Shown here: in pieces, positions 1 through 64,000 of the stretch
How positions within the stretch are numbered: position 1 is the first letter of the stretch
Layout of the letters: every line of letters starts with the position of its first letter
Assembly (NCBI GenBank): GCA_000146045.2
Contig: BK006938.2
Span: 352,001-416,000 of the forward strand
Length of the DNA: 64,000 nt
Direction of reading: 5' to 3'
Source: TPA_inf: Saccharomyces
Lineage: Eukaryota
Position numbers and translations under genes: made by a program
Notes under the pieces: model-generated
Told to the model about the DNA's origin: nothing
Seen by the model: the letters and a program-made list of their open reading frames with translations, nothing else
The model's database searches: none

Positions 1-420
1 AGATATGATGGGAGAGGACTTATTGAACGCTGCACACGACTGCACCCGCATTGGCAAGCAGAAGGTGGGTTTTGGGCGAATGGTCCACGAAATGGCGAAT
101 ACAAAGACTTTTGGATACCATTAAGTGAGACTTATAGTATCGCTGGCGTTTGCGTTCCGGAATTTGCCACGATACCACAAACTTGTTCAGTAATGTCCTG
201 CTATGGCATGTGTGATCACATAGTGCCAATTAGCGCAGCCTCAAATTATGCAAGGCTTTTCGAGGGCAGACATTCATTGAAACTTATTGAAAATGCGGAC
301 CACAATTATTATGGCATTGAAGGTGATCCCAACGCGCTAGGCTTACCGATAAGGAGGGGTAGAGTCAACTACTCACCACTAGTAGTTGATCTAATTATGG
401 AATACCTGCAAGATACATAG
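1..420 (+). CDS. 3' end of an upstream gene (alpha/beta-hydrolase-like; consistent with YDL057W). The frame is open from window position 1 to the TAG at 418-420.
   Basis: Frame 1 has no stop from nt 1 to 420. The C-terminal peptide ...LIENADHNYYGIEGDP... resembles the His-containing end of alpha/beta hydrolases. Its position is immediately upstream of MBP1. Confidence 0.45.
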   Translation, partial: RYDGRGLIERCTRLHPHWQAEGGFWANGPRNGEYKDFWIPLSETYSIAGVCVPEFATIPQTCSVMSCYGMCDHIVPISAASNYARLFEGRHSLKLIENADHNYYGIEGDPNALGLPIRRGRVNYSPLVVDLIMEYLQDT

Positions 421-876
421 ACCATACAACTACATATTAATCTAAGATAAGTCTTGTGCTGAGTTTGGTCACTTTGCGGGATCACCCGCATAAAGTCGTC
501 GGCATTGCAGTTTAAGATCAAATAGAGGCAATACTACGCTGTGAGACGATATTTCTGATCGTGATTAAACTGGTATTCCACATGTTCAGCATCCATTAGC
601 CGTTAGAGATAATTCATTTACGTTCCTTTTTTCTCTTGCGCTTGAGATTGTTAGATTGTTAAATTACTACTGCTTTGTTTTTCCATCCGATTAGTATAAT
701 CAACAGATGAAAAAATGAAAAAAAGAAAACAAAATCAACATAACTTGCACAAGATTGAGCCATCGGAAAATAAAGCCCATTGTAATTCATATAACTAAAC
801 ATCATATCAAGTGCGATTGGTCTGCAAAATCGTGCTTAACATTCCGAGACACAACGTAAATCCCAGAAACACAAGC

Positions 877-3378
877 ATGTCTAACCAAATATACTCAGCG
901 AGATATTCGGGGGTTGATGTTTATGAATTCATTCATTCTACAGGATCTATCATGAAAAGGAAAAAGGATGATTGGGTCAATGCTACACATATTTTAAAGG
1001 CCGCCAATTTTGCCAAGGCTAAAAGAACAAGGATTCTAGAGAAGGAAGTACTTAAGGAAACTCATGAAAAAGTTCAGGGTGGATTTGGTAAATATCAGGG
1101 TACATGGGTCCCACTGAACATAGCGAAACAACTGGCAGAAAAATTTAGTGTCTACGATCAGCTGAAACCGTTGTTCGACTTTACGCAAACAGATGGGTCT
1201 GCTTCTCCACCTCCTGCTCCAAAACATCACCATGCCTCGAAGGTGGATAGGAAAAAGGCTATTAGAAGTGCAAGTACTTCCGCAATTATGGAAACAAAAA
1301 GAAACAACAAGAAAGCCGAGGAAAATCAATTTCAAAGCAGCAAAATATTGGGAAATCCCACGGCTGCACCAAGGAAAAGAGGTAGACCGGTAGGATCTAC
1401 GAGGGGAAGTAGGCGGAAGTTAGGTGTCAATTTACAACGTTCTCAAAGTGATATGGGATTTCCTAGACCGGCGATACCGAATTCTTCAATATCGACAACG
1501 CAACTTCCCTCTATTAGATCCACCATGGGACCACAATCCCCTACATTGGGTATTCTGGAAGAAGAAAGGCACGATTCTCGACAGCAGCAGCCGCAACAAA
1601 ATAATTCTGCACAGTTCAAAGAAATTGATCTTGAGGACGGCTTATCAAGCGATGTGGAACCTTCACAACAATTACAACAAGTTTTTAATCAAAATACTGG
1701 ATTTGTACCCCAACAACAATCTTCCTTGATACAGACACAGCAAACAGAATCAATGGCCACGTCCGTATCTTCCTCTCCTTCATTACCTACGTCACCGGGC
1801 GATTTTGCCGATAGTAATCCATTTGAAGAGCGATTTCCCGGTGGTGGAACATCTCCTATTATTTCCATGATCCCGCGTTATCCTGTAACTTCAAGGCCTC
1901 AAACATCGGATATTAATGATAAAGTTAACAAATACCTTTCAAAATTGGTTGATTATTTTATTTCCAATGAAATGAAGTCAAATAAGTCCCTACCACAAGT
2001 GTTATTGCACCCACCTCCACACAGCGCTCCCTATATAGATGCTCCAATCGATCCAGAATTACATACTGCCTTCCATTGGGCTTGTTCTATGGGTAATTTA
2101 CCAATTGCTGAGGCGTTGTACGAAGCCGGAACAAGTATCAGATCGACAAATTCTCAAGGCCAAACTCCATTGATGAGAAGTTCCTTATTCCACAATTCAT
2201 ACACTAGAAGAACTTTCCCTAGAATTTTCCAGCTACTGCACGAGACCGTATTTGATATCGATTCGCAATCACAAACAGTAATTCACCATATTGTGAAACG
2301 AAAATCAACAACACCTTCTGCAGTTTATTATCTTGATGTTGTGCTATCTAAGATCAAGGATTTTTCCCCACAGTATAGAATTGAATTACTTTTAAACACA
2401 CAAGACAAAAATGGCGATACCGCACTTCATATTGCTTCTAAAAATGGAGATGTTGTTTTTTTTAATACACTGGTCAAAATGGGTGCATTAACTACTATTT
2501 CCAATAAGGAAGGATTAACCGCCAATGAAATAATGAATCAACAATATGAGCAAATGATGATACAAAATGGTACAAATCAACATGTCAATTCTTCAAACAC
2601 GGACTTGAATATCCACGTTAATACAAACAACATTGAAACGAAAAATGATGTTAATTCAATGGTAATCATGTCGCCTGTTTCTCCTTCGGATTACATAACC
2701 TATCCATCTCAAATTGCCACCAATATATCAAGAAATATTCCAAATGTAGTGAATTCTATGAAGCAAATGGCTAGCATATACAACGATCTTCATGAACAGC
2801 ATGACAACGAAATAAAAAGTTTGCAAAAAACTTTAAAAAGCATTTCTAAGACGAAAATACAGGTAAGCCTAAAAACTTTAGAGGTATTGAAAGAGAGCAG
2901 TAAAGATGAAAACGGCGAAGCTCAGACTAATGATGACTTCGAAATTTTATCTCGTCTACAAGAACAAAATACTAAGAAATTGAGAAAAAGGCTCATACGA
3001 TACAAACGGTTGATAAAACAAAAGCTGGAATACAGGCAAACGGTTTTATTGAACAAATTAATAGAAGATGAAACTCAGGCTACCACCAATAACACAGTTG
3101 AGAAAGATAATAATACGCTGGAAAGGTTGGAATTGGCTCAAGAACTAACGATGTTGCAATTACAAAGGAAAAACAAATTGAGTTCCTTGGTGAAGAAATT
3201 TGAAGACAATGCCAAGATTCATAAATATAGACGGATTATCAGGGAAGGTACGGAAATGAATATTGAAGAAGTAGATAGTTCGCTGGATGTAATACTACAG
3301 ACATTGATAGCCAACAATAATAAAAATAAGGGCGCAGAACAGATCATCACAATCTCAAACGCGAATAGTCATGCATAA
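877..3378 (+). CDS. MBP1: MBP1, the MBF transcription factor subunit. It has an N-terminal APSES (KilA-N) DNA-binding domain and central ankyrin repeats. 833 aa from the first ATG.
   Basis: The protein starts MSNQIYSARYSGVDVYEFIHSTGSIMKRKKDDWVNATHILKAANFAKAKRTRILEKEV, the canonical Mbp1/Swi4 APSES domain. The track ORF begins at a GTG at 811; the first ATG is at 877. Confidence 0.93.
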   Translation: MSNQIYSARYSGVDVYEFIHSTGSIMKRKKDDWVNATHILKAANFAKAKRTRILEKEVLKETHEKVQGGFGKYQGTWVPLNIAKQLAEKFSVYDQLKPLFDFTQTDGSASPPPAPKHHHASKVDRKKAIRSASTSAIMETKRNNKKAEENQFQSSKILGNPTAAPRKRGRPVGSTRGSRRKLGVNLQRSQSDMGFPRPAIPNSSISTTQLPSIRSTMGPQSPTLGILEEERHDSRQQQPQQNNSAQFKEIDLEDGLSSDVEPSQQLQQVFNQNTGFVPQQQSSLIQTQQTESMATSVSSSPSLPTSPGDFADSNPFEERFPGGGTSPIISMIPRYPVTSRPQTSDINDKVNKYLSKLVDYFISNEMKSNKSLPQVLLHPPPHSAPYIDAPIDPELHTAFHWACSMGNLPIAEALYEAGTSIRSTNSQGQTPLMRSSLFHNSYTRRTFPRIFQLLHETVFDIDSQSQTVIHHIVKRKSTTPSAVYYLDVVLSKIKDFSPQYRIELLLNTQDKNGDTALHIASKNGDVVFFNTLVKMGALTTISNKEGLTANEIMNQQYEQMMIQNGTNQHVNSSNTDLNIHVNTNNIETKNDVNSMVIMSPVSPSDYITYPSQIATNISRNIPNVVNSMKQMASIYNDLHEQHDNEIKSLQKTLKSISKTKIQVSLKTLEVLKESSKDENGEAQTNDDFEILSRLQEQNTKKLRKRLIRYKRLIKQKLEYRQTVLLNKLIEDETQATTNNTVEKDNNTLERLELAQELTMLQLQRKNKLSSLVKKFEDNAKIHKYRRIIREGTEMNIEEVDSSLDVILQTLIANNNKNKGAEQIITISNANSHA

Positions 3379-3673
3379 AATATACATAAATAGAGGAACT
3401 TTACATGTATCCATATACTGAAAAATAGATAAAACAATGAGATAATATTTATTAACTTCTACGTAAATAAAAAGTTACATAAGGATCAACCTTTTTTTCT
3501 TTATTTTCTTTTTTTTTTTTATTTTTCATTTTCAATTACAAACTAAGACATAACAGTAAGCAGTGCTTTTTCTGTGCATGTTTTCCTCTTTTTATAATGA
3601 TATTGGCTAAAATAAAATTAACAAAAACAGATGAGTGATATAGATTATATTCATTACAGTTCGTTTTCCTAAC

Positions 3674-4759
3674 TCACATAATAATAGCTTCCTTTGGAAC
3701 ATTATCGGAGATAGACTTATGAGGTAAGACTTTACCACCGTTGATGTAGATTTCGTCCTTAACTTCAACGTCGTCACCCAAGACAGTGACACCTTCCAAA
3801 CGACACCATTGACCAACGGTAGAGTTCCAGCCTACGATGGTAGATTTGACCAAGGAGTGGTTCTTGATGGTGGAGTTGCACAAAACAACAGATCTGGTGA
3901 TTCTAACACCATCACCGATGGTGACATTAGGACCGATAACCACGTCTGGGCCAATCTTAGCAGTGGAGGAAATCTTAGCGGTTGGGTCGATCAAGGCATT
4001 ACCAACAATGTTGGCACCTGTAGCCAATTTTTTTGGTTGTCTCTTGGCCAAAGAGTTCAAGTAAAGAACGGTACCAGACAAGAAGTCCTTTGGTTGACCA
4101 ACATCCATCCAGAAACCTTCCAAATCGAAGGAATATAGTTGTTTTTCTTCGACCAAGATTGGGAAAGTTTCCTTTTCAATTGAAGTTGGCTTCATTTCAA
4201 TCAAGTCAATGACTTCTGGGTTTAAAATGTACAAACCGGCGTTAATTCTGTTACCAACAAATTCCTTTGGCTTTTCAACAAATCTGTCAATCAAGTTTGG
4301 AGTAGCTATATCATGGACAATGACACCGTATTTAGAAGGTTCGTCGACCTTGGTAGCAACAATGGTACCTTTACCACCGTGAGCTTTGTGGAAGTCAGCC
4401 AATTCCTTGAATGGATATTCGCAAATGACGTCGGAGTTTAGGACGAAAAATGGAGAGTTGTCCTTCTTCAAAACATCTTCAGCCAATTTCAATGGACCTG
4501 CAGTACCTAATGGTTCAGTTTCTACAGAGAAAGTGATGTTAACACCATATTCCTTTTCGTACTTCTTCAAAGTTTCCACCATGACTTCTGGTCTGTAATT
4601 AACAGCAAGAACGATGTCAGTAACACCAGCGTTGGCTAAAGCCTCGATTTGGTGTAAAATCATTGGTCTATTACCGAATTCAACCAGTGGCTTTGGAACG
4701 GTCAAAGTTAAAGGTCTCAATCTGGTACCGTAACCACCGACTAAAATTAAACCTTTCAT
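3674..4759 (-). CDS. PSA1: PSA1/VIG9, GDP-mannose pyrophosphorylase (mannose-1-phosphate guanylyltransferase), 361 aa.
   Basis: [42 protein letters not shown]... is a nucleotidyltransferase fold followed by a C-terminal left-handed beta-helix hexapeptide repeat. The ATG (cat on the + strand) is at 4757-4759. Confidence 0.93.
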
Positions 4760-7576
4760 TTTTCAATTATATATGTTTTATTTGTTGAAGTTGTAGCTTG
4801 TCTTGTGCTGATAATATTTTGTTTGTATAGTCAACAAAATATTTGGACAGAAGAAAAGAGTTAGCGAATGTAAAGTAGTTTGCACACTTGATGAACGTTA
4901 TCAAAGTCAAAGAGGTGAGAACAAGATAGACAAAGAAAAAAAAAATACAGTTTTGGAGAAAAGAAAACAAGACTATGTGAAACTTCTAACAATGACGTGA
5001 AAAGTCTACTATATATATGTTTACAAGAGCGCCACGAGGCAAGGAAAAAAAGAAAACAAAGCGAGAAACCACCAGCTTACTTTACTACCGGTCAGCTGTG
5101 GTTCTGTGTCTGTTCGTCTGTTTGTTTGTTTGTTTGTTTATTGCTGCGCTGTTCATGCTGAAAAACGACAAAAACAAAGAAAAAAAAGTTTTTCAGAGAT
5201 TGAGATAAAAATAAACGTGGTGGCTCCCGAGGCATTTCTAGCTGGCCAGCAAGTACACGGTGGCCGTTTCTTTTGGCGTTTTTTTTTTCTGTTTTCGCGT
5301 TCTTCATGCTGTGCGTTGCTGGTGAGGTGGCGTGGACGGTTTGGTTTAGGCAATGATAGAAAAAGCTATAGTCAGAGTTGCAGGAAAGGACGAAAGTAGT
5401 CCATTTGGTGCCGTTATCCAAGGGTCTTGCTCTTAGTCTTGCTTTTCACCCAGCACGCGGTAAGAAGGATCGGGTGCAGCATGAAGAATGCTGACTGTAC
5501 GCGTTTCGATTTGAAGCTTTAGGATGTTCTGTGGGTTGGGTTGGCTCGATCGACAGTGCGTATAGTGACCTTTGAACTGTACCGGGTGGCACGTCGTGCA
5601 CAGAATCAGAAGTAGTTATAAAAGATTTGTAATTGCGTATATGCAACCAAGTTTAGGCTTTCTCCGTGCCGTTTTTTAAGGTGAAATGTACTCCTCTTGA
5701 AAATGTAAAAAAATGGAGCCTCGCAGAGCAGCTTGCCAAGCAGGTTGATACAAGGTGAGCCGCCGAAACATAACGATAAACGTGGTATAGTTTTCGATTG
5801 CCTTTAGTTTGGGTGGTCTCAGTGCTGGCACCTGACGAACTATTCGTAGGCAGGAGAACTTGCATCATGTGGTGTTCTTCCGAGATAGGGATGCCGTTTG
5901 GTCCTTACGAAAGTCAATGTTCTGGTACTACTAATTATTAACATAGTTCGTTGTATACACACTCTTTACTTTCATAAGAAATAAAAAGCACGTCTAAGAA
6001 ATCTCTACGTCTTGGCTGCGGCAAGCAACTGCATAGAAAGCACATAGTAGTAACTCTAAAATGCGAGCTTCATACAGACAATTACATAAATGCAACATAG
6101 GCAGCATGGGATCCTGGGTTTCATATCGTCAAAGAAAGCCACCAACTGGCTTTACCATAAAAATACGAAAAGAAGTGCACACATTCTTCTTTTTGGCTCA
6201 TCACAAGTTCTTCAATTTACTGTCATTACTTTTGTTTCCTTGTCAGATAATGTATGGGTGGTGTGTACACCAAGGTATTTTTTTTTTTACTTGGCAGATC
6301 TGCAATGCATAATAGAATGGTAAGGGAACGAGTAACAGACGGGAAGCGAATGCGAACACAAAGAATATAAATTTGAAATCTCCTGTTGCAAAGGATTCTC
6401 TAGACATTTACTATCTCAGTGACAATTCTCGAGTGAAACAAGAAATTGAGATGGTAGGTCAGCGCCCATACTTCTTGAATCAATTGGAGGAGCGGATAAA
6501 GCAAGTTTCCCCCCTCAATGTAAATCATCTTAAGCAAAATTTTAAAATCTAGGCACATATAAAGAGAAAATGGGAATGATTTTGCTGGATAGGCTACAGT
6601 GTTAGGAATGCAGAATTAGGAACTATAGATGATGCGATTAAAGATATTAAACGAGAAGTGACAGTGGTGGCTTCGACAACGGCAGTCGTGCTCGGTCGAC
6701 AACGTGTATGTTTTTGCCGAGCAGAGCAGGGAAAGTCCTTCTTTCTGCGCGTGAATCAAAACACATTGGTATCGAATTTAACATATCTGGGTGAGGAATG
6801 GACAATCCTAATAAAGTACTGGAGGTTTGTCTGTATTTCCAAGTTCTTGCTTGTAGAAACTGCTTTCTTTTCTCTTTTCCTGCAGCGGTCGAACATATGT
6901 GATTATTGATTAGCCATTTGTTCCAAGTCATATAGTAGTATTACGTGTTCAGATGCGGTGTTAGCGTATCTTTTTGTTAAATAAAATATCATTGTGCCGT
7001 TGCCGCCCTACCTGCCAAGGGTCAAAGAAGGCACCTTTATACGATGCCACCTTTTTATAGTATTCTACTACAGAGTCATCGTTCACCAGTTACTGTTCAT
7101 TCTACTAAATTAGTATGGCGTGTTGCATAGAAGGAAGCATGAATTACAAGATCAGTAGAACAAAAAGTTCAACTGTTTGGAATTTAGTTGAACATGTGAC
7201 GAAAGCTCTGCTACTAAGACAGGGGCAAAAAATAACAATATGTAAGCATAAGAAATGGGTCAATGTTGGGATACTTGGTGAATTCCGTTCTTTTTAGAAG
7301 CGGATTTTCTTATTCGTTTATATGTTGCCATTCATTACCCTATCATATTATGAATCTTCACATTTTATTTTCCATAAGATCTGATGACTGTTTCCCAATC
7401 ACCTTACATCATATATGATAATGTACAATTGATATGAAGAATAGCAGTCGATGGATGATATTTTATTCTTATTATCAACATGTACAAAGTGTTGGAACGG
7501 TAAAGACCAGTGCAAATCTGATAAAACTTTAAAATAACATGGACAAATTTATGTCCAGGATTCTCCGAAGAACTCA

Positions 7577-7672
7577 TCCTTGTTAGCTCAGTTGGTAGAG
7601 CGTTCGGCTTTTAAGCGCATTTGCTTAAGCAAGGATACCGAAATGTCAGGGGTTCGAGCCCCCTATGAGGAG
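7577..7672 (+). tRNA. tK(UUU): tRNA-Lys(UUU) carrying a 23-nt intron directly 3' of the anticodon (tK(UUU)-type).
   Basis: TCCTTGTTAGCTCAGTTGGTAGAGCGTTCGGCTTTTAA-[gcgcatttgcttaagcaaggata]-CCGAAATGTCAGGGGTTCGAGCCCCCTATGAGGAG. It has an A box (TAGCTCAGTTGG) and a B box (GGTTCGAGCCC). The intron pairs with the anticodon loop as in yeast tK(UUU) genes. Confidence 0.9.
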
Positions 7673-7679
7673 TTCTTTC

Positions 7680-7686
7680 TTTTTTT
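7680..7686 (+). terminator. Pol III terminator T-run (T7) a few nt downstream of tRNA-Lys.
   Basis: tttctTTTTTTTctc lies right after the tRNA 3' end. Confidence 0.5.
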
Positions 7687-7824
7687 CTCTCAATTTTTAA
7701 CCGGTACCTTTAAAAGGGTATCAAAAACAATAGCATAGCATAAAAGAAATAAGTGCAATTTATTGGTGTCATTTATATAAGCTATGAATTTTAAAAAAAA
7801 TAAATGTAGCAGTTTCTTTTTTGT

Positions 7825-9285
7825 TTAAATTCTGAGTTTTCTACTTTTTAATTTCCAAAATACTACAGCTGAAAGAACAGCGGATACAACGAATGCGATA
7901 CTGCTGTACTTGTAGACAGCCGAAATACAGGACGGATTTCGCAGATCTCCTCCGCCACTCATACAGCGAGAATCGTAAAATTTGGCATACAACATGCAAA
8001 ATATCATAGAACCTATAGCAGGTGCAATTAGTAAGCTACCGTAAACAGTCCCGAATGAGCGTTCGCCCCATACTAACAGGACCAGCGTCGGATAAACAGT
8101 GAAAAGTCCACCGTATACAATTCCAACCAATGATCCTGTAGGTACTAGCCCCCAGGGTGACGCTGAAGAGGTCATTTTCAATAAAAACAGTTGTGCACAT
8201 ACCCCTAATGAAAGGAAAGTCAACAGGATCCATTTAATTGATATTTTTTTCTTGGCGAAGAAGTCTGCCACTATGCCTGTGAGCAATCTCGTAAAAGTGG
8301 AAGATAGCGCGTATGTGGATAACAACTTTGTAGATAAGGTTGGCGCATCTAATTGGACTAGCAGGTTAGTCAGTGATCCCATATTGGCAATAAACATCTC
8401 GAGGGGCCCAAGTGATAACAAAATTGATACCGCTAGGATATATGTCACAGGATCACTAAAGATCCTTAGCATCGTCTGCGTAAACTTTTCTTGAACATGA
8501 TTACTTCGTTCTAACAGCGGTGATTGTTCCACATCAGTTTGATCATCCAGCCGTTTTTGGTTGTCTTGCTCTTCATTAAAATGCAAAAGTGATACCACGC
8601 TGGTGGCTATCCATGCAAGTAGCCCAATAACGACATAAACGAGGGCAAATGTTTGGAATACTCTTCCCAGGTTTAAGTCACTATTGGACGAGGAAGAACT
8701 TGCGTTAGAGGACCAGAACCATTTGATTCTTAGCAGTTGAGAACCGACTACAGAAGAAATACCATAACATGTCGTTGGTAAGCTAATGGATAGTAGTTTT
8801 GTATGAGGATATAGCTTAGTGCATGTCAGTAAAGCGCTAAAGTATAAAGCGCTTGTTGATATACCTATGAAAACGAAACAAATGATGGATAGATTGAATG
8901 ATGAGTCACCATTTCCTCCGAGAGATAACTCCGGATGATTAAAAACGTAAGCCAGATATGAATAGCTAGGTATGAACCCTATGATGGCTAAAAGACTTAA
9001 AGTAATGGGGCCATGAGAATCAGCGATCATCCCCAAGATTGGTGGCGTCAAGTACATCCCCAAATTAGTCATACTAGCGATGGTGTTGATTTGCCATGAG
9101 GAATAATTTAAATGTTTCTGCCACGGTTGAGAGTAAAGAGATATCAAAGTAATGAAGCCAGTTGACACCGCAGATAATAGCGAAAAGATGTATGCAACAC
9201 GATGTGATGACTGAAGAGACAAAACATGGGGTAAGAGTAAGCGCGTATGGTATGAAAGGTAGTGCTCCACCTTTGATAGAGGCAT
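7825..9285 (-). CDS. MCH1: MCH1, a major-facilitator-superfamily transporter (monocarboxylate-transporter homologue), about 486 aa from the first ATG.
   Basis: A 12-TM-like hydrophobic protein MPLSKVEHYLSYHTRLLLPHVLSLQSSHRVAYIFSLLSAV... The track ORF starts at a GTG at 9294; the first ATG is at 9283-9285. Confidence 0.82.
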   Translation of the reverse strand: MPLSKVEHYLSYHTRLLLPHVLSLQSSHRVAYIFSLLSAVSTGFITLISLYSQPWQKHLNYSSWQINTIASMTNLGMYLTPPILGMIADSHGPITLSLLAIIGFIPSYSYLAYVFNHPELSLGGNGDSSFNLSIICFVFIGISTSALYFSALLTCTKLYPHTKLLSISLPTTCYGISSVVGSQLLRIKWFWSSNASSSSSNSDLNLGRVFQTFALVYVVIGLLAWIATSVVSLLHFNEEQDNQKRLDDQTDVEQSPLLERSNHVQEKFTQTMLRIFSDPVTYILAVSILLSLGPLEMFIANMGSLTNLLVQLDAPTLSTKLLSTYALSSTFTRLLTGIVADFFAKKKISIKWILLTFLSLGVCAQLFLLKMTSSASPWGLVPTGSLVGIVYGGLFTVYPTLVLLVWGERSFGTVYGSLLIAPAIGSMIFCMLYAKFYDSRCMSGGGDLRNPSCISAVYKYSSIAFVVSAVLSAVVFWKLKSRKLRI

Positions 9286-9698
9286 GATTTGCACTTGGAA
9301 AATGGTTATTGCTATAAAATGATATGAAAGGAAACTAGTCTCGATGAAACGTTAGAAGTTGCTGTCTGAGTAGCGGTCTCTGTTATCTTGTATTTACACT
9401 GTATAATAGTTTTTCTTGTAGGGCAAAAAGAAAGGTACTAATTTCCGAACGATGCGAAAAGCCGCTAGCATCGGAAAGGCTAAGTGAACTATGCAATAAA
9501 GACTAAGAGAAAAAGCAAAGAAAGGCGTCTTAACACAGTATACATTTTTCGACATTATGAATTATAAAATTTTTATTTACGCTTGTAAAATAATATTTTC
9601 ATTTCTTCTATTTTCCTCTTTTCTTCGTTTTCTTGACTTCATACTTCATTTTTTGTTTGACTCCTTTTTGCGTTATGAAACGTGATGCTTCGATATTC

Positions 9699-10256
9699 TC
9701 ATTGGTTTCTTAAAACTTTAGCAATATCGGACAAACAGCCGTATTTTTTATTCTTATTTTTACTGCTTGATACAGTACCCCAGTCAGTGGCTGTTGAAAC
9801 TCTGCCACTTGCCGTTTCTGATAGTACTTGCTTATAAGTTTTCATTGAATGACTTTTTTCACCAGCGGTATAGCTCTGAAATAATTTGTGCATATACGAT
9901 CTAACTTCTTCTCTATTGTAAGGTTGTTTATTCGCTCTTTTAAATTTCTTATTTGTGGATGATCCATTGGCGGTGGAACTACCCTTTATATTAGCAGGCG
10001 GCGCGGTAGATGCGATGGTTTTAGTCTTCGTATTAGCAGGTTGTACAGCCACGGAATCATCTTTTCGTGCCTGCTGTTGCTGTTGCTGTTGCCTTGGAAG
10101 GGCTTTGGCAGCTGCCTGCGCCCAACCTGTTAATTTTGGCTTCTGAGGAAGCACAGCGGGCGTTGGACCATTTGAATTTGGACCTGAAGCAGATAAAGTA
10201 GCCTTCAAAGTCGAGGAGGTTCTGCCATCTACACTGGTTGTTGAGGTTGTTGTCAT
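9699..10256 (-). CDS. PBP4: PBP4, a Pbp1-binding protein: small and low-complexity, with S/T-rich and poly-Q stretches; 185 aa.
   Basis: MTTTSTTSVDGRTSSTLKATLSASGPNSNG...QQQQQQQARK... The length and sequence match my memory of YDL053C. It sits between MCH1 and SLC1. Confidence 0.75.
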   Translation of the reverse strand: MTTTSTTSVDGRTSSTLKATLSASGPNSNGPTPAVLPQKPKLTGWAQAAAKALPRQQQQQQQARKDDSVAVQPANTKTKTIASTAPPANIKGSSTANGSSTNKKFKRANKQPYNREEVRSYMHKLFQSYTAGEKSHSMKTYKQVLSETASGRVSTATDWGTVSSSKNKNKKYGCLSDIAKVLRNQ

Positions 10257-10671
10257 TTCGTACTAGATTAAAGGGAAAATTGTATCGTAAATAAGTAATA
10301 AAGTTAATGAAAATTCGGAAACAAAAATGGATAGATATTAAACAGTGAACAAATGAAAAATTTCAGAAAAAAAGAATTAAAAAAAAAAAGGGAAAAAATA
10401 TGCACAAGATCGTATTATTTGTTGTTCCTCGTATTTTTCTTTCTATTTAGTCTCACATTTTTGACACATGCCTGGTGTTATATATACATTACAATGGAAA
10501 GTTCTTTTCTCTTTCTCCGAATAAAGTAGCGGTCTATTGATCACTTCTTACGCTGGGTATATGAGTCGTAATAAATAAAATCATCAGAATCATTCGTAAG
10601 TCATTTTACTTTTTTAAAAAGATAATTACAGTTTTTGGGTCTATATACTACTCTAAAAATGTGGTGGTGGC

Positions 10672-11583
10672 TTAATGCATCTTTTTTACAGATGAACCTT
10701 CGTTATGGGTATTGACATCGTTGCTAATGCTGACAGAAGGCACAGGCTCATTCTTGATTTTCTTGTTCACTTTCTTGTCATGTTGAAGAGCGGCATACTC
10801 AATAGCTTGTGGTGGGAGGGTTGTATCGTTGATGGCGGGAGAGTAGCCAATCTCCTTCAAAGTGTCAACCATTTGATCTCTAACTTTTTCAGCAAATTCA
10901 CCAATTTTGTCCTTTGTTAAGTTCTCGGTTGAAATAGGTTTTAAAATTCTAACAATCATACAGCCTCTGTTGAAGACCCCATATTTAGGACTTACTAAAG
11001 TACTGGTATTGGAAACAACCACTGGAACAATGGGGATCTTACCCTGTTGTGCCAAATGGAAAGCACCCTTCTTGAAAGGCAACATTGTCAGCTCACTCGT
11101 GTAAGACCTGGTACCCTCAGGAAAAACCCATAGAGCACGCTTGTTTTTCTTAACATTTTCTAAACCTTTATTCAAGGTGTCAATGGCTTCTTGCCTTTTA
11201 GATCTGTCTAAGAAATATGTACCACTCAAAGCCATGAACCAACCCAGAAAGGGGACGTATTTCAAAGACTTCTTGGCAGTAACTGTGCAACCAGGGGGGA
11301 AAATCCTACCTAACATGAAGATATCCAAGGTGGATTGGTGATTGGCAATCATAATATATGGCTTCTTGGCCAAATTCTCCTCGCCAACGACCTTGACGTC
11401 AAGGCCAAGCATCAATTTCATGACATGGTAAAAACAACGCGCAGTAATCCACTGAGCCAAATGTTGCTTACCGATTAACGTGCAAAGGATAGAGGCGATT
11501 ACACCGTAAAAGCCACAGCCTGCAAGCGCCAGTACGACCAACACGGACCTCAAGTAATACAAGAACCTACCTATCACACTCAT
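10672..11583 (-). CDS. SLC1: SLC1, 1-acyl-sn-glycerol-3-phosphate acyltransferase (LPAAT), 303 aa.
   Basis: The H(X)4D acyltransferase motif (IMIANHQSTLD) and the FPEGTRS motif are present. The first ATG at 11581-11583 gives MSVIGRFLYYLRS... Confidence 0.9.
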   Translation of the reverse strand: MSVIGRFLYYLRSVLVVLALAGCGFYGVIASILCTLIGKQHLAQWITARCFYHVMKLMLGLDVKVVGEENLAKKPYIMIANHQSTLDIFMLGRIFPPGCTVTAKKSLKYVPFLGWFMALSGTYFLDRSKRQEAIDTLNKGLENVKKNKRALWVFPEGTRSYTSELTMLPFKKGAFHLAQQGKIPIVPVVVSNTSTLVSPKYGVFNRGCMIVRILKPISTENLTKDKIGEFAEKVRDQMVDTLKEIGYSPAINDTTLPPQAIEYAALQHDKKVNKKIKNEPVPSVSISNDVNTHNEGSSVKKMH

Positions 11584-11951
11584 TATTTTTTTGCTCGAAT
11601 TCACTGACGGAGGGAAACCACTAAACTTCTCTATTGAAGAATTCCCCCTTCACCTTAAACCCTTCCTAATATAAGTATTTTGAACACCATACCATATTCT
11701 CAACAAAACAAAGGAAGCATAATTGATATCATCATTCACGAGATCCATCTCGTGACCGTGAAAAAATTTTCGTCTTCGTCTTAGTGTAATGTGTTCAGCC
11801 CAACCTCATCGCAATATCTCAAGATTTTTGAATTACAACCAAATCAAAAGCACAGAGTCGCATCTCATCGCTATGATGTATTTTTTTCTTTTTCCAAAAA
11901 ATGGGTTCTATTTGGTTCTACTGGAACTAAAGTAGCATCTGCAAAGAAGTA

Positions 11952-12779
11952 ATGTCTGAAAAACCACAACAAGAGGAGCAAGAGAAACCACAATCAAGAC
12001 GTAATTCATTTGCTGTGATTGAATTTACTCCAGAAGTCTTGGACAGATGTTTAAAGCAAGTGGAATTCTACTTTTCTGAATTCAACTTTCCATATGACAG
12101 GTTCTTGCGCACAACAGCGGAAAAAAACGATGGATGGGTCCCCATCAGCACCATCGCCACATTCAACCGTATGAAGAAATATAGACCAGTGGATAAGGTT
12201 ATCGAAGCACTACGTAGTTCTGAAATTTTGGAAGTATCTGCTGATGGAGAGAACGTCAAGAGACGTGTTCCTTTGGACCTAACTGCTGCCAGAAATGCCA
12301 GAATTGAGCAAAACCAACGGACTTTGGCTGTAATGAATTTCCCACATGAGGACGTTGAAGCTTCCCAAATTCCTGAATTGCAGGAGAACTTGGAAGCCTT
12401 TTTCAAAAAATTAGGTGAAATCAACCAAGTGCGTTTGAGAAGAGATCACAGAAACAAGAAATTTAATGGTACGGTCTTGGTGGAATTTAAGACAATTCCA
12501 GAATGTGAAGCTTTTTTGAAATCGTATTCCAATGACGATGAGTCCAACGAAATTTTGTCATATGAAGGTAAGAAACTGAGTGTTTTGACGAAAAAACAGT
12601 TTGATTTACAGAGAGAGGCCTCGAAGTCCAAAAACTTCAGCGGTAGATCAAGATCCTTTAACGGCCATAAGAAGAAAAACTTGCCTAAATTCCCCAAAAA
12701 TAAGAAGAAAAACGGCAAGGAAGAGTCAAAAGAGGACTCTTCTGCCATTGCCGATGACGATGAGGAGCACAAGGAGTGA
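11952..12779 (+). CDS. LHP1: LHP1, the La protein homologue (La motif plus RRM; binds Pol III transcript 3' ends), 275 aa.
   Basis: [77 protein letters not shown] is the La motif. It has a basic [14 protein letters not shown] tail. Confidence 0.9.
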
Positions 12780-13067
12780 TTCTTGTGTTTCTTCTGGTTC
12801 TCGTATCTCATTATCATAGCATATTAAGAATATATGTACTAACATATGTACTAAACAGAAACACAATATGAATTACAACTAATACTATATTATTTGTCTC
12901 CTTTTTTTATTAGTATTAAAAATTACCGTTACTGGTTAAAATGGAATACAGCTCATCCATTTAAAAAAAAAAAAAAATAGAATAACAATAATTAAGCAGA
13001 AAAAATGTTAACGAATATAATAAATCGATTTGTCCATTTTCATAAATTTTTTTTTTGTATTATTTCA

Positions 13068-13874
13068 TTATCTGTGCCTCAAAGCATTAACTTTTCTTGC
13101 AGTCAGAGAGAGTCTCTTGCGTGGATTATACCAACCGCCATTATCAGCCGGCATAGGGGCCGGCGTAGCATAGTTACTATCAGCTGTAATTATGTATGAC
13201 CACCCTGGTGTTACGGTAGTATGTTGATCAACGGAGTTTCTTAAAGTGTAGTAATACGTTACCTCACTGGTCGCGTACTTCCTTTTCCATGTCTTTGCTG
13301 TTACCTTAGTAGCCGGTTGGAGTTGCATGGGAGCATATTTCACAACACCTGTTTGTAAGTTGTAGGGAACGGTGAAACTCTTAGAATCAATCGTGGCACC
13401 CACATCTCCTGTGGTAATTCTTGTTTGTGCCTCTGGTGCAATGGTTATCATACTCGGATTAGCGGCTTTTGTACCAATCATCCCTTTTAGTTTAAATCTG
13501 TTAGTGTAATGAATGGTGTAACCGATAGCTGTTTGCGCAAAGACTTGTATGAAGTAAACACCGTCCGTCCCAACGGTGTTTTCTATTATCGCATTGAACT
13601 CGTTGTCTGTCAGATCACTCGCACTGAGTGTTTGAAGAGTAGCCATTGCTTCTATCATGGCATTGGTACCCGAACACAGAGTAAACGTGTATCTGACAAA
13701 ATCCTTTTCCTGTGGTGTGTTATCTGTATGCATCCACTTTACTTTGACAACAGCCTGACTTGTACCAGATAAATCATAAACTGAGTTGGGTTCTGGAGCC
13801 ACAATGGCCACATCACAATAAGCTGTTCGGAACACTACCGAACAAAATAATGTTAAGAATAATACTATCAGCAT
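13068..13874 (-). CDS. KNH1: KNH1, a KRE9-homologous secreted cell-wall protein involved in beta-1,6-glucan, 268 aa.
   Basis: An N-terminal signal peptide MLIVLFLTLFCSVVFRTAYC followed by a Kre9/Knh1 family body. The length matches. Confidence 0.85.
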   Translation of the reverse strand: MLIVLFLTLFCSVVFRTAYCDVAIVAPEPNSVYDLSGTSQAVVKVKWMHTDNTPQEKDFVRYTFTLCSGTNAMIEAMATLQTLSASDLTDNEFNAIIENTVGTDGVYFIQVFAQTAIGYTIHYTNRFKLKGMIGTKAANPSMITIAPEAQTRITTGDVGATIDSKSFTVPYNLQTGVVKYAPMQLQPATKVTAKTWKRKYATSEVTYYYTLRNSVDQHTTVTPGWSYIITADSNYATPAPMPADNGGWYNPRKRLSLTARKVNALRHR

Positions 13875-14738
13875 ACGTTTTACGTAATTGATTTTTTATT
13901 ATTGTTACCTACCTAAGAAGTCGACGTAATACTTGTATACTTTACTTTTTACTTCTGTGCAACTTTCATCGATACGTTTTTATAAATTTACGTAACTAAC
14001 TACCTCATGTAATATTATACATGAACGAGCACATAATGTCCAATGTCCCTTACATGTTCGTACTTTCAAAAAAGAAAGAAGAAAATTGGTGAAGAGGAAA
14101 TGTGCTTTTCTGTTGGAGTTGGTCAACAATATGATGAGGAAGAAGGGAAAGCCGCAAAGACTGGATTTACGCAATGGACTACATTCTCATGTGAAAAAAA
14201 GAAGTGCTGCTTCGAAGGTTCGCGACCCTTTCAAGGGACTCGCCGCGATGCAGAGAAAAAAAAAAGAAGAGATAACGTGGGGGCAGCTAAAAAAAGACGA
14301 ATCGATAATGAGTCCATGACTTGAGCCGGACGGACTTATAATTCGATTCGGGCCTAGGCTTGTACAGCTGAAATAGTGTACAATATAAGGAACTAAACGA
14401 TCGGAGACCAATCGGAGAGCCGGCAGTTGAATCAGGTGCTTCATCACTGGCATAACCTATCCGCAAACGGCTGATGCAGGTCTCAACGCCCTTCTGGTAA
14501 AATCAAAAAAAGTAAAAAAAACGGCTCATGCCAGCTTGCTTCCTGTCAATAGCGGTTGTTGATTTTTTCGCTTCATGCCTAAAAAGAGAAACGAGACACA
14601 GAGAGAAAACAAGAATCTAGATTAATAACGTAGGGCAGCGTAACAATAATTTACGCAGAAATGATGTGTATTATTAGGGCATAAATAAATAAATGTATGT
14701 ATGTGTGTGTATGTATGAGTCGGTGAATGACTTTGGTT

Positions 14739-16211
14739 TTAGTGATATGAGTAGCCACATCCTTTCCCCACGTGCTTATTTAGCCAGACGTCAACGTTCG
14801 GAAATTGCAGTCCACAATGCTTGCACTTCCCCGGCACAACACCTCTATCTTCTTTCTTGGTCTTGGGCGGGTACTCGAAATGCAAAGCCTTTAGGTGATT
14901 CTTGAAAGTATCACAGCGCGAAAAAACGCCCGTTTGATGACAGTTTATTGGCTCGAAATAGAGTGATCTAGACTTGTGTGGATACACCTCCATATCCAAA
15001 TTGATCAGAGTAGAGTTGTAAGGACACTTGAATGCACCTTTAATCTTGTATAGTGATTTCAATTGGTTTTTCTTCAGTAGTTTTGTTTCTTCGGAAGAGG
15101 ATGAGGCAGCGAGTTTATCGTTTGAGTCGTCGCTGTCGTTGTTTGCGGAGGTGCGGGCAGTGTCATCTTGATCGTCAGCACCACTATTGTTGTCGGACTC
15201 CCTTGCGTATATTTGCATAAATTCATCTTTCCAATGGCGCTTCTTGTGCCTTATCAGATCATTGTTCCTGGCAAAGCCGCGTTGACAGATAGGGCACTTA
15301 TGCGGTCTGTCCTCCGGAGTTAAATGAGTGGATTTATGCGTAGATAGGTTGGCGTAGAAGTTGTGGCAGATGGGGCATTCCTTTTTCTTTCTTTGCTTCG
15401 TTATCTTGGCGGAATCCTTTAAAGACGATGAATACCTGCTTGTATGTTCATTAGTCAATGGGGAATGAATAGACGGTAGTGCAGAGGCACTACTACTACT
15501 GTTGAGTTGCTGTTGCTGTTGTTGTTTGACGATCAAAGGTGGGAATCCACTAACGGGTAGGCTGGACACGGATTTTGATCTCGGTACGTTATCTACCGCG
15601 GTTGGCAATATACTCTGGTGTTGAGTTGGTGGTGAGGGGGTGATGGTTTTGAAACCCGTTGTGTTGTTAGGGTTGCAAAATGTTAGCTCATGTCTGTGAT
15701 GATCTAGCACTGTTCTTGGCACCGGTGATGTAAAATTGGCATGCAAGGAATTTGATCTGCCGTTAAATTCTCTTTCTGCAACTGTAATTAAATTGGTGAA
15801 GGAGGATATGGGTGGCAAAATGACATGGCTTGAGCTGTTGGATGACAGCGGTGTTGGAGAAAGGCTATGAGGGAAATAGCATTTGGAATTATGTGCCAAG
15901 GCTGTATTGTCTGTAGGCGAACTCGTGATAGACTGGCATGCAGAGGAGTTATAAGAAGAGTATGATGTAGTTAATGGGGGAGGTGGAGGAGAATTCAGTG
16001 TAGAACTGAGGGTAGAGCGCGAAGACGACGTAGTACTGGACAACAATGGCAGTGATGGATCTATCAAATGGTGAATGGTGCCATTGGGAGAAGCCGTTGG
16101 GTTTGGCATTTTTTCTGGAGTATCTATAAAGGGAGGGTTTCTCCGTAAAGACATCGTCTCATGGGACATTACTGAGTCAATGCTTGATGCAAAAGATGAT
16201 GATACCAGCAT
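14739..16211 (-). CDS. STP4: STP4, a C2H2 zinc-finger protein of the Stp family, 490 aa from the first ATG.
   Basis: C2H2 fingers: CPICHNFYANLSTHKSTH and HKCPICQRGFARNNDLIRHKKRH. The track ORF starts at a TTG at 16223; the first ATG is at 16209-16211 (MLVSSSF...). Confidence 0.85.
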   Translation of the reverse strand: MLVSSSFASSIDSVMSHETMSLRRNPPFIDTPEKMPNPTASPNGTIHHLIDPSLPLLSSTTSSSRSTLSSTLNSPPPPPLTTSYSSYNSSACQSITSSPTDNTALAHNSKCYFPHSLSPTPLSSNSSSHVILPPISSFTNLITVAEREFNGRSNSLHANFTSPVPRTVLDHHRHELTFCNPNNTTGFKTITPSPPTQHQSILPTAVDNVPRSKSVSSLPVSGFPPLIVKQQQQQQLNSSSSASALPSIHSPLTNEHTSRYSSSLKDSAKITKQRKKKECPICHNFYANLSTHKSTHLTPEDRPHKCPICQRGFARNNDLIRHKKRHWKDEFMQIYARESDNNSGADDQDDTARTSANNDSDDSNDKLAASSSSEETKLLKKNQLKSLYKIKGAFKCPYNSTLINLDMEVYPHKSRSLYFEPINCHQTGVFSRCDTFKNHLKALHFEYPPKTKKEDRGVVPGKCKHCGLQFPNVDVWLNKHVGKGCGYSYH

Positions 16212-17260
16212 AGGGGAAGCCAAAGAAAAGAAGTAACAAATATTCCAAGCGCTCCAGTGTTACAGCTACTGCAAACCAAGAAAAGCAACTGACAAGAATT
16301 AGATATCCTAATCATAGGGCACCGAATTTACTTCCATGTTTTTTCCAGCTCCACTTAGAATATATATATAAATGTATAAAGACGGAAATATGCGCTTTTG
16401 AGAAATAGACAGAATAAAGAACGCACTGATGCAGCTTTAACTTTTAAGAAATGGTGCTTTTTTTTTCGCCCTCTGTTCCTCTGCGGATGGGAGCTATCAG
16501 TAGTAGAAAACAAAAGGAAACGAAGAAAAAAAATTGGAAAAGGGAAGAGTAAAACAGCGAGGAGAGCATTACGTACATAAAATAGGTTTAAGTAACCATA
16601 CCACTAACAATGCCCCTAGGAAGTGACAATCTAGAGATATCCTTGAGAGTTAGCCACGGGCCGTAAGGGAAGGAAAAGACCAATCTAGCAATAAGCGCAT
16701 GGGGGGTTTCCGACAGCCACTACCAAATTGTGTGGCAGCCAAGCGAGAATCAATGCGGCTATTTGAGATCTGTTCTTTTTCTATTCAAAGACTCGAATGA
16801 GGCCAACGAAAGAAGTAGTAAAAAAAATCCGGGATTCCCAATTCAGGTCATATCCGGCAAGACATTCCCGGATTTTATTTTCCTCAATGTGCTCGTGTAA
16901 GTGTCGGCCCGGAACTTGATTCCCCCCGGACTAATTAGAAGTTCCGAGAACGCGCGCAAGCCGTCCCGCGCGTAGAAGGCTAAAAAGCAGCCGGAGGAAA
17001 AAAAATAACGCAAATGTGGGCTCCCCTTCCCCTGTGCGGCCACGTCGTGCCTCCCCACCATTTGCCTCATATGCGGCCATTGCGTGTGGTGTTTTTTCTG
17101 CTCTTGTCACTGATTTTAACTACCGCGGGGTTTGACTAACAAGCAAATTGCAAAGCCGCGGCGGTTCCCGGAAAAAAAAAAAGGAAGGCCACGCTATTGG
17201 TAACCATGAAGTGTAAGGCGACGCAGGAGAGATGAAAAGAATGAAATTAAAAGAAATCCA

Positions 17261-17283
17261 AAAAAAAAAAAAAAAAAAAAAAA
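17261..17283. repeat. A poly(dA)23 tract (followed by GAAAAAGAAAGAAAAAGGGGG) about 490 bp upstream of the SIT4 ATG. It is a likely nucleosome-excluding promoter element.
   Basis: A23, read directly. Poly(dA:dT) tracts are established nucleosome-depleting elements in yeast promoters. Confidence 0.8.
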
Positions 17284-17770
17284 GAAAAAGAAAGAAAAAG
17301 GGGGAATAACACAGCCGCGGGTAACATGAAGCGGCGCGAGCGATACTTCCGTGTTAAGTGATATCCATCTTTCTGCGGGTAATAAGTCTAGTCAAGTCCG
17401 CTGTATTTTTTCTTTCGCTCTCGCTCTCTTTCTCTCTTCGCTCATGGAGCGGTAAAAAAAAAACATGCATATCGAGTCGAAGCCCAGCAAAATTAAAAAA
17501 AATATAGCCTTCAGTGGAAACCCAGTGATGCTCGCACACAACGTAATGGAGCATTGAAGAGCTACAGACGGTAGATAAAAAAGAAAAAGAAGCAATACAA
17601 TAGGTTATTGCATACTATCATAAGCATACAGATAAAGGAGTTCTGCACATACGGTCCCTCTTTCTCTTCCTATTATTCTTCAGTCCCCTCCTCGCTCTTT
17701 TTAGATTCGACATTACAAGGTGAAATACTATTGAAGCTCAAAAACATCCATAATAAAAGGAACAATAACA

Positions 17771-18706
17771 ATGGTATCTAGAGGCCCCGACGAATGGCTT
17801 GAAACAATAAAGAAATGCCAGGCGCTAACTGAAAACGAGATGAAACAACTGTGTGAAATGGTGAAAGAACTTTTGATGGAGGAAAGTAACATCCAGCCGG
17901 TACAGACCCCCGTTACTGTATGTGGAGACATACACGGCCAATTTCATGACTTGTTAGAGCTATTCCGTACGGCGGGTGGCTTTCCTGACGATATAAACTA
18001 CATTTTTCTCGGTGATTACGTGGATCGTGGCTACTATAGTCTGGAAACTTTTACGCTTTTAATGTGTCTGAAAGTCAAGTACCCGGCAAAGATAACTTTG
18101 GTCAGAGGAAACCATGAGTCCAGACAAATTACTCAAGTTTACGGGTTCTACGAGGAATGCCTGAATAAGTACGGATCTACCACCGTATGGAAGTATTGCT
18201 GTCAAGTTTTTGATTTCCTGACGCTGGCCGCTATAATTGACGGTAAGATCTTATGTGTCCATGGAGGGTTATCTCCCGAGATTAGAATGCTCGATCAAAT
18301 CAGAGTCTTGTCAAGAGCTCAAGAAGTGCCACACGAGGGTGGGTTCTCGGACCTGCTTTGGTCAGACCCTGACAATGTAGAGGCTTGGCAAGTTTCCCCT
18401 CGTGGTGCAGGATGGCTCTTTGGCAGTAAAGTTGCTAGAGAGTTTAACCACGTTAATGGACTGAACCTTATTGCCCGGGCTCACCAACTGGTTATGGAGG
18501 GGTTCAAGTACCATTTTCCTGAAAAGGACGTTGTAACCGTGTGGTCCGCGCCAAATTACTGTTATAGATGTGGTAATGTCGCGAGTGTAATGAAGGTCGA
18601 TGAGGATCTGGAACCTACTTTCAAAATTTTCTCGGCTGTTCCCGATGACTACATAAGAGAATCCACGGCAAACCATAATAATCAAAGAGCCGGCTATTTC
18701 TTATAA
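17771..18706 (+). CDS. SIT4: SIT4, a PP2A-related (PP6-type) Ser/Thr protein phosphatase catalytic subunit, 311 aa.
   Basis: The metallophosphatase motifs GDIHGQ, GDYVDRG, GNHE, HGG, RG and H are present. The start [17 protein letters not shown] is the characteristic Sit4 N-terminus. Confidence 0.95.
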
Positions 18707-18963
18707 CACGACGGCATGCCCTCCCTAACTCGACGAATAAAAATAATTTTCACAATAAAAAAAAGACTACAAAAATCAGAAACTTTTTCATTACGCCATT
18801 TGCTACGATACGATACACAACAAGCACATTCTAAGAGCATTCCATTTACTATGGTCAAAATGACCAAATAAAAAATTAAAAAAAAAAAGAAGGAATGAGA
18901 ACTAGTAACTACATATTCAACAATTGCAGTTTTCTTTTCCTTTTTGTCCTTGTCCTTTCTTTC

Positions 18964-18968
<5 letters not shown>

Positions 18969-18994
<26 letters not shown>
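18969..18994. repeat. A (TA)13 microsatellite about 260 bp downstream of the SIT4 stop.
   Basis: tatatatatatatatatatatatata, read directly. Confidence 0.95.
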
Positions 18995-19206
18995 ATACTA
19001 CTATGTTATATTACATTATATTATTATCACAATAATTATTACGTTCATCGTGCCGAAACGTCACCTCCCACGGTTTGGATCTATTGAAAGAGGGTGGAAT
19101 CCCTGATAATAAAAAAACTTTAATCAACACTCGGGAGGGGAAATATAAAAGACTGGCGCTACTTAAAGAGCTGATTCGCCAAGGCAGAAAAGCATAACCA
19201 TATTAA

Positions 19207-19761
<555 letters not shown>

Positions 19762-20229
19762 TCTGATTCATACAACTCATTGATCCGTGTTTATTTCCCT
19801 TCTCGTTCCATGTATTCTTTTCTTTTACCCCATGTTCTCTTCACCCGTTCGAGGCAGGGTTTTTCCTCTTTTTGTTATAACCACCATCTAGTCGAATGTG
19901 GTTACTCTTAATATTTTTTTGTCGGCCAATGCTTCAGCGCCTTTGTCAACACCTACTTCTTTTCCATTCCTTTCCTCTAATTAAAAATCATCTATTTAGT
20001 GTGTACGTATTAAAAACATGTCATTACATTGATATCTCATTGCAAAATTTCTCCCTTACGCACATCTTTGGTTATTATATATGATGACAGGTTCGTTCTC
20101 CGGGTAATGCGGACTTTACATATTAATTCTTTTCCCAGTATTTTAGGCAGAATATAAAAGCTTTGAGGCTTTAAGTGAGACAAAAGTCTTACCATAGCAA
20201 CACGAGGGCTCGCCGAAACTTCCATCTAA

Positions 20230-20535
<306 letters not shown>

Positions 20536-20687
20536 TTTTATATCCAAAAGCAGCAAGAATGAAAACTTGATAATATTAAAGTCATGGCCTTGTATATACA
20601 AATTAAATAGTCTCAACGGAAAATATATAAACTTTTAATCTAATAGTAACATCAGCATTTTATTTTCTTTCCTCCGTTAAACCGTAC

Positions 20688-21608
20688 TTAATTCTTGATC
20701 CTGCCTGCTCTCTCTAAAGTGTCATCAACCAAATACCAGCCAGGATAGTAATTGTCATGGTATTTGCTGAATCTTTCCTTATCCACCACGGAAATAGGTG
20801 ACGTGTTTATAGCGGAACTACGTTCGCCTTCTGCGTCCTTGCCAAATGCATGAATGATTTCCCATTCAAAATGCAAGGCTGGATTATTGGAGTCCTTTCT
20901 CAAGTGTGGGTTAGGCAATGAGTTGTTAATTCCGCCGATTGATGTGAAACCTTTACCATATAGTCCACAAATTGGCTCATTAGAATACAGTAAGAAACTC
21001 CATATATTGGTTAAGTCCCAGTGTAAGAGAGGTTGCAACCTCATAAAATCAGGCCAGTTAGAATCTGTTCTTTGAATAGGCTTTAATGCTTCACCAAATG
21101 GGTCTGTGTGTCTAATACCTATCACTATAGCTTCGGTCTCAGGGTATATCTTTATAAAATCTCTAAATGCGTCTGCCATATTGACCGATGCACCAGATTG
21201 CCTTTGTGATTCGTATAAGGAAAGGCAATATCGCTCTGAGGTTTCCAGTACAAAATTCTCTAATGTAGGGAAAGTTTCTTCTTGATCAATGAAAACAGTT
21301 GGAAGTCTTTGCATGGGGAAGCTTTGAAACTCGAAATCGAATTGGGAATTTTGAGCCTTAATGAAGAAATATTCCCATAAGCAACTCAGATATAACAGTA
21401 GTAATACCTGGCAATCTTTTCCTCCGTTGTACGAGAATGATATTTCCCCATTCAGTGGACTCCAACGTACAAAAATTTCACTTAGTAAGTATTTTCTTGT
21501 CAACCGTATCGCTTCTTGTGTACTTGCTATTATCTGAGATTTCTGGTCTATGTGTAAGTAAGAGTTTGTTATCTCATAACACATCTCAGCAGCCTTGCTC
21601 AACTGCAT
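20688..21608 (-). CDS. FAD1: FAD1, FAD synthetase (FMN adenylyltransferase; PAPS-reductase-like fold), 306 aa.
   Basis: A PAPS-reductase/adenine-nucleotide alpha-hydrolase motif (SFSYNGGKDCQVLL). The N-terminus is MQLSKAAEMCYEITNSYL. Confidence 0.9.
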   Translation of the reverse strand: MQLSKAAEMCYEITNSYLHIDQKSQIIASTQEAIRLTRKYLLSEIFVRWSPLNGEISFSYNGGKDCQVLLLLYLSCLWEYFFIKAQNSQFDFEFQSFPMQRLPTVFIDQEETFPTLENFVLETSERYCLSLYESQRQSGASVNMADAFRDFIKIYPETEAIVIGIRHTDPFGEALKPIQRTDSNWPDFMRLQPLLHWDLTNIWSFLLYSNEPICGLYGKGFTSIGGINNSLPNPHLRKDSNNPALHFEWEIIHAFGKDAEGERSSAINTSPISVVDKERFSKYHDNYYPGWYLVDDTLERAGRIKN

Positions 21609-21966
21609 ATTGTGCTCCCCTATTTGTTTATTACTTTTTGCAAATGTTGCCCTCTATACCGAGAAAGTAATATCAGTTTTTTCCACTCTCAGTCAACAAA
21701 ATCTTTCGAAGATTTTTCGAGGTTCTTTCTATAGACGGATCCTTAGGTTCTTGCTAACCAACGTGTTGTATATGAAACCCATCTCCAAATTTTGAGCTCT
21801 TCCCATCCTTTTGTTTCCTCGGACTCAATGAATTTGAAATCTGCCGAACAAGCTAACTAAAAAATAGGAAAATTGGAACAGAAGTTAAATGCGAGCAGGA
21901 ACGTTTATTAGCGCTTTTAAGTCTAACACATATATATAACACTATTTACAAGGTTTGAATAATTTT

Positions 21967-23289
21967 CTACCTGTCTCTAGTTAAATTTTTTTTGAGGCTT
22001 TTGAGATAATTTTCAACAATTAGTAAGTCATTATTCGTGTCTTTATTCCATAAAACACCTACATTCACTATTTTATTTGCGCTGGACGAAACTTCCTCAT
22101 CTGCACTGAGCTGTTCTCCTGCTTCAAGAAAGACATCCTCATTTAAACTTCTCATTTCTTTGACAATCTTATCCAATATATCCACGGTTTCAATATTTCC
22201 GATGACACCATTAACGCTCATCTCGGTAACCACACGTCTCAAGTAGCGAATCTCCTGGAAGTTTTCCCACAATAGCTGAACCAGCAAATTGTAGAAATCA
22301 ACATTACAAATTGTTAGGTACAGTGAAGCGTCCATGTTGTTTTTACATTCATTATAAACATAGGAGATCAATGTGTACTTTCTGTCTGCCGGGAAATCAA
22401 AGTCACCTAATCTAAGCGATTTGACTATAATATATGGTAAAGTCATTGCAAGCGGTTTCGGTAGTTCTGCCGGTTTATTTATACACGCACTTCTAATGTC
22501 TTCGAAAATGTTTGAAGATTCTGCATTCATCTTTAACTCTAGGTCTTTGTTCCTTTTCTTGTAAATGTCTAGTGATTGCTTTAGGTATCTTAAAAGATCG
22601 TAATCACTTTTAACAGCTTCCCTCAAGTAGTCAATGTGAGGTTCTAAAACCTGATCCAGTGTGGTTTGGTACCGAATCTTATTACCAATTTCTTGCATCA
22701 CTTCCTCGCTAAATTTGACGTTGGAATGTGCAACTGGCTGCCTCAAAGCTTCCATTCCCGAGCCCTTGCGCAGATTAAGATTCAGCAATTCTCTGTTGCT
22801 TTTATTAATGCTATTATCTTCGTCAAATATCTTTTCCAGCAAAGTTCTTGTCTGCTCACTTATCGTTTTAGTGCTAATAGCAGAAGGTTCTGCCCGTTCG
22901 TAGACATAGTCATTGCCTGCTGTTTCCTTCAGGAATTCATGGTCCTTATTTGGAAGCTTCCTTTGAGCTCTTTGACTGTGGTTAAAAACAATTTTTTCTT
23001 TTTTTACACTAGTTCCCTCGGAGTTGTCCTGTAGCCCATTGTAATACTTGTCAATTATTTTGCTAGCATTAGTGTGCCTCATGTTTTCAACCCTTGCTCC
23101 AGCTTCGAATAGTTCTCCAAATACCTTACGTTCCTCTTCGAGAGCTTGTTCAAATGTCTTTTCATTTGAAACTCTTTCTACGTTGTGAGTTTTTCTATCT
23201 TTCAAATTGGCTTCATTCAGCAAGCATCTATGGATGCAATGTATGTATCTATAGTTACAGTTTTTTAATATAGATGATGTTCTGATCAT
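21967..23289 (-). CDS. MTF2: MTF2/NAM1, a mitochondrial matrix protein that couples transcription and translation, 440 aa.
   Basis: MIRTSSILKNCNYRYIHCIHRCLLNEANL... is a mitochondrial presequence-like N-terminus. The length matches YDL044C. Confidence 0.8.
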   Translation of the reverse strand: MIRTSSILKNCNYRYIHCIHRCLLNEANLKDRKTHNVERVSNEKTFEQALEEERKVFGELFEAGARVENMRHTNASKIIDKYYNGLQDNSEGTSVKKEKIVFNHSQRAQRKLPNKDHEFLKETAGNDYVYERAEPSAISTKTISEQTRTLLEKIFDEDNSINKSNRELLNLNLRKGSGMEALRQPVAHSNVKFSEEVMQEIGNKIRYQTTLDQVLEPHIDYLREAVKSDYDLLRYLKQSLDIYKKRNKDLELKMNAESSNIFEDIRSACINKPAELPKPLAMTLPYIIVKSLRLGDFDFPADRKYTLISYVYNECKNNMDASLYLTICNVDFYNLLVQLLWENFQEIRYLRRVVTEMSVNGVIGNIETVDILDKIVKEMRSLNEDVFLEAGEQLSADEEVSSSANKIVNVGVLWNKDTNNDLLIVENYLKSLKKNLTRDR

Positions 23290-23679
23290 TGTATGGCGTG
23301 TTGTACTCTTCCTTAGTTCCCTCTTCTTCCTTTACAATTATCTCTCAAGTATAGCAAGCGTTGTCACATCACAGTTTTCGGCCTTGTTCGCCTAATTACA
23401 TTTTTCTGAATAAATACGTATGTATGCTGCGAGTACTAGATACTGTTGATAAATGGTAACATAAATACTCTAGATCGCAAAAGCGCATGGAAGTTGAGCA
23501 GTAATATAATTTTAGAGGAATATGGTTATTATACTCCCTGAGAATAAGTGCACATTGGATGGGAAAATTTCGTAAAAAAAACTCTTGTAAAGACAATTGT
23601 TTCCTTAATAGCTATTATATAATCCAATTTGGTTAGAGTTTTGTATGCCGATTATTAACGTTACCCAAAAATAATACTG

Positions 23680-24480
23680 TCATACATCGGCTTGTTCTTG
23701 TTCGGCTTGTTTAAAGAAAAATTGAACGTAATAAAGTTTTGATATAGCATCCCAAAATGTACACTTTTTATTTAATTCATCTACTCCATCGTTATTATTG
23801 TCCATGTCATTGTTTTCGCTGAATAATATTTCGTTTGGAGGTAGCTCAATAGCAATATTTTCAAAGGGTTCATACGCAATAACGAGAAATTTTTTTCCCT
23901 TCTGTTTGGTATCTGATAGCTCTAAACCAGATACAATCCTAATGAGAGGAGGGACTTTAGCCTTATCATCGCTATCGACACTATTTTCTTTGACTTCACT
24001 GCTATAATTTACCTGGATAGCCAAACCTACTGAACCGTTCTTCGGGTTTTTCACGGTAGCTATTTTACAAACAGGGATCGTACCGTTATTCTTTAAAGAT
24101 TGCTTAGCTTCAATTATCTTTTGTTGTTGTCGGAAATCATGAGTTGTTTGGCCTTCTCTCCCTAGAGAACTTTTCTCTATACTGATACCACGCCTTAACA
24201 CATTTAAACCATGTTTTTTACCACCCAAATGCCTTTCAACGCTGGACCACGACATGTGCATTGTATTACATAGTTTACAAACCAGTTTACCGGAATGATT
24301 CTTGTAAATGTACGGATTGGACCTTACTTGATCGTCCTTTTCATCTTGGAAAGTGTACGGGACATTTTCGCCTTTACTAAGTAATGATTCGACTTCTTTC
24401 CTTCGTTGTAAGTTAAACTGAGATTCTGAGGCTATACCACCACCTCCTTTCTTTGACCCAACGCCTTCTAAATAGTTCAT
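23680..24480 (-). CDS. PRP11: PRP11, the SF3a splicing-factor subunit with a matrin-type C2H2 zinc finger, 266 aa.
   Basis: MNYLEGVGSKKGGGGIASESQFNLQRRKEVE... with a U1-like zinc finger (LVCKLCNTMHMSWSSVERHLGGKKH). Confidence 0.9.
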   Translation of the reverse strand: MNYLEGVGSKKGGGGIASESQFNLQRRKEVESLLSKGENVPYTFQDEKDDQVRSNPYIYKNHSGKLVCKLCNTMHMSWSSVERHLGGKKHGLNVLRRGISIEKSSLGREGQTTHDFRQQQKIIEAKQSLKNNGTIPVCKIATVKNPKNGSVGLAIQVNYSSEVKENSVDSDDKAKVPPLIRIVSGLELSDTKQKGKKFLVIAYEPFENIAIELPPNEILFSENNDMDNNNDGVDELNKKCTFWDAISKLYYVQFFFKQAEQEQADV

Positions 24481-24756
24481 TTTGAATGTATGGATGCGTT
24501 AAATGATTTGAATTTGCTGTTCCACCTGCCCTTCTTACATTAAGCTATTTGTGAGAGCCTTGCGTCTTTAGCAGATTTTTTTTTTTCATTTTTTTAGTGA
24601 GATGGGCGGTACATGTAATATTTCACCCGGTACAATGAAAATAGCAGAATGTAAATAATATTTGACTACAATAATTGAAAGGAAAACAAAATTGTTTGCC
24701 ATACTATGTAAATTGATATTAATTTGGCACTTTTAAATTATTAAATTGCCTTCTAC

Positions 24757-26445
24757 TTAGAGGGTTTTGGGATGTTCATCTGATGTAACGACATACACGC
24801 CCTTATCCTTCTCTTGGCATTTAAAGTTCTTGTTCTTCAAATCGTTCCATTTCTTATGCGGAATCGTCCAGCCACATTTTTGGGCTACCATAGCTGCAAT
24901 GTCATCACAGTACCCCAAAAGAGATAAATCAAATTCTGCGTGCTTGACGGGATCACGATTAATCAGGACTTGGGGAACGTGGGAAGGAACCATGTTTACG
25001 ATTTCAGACACTGGCGCTACTTTTAAACTTGTCCCAATGCAAATCAACAAATCACATTCTAAGATATCTTCGCGAATGCTCTTATGAAATTTATTTGGCA
25101 GTGCTTCGCCAAAGAATGTGATATCTGGTTTGAGAACGCCATATGAGTTAAGGATATATGGAGGCCTTTCCGACATTGAACCCTGTGATGCAGCAACACC
25201 TACTTTATTATTATATCCCTCTGGGAAATATTCTCTTCTTTTTTTGTAACAGTACGGGCATAGTGGAAGTTCGAGGTTTCTAATTTTATTAAATATCCTC
25301 TCACCGGGTAGGTTCCAATGGCAGGTAACGCAGGTGGCAGTAGCAAAAGAGCCATGGCACTGCACCAGTTTATCTGTGCTTATTCCCGCATAAGATTCCA
25401 AATTATCAATGTTTTGAGTATAATTTCTCAATAATTTCCCTTTCATTTGTAGCATCTTAATGAAACTATGCAATGGAGAATAAATTTTTTCTGGAGGTAA
25501 AACCATATTGGCAATATTATAGAAAACAGAGGGGTCGTGCATAAATATATTGTAATTGAAAACGTCTTGGGGATCATCGAGCCCCAAATGTTTGATCTTT
25601 GAATAGAACCCCTCAGAAGATCTGAAGTCCGGGATCCCTAATGAAGTTGAAACACCTGCACCAGTCAGGACCAAAATTTTTCTAGCGGTATGTAATTTTT
25701 GAATAAAATGATCAATAGTGAAAAAATTGGATAATCTTAATCTTGTACATAGAACTTTGTTAATTGCTCTTTGCAAATCTTTGATTAGACGAACTGTTTG
25801 CTTTTTTGCCAATGGGTCTTCAACATTTGTGACAGATATTGCACTTCCCAAATCTTGAACACGCTCTTGCGAGTTGATATGGACAATACTGTTGATGGTG
25901 CCGATAAGCGCTTGATCTTTAACTTCAAAGCCTAGCAACTTGATAAGATAGTAAATGTATAACGAGTTCAAATCCTCGGGGAGGTAAGTGTCTAAAAATT
26001 TGTGTGCACCATAGTATTTCAGAAACATTCGAGCATTGAGAGACTCTCGTTTAGTGAAGGAGGGACCATAGAAAATACCATTTGATGGGTTTTTACTGAT
26101 TATGATTGGCCCCTTGGGCGTCTCTGGTTTCAAAACGTCATTGGACATTGACACTACTGAAGCTGCTGACACTGCCAAGGGATCCATGTCATTAGTTGGT
26201 TTGAGCTCCATCGATGCCACTTCTCCGAGCGCAGCTTTAGTGTGCCCAAGTGGATCTGTTGTGTTGGTTTCCCTCAAGGAATCCGGCTGTGCTACTTTTA
26301 TCTTCTTATGTGAAGGTTCATCATTATTTATAATGTCATCGGGTTGTTTTCTGATCGCGTCTTTATCTTGTGTGGGGCTTACTGTATTTGAAACCTTATT
26401 TTCGCTAGTCTTTGATACGGCGTATTTCATATGTGGGATGGTCAT
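24757..26445 (-). CDS. SIR2: SIR2, the NAD+-dependent histone deacetylase (sirtuin), 562 aa.
   Basis: Sirtuin core GAGVSTSLGIPDFRSSEGFY...; Zn-ribbon CxxC...CxxC (ATCVTCHWN...CPYC). The N-terminus is MTIPHMKYAVSKTSENKV. Confidence 0.95.
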   Translation of the reverse strand: MTIPHMKYAVSKTSENKVSNTVSPTQDKDAIRKQPDDIINNDEPSHKKIKVAQPDSLRETNTTDPLGHTKAALGEVASMELKPTNDMDPLAVSAASVVSMSNDVLKPETPKGPIIISKNPSNGIFYGPSFTKRESLNARMFLKYYGAHKFLDTYLPEDLNSLYIYYLIKLLGFEVKDQALIGTINSIVHINSQERVQDLGSAISVTNVEDPLAKKQTVRLIKDLQRAINKVLCTRLRLSNFFTIDHFIQKLHTARKILVLTGAGVSTSLGIPDFRSSEGFYSKIKHLGLDDPQDVFNYNIFMHDPSVFYNIANMVLPPEKIYSPLHSFIKMLQMKGKLLRNYTQNIDNLESYAGISTDKLVQCHGSFATATCVTCHWNLPGERIFNKIRNLELPLCPYCYKKRREYFPEGYNNKVGVAASQGSMSERPPYILNSYGVLKPDITFFGEALPNKFHKSIREDILECDLLICIGTSLKVAPVSEIVNMVPSHVPQVLINRDPVKHAEFDLSLLGYCDDIAAMVAQKCGWTIPHKKWNDLKNKNFKCQEKDKGVYVVTSDEHPKTL

Positions 26446-26873
26446 CCAGCTTTAATGTGCCGATGAGGGAAAAATGGTTTGAATGTGTCTACCGAAGCGA
26501 TGCCTAATTTCTTGAAATACGTGAGAATGGGCTTTACATCTCTTCACTAAATATATTTTTCTTGGGTGGTGAAAAAGACAAGTCTTTCAAACTATGCGAC
26601 CTAGAAAAAAAATATTTTACCGCAACTGGCGGCCAAAGAGGACAAAGAAAAATTCCTCGTTTTTTCTCTGAGATGGGAAAGCAAGAATTTTGGCAAGAAA
26701 AGGTCCTGGCTGTCCTGGACCATGGTTGGAAGGAGTGCTAGATGTAGCTTGGAAAAGAAATGACCTATAACAATGTATCTTTTATGAGCATATGCGCATG
26801 CATATAAGCATATACATAAAAAATATATACATAAATTAAGTAAGAGTTAATTGACACATTGAGGAGTTGCAGG

Positions 26874-29438
26874 CTACAAGTAATACTGTAGAATTTCGTT
26901 CTGGGAGTGAGGCTCCAAGGGAGAAAGACTGCTAATAATCATTTCTTTCAAATTAGAGCTTCCGATCGGAACATCATCGCGATAGCGATACAGAAATAGC
27001 AGGCCATTTATATCATTCTTACCGAATTTTTCTTGGTAGAAATTCAGCCAATCGAAGCTATTGTTAGATATTTCGTTTAATGGGAAATTTTCAGAATACT
27101 CTTTTTCAAGGCTCTTCGTGACTACTTTCTTCAAAATTGGATCAAAGGGGGTGTCGTTTCTTGTGGCATGTAACAAAACAATGGCCATACTACCAAATAA
27201 ACCGCTCGTGGTGCCAAATCTCTTAGCGAATTTGTTTAGAGAAGCAAAGCACAAAGCTAACTTTCCAATTCTGTAGTTAAATTCAAAGTCCAAAATATAA
27301 TCCCTTTCGTCTTCTCTGACTTGCATGGAGTAGTTATTATAAAATTCGGTAGCGAAGTCCTCCATTGGAGTGGAGGTTTCAATCAACTTTTCGCCGAATA
27401 CATCGTTATCTTGATCACTCGGATAAGCAGCAACACTCTTGGCTTCAGTTTCTTTCCGTTTGTTCATAGCGGCTGCTTCCTTCTTAGCTTTTTTCTTTTG
27501 GCTGCTACTATTTTGGCCATTATTTTGGATTTCATCTGAATTTTCATCTAAAGAATCGGACTTTCTTTTTAAGCGATCATCATGCATTTGAAAGTAAAGC
27601 TTTGATGCTTCCTTCATTGCGCGAACATACATGGGTTTGGTATAAAGTGCCTTTCCCCATTCTAACATCTCCAGATAGGCTCTTGGCGTACCTTTTCTCA
27701 TACAGTATGAATGGAAATCCAACTGGTCATCTTCGAATTGTTTATAAAACTTTGGAATAGCGTTGAATCTTTTCAGCGCCAAACCTTTATATTTGCGAAC
27801 AAGCCATTGGTTTTCTTTGATATCATTCGCAATTTGTTCGCTTTTATCACTTTCAACCTCTTTTTTTAGCGATGCTAAATCGTCTAATTTCTTTTTTCTA
27901 TCCAGGTATAGTCTATAATAGGCTTCTGCCTGTTCTACGATGAACCAAGAAGCTTCCACAAGGTGTAAGTCCTTAATACCATTAACAGAATCATCGTTTT
28001 TGGTGAAAAGGGACGCGACTTCCACCGCCTTGTCGATATTGTTAGCCCTTAAAAAGTACTTAACCGTTTTACAGTTGATAAATCTATCCTGCAAATCAAG
28101 TTGCCTACCTTCCTCCAAAATTCCAGCCGCTGTGTCCATTAGGCCTAAGTGCTTCAGGATACGTGCCTTGAGGATGTAAAACTCAACTAAAGTTGGGGTG
28201 TGGTCAAGGGCAGCATCAATATATTCTTGGGCTTTCGGAAAATCCTTAAGGAAAAGGAAATGTTGAGACAAGTAATAATTGGTCCAAATAAAAGGAATTG
28301 GATCCTGCGTAGGATCTAATCCGGACAAATAATCAAGGACAATTTTCTCCAATAGTGGTGAAACCTTGGACTTCCTTCTTTGGTAAAGGGGTTTCACGTT
28401 GGAAAAAGTTGCTGGAACACCGCGCTCCAATTGAGGCAAAACATATTCTCTCAATTTTTTGCTGAGCTCTTCTTTGTCTTGAAGGAAAGTTAATGGAATA
28501 AATTTGGGTGGTTCGCATCTTGGATAAAATTGTTCAAGTTTTCCATACAAAGCCTTCTTCAATTTATTGTCACCTTGGATTCCCAAGGATACTTCCAGTA
28601 ATTTGTAGTACTTAAAATTATCTGGATTTCTCTTGATCAGAGTTCTATAAACAATGGACGCGTCTTTCAATTGACCCAATTTCATGTAAATAGTTGCTTT
28701 TCTCTCTAATAAACCAAATTTATCAAAGACGCATGGCTCGATATCATTCAAATGTTTCAATACATTTTGTAACTTGTCTTGGTTATCACTGGCAGCTTTA
28801 TACATAATGTCGTTTTTGTACATTAAACACTCGCTGTGTTCATATTTCTCGGAATCAGATATTTTTCCCTCAGCGAGTTTTTCAAACTGAGATAAAGTGT
28901 TAATAGCTTGTTGCCTCTCACCGTTCACATCTTGTGCCACAGCCAATGATGTCCAGTTGGCACGGTAACCAAGGAATGCTTCCCAATATTTTTTCCTGGA
29001 CACTAAAGCATTTTTGAAATCGCCAATTTGTGATTGCAAAGTTGCTAAGTCTCTATATATTTGCTTGTTAGTGGACCCATTGTTCAAAGCTGCCGTGAAC
29101 CATTTAATAGATTCTTTGTACTCTTTGGTGTTTCTCATGTAGATACCTAATACATGACAGCAGATTGGTGATGCTGAAGCGCCTTCAATTTTTCTGATGG
29201 CATTAGCCACGTAGGAAGCAGCGTCATCTTTCTCACCTACAGAATATAAATCAAGACCCTTTAAAGCCAAGGAATCAACGTGACTACCGTCTTTTTTCAA
29301 AATTGCGTCTAGCAGCTTGAGAGATTTTTTGTATTGCTTCCCTTCGTATAGTTTCAATGCCTCGAGGAACTGGTCATTTTCTTTTTTCAAAGCTATTTTA
29401 GCTGCTGGCTTGGGCTTAGTACTTCTTTTCCTAGACAT
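26874..29438 (-). CDS. NAT1: NAT1, the N-terminal acetyltransferase A (NatA) auxiliary subunit, a TPR-repeat protein, 854 aa.
   Basis: MSRKRSTKPKPAAKIALKKENDQFLEALKLYEGKQYKKSLKLLDAILKKDGSHVDSLALKGL... is TPR-rich throughout. Confidence 0.95.
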   Translation of the reverse strand: MSRKRSTKPKPAAKIALKKENDQFLEALKLYEGKQYKKSLKLLDAILKKDGSHVDSLALKGLDLYSVGEKDDAASYVANAIRKIEGASASPICCHVLGIYMRNTKEYKESIKWFTAALNNGSTNKQIYRDLATLQSQIGDFKNALVSRKKYWEAFLGYRANWTSLAVAQDVNGERQQAINTLSQFEKLAEGKISDSEKYEHSECLMYKNDIMYKAASDNQDKLQNVLKHLNDIEPCVFDKFGLLERKATIYMKLGQLKDASIVYRTLIKRNPDNFKYYKLLEVSLGIQGDNKLKKALYGKLEQFYPRCEPPKFIPLTFLQDKEELSKKLREYVLPQLERGVPATFSNVKPLYQRRKSKVSPLLEKIVLDYLSGLDPTQDPIPFIWTNYYLSQHFLFLKDFPKAQEYIDAALDHTPTLVEFYILKARILKHLGLMDTAAGILEEGRQLDLQDRFINCKTVKYFLRANNIDKAVEVASLFTKNDDSVNGIKDLHLVEASWFIVEQAEAYYRLYLDRKKKLDDLASLKKEVESDKSEQIANDIKENQWLVRKYKGLALKRFNAIPKFYKQFEDDQLDFHSYCMRKGTPRAYLEMLEWGKALYTKPMYVRAMKEASKLYFQMHDDRLKRKSDSLDENSDEIQNNGQNSSSQKKKAKKEAAAMNKRKETEAKSVAAYPSDQDNDVFGEKLIETSTPMEDFATEFYNNYSMQVREDERDYILDFEFNYRIGKLALCFASLNKFAKRFGTTSGLFGSMAIVLLHATRNDTPFDPILKKVVTKSLEKEYSENFPLNEISNNSFDWLNFYQEKFGKNDINGLLFLYRYRDDVPIGSSNLKEMIISSLSPLEPHSQNEILQYYL

Positions 29439-29984
29439 ACTTCGTTAGGGTCAATCGCCTTCCTCAATGGTATTTGTCTTAAACAAGGAATCTGAACATC
29501 ACTTTTTAAAAAGGTTTGACTTTTGAGTGTAGAAACTTTTTCATTTTCGCTCTTTCCTCTTTACTCTGTATTATGTTCTGTTTCGACGCGGAGCAGGGTA
29601 AAAAGTGCATACGCAACCCAGCGACCTCATTAGCAAGGTCATGCAATTTGGTGGCACATTTCAGGCCTATCATGTCTCCAGTTGTACAATAATGAAAATT
29701 TAGCAGTATTCCCCCTTTAAAAGATTAAATAGCGATTATATAATCAACTCAAAGAGTTTCCTTAGCAGTCCTCTCTCAATTTTGAATTGTCGAATGTCAT
29801 GGCGTTCTCGAAGCACTTTGCATACTTCAAGGAGTGGACAGAAAGAGTCTGATAATAATAATTTTTTATTGAATCCGAAGATATTCTATAATCAAATTTA
29901 ACTATTATTCTATGTAAAATCTATAATTGGTTTATATGGTATACGAACGAGAATGGCGTAGGGACATGAAAGATGGTAGAATGA

Positions 29985-32081
29985 CTAAATGAAAGCTAGA
30001 GGAAGAGCGGCAGCGAGCCACACCAATTTTCCTACTGCTTCAATGTTTGCGCTGCCTTCCATGATTAATGAAATGCTGGCAGATGATGTAATGGCTCCTG
30101 TTGATACAGCAGCAATGGAATGCTTTGATGTGATAAATGCGTTAGTAGTGGTGGTCGTGAAGGAATTTGTATAATGAATGGCACTGGATTGACTAGAATA
30201 ATCTTTAGTTGAGGTACCAGAAACACTTTCTAGAGAGGCAGCTGCAGAAATATTGTCCTCAATACTGTGATTCATTACGGAAGCAGTTGATTGAACGTTA
30301 CTTATAGTAGACGTTGATGCAGGAGAAGTCATAAATGCAGATTGTTTGGTGATGGTAGTGTCTTTGGGACCCGAGTAATTTGGGTTCCCAACCTCAGACT
30401 GAATGTTAATGTTTGAAGTTACTAGTGTTGTATGGCGAGTCGAGTCAGTAACTCTACTGACAATATCGGTGACGCTTGCGTGAGCTGATGCATAAGTTCT
30501 ATCTAATGTGATTGGATGAGCTGAGGAAGATGAGCCGACTAAACCATTTTCACTGGCTAGAGTCGTTGGGTCTGCTGAAGTTATGCTAGGATATGAAGAT
30601 TTAGTTGATTGGAATGCGTCAACTACAGAAACAGAACTTTGGGTCTTCGAATCATTGCTGCTAACTGGCATATTAGGCTTGATTATACTTGTTGCGCTTG
30701 ACCTACTCGAGGAAGCCGAATCAACTGGGGTTAAAGTTACAATCGAAGAACTTGAAGTGGCCGAAATTCCTTGCTGTCTAGAAAGGCTTAGACTTTCCGA
30801 CGCAATTGGAATGCCCGTGGAAGTTGATCCGGTCGAAGCTGTTGGATATACTGGGCTATTCGAGACAGCGAAAGTGCTTGGGTCTACTTGAGATCTTTGA
30901 ATGGATGAGACGCTCAAATCAGCTGAACCAGTTGAGGAAACCATATCAGTTAGACTAGATGATACTGTTTGGGTATCTTGGCTGGTTGAAGTGGTTGAAA
31001 CCCTTAGAATGATTGTGTCAGAGAAAGTAGCTAGATCTGTTGAAGTAGTTGGACCACTTGGTCTGGTTGAATAAACTGAGGTTGAACTGACAATAAAACT
31101 GGTTGGTTCAGATGAAGTTGAACTAACTACAGAACTAGCTGGATCAATTGAGGCGCTACTGATGATAGTAGTTGCACCGCTTGAACTAACGATGGAGCTA
31201 ACTGGATCAATTGAAGTAGTTTGAGCCGCTAAAGTAGCTGAACCGTTTGAATTAGCAGAAATAGTCACAGTGCTTGAGCTAGTTGGGTAAGATGAAGTTA
31301 AACTGACAACAGAACTAGCCGGATCAACTGGAGCGGAACTGACTACAGAACTAGTTGGATCAACTGAAGTAGTTTGAACGGTCGAGGTAGTTGAGTCAGC
31401 TGAAGTAGTTGGGTCTGCTGAAGTTGAACTGATAACAGAAGTGGTTGGGTCAACTGAAGTAGCAACGTCACTTGAGCTAGTTTGATCAACTGAGGTTGAA
31501 ATGACTACAGAAGTAGTTGGGTCAACTAAAGTAGTCACAGCGCTTGAACTAGTTGGATCTGCTGAAGTAGCCACGTCACTTGAGCTAGTTGGATCTGTTG
31601 ATGTGGTTACCTCGTCAGAGCTTCTTGTACGATACATACCAGCAACACTTGATGAGGCATGTGGACCAACTGTTGTAGTAGACTCAATTAAAGATGTAGA
31701 GTCCGTGGAAGTGGAAATCACGACAGAGATATTTAGACTTGTTGAAGTAGTAATATCGTTTGAACTGACGAGAGAAGTAGTTGGTTCAATTGAAGTGGTT
31801 TGAACGGTTGAAGTAATCACATCGCTCGAGCTAGTTGGGTCAATTGAAGTGGAACTAACTGCAAAAGTAGTGGAATTGGCCAAAGTGGAATTGCCGATGT
31901 TGTTACTTGGACCAGCTGAAGTGGTTTGAACGGTCGAGGTAGTTGAGTCAGCTGAAGTAGTTGGGTCTGCTGAAGTTGAACTGATAACAGAAGTAGTTGG
32001 GTCAACTGAAGTAGCAACGTCACTTGAGCTAGTTAGATCTGTTGATGTGGTTACCTCGTCAGAGCTTCTTGTACGATACAT
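29985..32081 (-). CDS. PRM7: PRM7, a pheromone-regulated, Ser/Thr-rich, repetitive (flocculin-like) predicted cell-surface protein. It is 698 aa from the first ATG at 32081. The frame stays open a further 159 codons up to 32558 and is in frame with BSC1 across a single TAA.
   Basis: An extremely S/T-rich repeat protein (TTSVDPTTSADP... units). It has a hydrophobic C-terminal tail (LVWLAAALPLAFI), consistent with a TM or GPI signal. The first ATG in the frame is at 32079-32081. Confidence 0.7.
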   Translation of the reverse strand: MYRTRSSDEVTTSTDLTSSSDVATSVDPTTSVISSTSADPTTSADSTTSTVQTTSAGPSNNIGNSTLANSTTFAVSSTSIDPTSSSDVITSTVQTTSIEPTTSLVSSNDITTSTSLNISVVISTSTDSTSLIESTTTVGPHASSSVAGMYRTRSSDEVTTSTDPTSSSDVATSADPTSSSAVTTLVDPTTSVVISTSVDQTSSSDVATSVDPTTSVISSTSADPTTSADSTTSTVQTTSVDPTSSVVSSAPVDPASSVVSLTSSYPTSSSTVTISANSNGSATLAAQTTSIDPVSSIVSSSGATTIISSASIDPASSVVSSTSSEPTSFIVSSTSVYSTRPSGPTTSTDLATFSDTIILRVSTTSTSQDTQTVSSSLTDMVSSTGSADLSVSSIQRSQVDPSTFAVSNSPVYPTASTGSTSTGIPIASESLSLSRQQGISATSSSSIVTLTPVDSASSSRSSATSIIKPNMPVSSNDSKTQSSVSVVDAFQSTKSSYPSITSADPTTLASENGLVGSSSSAHPITLDRTYASAHASVTDIVSRVTDSTRHTTLVTSNINIQSEVGNPNYSGPKDTTITKQSAFMTSPASTSTISNVQSTASVMNHSIEDNISAAASLESVSGTSTKDYSSQSSAIHYTNSFTTTTTNAFITSKHSIAAVSTGAITSSASISLIMEGSANIEAVGKLVWLAAALPLAFI

Positions 32082-32097
32082 AGCCGCTAAACTTGAT
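31366..32097. repeat. Intragenic segmental duplication in PRM7. Copy A (31366-31650) and copy B (31921-32097) are more than 95% identical about 555 bp apart; copy B lacks an internal segment of about 105 bp. A third, diverged relative lies in BSC1 (about 32700-32770).
   Basis: The strings gtttgaacggtcgaggtagttgagtcagctgaagtagttgggtctgctgaagttgaactgataacagaagt and gttgatgtggttacctcgtcagagcttcttgtacgatacata occur in both copies. The protein motif H(A)SSS-A-MYRTRSSDEVTTSTD occurs twice in PRM7 and once, diverged (HTSSSVADIYRSRTSTDVTTL), in BSC1. Confidence 0.85.
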
Positions 32098-32600
32098 GAG
32101 GCGTGTGGATCATCCGATGTAGTATACTCAATTGAAGATGTAGAGTCTGTGGAAGTAGAAATGGTAACAGAGCTACTTGGATCAGCTGGGCTAGTTTGAA
32201 CGGCCGAAGTAGTTGAATCAGCTGGAGTAGTTGGGTTAATTGAAGTAGTCACAGCATTTGAACTAGTTGGGTCTGCTGAACTTGAACTGATAACAGAGCT
32301 ACTTAGATCAGCTGAACTTGAACTGACTACGGAAGTAGTTGGATCAGCTGAAGTAGTTTGAACGGTCGAGGTAGTTGGGTCAGCTGAAGTAGTTGGGTCA
32401 ACTGAAGTAGTTGGATCAACTGAAGTAGAACTGACTATAGAACTAGTTGGGTCAACTGAAGTAGTTGGATCAACAGAAGTAGTTTGAACGGTCGAGGTAG
32501 TTGGATCAGCTGAAGTATTTGGGTCAACTGAAGTAGTTGGGTCAACTGAAGTAGTCACAGCGCTTGAACTAGTTGGGTCTTCTGAACTTGAACTTACTAC

Positions 32601-33587
32601 TTAAGTGGTTGGATCAACAGAAGTAGTTTGAATGGTTGAACTGGTTACATCGCTTGAACTACTAGAGTCACTTGAAGTGAAACTGCTGAAAGGACTAGTT
32701 GAAGCTGCTAATGTGGTGACATCAGTAGATGTTCTTGAACGATAAATATCGGCTACGCTTGATGAAGTATGTGAGTCAACGGAAGTAGTAAAATCAATGG
32801 ATGTAGTGGAAGAGCTTTTCACAGTAGATGACGTAGTAGTGGAAGTTTTCGTAGAGGATGAAGTAGTAGAGGATGAAGTAGTAGAGGATGAAGTAGTAGA
32901 GGATGAAGTAGTAGAGGATGAAGTAGTAGAGGATGAAGTAGTAGAGGATGAAGTAGTAGAGGATGAAGTAGTAGAGGATGAAGTAGTAGAGGATGAAGTA
33001 GTAGAGGATGAAGTAGTAGAGGATGAAGTAGTAGTGGATGAAGTAGTAGTGGATGAAGTAGTAGTGGATGAAGTAGTAATGGATGAAGTAGTAATGGATG
33101 AAGACGAGGCTTTTGTACAAGTGCCATCATTGTTTCCCTTGCACTGGTAGGTCCAATAAAATCCAGGGAAATCCGTTTGTGAGTGGCCTTGATTGTCATA
33201 ATTGTTACAACCTGTCGATAAATCGAAGGTGGTTGTCCCCCATTGCCAAGTTTGCCAGTACTGAGCAGCATCACCTTGTAGATATTCGAACTGGATTTGG
33301 AAATTTGGCATCCAAACTGTGCAACCGTCAGAAGAAGGGTAAGCATAAACCTGAAAAGTGGATGTAAAATCTGTTGGATCACTGATTAGGTATGTCTTCT
33401 CATTTTTGCCGTAAAGTTGTACGGTGCTTGAGGGACCGTTGACACCAATAATCTTTAAAGACCATAAATATTTCAAAGGGATATCTTTTACGGCTTTGAC
33501 ATGAATAGTAATCTGGTATGTGTTATCCTTGACCCATGATACGGAAGTAACATCCATATCATAATGTAGTATATTCTGTTGGCTCAT
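32601..33587 (-). CDS. BSC1: BSC1 (bypass of stop codon), a Flo11-like Ser/Thr-rich protein, 328 aa from the first ATG. It ends at a TAA (32601-32603) immediately followed in frame by the PRM7 frame.
   Basis: MSQQNILHYDMDVTSVSWVKDNTYQ... followed by (STTSS)n tandem repeats. The first ATG is at 33585-33587; the track ORF starts at a TTG at 33710. Confidence 0.7.
   Translation of the reverse strand: MSQQNILHYDMDVTSVSWVKDNTYQITIHVKAVKDIPLKYLWSLKIIGVNGPSSTVQLYGKNEKTYLISDPTDFTSTFQVYAYPSSDGCTVWMPNFQIQFEYLQGDAAQYWQTWQWGTTTFDLSTGCNNYDNQGHSQTDFPGFYWTYQCKGNNDGTCTKASSSSITTSSITTSSTTTSSTTTSSTTTSSSTTSSSTTSSSTTSSSTTSSSTTSSSTTSSSTTSSSTTSSSTTSSSTTSSSTTSSSTKTSTTTSSTVKSSSTTSIDFTTSVDSHTSSSVADIYRSRTSTDVTTLAASTSPFSSFTSSDSSSSSDVTSSTIQTTSVDPTT
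32851..33104. repeat. A perfect-to-near-perfect 15-bp tandem minisatellite inside BSC1 (unit GTAGAGGATGAAGTA). It has about 12 copies of GTAGAGGATGAAGTA, then 3 of GTAGTGGATGAAGTA, then 2 of GTAATGGATGAAGTA. It encodes (STTSS)n on the minus strand.
   Basis: Counted directly from the sequence. The overlapping track ORFs 32794..33120 (YYFIHYYF...) and 32797..33150 (DEVVEDEVVE...) are frame artifacts of this array. Confidence 0.95.
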
Positions 33588-35512
33588 GTGCCAGTTGAAA
33601 TCCAAATTTGGACAACCATTGATAGCAACGCTTTCGTCTCTTTTGCTTAGATCAAATGAAGGGCTCACCTTGTCATCAATTCTATCAGCAGTCGCTGAAT
33701 TTGTGAGCAAGGCCGCAAATAGGAGGCAAAATGATATTAGTAGTTTTCTTATGAATGATGTGGATACCTATTTTACACTTTTGCAACAAGGGGAGGAAAA
33801 TTGCCAAGACCATCATGACATTGGAGGAAGTGATTTGCTTCTCTTAAATATAAAATAATTAAACGATCATGGAGATGCAGCGAACTAATGTGAAAAATTT
33901 TTCTTTCCAGTAGTATCGGTTATTCTGTAAGCATAGAATCGGGTATTAGTGGCTTGTTCCGAGCTTTTTTTCTTTGCCAATAAGAAAACAAGTAAAATGC
34001 AACGTGCAAATGCTGATCTGATCTCGCCTGGGCCAGTTTTATCGTCATGTGCGCGTGTAGGCACGAAAAAAAAGAAAAGACCGCTACCTCTCCTTCTAAA
34101 ATGACAGGAGGAGAATATAAGGTTTGGCAGCCCCTTGAAAGAGCCGCAGGAACCAAAAAAAAAAGAAGGAAAGTTTATTTTTTTCTTTTTCCAAAAGACT
34201 TTTTAAGATGTTTGTCAGCAAGATAATACAGGACCTACACGACTATCAGTCACAGCCAGAGAAACGTTTGTCGTATGATGGCAAAATATTTTTCCCACAA
34301 CTTTGAAATTATTTTCAAATATGGCAGAACAGTTTAACATTTGGTTTCAAGAGGTAGCACAAGTTCTTGAATAGTATTTGTTCGCGTTAAGATGGAAGCA
34401 GGCCAAATGCCCCAATAATCTAATAACCGTATTTTCTATGCTAAAGGAGGAACGAACACTCGGTCTTGTACAGGCAGCTCTAAAAGGAAAATTTCCATCC
34501 CCCCAGGCCAAGAAAATCAGAATCATATGGCCCCCTTCCATTCTAACGGAATAGTATATCAAAGAAATAATGTTTACGTAAGCCATAGACAAGCGATATA
34601 ATCTTTTTTATCCTTAAACTAGGTGCTTCATTAAGAAAGAAGAAGAAAAGAAGAAAGTACGACAAAGACTCCCCGCTGGACAATAAACGGGGGCGGCAGG
34701 TGTTAATTCCGAATTGAAATTTAAATTTGACATAAGCAAAGTTTAAAGTTTTTTTTTTCCAGTTCTTTTTTCCCATCGTTTTTTTTTCTAGAAGCCGGGT
34801 TTTTCACCGTCAAAAAATTTCCTAAAAAAGATCTGTCAATCATTAAGTTTTGCTTTTTCGGCTTTTAAGCCATGCTTTCAGGCAAAAATTAAGATTTCTT
34901 CGTAAAGATCGGAGCCTTACGCCCAAGAAGCAACTGGCCGTAAAATTTTTTCTTCGATCGGGTGGCAAATGGAACAGAAGATCATGAGTAGAAGGAAAAG
35001 TAAACAAAGAATTGCGTCGGTCAACCGGTTGTTGCTGCGTGCTTCAGCGGGTGATAAATAAAAGATTTCCTATCTGAGTAATCGATGACACAAGCGGTCT
35101 GCGCTCGGTCGCTTCCAAGCCTTAACAAAGTTTTTACTTTATGGTTTTTAATAAATAAATAAAAAGAAACGTGGATTTGGATAGCAGAAAGCCTCGAAGA
35201 TCATTTTATCAATGAAATTTTATGGTTAACACTTTCAAGACTCCGATTTTCTCTGCTACGTGAAATTTTAGGTTGCGAAAAGAATACTACCGGGAATACT
35301 AGGAGTGTGGAAGAAAAGAAATGGAAAAGAAAAGGAGAAGTGGTCATTCTTCACATCTCATTGTCTTCCTCCTGTAAAGATTTTAGCTTTTTTATAAATT
35401 AAGATTAAGATTGTAGCGTGATGTTCTGTTACTGTCATTTTTGATTGGCCAATGACTGATTATAACAGAAGACCAGTTTTCTATGTATTATTGTCCGACA
35501 AGTCAGGAACCT

Positions 35513-36901
35513 CTATCTTCTCAGAGCCCATTCTGGATACTCTGTTTTGTAGCACCACTTTTTCTTTTCGGTTCCTTCTTCAGTCTCAGTTGATTCGTAT
35601 AGATAGGCATGTAACCACAGATCAAGATCATTGGGGCCAGGATCAGTATACAAATCAGATTCACAAATAGAACATTTTTCTTGCCTTAATACCTCACCGT
35701 ACCCGCCATTACTATGGAACCAACTTTTAGCAGGTTTTCTTTTCCCTATTTCGTCTAGCTTAGTAATAACTATATCGAAGTCAGCCTGGCCGCCTTTTCC
35801 GAGATTGTTACCCCATACTTCATCATTGGAATAAATAGGATCGTTAGCAATTGGGTGGCCTAAGTACTGTAAATGTACTCTAATTTGATGTGATCGCCCG
35901 GTAAGCGGTTTGCACTTTACAATACTCGTTTTACCGTCGTAGCTGATTCTGTTAAAAACAGTTTTTGCATGTTTGGCTCCTTTCTCGTCCATTTGACAAA
36001 CTGCATTAAGAGCAAGCCTTGGCTCGATCAGTTTTAGAGGTTTTTCAACAATTACTTCCGTTTCTGGAAATTCTCCAACTACCTTGGCCACGTATTCCTT
36101 AGTGACTTCTCGAGCTTTTAGTTGATCGCCGATATTATCGGCTCCCTTCGGAGTTTTTGCCAAAAACATTAATCCACTTGTAAGCCTATCTAACCTATTA
36201 CATGGGTTCACAACAAATCCGAGATTATTTTGAAGCATTTTCGTAATTGTATTGAACCGATATCGGCCAGTTGGGTGAACAGGTATACCGCTCGGTTTAT
36301 CAATAACCATTATGTTATCATCTTCAAAAATAACTTTGATAGGCCTGGAAGTGACTGGAGGTTCATGTCTATGTACCTGATGCGTAATCAGGTCACCATT
36401 GCGAATTACAGTAGATAAGTCCGCAGTTTCATCGTTTATATGAACGTCCCCGTTTTCGATTGTTCTTTTATAATATTCAGATTCACGATCTCGAAATTCA
36501 GATATAAAGACATCAACCAATTTTTTATCTCTCCAACGCTCTTTGCAAAAGGTCCTGTACGTAAAATGGTAGGGCTTGATTTTCCTTAGAGGGCCATCGA
36601 TGACAATTTCATACTCTGGATCTAGTTGTCTATGTTTCTCTTTTTTGCTGCCTATCGTTCGTGATTGAAAAGTAGATTTATTAATCAAATCTGGCGATTT
36701 TTTTGATTGAGTTCGCTTTATTTTTTTTTTCTTTTGAATTTCCCTCTCTCTTTCAACCTCATTTTGCAAATGTTCATCAAACTCATTTGAGGTTGCATTA
36801 CCTGCAAAAGCAAGACCTGCAGATAATGCATTCCTTTTGAGTTGTCGAGCCATTATTACTGGCACTGTAAACAAATTTCTTAACCTATTATTTCTTTGCA
36901 T
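35513..36901 (-). CDS. PUS9: PUS9, a mitochondrial tRNA pseudouridine synthase of the RluA family, 462 aa.
   Basis: RluA-family catalytic motif ([16 protein letters not shown]) and S4-like region. The N-terminus [24 protein letters not shown] looks like a mitochondrial presequence. Confidence 0.85.
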
Positions 36902-37171
36902 AAGTTTCCTATTCCATTATACGAGCACTCATCCATTTTCAAAAGTTTTTTATGAACTTTTTCTTAACTCGGTCTTTTGTTCTCTAATGGTTCGCCGCCA
37001 GACAGAAAAAAAGCTTACTTATCGAGGAATCACATTGCTTCAATGAATAAATTCTATAATGCATATACTACCTAACATATATAAGAGAAGTGAGCGTCAT
37101 TCATGTCGGCTACTTGTCAATTTGTATTACGTTCCTTACTTTCCATTTTCAAACATCGCGATACAAAAACT

Positions 37172-40057
37172 TTATAATGGTCCATTTCTTAAGAAGGCTA
37201 TCAAATCTATGCCGCTACTATCACTACTATCATTATCGTTCTGCGCCTCAATTATTGGATCAGGAGTCGTACCTGGTATTGTGGGCTTGACCAGATAATT
37301 TTCAGATGCACTAGCATCTGAATAGCGTAAATTCTTATCCTCTTCAATGCTATTCTCATCATCGTTTGTGACAATATTGCTTGAAAAGAAGCTGGATTTG
37401 ACCATACTGTTAGTTGAGACGTCCTGATGTTTATCGTGACTTTTATTTTGGTTTAATGCAAATTTCAACCCGGGTAGAGAAAAATGGTCGTTATTGTACC
37501 GTATTTTCAACAATCTGTTTAACTCATCAAGATCTATTCCGCCAAGCATTGGAATATGATGAATGATCCTCCAAAACAAGGGCACTTCAACCTCTTCGGC
37601 CGTGATGTTATTAAGCATTGCCTGTAGTTCAAGTGAATTTGATGGAAGGGAGCGATCGCTACTATTCGTTTTAGTCTCATCAGATTCTGTGCGTTTATTA
37701 TCGTTTGAATCTTTGGCTGAATAGTAGTTTTCCCAGTATTCAAAATCGTCACAATTGTCATAAAAACTAAAGTGTAGTTTTAGTTCAAACAATTGTTTAA
37801 AGAAGCGTTCAACAAACCACAGTATACGCTTCAGAGGGTTTGTAGAATATTTCCAGCATTTTCTTTTCTTCCACTTACCACGATAATACCAACCTCTTTT
37901 CCCCCAATTGCTGTGACAAAACTTCAGAATTTCCTTTTCACCAAGCTCTCCTTTCAGAATATATTTTTCAATGAGATATTTTGATTCTGTTTTTGCCCAT
38001 GAATAGTTCCAAGGTTTTTCCTTGAACAGGTAAACAATGACGTCGACGAGACAACTTAATGGTCGAACGCAAGTGTCAATGTATGTCACCCACATGGTAG
38101 GCCCATGCTTTATTTCATGATTGTATTGCAACGCATCTGCAATGATGGGGAAAAGCCATATCCCAATATACGACAGTGGATAAATGAATATTGCCCTTAG
38201 ATTCTTTTGAATTTGTGCCCTACGTTTTTTCATTTGTTTGTAGGTTTGGGCTTGGAAATGCTGTTGTACGTTGGTGAAACTTGAATTTTCGCATCTGTCT
38301 GCATTATTATTCACTCTCTCCTGTGAAAATTGTTGAGACGGAGTAAATGCTTCATTAGAAAGTGTAGGAATATTATCGGCTGGATTAGTATTATTGTTAT
38401 CAACGTTATTTTTAATATTATTACTATTATTATTATTATTGTTGTTGTTGTTGTTATTGTTATTATTATTGTTATTATTATTATTGTTATTATTATTATT
38501 GTTATTATTATTATTGCTATTATTGTTATCGTTATCGTTATCGTTATTGTTGTTGTTGTCGTCGTCGTCGTTGTTACTGTTGTTGTTGATGATGCCTCCT
38601 TTTTCCTTAATGTTACTAGTTATGTCGCTGTTATCGTTCTTATTATCATACATTGCTAAAGGAGATTCTAGAGAATTTTGGCAAGAGAAAGTCTGATGTC
38701 CCAGCATTGAACTTTTTCTTGTATCCAGTCCTTCATTTTCAACACTAAAAGTAACTTTATGCTCCTTTTGCTTGGATACTAGTTCCGAAGGATTGAGTGT
38801 GATGTCATTTTCACAATCAAAAGGATTATTTCTTTCCAAATCTGGCTGTTCAGACATTGCATATTTGGACATATCGAGTGGTTTAGCACTGTTATAGTCA
38901 AGTAAGCGAACTCCACCACTTGCCGAGACATTCTCATCACTACCTGTATTTGTTTTTCTGAATAGTGTAGGTATCTCATTCGAACTCTCACCAAAATTGA
39001 AAGTTCCATTACTACTACCTGAATCGTCTGTTTCCTCATTCGGATCTATGAACGAAATGGTGAAAAAATTCTTTAAATTTCTCAAAAGATGTAGCAATGG
39101 CAATTTAAAATAGGATCTGAAATACCATTTGGCTTTTCCCCAGTGACCGAGCCCAAATAATTTTTTCTTTTCTTTCTCTTCCTCTAGTACGTTATGGTTA
39201 AAGTCTCCAATTTGCGCTTTAATTCTTTTACTTTCACTGGTAATGAAAATATAAATACTGAGGTAGACTGCAAATATGAAAATAATAATGAAATATCTGG
39301 GACCCCAGCTTAAAACAATTTTATACCAGTACGGCTTGGGTGGTAAATAGCACCATGCACTCCAAGGTTTGTAGCCACCTTGCCTGGGAGAATCGGGAAA
39401 GTTGTAGTTATTATTATCCAGTATAATAGTGGTGTCAGAATCGTCATTGAGTTTATTATAATTAATGAAGGCTAAGCTTGCTAAAATGGCAGGTACTAAT
39501 GCAGTAATTGGCCAGATATATGACCTTTTTTTGTACAAGCCACCCTCCATATTTCCCGATCTTTTATTTCGCCATTTCCAATTAGGCTTGAAGATCAAAA
39601 TAGCAAAATGTATGGCGAATATCATTATGGCCATGTCTGCACCTTCGATGGCAAAGGCCGTAAACCAACCCAAGGTATTAAAAAATGCAGGTGTTGCATA
39701 CACACTATTATTAATAAGGATAATCATGGGATAAATCATCAGAATAAAAGCTTTAAGAAAGTCGCAAATTATCAAAAATGCGATGAGATCATGTCTGAAG
39801 ACTTTTCGTCTCTTATCCATTTTAGAAAGGAAGAACATTCCGAGGCAACCGGCAATAAGGGACACGGCAGACGCAGTTATAGCTATTATTCTTAACTGCA
39901 ACAGTTGCGGAGCCGTGAATGTAGAGGTCATCCCCGGCAACCCCAGCAGCTGGTTAACCGTGGTAGTGTTAAGCTGTCGGAGAGAATCAACTCTCTTTTC
40001 TAGTAAGGATGACCCTTTCAACGCGTTTAAATTCGGGGGAAATCCCTCAGTTATCAT
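37172..40057 (-). CDS. GPR1: GPR1, the glucose-sensing G-protein-coupled receptor, with a very long Asn-rich third intracellular loop, 961 aa.
   Basis: A 7-TM topology; the N-terminus [28 protein letters not shown]; an internal poly-N/D tract of about 60 residues. Confidence 0.9.
   Translation of the reverse strand: [961 protein letters not shown]
38411..38592. repeat. An imperfect trinucleotide tract ((ATT/GTT/ATC/GTC)n on the + strand, which is AAT/AAC/GAT/GAC on the coding strand) encoding the poly-Asn/Asp loop of GPR1.
   Basis: About 180 bp made up almost entirely of ATT/GTT triplets. Antisense it yields the spurious poly-Leu/poly-Ile/Val ORFs in the track (38330..38659, 38394..38696). 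Confidence 0.95.
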
Positions 40058-40146
40058 TTTGAGTTGGAGAGTTTGCTTTATTCGTCACACTTCGGATCAC
40101 TTGTTTGTCGTTTTTTTTTTTTGGTGACTCTTACTGCTTTTTATAG

Positions 40147-40172
40147 ACACACACACACACACACACACACAC
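40147..40172. repeat. An (AC)13 dinucleotide microsatellite in the GPR1 upstream region (about 90 bp 5' of the GPR1 ATG on the minus strand).
   Basis: acacacacacacacacacacacacac, read directly. Confidence 0.95.
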
Positions 40173-40658
40173 CTTCTTCTGGATACCGTAGAGAAAGGGA
40201 TGTAGACAAATAAAAAAGGACAAAAGCTAGAAAAAAGACGGAAGAGGACGTGCGATTGCGTTGAATATGACCTTCGCAAATAAATATTAATAAATATGAC
40301 GTTTTTGCCGCAATGCTAATTCTATAACCCACTCCTTCGTTGCCTTCTATGCTTTAATTAAACAATGGGTCCGGCTCAAACCTGGAAGGAAGATTTATAA
40401 ATCTTGAAAAGAAAAAAAAGTGTGATTTAAAAAAATGAAAAAGAAAAACAAGAGGGCAAAAAAAAATGAACTACTTATTGAGACATGATTCAAGGGAAAA
40501 GACCTTCATATATACAGATTACTTTTCGAAATGGTCAGCCGCTTCATGAGCTCTTCTTGGCTGTATCGTACCACCGTGGTTCAATTAGGCAAGTATGTTG
40601 CTAAGATTAATTGCTGCGGCGCATCGTATAAGGTGATATACTAAATTCATTATCATCA

Positions 40659-41912
40659 CTATGCATGGGTGTCATTATTATTAACATGGGAAATGGGCCC
40701 ACTCCCAAGGACTCTATCGTCGATATATAGACAGCACGATTGCCCAGGAGTTATGGCACGTTGTTTTGAGGCTAAGTGTATTGTTATGTCGAGGTTGTCG
40801 GCAGAGCGATTCAGTTTGCACGATTTAATTTGGACTGGGACCTGCAGGGACCGGAATTGTAATGTCAAGGCACCAGTATTTTGGAAAGCGTTTATAGTGT
40901 CCTCCCTGGGGCCCAAAGACGAAAAGTTTTCGATTCGCATAGTGTCACTGTATAGCGCCGGATTATCTCTTCCTCTGACTATCAAGATTTCGTTGGTATC
41001 CCTTAGTTTTTCACTGACAAACCAGGTCCCTTGGTAATTAGGGTCAGCTTGTGGCATGGATATGCCCACTTTCTGTCCAATTGTGTAAGACCACAATCCA
41101 TCGTGTCTGCCCCATGTCGTTTTGGCACCGGATTGTGGGTCAACGGTAATGATATCACCCGGTGAACTGGGTAGGTAGTGCTTTAAAAAATTCTTGAACT
41201 TCCCATGCTGGGAATTGTTGACGAAGCATATGCCCTGTGAATCAGGCTTTTCTGCAGTCGGGAGGCCTGCATACTTCGCTAAATCTCGTACTTCTGGTTT
41301 CGTTAGATGGCCAATGGGTAGCAACAAAGATGACAAAACAGTGGAGTTGATTTGTGAAAGGTAATAGCTTTGATCCTTGGGCCTATAAATGCTTCTCAGT
41401 AAATGGAATAATCCTTTTCCATTCATTTCCTGCATAACTCGGGCGTAATGACCAGTAACAAGCCAATAGTTACCCGTCCCATACTTCTCATCCAGCCACT
41501 CTCTCAGCTTGCCGAACTTGACGAACTTGTTGCAACCGATATCTGGATTGGGTGTCGACCCTTCACTGTAGCCTCTCAACATTGGTTCAAATACATCTAT
41601 CCAATAATCTTGCTCAAAATTAACTTTGTCAACTCGGATGTTCAAATGCTTAGCGACACGGTTCACATCTCTCCAATCCCTCTCGTAGCATGGCTCCTTG
41701 CCAGGGTCGTCCAAAGATTGTGATTCAGACCAGTTCTGCATATATACTCCTCGGGTATTTGGAAATTCTCCGGCAAATAGTGCTGCCGCCACAGAGGAAT
41801 CTACCCCAGATGACATTGCCACTATCACGTTGTCAAACTTTGCCGGTAGCCGCTGTGGTCTGTACGGTGAAGCACTCCTCCGTCCTATTAAATTTAAATA
41901 TCTTGCCAGCAT
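40659..41912 (-). CDS. SLM3: SLM3/MTU1, the mitochondrial tRNA-specific 2-thiouridylase (MnmA/TrmU family), 417 aa from the first ATG.
   Basis: The PP-loop SGGVDSSV motif and an MnmA-like body. The track ORF begins at a TTG at 41939; the first ATG is at 41910-41912 (MLARYLNLIGRR...). Confidence 0.85.
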   Translation of the reverse strand: MLARYLNLIGRRSASPYRPQRLPAKFDNVIVAMSSGVDSSVAAALFAGEFPNTRGVYMQNWSESQSLDDPGKEPCYERDWRDVNRVAKHLNIRVDKVNFEQDYWIDVFEPMLRGYSEGSTPNPDIGCNKFVKFGKLREWLDEKYGTGNYWLVTGHYARVMQEMNGKGLFHLLRSIYRPKDQSYYLSQINSTVLSSLLLPIGHLTKPEVRDLAKYAGLPTAEKPDSQGICFVNNSQHGKFKNFLKHYLPSSPGDIITVDPQSGAKTTWGRHDGLWSYTIGQKVGISMPQADPNYQGTWFVSEKLRDTNEILIVRGRDNPALYSDTMRIENFSSLGPREDTINAFQNTGALTLQFRSLQVPVQIKSCKLNRSADNLDITIHLASKQRAITPGQSCCLYIDDRVLGSGPISHVNNNDTHA

Positions 41913-42216
41913 TGTTATCTGACTTGAATCGATTGCCAAATCAATACGCTCACATTTTTAACGTTCTTGTATGTTTCCAAACTTTCATTCTTTTACAATA
42001 AAGCAATGTTTTGCCTCAACTATTGAAAGAAAAAAATAAGAGACCAATTGTTACTACCCGGCGCTCTTAAAATTTTCAAGCGATGAGATGAAATTCATAC
42101 AAAATGGCTTTACAGAGAGTTACTAGTACTTCACTAACTTCCTACTGCTTGAAGTAAAGTCACTAAAAGTACTTTTGTCATTTAAGTTACCACCACATAT
42201 CTCTTTAACCTAGAAT

Positions 42217-45204
42217 ATGGCAGGCGTGCAGAAAAGAAAAAGGGATCTCGAAGATCAAGACGACAATGGAAGCGAGGAGGACGACATCGCCTTTGATATT
42301 GCAAATGAAATTGCCTTAAATGATAGTGAGAGTGATGCTAACGACTCCGATAGTGAAGTTGAAGCTGATTATGGTCCCAACGATGTCCAGGATGTGATCG
42401 AGTACAGCTCAGATGAAGAAGAAGGAGTGAACAATAAGAAGAAGGCTGAAAACAAGGACATCAAGAAAAAAAAGAATAGTAAGAAGGAAATAGCAGCATT
42501 TCCAATGTTAGAAATGTCAGATGATGAAAACAATGCATCTGGTAAAACTCAAACCGGTGATGATGAGGATGATGTCAATGAATATTTCTCCACAAATAAC
42601 TTGGAGAAAACAAAGCATAAAAAAGGTAGTTTTCCCAGCTTTGGCCTATCCAAAATTGTATTGAACAATATTAAAAGGAAGGGATTTCGCCAACCCACTC
42701 CTATTCAAAGGAAGACTATCCCATTAATTTTGCAAAGTAGGGATATTGTTGGTATGGCACGTACCGGTTCTGGTAAGACTGCAGCATTCATCTTGCCAAT
42801 GGTGGAAAAATTGAAAAGTCACTCAGGTAAAATTGGCGCCCGTGCAGTCATCTTATCGCCTTCCAGAGAATTAGCCATGCAGACTTTCAACGTTTTCAAG
42901 GATTTTGCCAGAGGAACAGAACTAAGAAGCGTCCTCTTGACTGGTGGTGATTCCTTGGAAGAACAATTTGGCATGATGATGACCAACCCAGACGTTATTA
43001 TTGCAACACCTGGTAGATTTTTACATCTGAAAGTTGAAATGAACCTCGATTTGAAGAGTGTTGAGTACGTTGTTTTCGATGAAGCTGATAGGTTGTTCGA
43101 AATGGGTTTTCAAGAACAGTTGAATGAATTACTTGCATCTTTGCCTACAACAAGACAGACTTTGTTGTTTTCTGCTACTCTACCTAATTCATTGGTTGAT
43201 TTTGTTAAGGCTGGTTTGGTTAATCCAGTTTTGGTTCGTTTGGACGCGGAAACGAAAGTTTCAGAGAACTTAGAAATGCTTTTTCTATCCAGTAAAAACG
43301 CAGATAGAGAGGCGAACCTATTATATATTTTGCAAGAAATCATAAAGATTCCGTTAGCCACTAGTGAACAACTTCAAAAGCTGCAAAATAGTAACAATGA
43401 GGCAGATAGTGACTCAGATGATGAAAATGATCGCCAAAAGAAGAGGAGGAATTTCAAGAAGGAAAAGTTCCGTAAACAAAAAATGCCTGCAGCTAATGAA
43501 CTTCCTTCTGAAAAAGCAACTATTCTGTTCGTTCCAACAAGACATCATGTGGAATACATTTCTCAACTCTTAAGAGACTGCGGATACTTGATTTCGTACA
43601 TCTACGGTACTTTGGACCAACATGCTCGTAAACGTCAATTATATAATTTTAGGGCGGGCTTAACTTCCATTTTGGTTGTTACAGATGTTGCTGCAAGAGG
43701 TGTCGATATTCCAATGTTAGCCAATGTTATTAATTACACATTACCTGGTTCATCAAAAATTTTTGTACATCGTGTAGGTAGAACTGCAAGAGCCGGTAAC
43801 AAAGGTTGGGCATATTCCATTGTCGCTGAAAATGAATTACCTTACCTATTAGATTTGGAGCTATTTTTGGGGAAAAAAATTCTTCTAACACCAATGTACG
43901 ATAGTCTAGTCGACGTGATGAAGAAAAGGTGGATAGATGAAGGAAAACCGGAATATCAATTTCAACCCCCAAAGCTTTCTTACACAAAAAGACTCGTTCT
44001 AGGTTCATGTCCAAGACTGGATGTTGAAGGCTTAGGTGATCTTTATAAGAATCTGATGTCCTCTAATTTTGACCTTCAGTTGGCGAAGAAAACAGCCATG
44101 AAGGCAGAAAAACTTTACTACAGAACACGCACTTCCGCCTCCCCTGAATCTTTAAAGAGAAGTAAAGAGATCATTTCTTCTGGCTGGGATGCTCAAAATG
44201 CATTTTTTGGTAAAAATGAAGAGAAGGAAAAATTGGATTTTTTGGCTAAATTGCAAAACAGAAGAAACAAGGAAACGGTATTTGAGTTCACCAGAAACCC
44301 AGACGATGAAATGGCAGTGTTTATGAAAAGGAGAAGAAAGCAATTAGCGCCAATTCAACGAAAGGCGACTGAAAGAAGGGAACTATTAGAAAAGGAAAGA
44401 ATGGCTGGTCTTTCACATTCTATCGAAGATGAAATTTTGAAAGGTGACGATGGTGAGACAGGTTACACCGTGTCAGAGGATGCCTTAAAAGAATTTGAAG
44501 ATGCGGACCAATTATTAGAAGCACAGGAAAACGAAAACAAAAAGAAAAAGAAACCGAAGTCTTTTAAGGATCCAACTTTCTTTTTAAGTCACTATGCGCC
44601 AGCTGGTGACATACAAGATAAACAATTACAGATAACCAATGGGTTCGCTAATGATGCTGCTCAAGCGGCTTACGATTTAAATAGCGATGATAAAGTGCAA
44701 GTTCATAAGCAAACAGCGACCGTAAAATGGGATAAAAAAAGAAAAAAATATGTTAATACTCAAGGTATTGATAACAAGAAATATATTATTGGTGAAAGTG
44801 GCCAAAAAATCGCGGCAAGCTTCAGGTCTGGTAGATTTGATGATTGGTCGAAGGCAAGAAATTTGAAACCATTGAAGGTAGGTTCGAGAGAAACAAGCAT
44901 ACCATCTAACTTGCTCGAAGACCCTTCACAAGGTCCTGCTGCAAATGGTAGAACCGTCCGTGGGAAATTCAAGCATAAACAAATGAAAGCGCCTAAAATG
45001 CCAGATAAACACAGAGACAATTATTATTCGCAAAAGAAGAAGGTGGAAAAGGCTCTACAAAGTGGAATTTCCGTCAAGGGATATAATAACGCTCCGGGTC
45101 TGCGAAGCGAATTGAAGTCCACTGAGCAAATTAGAAAGGACAGGATTATAGCAGAGAAAAAACGTGCGAAGAATGCTCGTCCTTCCAAAAAGCGTAAATT
45201 TTAG
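42217..45204 (+). CDS. DBP10: DBP10, a DEAD-box ATP-dependent RNA helicase (60S ribosome biogenesis), 995 aa.
   Basis: Q-motif, Walker A (ARTGSGKT), DEAD (VFDEAD), SAT and HRVGRTARAG motifs. It has an acidic N-terminus and a basic C-terminus. Confidence 0.95.
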   Translation: MAGVQKRKRDLEDQDDNGSEEDDIAFDIANEIALNDSESDANDSDSEVEADYGPNDVQDVIEYSSDEEEGVNNKKKAENKDIKKKKNSKKEIAAFPMLEMSDDENNASGKTQTGDDEDDVNEYFSTNNLEKTKHKKGSFPSFGLSKIVLNNIKRKGFRQPTPIQRKTIPLILQSRDIVGMARTGSGKTAAFILPMVEKLKSHSGKIGARAVILSPSRELAMQTFNVFKDFARGTELRSVLLTGGDSLEEQFGMMMTNPDVIIATPGRFLHLKVEMNLDLKSVEYVVFDEADRLFEMGFQEQLNELLASLPTTRQTLLFSATLPNSLVDFVKAGLVNPVLVRLDAETKVSENLEMLFLSSKNADREANLLYILQEIIKIPLATSEQLQKLQNSNNEADSDSDDENDRQKKRRNFKKEKFRKQKMPAANELPSEKATILFVPTRHHVEYISQLLRDCGYLISYIYGTLDQHARKRQLYNFRAGLTSILVVTDVAARGVDIPMLANVINYTLPGSSKIFVHRVGRTARAGNKGWAYSIVAENELPYLLDLELFLGKKILLTPMYDSLVDVMKKRWIDEGKPEYQFQPPKLSYTKRLVLGSCPRLDVEGLGDLYKNLMSSNFDLQLAKKTAMKAEKLYYRTRTSASPESLKRSKEIISSGWDAQNAFFGKNEEKEKLDFLAKLQNRRNKETVFEFTRNPDDEMAVFMKRRRKQLAPIQRKATERRELLEKERMAGLSHSIEDEILKGDDGETGYTVSEDALKEFEDADQLLEAQENENKKKKKPKSFKDPTFFLSHYAPAGDIQDKQLQITNGFANDAAQAAYDLNSDDKVQVHKQTATVKWDKKRKKYVNTQGIDNKKYIIGESGQKIAASFRSGRFDDWSKARNLKPLKVGSRETSIPSNLLEDPSQGPAANGRTVRGKFKHKQMKAPKMPDKHRDNYYSQKKKVEKALQSGISVKGYNNAPGLRSELKSTEQIRKDRIIAEKKRAKNARPSKKRKF

Positions 45205-45536
45205 ATAGTTTAAAACCATCTAGATCTACAGATATATAGTTTACATATGTACCATAGCAAGAAAACAAAAATAGATAGCGAGTCCGTTCTTCATAATTCT
45301 TTGTAGTTCTTTGTGATTTCAGTATTTTGTCGATGTAAGTCATGTTCAATATTTTTTTTGTAGCGCATTTTATTCTAACTTTCCGATGAGGCAACAAAGA
45401 AGTGTTAAGTATCGGCTGACGAAGTGCAATAAAAAGTACTTAGTTATACGGTAGATCAAGAACCTTCGGTGAGCCAAGCGAGGGTGTATACATTCATTTA
45501 ATTTTGCTTTAATAGGAGTAGGAGGGCATCATCTCA

Positions 45537-47129
45537 ATGAATTTACTTGAAACAAGGAGGTCCTTGTTGGAGGAGATGGAGATTATTGAAAATGCCATAG
45601 CAGAAAGAATTCAGCGGAATCCAGAGTTATATTACCACTATATACAAGAATCGAGCAAGGTGTTTCCTGATACTAAACTGCCTAGATCATCGTTGATTGC
45701 AGAGAATAAAATATACAAGTTTAAAAAGGTTAAGAGGAAGAGAAAACAGATAATTTTGCAGCAACATGAGATAAATATTTTTCTTCGAGACTACCAAGAG
45801 AAACAACAAACTTTTAATAAAATCAATCGTCCAGAAGAGACACAGGAGGATGACAAGGATTTGCCTAATTTCGAAAGAAAACTACAACAGCTAGAGAAGG
45901 AACTGAAAAATGAAGATGAGAACTTTGAATTGGATATCAACTCTAAAAAAGACAAATACGCTTTATTCTCATCTTCTTCTGATCCATCGAGGCGCACAAA
46001 TATATTGTCTGACAGAGCTCGAGACCTAGACTTAAATGAAATATTTACTAGAGATGAGCAATATGGTGAATATATGGAGCTGGAACAATTTCATTCTTTA
46101 TGGTTGAATGTAATTAAACGGGGCGATTGTTCACTGCTTCAATTTCTCGACATCCTAGAATTATTTTTGGACGACGAGAAATATTTGCTAACCCCACCGA
46201 TGGATCGCAAGAATGATAGATACATGGCCTTTTTGCTAAAGTTGAGCAAATATGTAGAAACTTTTTTCTTCAAAAGTTATGCTTTGCTTGACGCTGCGGC
46301 AGTTGAAAATCTAATCAAATCTGACTTCGAACATTCATACTGTAGGGGATCTCTTCGGTCCGAGGCAAAAGGTATCTATTGCCCTTTTTGTTCGAGGTGG
46401 TTCAAGACATCTTCCGTTTTCGAAAGCCATTTAGTAGGGAAAATTCATAAGAAAAATGAATCTAAAAGAAGAAATTTTGTGTACTCTGAATATAAACTGC
46501 ATCGGTATTTGAAATATTTAAATGATGAATTTTCTCGAACGAGAAGTTTTGTTGAAAGAAAACTGGCATTTACTGCAAATGAAAGAATGGCAGAAATGGA
46601 TATCTTAACACAGAAGTATGAAGCACCTGCATATGATTCGACGGAAAAAGAGGGGGCCGAACAAGTGGATGGTGAGCAGAGAGATGGTCAACTGCAAGAA
46701 GAGCACCTCTCTGGTAAATCGTTTGACATGCCATTGGGTCCGGATGGATTGCCTATGCCATACTGGCTATACAAACTGCATGGGCTTGACAGAGAGTATC
46801 GCTGCGAAATTTGTTCGAATAAAGTTTATAATGGGCGACGCACTTTTGAAAGACATTTCAACGAAGAAAGACATATTTATCACTTGCGATGCCTTGGTAT
46901 CGAACCTTCTTCAGTATTCAAGGGCATAACCAAAATTAAGGAGGCACAAGAGCTCTGGAAAAATATGCAGGGGCAGTCACAGTTGACATCTATTGCAGCA
47001 GTTCCCCCAAAGCCTAATCCTTCACAACTAAAAGTTCCTACAGAATTAGAACTAGAAGAAGAAGACGAAGAAGGAAATGTAATGAGTAAGAAGGTCTACG
47101 ATGAACTTAAGAAGCAAGGTTTGGTGTGA
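45537..47129 (+). CDS. PRP9: PRP9, the SF3a splicing-factor subunit (two C2H2 matrin-type zinc fingers), 530 aa.
   Basis: MNLLETRRSLLEEMEIIENAIAERIQ...; zinc fingers YCPFCSRWFKTSSVFESHLVGKIH and YRCEICSNKVYNGRRTFERHFNEERH. Confidence 0.9.
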   Translation: MNLLETRRSLLEEMEIIENAIAERIQRNPELYYHYIQESSKVFPDTKLPRSSLIAENKIYKFKKVKRKRKQIILQQHEINIFLRDYQEKQQTFNKINRPEETQEDDKDLPNFERKLQQLEKELKNEDENFELDINSKKDKYALFSSSSDPSRRTNILSDRARDLDLNEIFTRDEQYGEYMELEQFHSLWLNVIKRGDCSLLQFLDILELFLDDEKYLLTPPMDRKNDRYMAFLLKLSKYVETFFFKSYALLDAAAVENLIKSDFEHSYCRGSLRSEAKGIYCPFCSRWFKTSSVFESHLVGKIHKKNESKRRNFVYSEYKLHRYLKYLNDEFSRTRSFVERKLAFTANERMAEMDILTQKYEAPAYDSTEKEGAEQVDGEQRDGQLQEEHLSGKSFDMPLGPDGLPMPYWLYKLHGLDREYRCEICSNKVYNGRRTFERHFNEERHIYHLRCLGIEPSSVFKGITKIKEAQELWKNMQGQSQLTSIAAVPPKPNPSQLKVPTELELEEEDEEGNVMSKKVYDELKKQGLV

Positions 47130-47339
47130 AATCTCTCTGTGATATGTATATTTGTTTGATAGATAGCAGTTGTATGTATTTATACTATTCTTAGTAATGA
47201 CCTTATTACCCGTCTTGTAGAATTGAAAGGCGAAAAACAATTTGAGGACCCATATAATGGAAGAAAACGGACGTGAAAGTTAAATATACGTACCAGAAGA
47301 CAAATCACAGTAATAAACTAACAAAACTATATAATAATA

Positions 47340-48638
47340 ATGGACCCACATAATCCAATTGGTATGTTGTTGATATTTTTAGTGTTTGTGGAGGCAATTG
47401 AGCTCGGTGCCCCTTTTGGCTTTGCCTCTTTTGCATTTTAGTTCTTTTACCCCTATATTATTAATACTAACCATCTCGATATAGTCCTTGATCAGGGTAC
47501 TGGTTTCGTCAAAATTGGTCGTGCTGGCGAGAATTTCCCAGATTACACGTTTCCTTCTATTGTTGGTAGACCCATCTTGAGGGCGGAAGAACGTGCCAGC
47601 GTTGCTACACCATTAAAGGACATTATGATTGGTGATGAGGCAAGTGAAGTTCGCTCTTATCTGCAAATATCTTATCCTATGGAAAACGGTATTATTAAGA
47701 ATTGGACAGATATGGAACTTCTTTGGGATTACGCCTTTTTCGAGCAAATGAAACTACCATCCACCTCCAACGGTAAGATTTTACTAACGGAACCTCCAAT
47801 GAATCCGCTGAAAAATAGGGAAAAAATGTGTGAGGTAATGTTCGAAAAATACGATTTTGGCGGAGTTTATGTTGCCATCCAAGCTGTTCTAGCATTGTAC
47901 GCACAAGGTTTGTCTTCAGGAGTCGTCGTCGATTCCGGTGACGGTGTTACTCATATAGTCCCAGTTTACGAATCTGTCGTTTTGAGCCACTTAACAAGAA
48001 GATTAGATGTTGCGGGTAGAGACGTTACTAGGCATTTGATTGATCTGCTTTCTCGTCGTGGTTATGCATTTAACAGAACTGCAGATTTCGAAACTGTGCG
48101 TCAGATAAAGGAAAAATTATGTTATGTTTCATATGATTTAGACCTAGATACAAAATTGGCTAGAGAAACAACCGCCCTTGTGGAATCGTATGAGTTACCA
48201 GATGGCAGGACAATCAAAGTGGGACAAGAGAGATTTGAAGCACCAGAATGTTTGTTCCAACCTGGTTTGGTTGACGTTGAACAACCTGGCGTGGGCGAGC
48301 TGTTATTTAATACTGTGCAATCGGCTGATGTTGATATCAGAAGTTCCCTGTATAAGGCCATTGTTCTTTCAGGTGGTTCAAGTATGTACCCAGGGCTGCC
48401 TTCGAGATTAGAGAAAGAATTGAAACAATTATGGTTTAGTAGAGTTTTACACAATGACCCTTCAAGACTTGATAAATTCAAAGTTAGAATTGAAGATCCT
48501 CCAAGGAGAAAGCATATGGTTTTCATTGGTGGTGCCGTTTTAGCTAGTATCATGGCTGATAAAGACCACATGTGGTTGTCTAAGCAAGAATGGCAAGAAA
48601 GCGGGCCATCTGCAATGACTAAATTTGGTCCAAGATAG
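47340..48638 (+). CDS. ARP2: ARP2, actin-related protein 2. It has two exons, join(47340..47361, 47485..48638), and encodes 391 aa.
   Basis: Exon 1 is ATGGACCCACATAATCCAATTG, followed by GTATGT. A TACTAAC branch point lies at 47465-47471. The 3' splice site ATAG|TC is at 47484/47485. The spliced product is [26 protein letters not shown]..., an actin fold. Confidence 0.9.
47362..47484 (+). other. The spliceosomal intron of ARP2 (123 nt; GTATGT ... TACTAAC ... TAG).
   Basis: A canonical yeast 5' splice site, branch point and 3' splice site. Splicing restores the actin-family reading frame. Confidence 0.88.
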
Positions 48639-48996
48639 ATTTGAACTTTATTGATCCAAAAGAATTAATAAAAAAGTTTAAATCTACGAATGAAAAATGG
48701 AAATGGAATAATATAAACTTATATATAAATGTAATAAGTTAATAAGGCACAATTGTTGAACAAGCAATCAAAATATAATATTTCACTGAGCGCCGTTAGA
48801 GGATAGTTATCCTTTTCTTGGTATTTCAAGTATTCAGTGTCTGTGTCGAAAAATTGATTGATGATTTATTTAAATGAATATATATAAATATGTAAAAAAG
48901 AGTTGATCAAAGTAAATAAATCAGTACATGCATGGCAAACTCTAAATGTATTTATGTTCATAACTGGCACATGCTTTTCTTCCTTATGCGGCTCTT

Positions 48997-51291
48997 CTAA
49001 ATTTTGTAATCTGCAAATTTCCTTAAAACAGTGTCTACCACATCATTGAGATCATCTTGTGATATATGAGGCTTCTCAGAGCCATATCTAACGGCATTCC
49101 TAATAAGGTCTTCCATAATCGATCCGGATATCATAAAAGGTTGAAGGAAAGTGCTACTCAGGACTTTATCCACAGTCCATCTTTTGTCTGGGTTCCTGTA
49201 CAGACATGCTTTCATTAATTCAATGGCAGACTTTGGAATCTTTTCATTATTGCTAGTATGTTCAGGAAATGGGATTTTCACATCAGGATTCATAATAGCC
49301 AACAGCCTATTTTGGCCTTGGAAACTGCCATATGGGGGTTTCCCGTAAATCATCTGATATATAATACAACCGCATGACCACATATCAGATGGTCTCCCCA
49401 CTTTCCACTTGTTTCCCTCATGTTGGTTCTCACTATTTTGTGTGTAATTCATAGCAACTAGTGCTTCTGGTGCCATATAATTTGGAGTCCCAATTTGAGT
49501 TTCACGATATATATTCACCGTATGTTCCGGTACCGCGTTTGCTATACCAAAATCAATGATTTTTAAGATACCTTTCACTAAAACAAAATTTGCAGGTTTT
49601 AAATCCGAATGAACTATGCCCGCATCATGAACTACTTTAATGCACAGCAACATTTCCTTTGTATAGAATCTAACAAAATTAAAATCCAGTGGCATGCCGC
49701 TTCTTTGGTTAAGGATTTGTGACAAATCATGATCACCACATTCCATTATCAAATACAATAAACCATCCCCCATTTCATAATCTAGTAGTTGGATTACACG
49801 CTTTTGGTCTTTCAATTTTTCCAGAAGTTCTATTTCTCCTTTGAATCCATCAATACTTGAATCGTCAAAAGCGTCAAAAGACACCCTTTTGAGCGCGTAT
49901 ACCCTATTGCCAGATCCTTTCACCTTGTAAACTCTGGAGGATCCACCTCTACCCAAAAGTTCTATTTTTTCGTACTGGGAGTCATTTACTGTAATTATAT
50001 TTCTATTATTCGATAAAGAAGCGGACTTTGCAGGTTCAACAATTTCAACTTTCTTGGTGACTGGAGGTTTGGGAGCAGGTCGATGGTAAAATACTTCTAG
50101 ATTTTTACTGTTTATATTCTCATTCGTTATTGCATCATCCAATGATCGTTTTAGTCTCTTATTCTCTTGTTGAAGGAGATTATCAGCGTGATTTGCATTT
50201 ATGCTTATGTTTCGCAGTACTTCTCTTTTTTCGGAGTCGGAATCTTTATTTCTGGAAATTCCTTTATAAATTTTATGAATTGGGCTGTTGAAATTGCTGT
50301 TATTGCTAGTATCAATATTCTCCTTGAGAGCTCTTCTTATTTCGATCGATGACTTAGATGAAGATGATCCAGTAGAAACTTTTCGCCTGGGTTGAGAACC
50401 ATTATTGGATGTTATAGAATTGTCCTTGTTTGCCAATAAGTTGTTACTAGAAAGTGAAGAGGAAGAAGACCTACTTTTATAAAGCAATTCTCTGGAACTA
50501 TGTTTTCGGAGTGCTGCTTGTCTATTTTCTTCTCTTTGTTTATCAAAGTAGATTTGAGATATTAGTGGAAGGTCACTTGTGGGAAGATTATGTTTTTTAA
50601 TATACTGGATAGGATTCAAATCTCCAAAATCAATTGAATCATAATCCGTATTTCTCTTCGTTTCTTTAAAGTTTGTTTGGTGAGAATCCTCAAGTGGTAA
50701 TTCCACTGTCTCCCTTGCATTTATTGGCTGGTTTGGAGAGTTAGGCACATCCTCATCAAAGATATTTGTCAAAGTCATCGCTCTCTTTGCAGGACCCAGC
50801 TTCGTTGTCCTATTGGATATTAAAAATCTCTTACTTCTCCTTTCAGCATACTTTGCCGTAATATCTTCTTTCATATTTTGTCGCAAATTCCTTATCCTTT
50901 CAAAACTCTTATCAAGACTATTTCCAACATTTATCTCTATGTCACTAGTGTTCATCGTCGTCATGCTAGTCTGGTGATTATTTCTCAGATATCGTCCGAA
51001 CAAGGTTGAATGCGATGAGGTACTAGTATGACCGGATGTCAAATTGCCCATTGACGGTGGGGGGTGACTCCTTGATGAACTCCTGTCCATTTCTTCTAAT
51101 CGATTTGCGATCTTGTCATTATTATGACTTGATAATATCTCTGATGCTGAAGTTTTTTCTGTGTGGGAAAGTAAAGCTGATCCGAAATTGCTTAGTTTTG
51201 GAGGCGTAGTGAACTCTTCGTCATCTGAAAACTGTCGTGTATTAGTTCTCGATTTTAAATCCACATAATCATGGAATGAGTTTGTTGACAT
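48997..51291 (-). CDS. MPS1: MPS1, a dual-specificity spindle-pole-body and spindle-checkpoint kinase, 764 aa from the first ATG.
   Basis: A C-terminal protein-kinase domain (GRGGSSRVYKV...HSDLKPANF...DFGIA). The first ATG is at 51289-51291 (MSTNSFHDYVDLK...); the track ORF starts upstream at a non-ATG codon. Confidence 0.9.
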   Translation of the reverse strand: MSTNSFHDYVDLKSRTNTRQFSDDEEFTTPPKLSNFGSALLSHTEKTSASEILSSHNNDKIANRLEEMDRSSSRSHPPPSMGNLTSGHTSTSSHSTLFGRYLRNNHQTSMTTMNTSDIEINVGNSLDKSFERIRNLRQNMKEDITAKYAERRSKRFLISNRTTKLGPAKRAMTLTNIFDEDVPNSPNQPINARETVELPLEDSHQTNFKETKRNTDYDSIDFGDLNPIQYIKKHNLPTSDLPLISQIYFDKQREENRQAALRKHSSRELLYKSRSSSSSLSSNNLLANKDNSITSNNGSQPRRKVSTGSSSSKSSIEIRRALKENIDTSNNSNFNSPIHKIYKGISRNKDSDSEKREVLRNISINANHADNLLQQENKRLKRSLDDAITNENINSKNLEVFYHRPAPKPPVTKKVEIVEPAKSASLSNNRNIITVNDSQYEKIELLGRGGSSRVYKVKGSGNRVYALKRVSFDAFDDSSIDGFKGEIELLEKLKDQKRVIQLLDYEMGDGLLYLIMECGDHDLSQILNQRSGMPLDFNFVRFYTKEMLLCIKVVHDAGIVHSDLKPANFVLVKGILKIIDFGIANAVPEHTVNIYRETQIGTPNYMAPEALVAMNYTQNSENQHEGNKWKVGRPSDMWSCGCIIYQMIYGKPPYGSFQGQNRLLAIMNPDVKIPFPEHTSNNEKIPKSAIELMKACLYRNPDKRWTVDKVLSSTFLQPFMISGSIMEDLIRNAVRYGSEKPHISQDDLNDVVDTVLRKFADYKI

Positions 51292-51694
51292 GTTTGTTTT
51301 GAGATCATCCAGTTCTTGCAGAAACAATTTATTATTTTGGTTGTAAAGCTACTTCTATAAACAACTGCAATATTCCTATTCAGACTTCAGTGGGCTGGGT
51401 CAAGTAGGCTTCTATAAATTTTGTAGGTTACTATTAATATAGTAGATCTTAAATTCTCTTTAAGCTTGCCTTCACATAAACATCACTATTACTCTTTGCA
51501 ACCCTTGGTAGTTTTTTTTTGGTTTTGTTTACTATTTCTAATTGATATTATCATTTAATACGATGGAAGTGACACCAAAAATTATTTTGTGTCACTGCAC
51601 ACCATAAATAAAGGTATTGGTCAGAATATATAAACATGTATGATATATAAATTGTGGCATCACAGTAATGCTCAAACAAAAACTTTAATGTTCT

Positions 51695-52957
51695 TTACTC
51701 TTTTAGGGTGTATTCAGTGTTTTTGTCGTTTATTTTTGAAATGTTATATTTTGAAAAGAATTCTCCAGAATCACCATTTGTTGTGATAACAAAGTGTTTT
51801 GATAGTAGCGTATTTACACTTTTGATGGCAATAATTGTGTTAAGGGTTTTGCTGCTGTTAGAGGTTTCACTTTCTTGTAATATCTTGAAAAAATCAGCCT
51901 TCGAATAAGCTCCGCCATTGAACATTATTGCAGGAAAGGATTCGTCTAAAATAATGACATATACGTCTGCAATATGCTTCTTGCCCTCGAGTTTTTTTGA
52001 AGGGTTTAGCGGTAAATTTTTCATTGAGTCTAAATACAACTTGTATCGAACACTGGAAAATATGAAAGTTTGGAATTTTCTGAGTTCACTTCGGCAATTA
52101 TCAATATCGAGTTCCAAGTCATAGGATTCTTTGATCCATTTCTCGACGCTGTCTCCTAAAAAGTAGGATCTTATTCCCAGTTCGTTCTTGGTGAAGGACT
52201 CCAACACTCTTTTCTGCAGGAAACTTAGAAACTGCTTTCTGGTTTCTTCTTGCTTTACTAAATCAACATTCAAACCTTTGGCAAACTCGTTTGGAATTCC
52301 CATCCTGGAAGATATCTCTTTCCAACTCTGAACCATAGGTTGTAATTGTAATGATCTCATGGTGGGTAATGTTATTTTCAATTTTGTTTTCGGTAAGGAG
52401 GTCAAGACATCTTTGTAAAAGATATTTTTCTGCCATTTTTTGAATTGTTTAAAAAAAAAGAACATAATAAGAAGGGGAAAAAAAAAGTGAAAAATTAAGG
52501 GAATAACGACTATCGTTGATGTTAGAATGAATGTGAAGATACTTGCAGTTGCAAATATGATAAAAAATGGGGAGACTTTATATACTTTCACAAACGGCTT
52601 GTTACCGTTCTTTGGTGACTTCGAAGAAAATATAAACTTTATTTCTGCACGTCGTGACGAATGGAAGGCTCTTTTACCAACCAACCTGGATGTCGAGCTT
52701 TTCAGACTGGATAGAAATTGGTGAGTGGTAGAACAATAATTAGAAGAAATGCATGAAAGCTTACGAAACTGGAAACTTTCTCCTCGATATTTTGGAATTG
52801 CGGGAGATGTAATCGCCGAAGGCACTGGTTTAGGAAAAGCCCTTAATATTCCTGGCAAGTACATATTGAAACCCTTTCCATTATTGAGACTATTGAGCGT
52901 AACGCTGTTCATAAGCTCCCTTGTCCTACTGGCTAATCCCACTGGAACTTTGAACAT
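51695..52957 (-). CDS. MRX9: MRX9-like, a mitochondrial organisation of gene expression protein of unknown function with a predicted TM segment, 420 aa.
   Basis: A 420-aa ORF in the position and with the length of YDL027C. A hydrophobic stretch FFIIFATASIFTFILTSTIVVIPLIFHFFFPLLIMFFFF is present. Confidence 0.65.
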   Translation of the reverse strand: MFKVPVGLASRTRELMNSVTLNSLNNGKGFNMYLPGILRAFPKPVPSAITSPAIPKYRGESFQFRKLSCISSNYCSTTHQFLSSLKSSTSRLVGKRAFHSSRRAEIKFIFSSKSPKNGNKPFVKVYKVSPFFIIFATASIFTFILTSTIVVIPLIFHFFFPLLIMFFFFKQFKKWQKNIFYKDVLTSLPKTKLKITLPTMRSLQLQPMVQSWKEISSRMGIPNEFAKGLNVDLVKQEETRKQFLSFLQKRVLESFTKNELGIRSYFLGDSVEKWIKESYDLELDIDNCRSELRKFQTFIFSSVRYKLYLDSMKNLPLNPSKKLEGKKHIADVYVIILDESFPAIMFNGGAYSKADFFKILQESETSNSSKTLNTIIAIKSVNTLLSKHFVITTNGDSGEFFSKYNISKINDKNTEYTLKE

Positions 52958-53343
52958 TTTTTCCTACTCATATGTGGTTATGGTGGTCTTATTTATCTGC
53001 GCTAAATCACTTTTCAATTATTCTTTGCAGTTTATAGGGGAGGAGACTTCCTCTTTGTAAAATCTAATAGGGCGTGTTCACAATTTTATGCGTCGGGTGA
53101 CTTCAATTTGGCGCCCGTTGAGATTATCTAAAAAATGCTTTTATTTATTTAAGCGCTTTTTGTTTTGACGAATGTATTTATGTTTTTGTATATATATGAG
53201 CGTTTTTTTTTTCCAGATTTAACTAGTTTTCTTTTTCACCTGTATGCACACCATCTTTTATTCCTATATAATGCCTTTTATAGTACTTTGAATCTTCTAT
53301 ATACAATTTTTTAGGTTTTATCTTTTAAAAAGTGTTTATTTCA

Positions 53344-55206
53344 TTAATTTGAATCTTTATTCCCGTGTTGCTTGGTCAGCTCATTCAACTCCTCCTCAGT
53401 GACCAAGTGATGCTTATGATTCTTTGGTTTTTCAACCAAATCGCCAGATGTAGGGTCAACTTCACAGGAGGGGACGGATACAAGCCAATCATCCTTTACC
53501 ACGTCATTCATTAAAACTCTTTGCTTTGGTTCTAAAGCCAACATTCTGCCTATTATTGTCCGTGAATGTCTTGGCAGTAGCCTTAATATTTTATTTGGCC
53601 CCCGAACTATATCATCTTCGTCCTCAGGTTCCTCAGTAAATAACCTAAATGAGTTGAAGCTCTTTTTTGGAGCCTTCCAAGGAAATCTTTTAAGGACCAT
53701 ACAGTAAAATATAATAGCGATAGACCACACATCTGCTACTCTTGGATCGTAGGATGTTTGTTTCAATAACTCAGGAGCCAAATAAGGGTCAGAACCCACG
53801 ATTCCATGTGATTTTACAATGGTATCTTCGTAAGGGTATTGGAACACTACAGCGCTCCCAAAGTCAATCAGTTTCAAGATGCCATCTTTAGTGACGACAC
53901 AATTGTCCAATTTTAAATCCCTATGAGCTAAGCCCATAGAGTGCAGGTAATTAACGCCGTGGCACAGCTGCTTGAAGTAACAGTTGACTTCATCTTGTGT
54001 CATTAGGTTACTCATGACGAGATTAAAAAAATCATATGGCGCATACTCCATTACTAATAAATAGGTGTCACCTTCAGTCAACATATCTAGGGTTTCAACG
54101 ATATTTTCGTGGTGCAGCGTGGAACCAATACAAAATTCAGTGGTAACCTTCTTAGAATAATTAGCTAATTGAGACTGATTAGTTCCTTCATTGTTTAAGT
54201 GTGGTTTTCTGAACATTTTGCAAGCAAATAACTTGCCGTCTGTTCTTTCTACTACGGACACTGAACCGGAAGCTCCTTCGCCTAATTTTCTACCAGGAAT
54301 ACCATATTTTTCTAATAGCTCCACTGGGTTATCTGTTTCGTATAACGCTTTTCCGTTACTTTCTACTATATTTTCATTGGTGTTCAAATTGAGCTTCGGT
54401 TTTGTAGGGGTGGATCCACGGTTGTGATGGTGGTGATGATGATGGTTATCGTGATAATCATTATGAATTTTTTTGAAAAATCTTGTTAATCTCAAGGATT
54501 TTTTCTTTCTTGATGAGGTATCATCACTACCGCTTGAAGAATTATGCTGTAGTTCCACGGACCCAGGGGTGGAGGCTTGAGAGTCCATGAAGTGTTTGTC
54601 TTCAATCTGTTTCTGTAGTATCTCTACGGGATGCATATGTGCCTGGTATGATAAATTCGAAGAGGGTGTATCAGATTTTGCAGAAGACACTGTAGAAATG
54701 TTGCTATGAGCTGTAGAGCGAACGGGGTGAGGATGGTGGAAAGCATCTTTTGAGCCTTGATGAATGTAGTTTATTGGATTGTGAATACTATGGGGTAAGT
54801 GGGGCACAGTGTGTCCCGTACGAACGGGATTATGATTGTTAGGTAAGGGCCGTGAAGGAGAGTAGTCAATAGGAGCTTTTTTAGCTGAAGTAGGAGAAAT
54901 ACCTGTCAAAGTAGAACTTGCTACTACGTGTGACTCCTTTGACAACGCGCCATTTCCCTGGGGGCTCTTTCCTATGGTAGATCTTCGGTCGTTGGGTTTG
55001 TTATACTTTATTTGATCCTCTTGGTCAGAATCTGTATTCTTTTTTGAAGATCTAGAAGAAGACCTTGAAACATCATCTGTCTTTGAGTATGATTGGTTAC
55101 CACCTCCATTGAATATTTTAGCCGATAAATTCTTCAACTTAGTTGGCCTAAATAATGAAGACAGCGAAGTTGATGAAGATGAGTGTAATGGAGTTTCCTT
55201 AACCAT
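53344..55206 (-). CDS. RTK1: RTK1, a putative Ser/Thr protein kinase with a C-terminal kinase domain and an internal poly-His run, 620 aa from the first ATG.
   Basis: Kinase subdomains (LGEGASGSVSV...HRDLKLDNC...DFGSA). The first ATG is at 55204-55206 (MVKETPLHSSSS...). Confidence 0.8.
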   Translation of the reverse strand: MVKETPLHSSSSTSLSSLFRPTKLKNLSAKIFNGGGNQSYSKTDDVSRSSSRSSKKNTDSDQEDQIKYNKPNDRRSTIGKSPQGNGALSKESHVVASSTLTGISPTSAKKAPIDYSPSRPLPNNHNPVRTGHTVPHLPHSIHNPINYIHQGSKDAFHHPHPVRSTAHSNISTVSSAKSDTPSSNLSYQAHMHPVEILQKQIEDKHFMDSQASTPGSVELQHNSSSGSDDTSSRKKKSLRLTRFFKKIHNDYHDNHHHHHHHNRGSTPTKPKLNLNTNENIVESNGKALYETDNPVELLEKYGIPGRKLGEGASGSVSVVERTDGKLFACKMFRKPHLNNEGTNQSQLANYSKKVTTEFCIGSTLHHENIVETLDMLTEGDTYLLVMEYAPYDFFNLVMSNLMTQDEVNCYFKQLCHGVNYLHSMGLAHRDLKLDNCVVTKDGILKLIDFGSAVVFQYPYEDTIVKSHGIVGSDPYLAPELLKQTSYDPRVADVWSIAIIFYCMVLKRFPWKAPKKSFNSFRLFTEEPEDEDDIVRGPNKILRLLPRHSRTIIGRMLALEPKQRVLMNDVVKDDWLVSVPSCEVDPTSGDLVEKPKNHKHHLVTEEELNELTKQHGNKDSN

Positions 55207-56450
55207 TATGCTATGAATTTCAGGCTGCTCTTTTCTGTCCTTCTCTCTTTTTTTCCCTCTCAAATCCTCTCAGCTTATTAGCGCACTAAAGAGTCAGTTT
55301 GGGTGAATAGCGTAATCAACTTATGGAAAAGAAGAACACTAGAATCCGTCACTATTGGCTGCAAATAAGTATTATATCTTTTTTCAATGAGAAATCTTGC
55401 TTGCCCCATAACAGGTACAATACTTAGCAAGCCAGGAAGAGTCACACTGCAAAATAGATATATGAGAAGCGGAAGTAGCTTTTCCCCTTATAGATGTACG
55501 CCGTTCGATATTACCCGAACTGCAAGAAAAGCTTCTCCAAATATCTACTGGCCTCCATTCAAGAAGGCAATTAAAGAGACTATGTGTACATGAATGGGAA
55601 CTTGGTATGATGGTAGTAATGCTTTATTAGTCATTCCCCTACCCCCTTGCGCAACCTATCATTTTACTTGCCAGATGTGCTCTCCACTGTTAGAGCCTCT
55701 TCGCTGACAAAGAATGGACGAGTACGCGAGCGGTGAAACGAGCACTGCAGGCAAGAGAAAGAAAAATCATGCATGATTTGGAAAGCGAATAAGAAATGAC
55801 GCAGTTGAGTGTTTGAGTTGGAGCCAGCTGTGTTATTCACAGGTTCATTTCGAGAAAATAAACGCCTTTGGTGGAAGCGGACACTATATTTCACATTTTA
55901 GCTGTAGAAGTAAAAAATTTATTTCAAGTTTACTTAATCCATTCAAGCAGTGCTTTCCCGGAGTTTCGAATAAAAGACACTGAGGACTTTTCAGTTTGAA
56001 TTTGAGATATGTTGTGGAAGTTTCCCAATACCAGAACCGCCTTTGAAATCCGGAAGTTTTCTTTTATGTTCTTGTGAATTTTCTATCCGAGTTTTAACTT
56101 TCGATATTCAGAAAGAATAGCCGTTCATCTCTTTTATATTATATTTAGCGATGTAATGAAAGTAAAAAAACAAAAAAAAAAAACAACAATAATCAAATGA
56201 CGCATATCTAAATATTCCAGAAAAGAATATAAATAACGAGGGTGATAAAGCGGGTGCAATTAAATTCTCTGTAGTACAAAAATATGTAATAACCGCAGAA
56301 CTTGTTAGTGGAATCTCTTTTAGATGTAGCTTGAAGGCTCAATTCGCTCCCCTTCGGTTTGCTGAAGGAAGAACGATGCGGAATATTACTTTGTGACCAT
56401 GTTATGTAAAGACAATTTCCTATTTTTTTTTATTTCTGCCCATGCATGGC

Positions 56451-57857
56451 TTATTGATTCACTAAGGATGCGTTATACCTTGTTGTGTTCCAATCCCAGT
56501 AAAACGTCAATTCCTTTTCTTTGCTAACTTTGGAGACGTCGCAATCTTCATAGAAGCTCACACCTCGTAATCTGTCTTTGGCATACTCGTAAAATGTGCC
56601 CTCTTCACATGAAAAACCTGGACCACTGGAGCAACTCTCTATAGGAACCACAGCATCGTTGACCACATAACGGACGTACGAATCGTTTGAGCATTGAAAC
56701 TTTTCTGTGTAGACTCTAGCTCCCTGAGGAATGTACCACGACCTGTGGTAGGAATGATCACGAAAGGGAACATGATTGGTTGTTAAATTTCTAGTGTCAT
56801 CAATCAATCCAGCAGTTGTCAAATAATTTAGAATATCAGTATCGTGCGTAAAGCTCAGCCAAACTTTTTGGTCCAAGTGCGCACTTTGTCGTATTAGCTT
56901 CACTGTTGCATTGAACAAATTAGCACCTATAGATTTAATCAATTTGTATCCGGGACCATTTTGGTAGAAGCTCGTCAAATCAGTCTCATAAGAATAATGT
57001 ATTAACTCTGCCGCGGAGAAAATGTCACAAATGTTACTATAACCTTTTGCGTTCAACTCGAAGGCACACCAAGAAAACAAGGCCGCTGCATCTTTCCTGC
57101 TCAAGTTCAGCCCTTTATTTTCGTCATTAAGACGATCGGAAATATTTTCTAAGTAGTCCCTCGAATATGACATTAATATATCATTGTTGGCATTCGAATT
57201 CCAATTGGGGCACGAACTTTTGGCAGCTAATGTGTTTGCTCCTGACGAGGAATTTTCGCTAAGTGTTTGAAGTGATATATTAAAGCCATCGCCCAAAGCC
57301 TCGGCAAAATATTGCGCAGTATCGTAGATTCTTTTCGAATTTGTGGTGAAGATAGGAAAGTTGGTACAGTTCTCCATCAATTTTCCATATTTTGCTAAAA
57401 ACTCCCTTGCATGTCTCTTTGCATTCATTTCTCCTGTATACGGGTTCAACACATCAATCGAATTTTGCAAAGTTGTCTCCATTTCTAGAAGACTTTCATC
57501 GGGAATAAAAAATTCATATCCATTATTCAAAAACGATAATGATCCCTCGTACTTACCTGTGTAATTGGATATTTTATACCATACTTCAAAAATATCCTTG
57601 GCCTCACTTCTGGTAGGATACCTTTCGCCATGTCTGCCAATCATTTGAACTTGCGTTAATCTACAACCTTCAGGAATATCAGTGGGTATACCGTAGTTAG
57701 CGGGAAAGGAGAAATATGGCGCAGACCCTCCAAGAAAGGGAAACAGACTCTTCTGAGAGCCAATTAGTTCAATATCCGCAAAACTTCTGAGTGGGATGGA
57801 GAGTGCCTTAGATAATAGAACACCTAAACAAATGGCAAAAATAACGGGCTTCACCAT
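56451..57857 (-). CDS. DIA3: DIA3, a secreted histidine acid phosphatase family protein (Pho-like), 468 aa.
   Basis: A signal peptide MVKPVIFAICLGVLLSKALS and the histidine acid phosphatase signature RHGERYP. Confidence 0.85.
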   Translation of the reverse strand: MVKPVIFAICLGVLLSKALSIPLRSFADIELIGSQKSLFPFLGGSAPYFSFPANYGIPTDIPEGCRLTQVQMIGRHGERYPTRSEAKDIFEVWYKISNYTGKYEGSLSFLNNGYEFFIPDESLLEMETTLQNSIDVLNPYTGEMNAKRHAREFLAKYGKLMENCTNFPIFTTNSKRIYDTAQYFAEALGDGFNISLQTLSENSSSGANTLAAKSSCPNWNSNANNDILMSYSRDYLENISDRLNDENKGLNLSRKDAAALFSWCAFELNAKGYSNICDIFSAAELIHYSYETDLTSFYQNGPGYKLIKSIGANLFNATVKLIRQSAHLDQKVWLSFTHDTDILNYLTTAGLIDDTRNLTTNHVPFRDHSYHRSWYIPQGARVYTEKFQCSNDSYVRYVVNDAVVPIESCSSGPGFSCEEGTFYEYAKDRLRGVSFYEDCDVSKVSKEKELTFYWDWNTTRYNASLVNQ

Positions 57858-58378
57858 TGTTCCTGTATGGTGTATTAGAACATAGCTGAAAATACTTCTG
57901 CCTCAAAAAAGTGTTAAAAAAAAGAGGCATTATATAGAGGTAAAGCCTACAGGCGCAAGATAACACATCACCGCTCTCCCCCCTCTCATGAAAAGTCATC
58001 GCTAAAGAGGAACACTGAAGGTTCCCGTAGGTTGTCTTTGGCACAAGGTAGTACATGGTAAAAACTCAGGATGGAATAATTCAAATTCACCAATTTCAAC
58101 GTCCCTTGTTTAAAAAGAAAAGAATTTTTCTCTTTAAGGTAGCACTAATGCATTATCGATGATGTAACCATTCACACAGGTTATTTAGCTTTTGATCCTT
58201 GAACCATTAATTAACCCAGAAATAGAAATTACCCAAGTGGGGCTCTCCAACACAATGAGAGGAAAGGTGACTTTTTAAGGGGGCCAGACCCTGTTAAAAA
58301 CCTTTGATGGCTATGTAATAATAGTAAATTAAGTGCAAACATGTAAGAAAGATTCTCGGTAACGACCATACAAATATT

Positions 58379-58451
58379 GGGCGTGTGGCGTAGTCGGTAG
58401 CGCGCTCCCTTAGCATGGGAGAGGTCTCCGGTTCGATTCCGGACTCGTCCA
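58379..58451 (+). tRNA. tA(AGC): tRNA-Ala(AGC), intronless, 73 nt.
   Basis: GGGCGTGTGGCGTAGTCGGTAGCGCGCTCCCTTAGCATGGGAGAGGTCTCCGGTTCGATTCCGGACTCGTCCA. It has a G3:U70 pair, the AGC anticodon, an A box and the B box GGTTCGATTCC. Confidence 0.9.
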
Positions 58452-58456
58452 AATTA

Positions 58457-58462
58457 TTTTTT
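58457..58462 (+). terminator. Pol III terminator T6 just downstream of tRNA-Ala.
   Basis: aaattaTTTTTTac lies immediately 3' of the tRNA. Confidence 0.5.
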
Positions 58463-59434
58463 ACTTTCCGCGGTGCCGAGATGCAGACGTGGCCAACTGT
58501 GTCTGCCGTCGCAAAATGATTTGAATTTTGCGTCGCGCACGTTTCTCACGTACATAATAAGTATTTTCATACAGTTCTAGCAAGACGAGGTGGTCAAAAT
58601 AGAAGCGTCCTATGTTTTACAGTACAAGACAGTCCATACTGAAATGACAACGTACTTGACTTTTCAGTATTTTCTTTTTCTCACAGTCTGGTTATTTTTG
58701 AAAGCGCACGAAATATATGTAGGCAAGCATTTTCTGAGTCTGCTGACCTCTAAAATTAATGCTATTGTGCACCTTAGTAACCCAAGGCAGGACAGTTACC
58801 TTGCGTGGTGTTACTATGGCCGGAAGCCCGAAAGAGTTATCGTTACTCCGATTATTTTGTACAGCTGATGGGACCTTGCCGTCTTCATTTTTTTTTTTTT
58901 TCACCTATAGAGCCGGGCAGAGCTGCCCGGCTTAACTAAGGGCCGGAAAAAAAACGGAAAAAAGAAAGCCAAGCGTGTAGACGTAGTATAACAGTATATC
59001 TGACACGCACGTGATGACCACGTAATCGCATCGCCCCTCACCTCTCACCTCTCACCGCTGACTCAGCTTCACTAAAAAGGAAAATATATACTCTTTCCCA
59101 GGCAAGGTGACAGCGGTCCCCGTCTCCTCCACAAAGGCCTCTCCTGGGGTTTGAGCAAGTCTAAGTTTACGTAGCATAAAAATTCTCGGATTGCGTCAAA
59201 TAATAAAAAAAGTAACCCCACTTCTACTTCTACATCGGAAAAACATTCCATTCACATATCGTCTTTGGCCTATCTTGTTTTGTCCTCGGTAGATCAGGTC
59301 AGTACAAACGCAACACGAAAGAACAAAAAAAGAAGAAAACAGAAGGCCAAGACAGGGTCAATGAGACTGTTGTCCTCCTACTGTCCCTATGTCTCTGGCC
59401 GATCACGCGCCATTGTCCCTCAGAAACAAATCAA

Positions 59435-59499
59435 ACACCCACACCCCGGGCACCCAAAGTCCCCACCCACACCACCAATACGTAAACGGGGCGCCCCCT
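59435..59499 (+). promoter_or_regulatory. GPD1 upstream regulatory block: two Rap1-like C1-3A motifs (ACACCCACACCCC at 59435-59447; CCCCACCCACACCACCA at 59461-59477) and an STRE core CCCCT (59495-59499), about 330-390 bp upstream of the GPD1 ATG.
   Basis: Seen directly in the sequence. Established knowledge: the GPD1 promoter is Rap1-dependent and osmostress (HOG/Msn2-Msn4/Hot1) responsive. Confidence 0.55.
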
Positions 59500-59824
59500 G
59501 CAGGCCCTCCTGCGCGCGGCCTCCCGCCTTGCTTCTCTCCCCTTCCTTTTCTTTTTCCAGTTTTCCCTATTTTGTCCCTTTTTCCGCACAACAAGTATCA
59601 GAATGGGTTCATCAAATCTATCCAACCTAATTCGCACGTAGACTGGCTTGGTATTGGCAGTTTCGTAGTTATATATATACTACCATGAGTGAAACTGTTA
59701 CGTTACCTTAAATTCTTTCTCCCTTTAATTTTCTTTTATCTTACTCTCCTACATAAGACATCAAGAAACAATTGTATATTGTACACCCCCCCCCTCCACA
59801 AACACAAATATTGATAATATAAAG

Positions 59825-61000
59825 ATGTCTGCTGCTGCTGATAGATTAAACTTAACTTCCGGCCACTTGAATGCTGGTAGAAAGAGAAGTTCCTCTTCTG
59901 TTTCTTTGAAGGCTGCCGAAAAGCCTTTCAAGGTTACTGTGATTGGATCTGGTAACTGGGGTACTACTATTGCCAAGGTGGTTGCCGAAAATTGTAAGGG
60001 ATACCCAGAAGTTTTCGCTCCAATAGTACAAATGTGGGTGTTCGAAGAAGAGATCAATGGTGAAAAATTGACTGAAATCATAAATACTAGACATCAAAAC
60101 GTGAAATACTTGCCTGGCATCACTCTACCCGACAATTTGGTTGCTAATCCAGACTTGATTGATTCAGTCAAGGATGTCGACATCATCGTTTTCAACATTC
60201 CACATCAATTTTTGCCCCGTATCTGTAGCCAATTGAAAGGTCATGTTGATTCACACGTCAGAGCTATCTCCTGTCTAAAGGGTTTTGAAGTTGGTGCTAA
60301 AGGTGTCCAATTGCTATCCTCTTACATCACTGAGGAACTAGGTATTCAATGTGGTGCTCTATCTGGTGCTAACATTGCCACCGAAGTCGCTCAAGAACAC
60401 TGGTCTGAAACAACAGTTGCTTACCACATTCCAAAGGATTTCAGAGGCGAGGGCAAGGACGTCGACCATAAGGTTCTAAAGGCCTTGTTCCACAGACCTT
60501 ACTTCCACGTTAGTGTCATCGAAGATGTTGCTGGTATCTCCATCTGTGGTGCTTTGAAGAACGTTGTTGCCTTAGGTTGTGGTTTCGTCGAAGGTCTAGG
60601 CTGGGGTAACAACGCTTCTGCTGCCATCCAAAGAGTCGGTTTGGGTGAGATCATCAGATTCGGTCAAATGTTTTTCCCAGAATCTAGAGAAGAAACATAC
60701 TACCAAGAGTCTGCTGGTGTTGCTGATTTGATCACCACCTGCGCTGGTGGTAGAAACGTCAAGGTTGCTAGGCTAATGGCTACTTCTGGTAAGGACGCCT
60801 GGGAATGTGAAAAGGAGTTGTTGAATGGCCAATCCGCTCAAGGTTTAATTACCTGCAAAGAAGTTCACGAATGGTTGGAAACATGTGGCTCTGTCGAAGA
60901 CTTCCCATTATTTGAAGCCGTATACCAAATCGTTTACAACAACTACCCAATGAAGAACCTGCCGGACATGATTGAAGAATTAGATCTACATGAAGATTAG
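59825..61000 (+). CDS. GPD1: GPD1, NAD-dependent glycerol-3-phosphate dehydrogenase (osmostress-induced), 391 aa.
   Basis: MSAAADRLNLTSGHLNAGRKRSSSSVSLKAAEKPFKVTVIGSGNWGTTIAKVVAEN is a Rossmann GxGxxG motif. The full-length match to Gpd1 includes the C-terminal ...DMIEELDLHED. Confidence 0.95.
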   Translation: MSAAADRLNLTSGHLNAGRKRSSSSVSLKAAEKPFKVTVIGSGNWGTTIAKVVAENCKGYPEVFAPIVQMWVFEEEINGEKLTEIINTRHQNVKYLPGITLPDNLVANPDLIDSVKDVDIIVFNIPHQFLPRICSQLKGHVDSHVRAISCLKGFEVGAKGVQLLSSYITEELGIQCGALSGANIATEVAQEHWSETTVAYHIPKDFRGEGKDVDHKVLKALFHRPYFHVSVIEDVAGISICGALKNVVALGCGFVEGLGWGNNASAAIQRVGLGEIIRFGQMFFPESREETYYQESAGVADLITTCAGGRNVKVARLMATSGKDAWECEKELLNGQSAQGLITCKEVHEWLETCGSVEDFPLFEAVYQIVYNNYPMKNLPDMIEELDLHED

Positions 61001-61952
61001 ATTTATTGGAGAAAGATAACATATCATACTTTCCCCCACTTTTTTCGAGGCTCTTCTATATCATATTCATAAATTAGCATTATGTCATTTCTCATAACTA
61101 CTTTATCACGTTAGAAATTACTTATTATTATTAAATTAATACAAAATTTAGTAACCAAATAAATATAAATAAATATGTATATTTAAATTTTAAAAAAAAA
61201 ATCCTATAGAGCAAAAGGATTTTCCATTATAATATTAGCTGTACACCTCTTCCGCATTTTTTGAGGGTGGTTACAACACCACTCATTCAGAGGCTGTCGG
61301 CACAGTTGCTTCTAGCATCTGGCGTCCGTATGTATGGGTGTATTTTAAATAATAAACAAAGTGCCACACCTTCACCAATTATGTCTTTAAGAAATGGACA
61401 AGTTCCAAAGAGCTTGCCCAAGGCTCGACAAGGATGTACTTTGGAATATCTATATTCAAGTACGTGGCGCGCATATGTTTGAGTGTGCACACAATAAAGG
61501 TTTTTAGATATTTTGCGGCGTCCTAAGAAAATAAGGGGTTTCTTAAAAAATAACAATAGCAAACAAAGTTCCTTACGATGATTTCAGATGTGAATAGCAT
61601 GGTCATGATGAGTATATACGTTTTTATAAATAATTAAAAGTTTTCCTCTTGTCTGTTTTTTTGTTGGCTCGTGGTTGTTCTCGAAAAAGGAGAGTTTTCA
61701 TTTTCGAAATAGGTGATTATCATCATGTTGTTATCACCCCACGACGAAGATAATACGGAGCTCACCGTTTTCTTTTTTTTTCCCTTTGGCTGAAATTTCC
61801 CACCAGAACAAACGTGACAAAATTATCTTTGAATCCAAAGTAGCTTATATATATACGTAGAAGTGTTTCGAGACACACATCCAAATACGAGGTTGTTCAA
61901 TTTAAACCCAAGAATACATAAAAAAAATATAGATATATTAACTTAGTAAACA

Positions 61953-62888
61953 ATGACTGCAAGCACACCATCCAATGTCATGACATTGTTCTTGTTAAGG
62001 CATGGACAAAGTGAATTGAATCACGAGAATATATTCTGTGGTTGGATTGACGCTAAGCTAACCGAAAAAGGTAAAGAACAAGCTCGTCATTCTGCCGAGC
62101 TAATCGAACAATATTGTAAAGCTAATAATTTGAGATTACCCCAGATTGGTTACACCTCACGTTTAATTAGGACCCAACAGACCATAGAAACGATGTGTGA
62201 AGAATTTAAGTTAAAGCCACAACTGCAGGTTGTTTACGACTTTAATAAAATCAAACTTGGAGACGAATTTGGCAGTGATGACAAGGATAATATGAAAATC
62301 CCGATTCTTCAAACTTGGAGGCTAAATGAACGTCATTACGGTTCCTGGCAGGGCCAGAGGAAACCGAATGTTTTAAAAGAATATGGTAAGGATAAATATA
62401 TGTTCATTAGGAGAGATTACGAGGGTAAGCCACCACCTGTAGATCTTGACCGTGAGATGATTCAACAAGAAAATGAGAAGGGCTCTTCTACTGGGTACGA
62501 ATTCAAGGAGCCAAACAGACAAATAAAATATGAATTGGAATGCAGCAATCATGACATTGTATTACCGGATTCCGAATCTCTTCGTGAAGTGGTTTATAGA
62601 TTGAATCCTTTTCTACAAAATGTCATATTAAAATTAGCCAATCAATATGATGAATCTTCATGCCTGATTGTGGGCCATGGAAGTTCAGTGAGATCGCTAC
62701 TGAAAATTCTGGAGGGTATATCAGATGATGACATCAAGAATGTTGATATTCCAAATGGTATCCCCTTAGTCGTTGAATTAGATAAGAATAATGGTCTTAA
62801 GTTTATCAGAAAATTCTACCTAGATCCTGAATCTGCTAAGATCAATGCTGAGAAAGTCCGTAATGAGGGTTTCATAAAAAATCCTTAA
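61953..62888 (+). CDS. GPM2: GPM2, a phosphoglycerate mutase homologue (histidine phosphatase superfamily), 311 aa.
   Basis: The RHG catalytic motif (LFLLRHGQSELN). The length and position fit YDL021W. Confidence 0.85.
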   Translation: MTASTPSNVMTLFLLRHGQSELNHENIFCGWIDAKLTEKGKEQARHSAELIEQYCKANNLRLPQIGYTSRLIRTQQTIETMCEEFKLKPQLQVVYDFNKIKLGDEFGSDDKDNMKIPILQTWRLNERHYGSWQGQRKPNVLKEYGKDKYMFIRRDYEGKPPPVDLDREMIQQENEKGSSTGYEFKEPNRQIKYELECSNHDIVLPDSESLREVVYRLNPFLQNVILKLANQYDESSCLIVGHGSSVRSLLKILEGISDDDIKNVDIPNGIPLVVELDKNNGLKFIRKFYLDPESAKINAEKVRNEGFIKNP

Positions 62889-63112
62889 GGGGGGTAAGTA
62901 TATAATATAATTGTGTATTTTCCGAAGTATAATGAAAACCAATAGAAAACTTATTATAAGTCCAATGAGGTACTTTAAAAATGTGATATTTATAAGAACA
63001 TTCCTGAATGCAGATATATGATATATATTGTAAATATATATAGATGTGTATATGTATTTCCATTTTGTGTGAGGTTTTCTTCTTTTATCTCCTATATAAT
63101 TTGTAACCTTAA

Positions 63113-64000
63113 TTAACCCATGACATAACCAATATTAGCCTTTGCAAATTTTGTAACTTCTTGACGTTGTTCTAACGACAAATCTTCATGCTTCGATTTT
63201 ATATGCCTTGTTAAAGCATCCAGTCTCGAAAACGTCTTCTGATAGCCCTCAGATCCAAGAATTTTTATACACTCCGAGCAACGGAAGACAATCTTCCTTT
63301 TAGCGTGAATGGTATTTTGGTGTCTCGTTAAATCATAGGACCTTGAAAATTGGGCACCACACGGTTCATTTGTAATGAGATTCATTATCTGACACGTAAA
63401 TATTTCGTTATTACCGTCAGAAGATGACGTATGGGCCGATGGTGATGCAGTCGAAGGTTTCGAATTCGAATTTGTAGATGAATGTGAAGATAAGTGCTTC
63501 TTAGTATAATTAATTAGCTTCCGCCTACTAGCATTTGAGCTTACTACAGCTGATGTAGGCTTCTTTATTCTTTCTAATGTGCCGTTTTCATTACTGTTAC
63601 TAACGCAACTACGGTTACTGGATGATTTTGCTGGTTTCCTTTTACCGGTAGTAGCAGTAGACGGTACGTTTGCCGAGGTTGAGGGAGATGGAAATCTTTC
63701 AAAATCAATAGTGTTTTTATTGAGGACAAAACTTTGCTTTCTTCTGTTCTTCAAGAGAGAGATATCGTAGATATCGTCTTCATCAAGATCATTATCCTCA
63801 TCCTCATCCTCTATCTTCTCATGTCCCCGTTCATCTAACAGATCTTCAGATACAACACTGGAAATGCTGTCCATGTTAGAGTCAACGTAACTGTACTCAT
63901 TAAATAAATGACTAGAACTCTTGGCACGACCCGTTTTTTGATCTGAGCCAAACATTGAGATTGGTGTAACATCCAATGACAGTAAAGGCTCCTCTTGGTG
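63113..64000 (-). CDS. RPN4: RPN4, the transcription factor for proteasome genes (C2H2 zinc fingers at the C-terminus). Only the C-terminal portion is in the window (5' end truncated).
   Basis: The C-terminus ...FTCQIMNLITNEPCGAQFSRSYDLTRHQNTIHAKRKIVFRCSECIKILGSEGYQKTFSRLDALTRHIKSKHEDL...KANIGYVMG, with an acidic DEDEDNDLDEDD block. Confidence 0.9.
   Translation of the reverse strand, partial: HQEEPLLSLDVTPISMFGSDQKTGRAKSSSHLFNEYSYVDSNMDSISSVVSEDLLDERGHEKIEDEDEDNDLDEDDIYDISLLKNRRKQSFVLNKNTIDFERFPSPSTSANVPSTATTGKRKPAKSSSNRSCVSNSNENGTLERIKKPTSAVVSSNASRRKLINYTKKHLSSHSSTNSNSKPSTASPSAHTSSSDGNNEIFTCQIMNLITNEPCGAQFSRSYDLTRHQNTIHAKRKIVFRCSECIKILGSEGYQKTFSRLDALTRHIKSKHEDLSLEQRQEVTKFAKANIGYVMG

Follow-up and report, generated by a model that had tools for sequence, protein, structure and literature searches.

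BSC1 and PRM7 most probably derive from one Flo11-family adhesin gene that the S288C-type allele carries in split form

The annotated yeast genes BSC1 and PRM7 lie side by side on the minus strand of the 64,000-nucleotide stretch of chromosome IV analyzed here (the window), in one reading frame that a single TAA interrupts. This arrangement raises the question of whether the locus holds two genes, one gene whose stop codon is purposely bypassed, or one gene that has been broken. The original prediction, made from the sequence of the window, offered programmed readthrough or a strain-polymorphic composite gene. Our results support the latter: BSC1, the so-called intergenic stretch, and PRM7 are very probably one ancestral Flo11-family adhesin gene (IMI1), which in the S288C-type allele has been split by a derived TCA-to-TAA change and has also undergone an ATG-to-ATA change. 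The core of this finding is not new: a single gene with a stop codon splitting it in S288C is how the locus is already described in SGD-era literature, by Kowalec et al. 2015, and in a 2025 core-genome preprint. We consider the locus to be a segregating null allele, real and already known (features in Table 1).

Table 1. Features of the BSC1/PRM7 locus, in window coordinates
Feature	Positions	Strand	Remarks
Locus order SIR2-NAT1-PRM7-BSC1-PUS9-GPR1			S288C-type chromosome IV
Upstream intergenic region, BSC1 frame to PUS9	33768..35512	minus	~1.75 kb; presumed shared promoter
ATA (Ile) replacing the ancestral ATG start	33750..33752	minus	start-codon loss
Cryptic signal-peptide segment (M/I)RKLLISFCLLFAALLTNSATA / DRIDD	33687..33752	minus	in frame with BSC1, ahead of its annotated ATG
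Complete Flo11 adhesin domain (PF10182, profile positions 1-151)	33165..33617	minus	E 1.6e-69 with the upstream extension, read from 33752
Annotated BSC1 (YDL037C) coding region	32604..33587	minus	328 codons, ATG at 33587, then TAA
Annotated BSC1 ATG	33585..33587	minus	conserved Met within the Flo11 domain (NWHM); ancestral start lay upstream
15-nt tandem array, SSTTS-type run	32851..33103	minus	16.9 copies, 99% matches; copy number strain-variable
TAA nonsense codon between annotated BSC1 and PRM7	32601..32603	minus	derived TCA(Ser)-to-TAA change within repeat array
So-called intergenic stretch	32082..32600	minus	173 sense codons (519 nt), same 18-nt Ser/Thr repeat array
Annotated PRM7 (YDL039C)	29985..32081	minus	698 codons plus TAG stop
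GPI-attachment-like C-terminal signal EGSANIEAVGKLVWLAAALPLAFI	29988..30059	minus	small omega-region residues, polar spacer, 13-residue hydrophobic tail

The geometry of the interrupted frame proved to be as predicted, with BSC1 ending at the TAA of 32601-32603 and 871 stop-free codons following it. The minus-strand codons around the stop are TCT GTT GAT CCA ACC ACT TAA GTA GTA AGT TCA, and the sense codons beyond it run across the PRM7 ATG (32081), 173 codons past the stop, up to a TAG at 29987-29985. At the local base composition, the probability of finding no stop in 871 codons is ~2e-19, and each of the other five frames of this span contains 23 to 109 stops, which together exclude an open frame that arose by chance. 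The "intergenic" stretch is itself coding-like in composition, with a GC content of 0.435 versus 0.35 to 0.37 in true flanking intergenic DNA, and its other two forward frames contain 8 and 21 stops. An ORF start that had been placed at 32558 is correct as a coordinate but has no biological meaning, being merely the first GTG chosen by a bacterial-code ORF lister. The lengths and order of the ORFs match those of the syntenic loci in other S. cerevisiae assemblies.

The same kind of repeat had been predicted on both sides of the stop, and its 18-nt (6-codon) register, TTSVDP / TT(stop)VVS / SSSEDP, indeed runs unbroken across the TAA. A paralogous repeat unit reads TTSVVS where the interrupted unit reads TT(stop)VVS, and this unit, together with the in-register position of the TAA within the array, indicates that the ancestral codon specified Ser. 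Tandem arrays with periods of 15, 18, 36, and 72 nt occur in the composite frame, of whose 1255 codons 333 specify Ser and 244 Thr. Depending on the allele, the part after the junction is 543 to 1128 codons long, and the BSC1 product ranges from 293 to 333 aa among strains, the difference lying in the SSTTS-type run. The frame contains, in other words, the central Ser/Thr-rich stalk of variable-length tandem repeats expected of a Flo11-family adhesin.

Comparison of the interrupted codon across strains, which the original prediction had proposed as a check, shows that it is polymorphic. The homologous codon is TCA in six other S. cerevisiae sequences (L001 and L012 to L016) and TAA in L002 to L004 and L006 to L009. 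The Vin13 sequence (L012) is one base apart from the window, carrying TCA in place of TAA on the same ACC ACT background, and when metagenome contigs were scanned for the junction, an approach free of protein-length bias, 3/3 matches carried TCA. An intact allele also exists. L016, which is 99.3% identical to the window over 9.6 kb of flank, has TCA and ATG where the window has TAA and ATA, and its uninterrupted 882-aa ORF comprises the ATG, a signal peptide, Flo11 profile positions 1-151, Ser/Thr repeats, and the same C-terminal tail.

These observations bear out the idea of a strain-polymorphic composite gene, and the literature bears out the claim that the region is one ORF in W303. [quoted passage not shown]" The pair is likewise listed with HO and HAP1 as a potential null allele in S288C in a passage of PMC12157680. 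Our strain counts give no estimate of allele frequency because the loci were found via short BSC1 products, which biases the sample of TAA alleles, and because long Ser/Thr-rich proteins were not returned. The protein search with the N-terminal domain yielded no full-length (~1200 aa) relatives, its matches all being ≤410 aa; the C-terminal protein query yielded a single 319-aa fragment, and an exhaustive representative search yielded three short matches. The collection searched lacked the exact S288C BSC1 and PRM7 sequences, and long Ser/Thr-rich proteins were seemingly not retrievable from it.

A second lesion lies at the other end of BSC1. The RKLLISFCLLFAALLTNSATA segment, whose hydropathy peaks at 3.0, is a signal peptide as judged by sequence rules and hydropathy, and in other strains the called proteins P0001 to P0006 begin with it. 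In the window its coding segment begins with ATA, not ATG, a state shared only with L008 and L009 among the alleles compared. The site reads ATG in L001 to L007, L012, L013, and L016, and the L010 orthologue, which comes from a distant Saccharomyces species, likewise begins at the corresponding ATG (MKKLLITF...), each of these having a secretion signal headed by a start codon. The reading of the adjoining domain changes accordingly with the start chosen: annotated BSC1 alone matches the PF10182 profile only at positions 13-151, and similarity to 4UYR, the crystal structure of Flo11A (E 2e-89), already sets in 13 residues before the annotated Met. The corresponding NWHM Met is likewise internal in Flo11 itself (P0011 and P0012). 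The annotated protein is thereby missing the signal peptide and 13 Flo11-domain residues, one of them a conserved Cys, and a protein started at this Met would not have the secretion signal needed for disulfide formation.

At the far end of the composite frame, the C-terminal pattern ..MEGSANIEAVGK-LVWLAAALPLAFI fits the rules for GPI attachment, a judgment drawn from sequence rules and conservation, and the tail is nearly identical in an orthologue fragment from another species (P0039, 64% identity). The ATG-to-ATA change conceals the signal peptide and leaves the annotated Flo11 domain incomplete, and we therefore regard a secreted, GPI-anchored adhesin as the most likely form of the native protein.

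From N- to C-terminus, the ancestral protein that we propose would have consisted of a signal peptide, the Flo11 A domain, a lengthy Ser/Thr-rich repeat stalk, and a GPI-attachment signal. The TCA(Ser)-to-TAA change at 32603-32601 would have split the ORF, and the ATG-to-ATA change at 33752-33750 would have cost the gene its start codon and thereby the signal peptide. BSC1 and PRM7 would then be by-products of annotation rules, the former beginning at a Met inside the Flo11 domain and the latter at the first Met past the stop. The downstream frame would still be open simply because the nonsense haplotype is young and changes in repeat number come in multiples of the 18-nt unit, in which case no selection for readthrough is needed. 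An allele of this kind would be functionally null for the ancestral surface function.

The age of the haplotype can be gauged from the last 1200 nt, in which the TAA haplotypes show 0 to 6 differences from the window and the TCA haplotype L001 shows 17. So recent a haplotype has not had long enough for its downstream frame to decay. The dN/dS between species is 0.05 in the Flo11 region (versus L010) and 0.30 at the C-terminus (versus L011), and purifying selection has acted on the whole gene through most of its history. Within the species, values range from 0 to 0.8 on counts too small to be informative (0 to 17 differences per 1200 nt among strains).

The TAA is also not the only way in which the gene has been lost. 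At least five independent lesions besides it occur in the population: two nonsense changes (TCA to TGA at 32762-32760 in L006 and TCA to TAA at 32702-32700 in L013), a 2-bp deletion close to 32170 that five independent assemblies share, a 40-bp deletion (~31805-31766) lying between GTTCAAAC direct repeats in L002, L015, P0045, and P0055, and the loss of the start codon. The nonsense changes and deletions are all on other haplotypes. Among frame-shifting changes, only these two deletions, each present in several independent assemblies, entered the count; the frameshifts of L002 and L003 were accepted only in part as evidence of decay, since several look like single-base long-read assembly errors. 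In P0045, the junction itself is deleted. All three observed nonsense changes fell on TCA codons, which total 117. The notion that a Ser-rich ORF is unusually nonsense-prone was rejected, as 4.0% of single substitutions in it create a stop versus 5.7% in NAT1.

Could the two halves nevertheless have become separate functional genes after the split? BSC1 would then encode a cytosolic Flo11-domain protein, and PRM7, translated from an ATG of its own (32081) and perhaps also transcribed separately, would encode a membrane protein under pheromone regulation. The two are annotated separately, and available passages report separate phenotypes for bsc1 and prm7 deletions in S288C-derived strains, so the fragments may not be inert; PRM7 is also described as pheromone-regulated and is listed among mating genes. 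The PRM7 ATG, however, is the Met of a repeated internal module (..SSSLAAMYRTRSS..), of which the BSC1 copy reads Ile. The PRM7 N-terminus is not hydrophobic (maximum hydropathy, 0.3), leaving a protein with a GPI-like tail but no signal peptide, while annotated BSC1 is short of part of the solved Flo11 fold as well as of its secretion signal. The DNA between the two is coding-like repeat whose composition is not promoter-like. The passages on expression also tie the ORFs together: BSC1 and PRM7 co-vary in four unrelated datasets, and Tup1 peaks lie upstream of BSC1/PRM7 with joint regulation of both ORFs reported. One transcript probably covers both ORFs, and two functional genes seem unlikely to us. 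The region upstream of BSC1 (33768-35512) had no match to the consensus of an alpha1/Mcm1 (QP') element, whose genome-wide counts are at chance level.

Programmed readthrough would mean that a near-cognate tRNA decodes the UAA at a rate that is both regulated and useful, giving S288C both the 328-aa Bsc1 and a protein of ~1200 aa. BSC1 was reportedly named, in work by Namy et al. in 2003, after stop-codon bypass that exceeded background in a reporter, and if so, some full-length product may be made. The 871-codon open frame is in keeping with this proposal, as are L004 and L007, which retain the ATG, the TAA, and an open downstream frame. Against it, the stop arose from a Ser codon and is polymorphic, so that stop and extension are not conserved together: the six TCA sequences lack the TAA, and an intact allele exists. 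The open frame is already accounted for by the youth of the haplotype, and other strains have the gene broken by different lesions. Moreover, with the true start codon and signal peptide lost in the window allele, readthrough would still not restore the ancestral protein.

The context of the stop, ACU UAA GUA GUA, points in the same direction. It has none of the features of a leaky site (UGA or UAG, C at +4, or CAR-NBA). In yeast ribosome profiling (PMC8087045), UAA is the strongest terminator and UAAG is the tetranucleotide with the lowest readthrough. The neighboring bases found here, G at +4, C at -2, and a U at -1, each allow the least readthrough at their positions, and no combination terminates more efficiently in those data. 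The original prediction was right that the context is not CAR-YYA, although it understated how unfavorable the context is. No stimulatory RNA structure was found in the 120 nt after the stop (-19.5 kcal/mol, z = -0.68 versus shuffles), and BSC1 does not occur in the supplementary files examined from the yeast study that profiled readthrough. The programmed readthrough envisaged for this locus was thus not borne out, and we judge it highly improbable; any full-length product would presumably come from background-level readthrough alone.

In strains that combine the ATG, a single UAA, and an open frame (the YJM993-type L007 and L004), low-level or [PSI+]/eRF-dependent readthrough might produce a complete adhesin, making adhesion switchable by termination efficiency. 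If this were true, the product would carry the signal peptide, the Flo11 domain, and the GPI tail, but we give the idea little chance. The idea that the codon was wrongly sequenced or assembled in the reference, which has nothing in its favor beyond the general difficulty of assembling repeats, can be dismissed as next to impossible because the identical TAA and flanks appear in seven other independent assemblies obtained by short-read, long-read, and metagenome methods.

A single split adhesin gene, the reading we prefer, has practical consequences. BSC1 and PRM7 should be treated as a single locus in expression, QTL, and deletion studies, and the locus is a clear case of repeated adhesin-gene loss by different mutations within one species. 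The second lesion, ATG to ATA, also bears on the published cytoplasmic description of Imi1. IMI1 of W303 (Kowalec et al. 2015, FEMS Yeast Res 15:fov048) is the same locus, its continuous ORF being made up of BSC1, the "intergenic" stretch, and PRM7. Published work places Imi1 in the cytoplasm when it is expressed from the tetO promoter with a C-terminal RFP tag and reports it as undetectable from its own promoter. In contrast to that description, most alleles compared here have a signal peptide upstream of the annotated ATG, and there is a GPI-like tail, which a C-terminal tag would mask. We consider it more likely that Imi1 is natively a secreted, alpha-cell-linked, GPI-anchored adhesin, and that the cytoplasmic result stems from internal-ATG, C-terminally tagged constructs, than that adhesion is switched by termination efficiency.

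Compared with FLO11/MUC1, the gene has the same layout of signal peptide, A domain, Ser/Thr-rich repeats, and hydrophobic C-terminal signal, and a long upstream region and variable repeat number are also common to both. The A domains are alike (E 2e-89 to the Flo11A chain 4UYR), with a Flo11A construct 76% identical to the query. BSC1/PRM7 differs in lying at another locus, on chromosome IV between NAT1 and PUS9, in its 18-nt TSVDPT-type repeats, in being disabled in the reference strain, and in its reported alpha-cell-specific or pheromone-linked expression.

The programmed-readthrough genes PDE2, BSC4, and IMP3 likewise have two in-frame ORFs with one stop between them, and the BSC1/PRM7 locus is said to have been found along with readthrough genes in the 2003 genomic screen of Namy et al. 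The stops of BSC4 and PDE2 are followed by CAA-type hexanucleotides (CAA-CUA and CAA-GAA, respectively), whereas that of BSC1 reads UAA-GUA-GUA and is polymorphic. The S288C null alleles of HO and HAP1 resemble the present one in that the gene is disabled in the laboratory reference and intact in other strains, and the flo8-1 nonsense mutation is an S288C null allele of an adhesion-related gene. Unlike these three, the BSC1/PRM7 allele has taken two hits, a start loss and a nonsense change, and unlike other S288C nulls, its TAA is found also in YJM clinical and wild isolates and not in laboratory strains alone.

The TAA that ends annotated BSC1 on the minus strand (TCT GTT GAT CCA ACC ACT TAA GTA GTA AGT TCA) is followed directly by 871 sense codons, which run through the PRM7 ATG to the PRM7 TAG; the original prediction that the two genes form a single frame broken by one TAA held at every coordinate that it gave. 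This openness is not due to chance, given that the probability of meeting no stop in 871 codons of the local composition is ~2e-19 and that the remaining five frames over the same span contain 23 to 109 stops apiece. The ORF start proposed at 32558 turned out to be merely the first GTG taken by a bacterial-code ORF lister. The neighboring ORFs (562 aa, 854 aa, PRM7, BSC1, 462 aa, 961 aa, in window order) match SIR2-NAT1-...-PUS9-GPR1 of syntenic loci in other S. cerevisiae assemblies, which identifies the window as the chromosome IV locus of S288C type. Its annotation has a history of instability: YDL039C was originally a 115-aa product (P0075, CAA98597, etc.; cluster of P0038), and the present 698-aa PRM7 came from later merging with the former YDL038C. 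Neither BSC1 nor PRM7 is represented by its exact S288C sequence in the protein collection searched.

Features of the BSC1/PRM7 locus and their carriers (L, other sequences of the locus; P, database proteins)
Feature	Position	Strand	Details or carriers	Basis
Upstream intergenic region	33768-35512		unusually long, about 1.75 kb	
ATG->ATA (start)	33752-33750	minus	window, L008, L009	comparison with other strains
BSC1 (annotated)	ATG 33587, TAA 32603-32601	minus	328 codons	frame translation
15-nt tandem array	32851-33103		16.9 copies, 99% matches, SSTTS runs	
TCA->TGA	32762-32760		L006	
TCA->TAA (second site)	32702-32700		L013	
TCA->TAA (junction)	32603-32601		window, L002-4, L006-9	
2-bp deletion	about 32170		strains CPI, AMP, BBM, two ENA assemblies	
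PRM7 (annotated)	ATG 32081, TAG 29987-29985	minus		frame translation
40-bp frameshifting deletion	about 31805-31766		L002, L015, P0045, P0055	

The Ser/Thr-rich region consists of tandem 18-nt (6-codon) units, and reading them in register across the stop (TTSVDP / TT*VVS / SSSEDP / TSSSAV / TTSVDP) places the stop where the repeat has Ser. A paralogous unit later in the window is TTSVVS, and strain Vin13 (L012) has ACC ACT TCA GTA GTA at the homologous codons, one base from the window. TCA also occupies the junction in L001, L013, L014, L015, and L016, bearing out the proposal that the composite gene is strain polymorphic. Register, paralogue, and alleles together identify the TAA as a C-to-A change of a TCA Ser codon within a continuous coding repeat. 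TAA-bearing loci were found via short annotated BSC1 products, so that TAA at 8 of 14 junctions is not an allele frequency; a scan of metagenome contigs that left the codon's middle base free, and was thus unbiased by product length, gave three S. cerevisiae contigs, each of which has TCA. Protein-database searches never returned long Ser/Thr-rich proteins (full-length Flo11, PRM7, Imi1-like), though Imi1-like products of 700 to 1100 aa are called on the retrieved contigs. In one natural allele, P0045 (ONH79876.1), module 1 (VDSHTSSS) is fused straight to module 2 (..LAAMYRTRSS), recombination between these paralogous modules having removed the junction altogether and the stop with it. W303 may have lost the stop by a similar route.

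Programmed readthrough of the BSC1 TAA is not supported. BSC1 is said to have been named after a reporter assay by Namy et al. in 2003 showed bypass of its stop, and some leakiness is possible. Yet readthrough in the window allele would only lengthen a product begun from an internal Met and devoid of a secretion signal, and the stop context is unfavorable. Yeast ribosome profiling ranks readthrough as UGA > UAG > UAA, with C > U > A > G at +4, A > G > U > C at -2, and A > G > C > U at -1, and UAAG is the lowest-readthrough combination (PMC8087045). The window's ACU UAA G has the least permissive value at each of these four main determinants. The CAR-NBA hexanucleotide that accompanies the stops of BSC4, PDE2, and TMV is absent after that of BSC1, as the remark that its context is not the classic CAR-YYA had anticipated, and no unusual RNA structure was found in the 120 nt after the stop (z = -0.68). 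The original prediction thus stands as to a strain-polymorphic composite gene, given the TCA alleles and the intact L016, and is not supported as to programmed readthrough, given the least permissive context and the derived stop.

That the gene is split was already known from the continuous ORF IMI1 in W303 (Kowalec et al. 2015, as cited in later papers), the many PRM7/BSC1 deletions and duplications in de novo assemblies of 18 founder strains, and the far larger S. paradoxus gene, termed "fused." We did not find the start-codon loss or the signal-peptide-to-GPI architecture of the intact allele described in the literature accessible here.

L016, one of the three contigs from the metagenome scan, shares 99.3% identity with the window across 9.6 kb of flank and contains an unbroken 882-aa ORF with the N-terminus MRKLLISFCLLFAALLTNSATA, a Flo11 domain that covers the Pfam profile from end to end (1-151, E 2e-69), a shorter repeat stalk, and the C-terminus ...MEGSANIEAVGKLVWLAAALPLAFI, a tail identical to that of PRM7. 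Annotated BSC1 matches the profile from position 13 only, and the match to crystal structure 4UYR (Flo11A) begins 13 residues upstream of its Met; the annotated start cuts these 13 residues off the domain. The upstream frame is open to 33767 and, with no ATG, encodes VSTSF-I-RKLLISFCLLFAALLTNSATA followed by DRIDD, a predicted textbook signal peptide of 22 residues that has basic residues and a hydrophobic core of 13 residues and carries A-x-A ahead of its cleavage point (sequence rules and conservation underlie both this and the GPI signal). L001-L007, L012, L013, and L016 have ATG where the window, L008, and L009 alone have ATA. Because the L010 orthologue fragment, from a distant Saccharomyces species (73% nucleotide identity, dS ~1.6), begins MKKLLITFYLLLATLL at the homologous ATG, ATG is ancestral and ATA is the derived state, in which the start codon has been lost. 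BSC1's annotated ATG corresponds to the conserved Met of an NWHM motif, a residue that is internal here as it is in Flo11. PRM7's annotated ATG encodes the Met within a large module (..SSSLAAMYRTRSSDEV..) that is repeated 148 codons on and reads ADIYRSRTS in its BSC1 copy; hydropathy revealed no hydrophobic segment at the PRM7 N-terminus. The start loss and predicted architecture bear on the description of Imi1 as cytoplasmic, which came from a tetO-driven, C-terminally RFP-tagged construct, the protein being undetectable from its own promoter.

Formerly under constraint, the gene is now disappearing within S. cerevisiae through several independent lesions. dN/dS is 0.085/1.60 = 0.05 over the signal peptide and Flo11 region (window versus L010) and 0.22/0.73 = 0.30 over the last 141 aligned codons (window versus L011, also non-cerevisiae), and the GPI-like tail is nearly invariant between species. 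Among the tabulated lesions, the 40-bp deletion, between GTTCAAAC direct repeats, occurs in no fewer than four assemblies or proteins and looks like a microhomology-mediated allele; some of the frameshifts seen in long-read assemblies are likely to be errors. L010:1460-2293 (Logan contig SRR31481540_798298) has an in-frame stop at a conserved Trp inside the Flo11 domain (QTWQ*GTTTF), past which the frame remains open; either an independent loss in that species or a read error could account for it. Over the last 1200 nt, TAA haplotypes differ from the window at 0 to 6 positions versus 17 for the TCA haplotype L001, so the nonsense haplotype is young. Its youth, together with repeat-number changes in multiples of the 18-nt unit, explains the 709 to 1128 codons open past the stop in L004 and L006-L009, and translation need not be invoked. 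Copy number of the 15-nt array also varies by strain, giving BSC1 products of 293 to 333 aa.

BSC1 and PRM7 shift together in thi2-deletion cells (-1.40 and -1.29), in a SUMO-chain mutant (-0.62 and -0.95), and in pkh1 and pkh3 mutants, where they were called "two contiguous genes." Both behave as alpha-specific and Tup1-bound, with two to three strong ChIP peaks upstream of BSC1, and the 519-nt "intergenic" stretch is coding-like (GC 0.435, versus 0.35-0.37 in true flanks). This coregulation, peak placement, and composition, all of them indirect evidence, fit one transcription unit driven from the region upstream of BSC1. No alpha1/Mcm1 consensus element was found in that region, whose length is reminiscent of the large promoter of FLO11.
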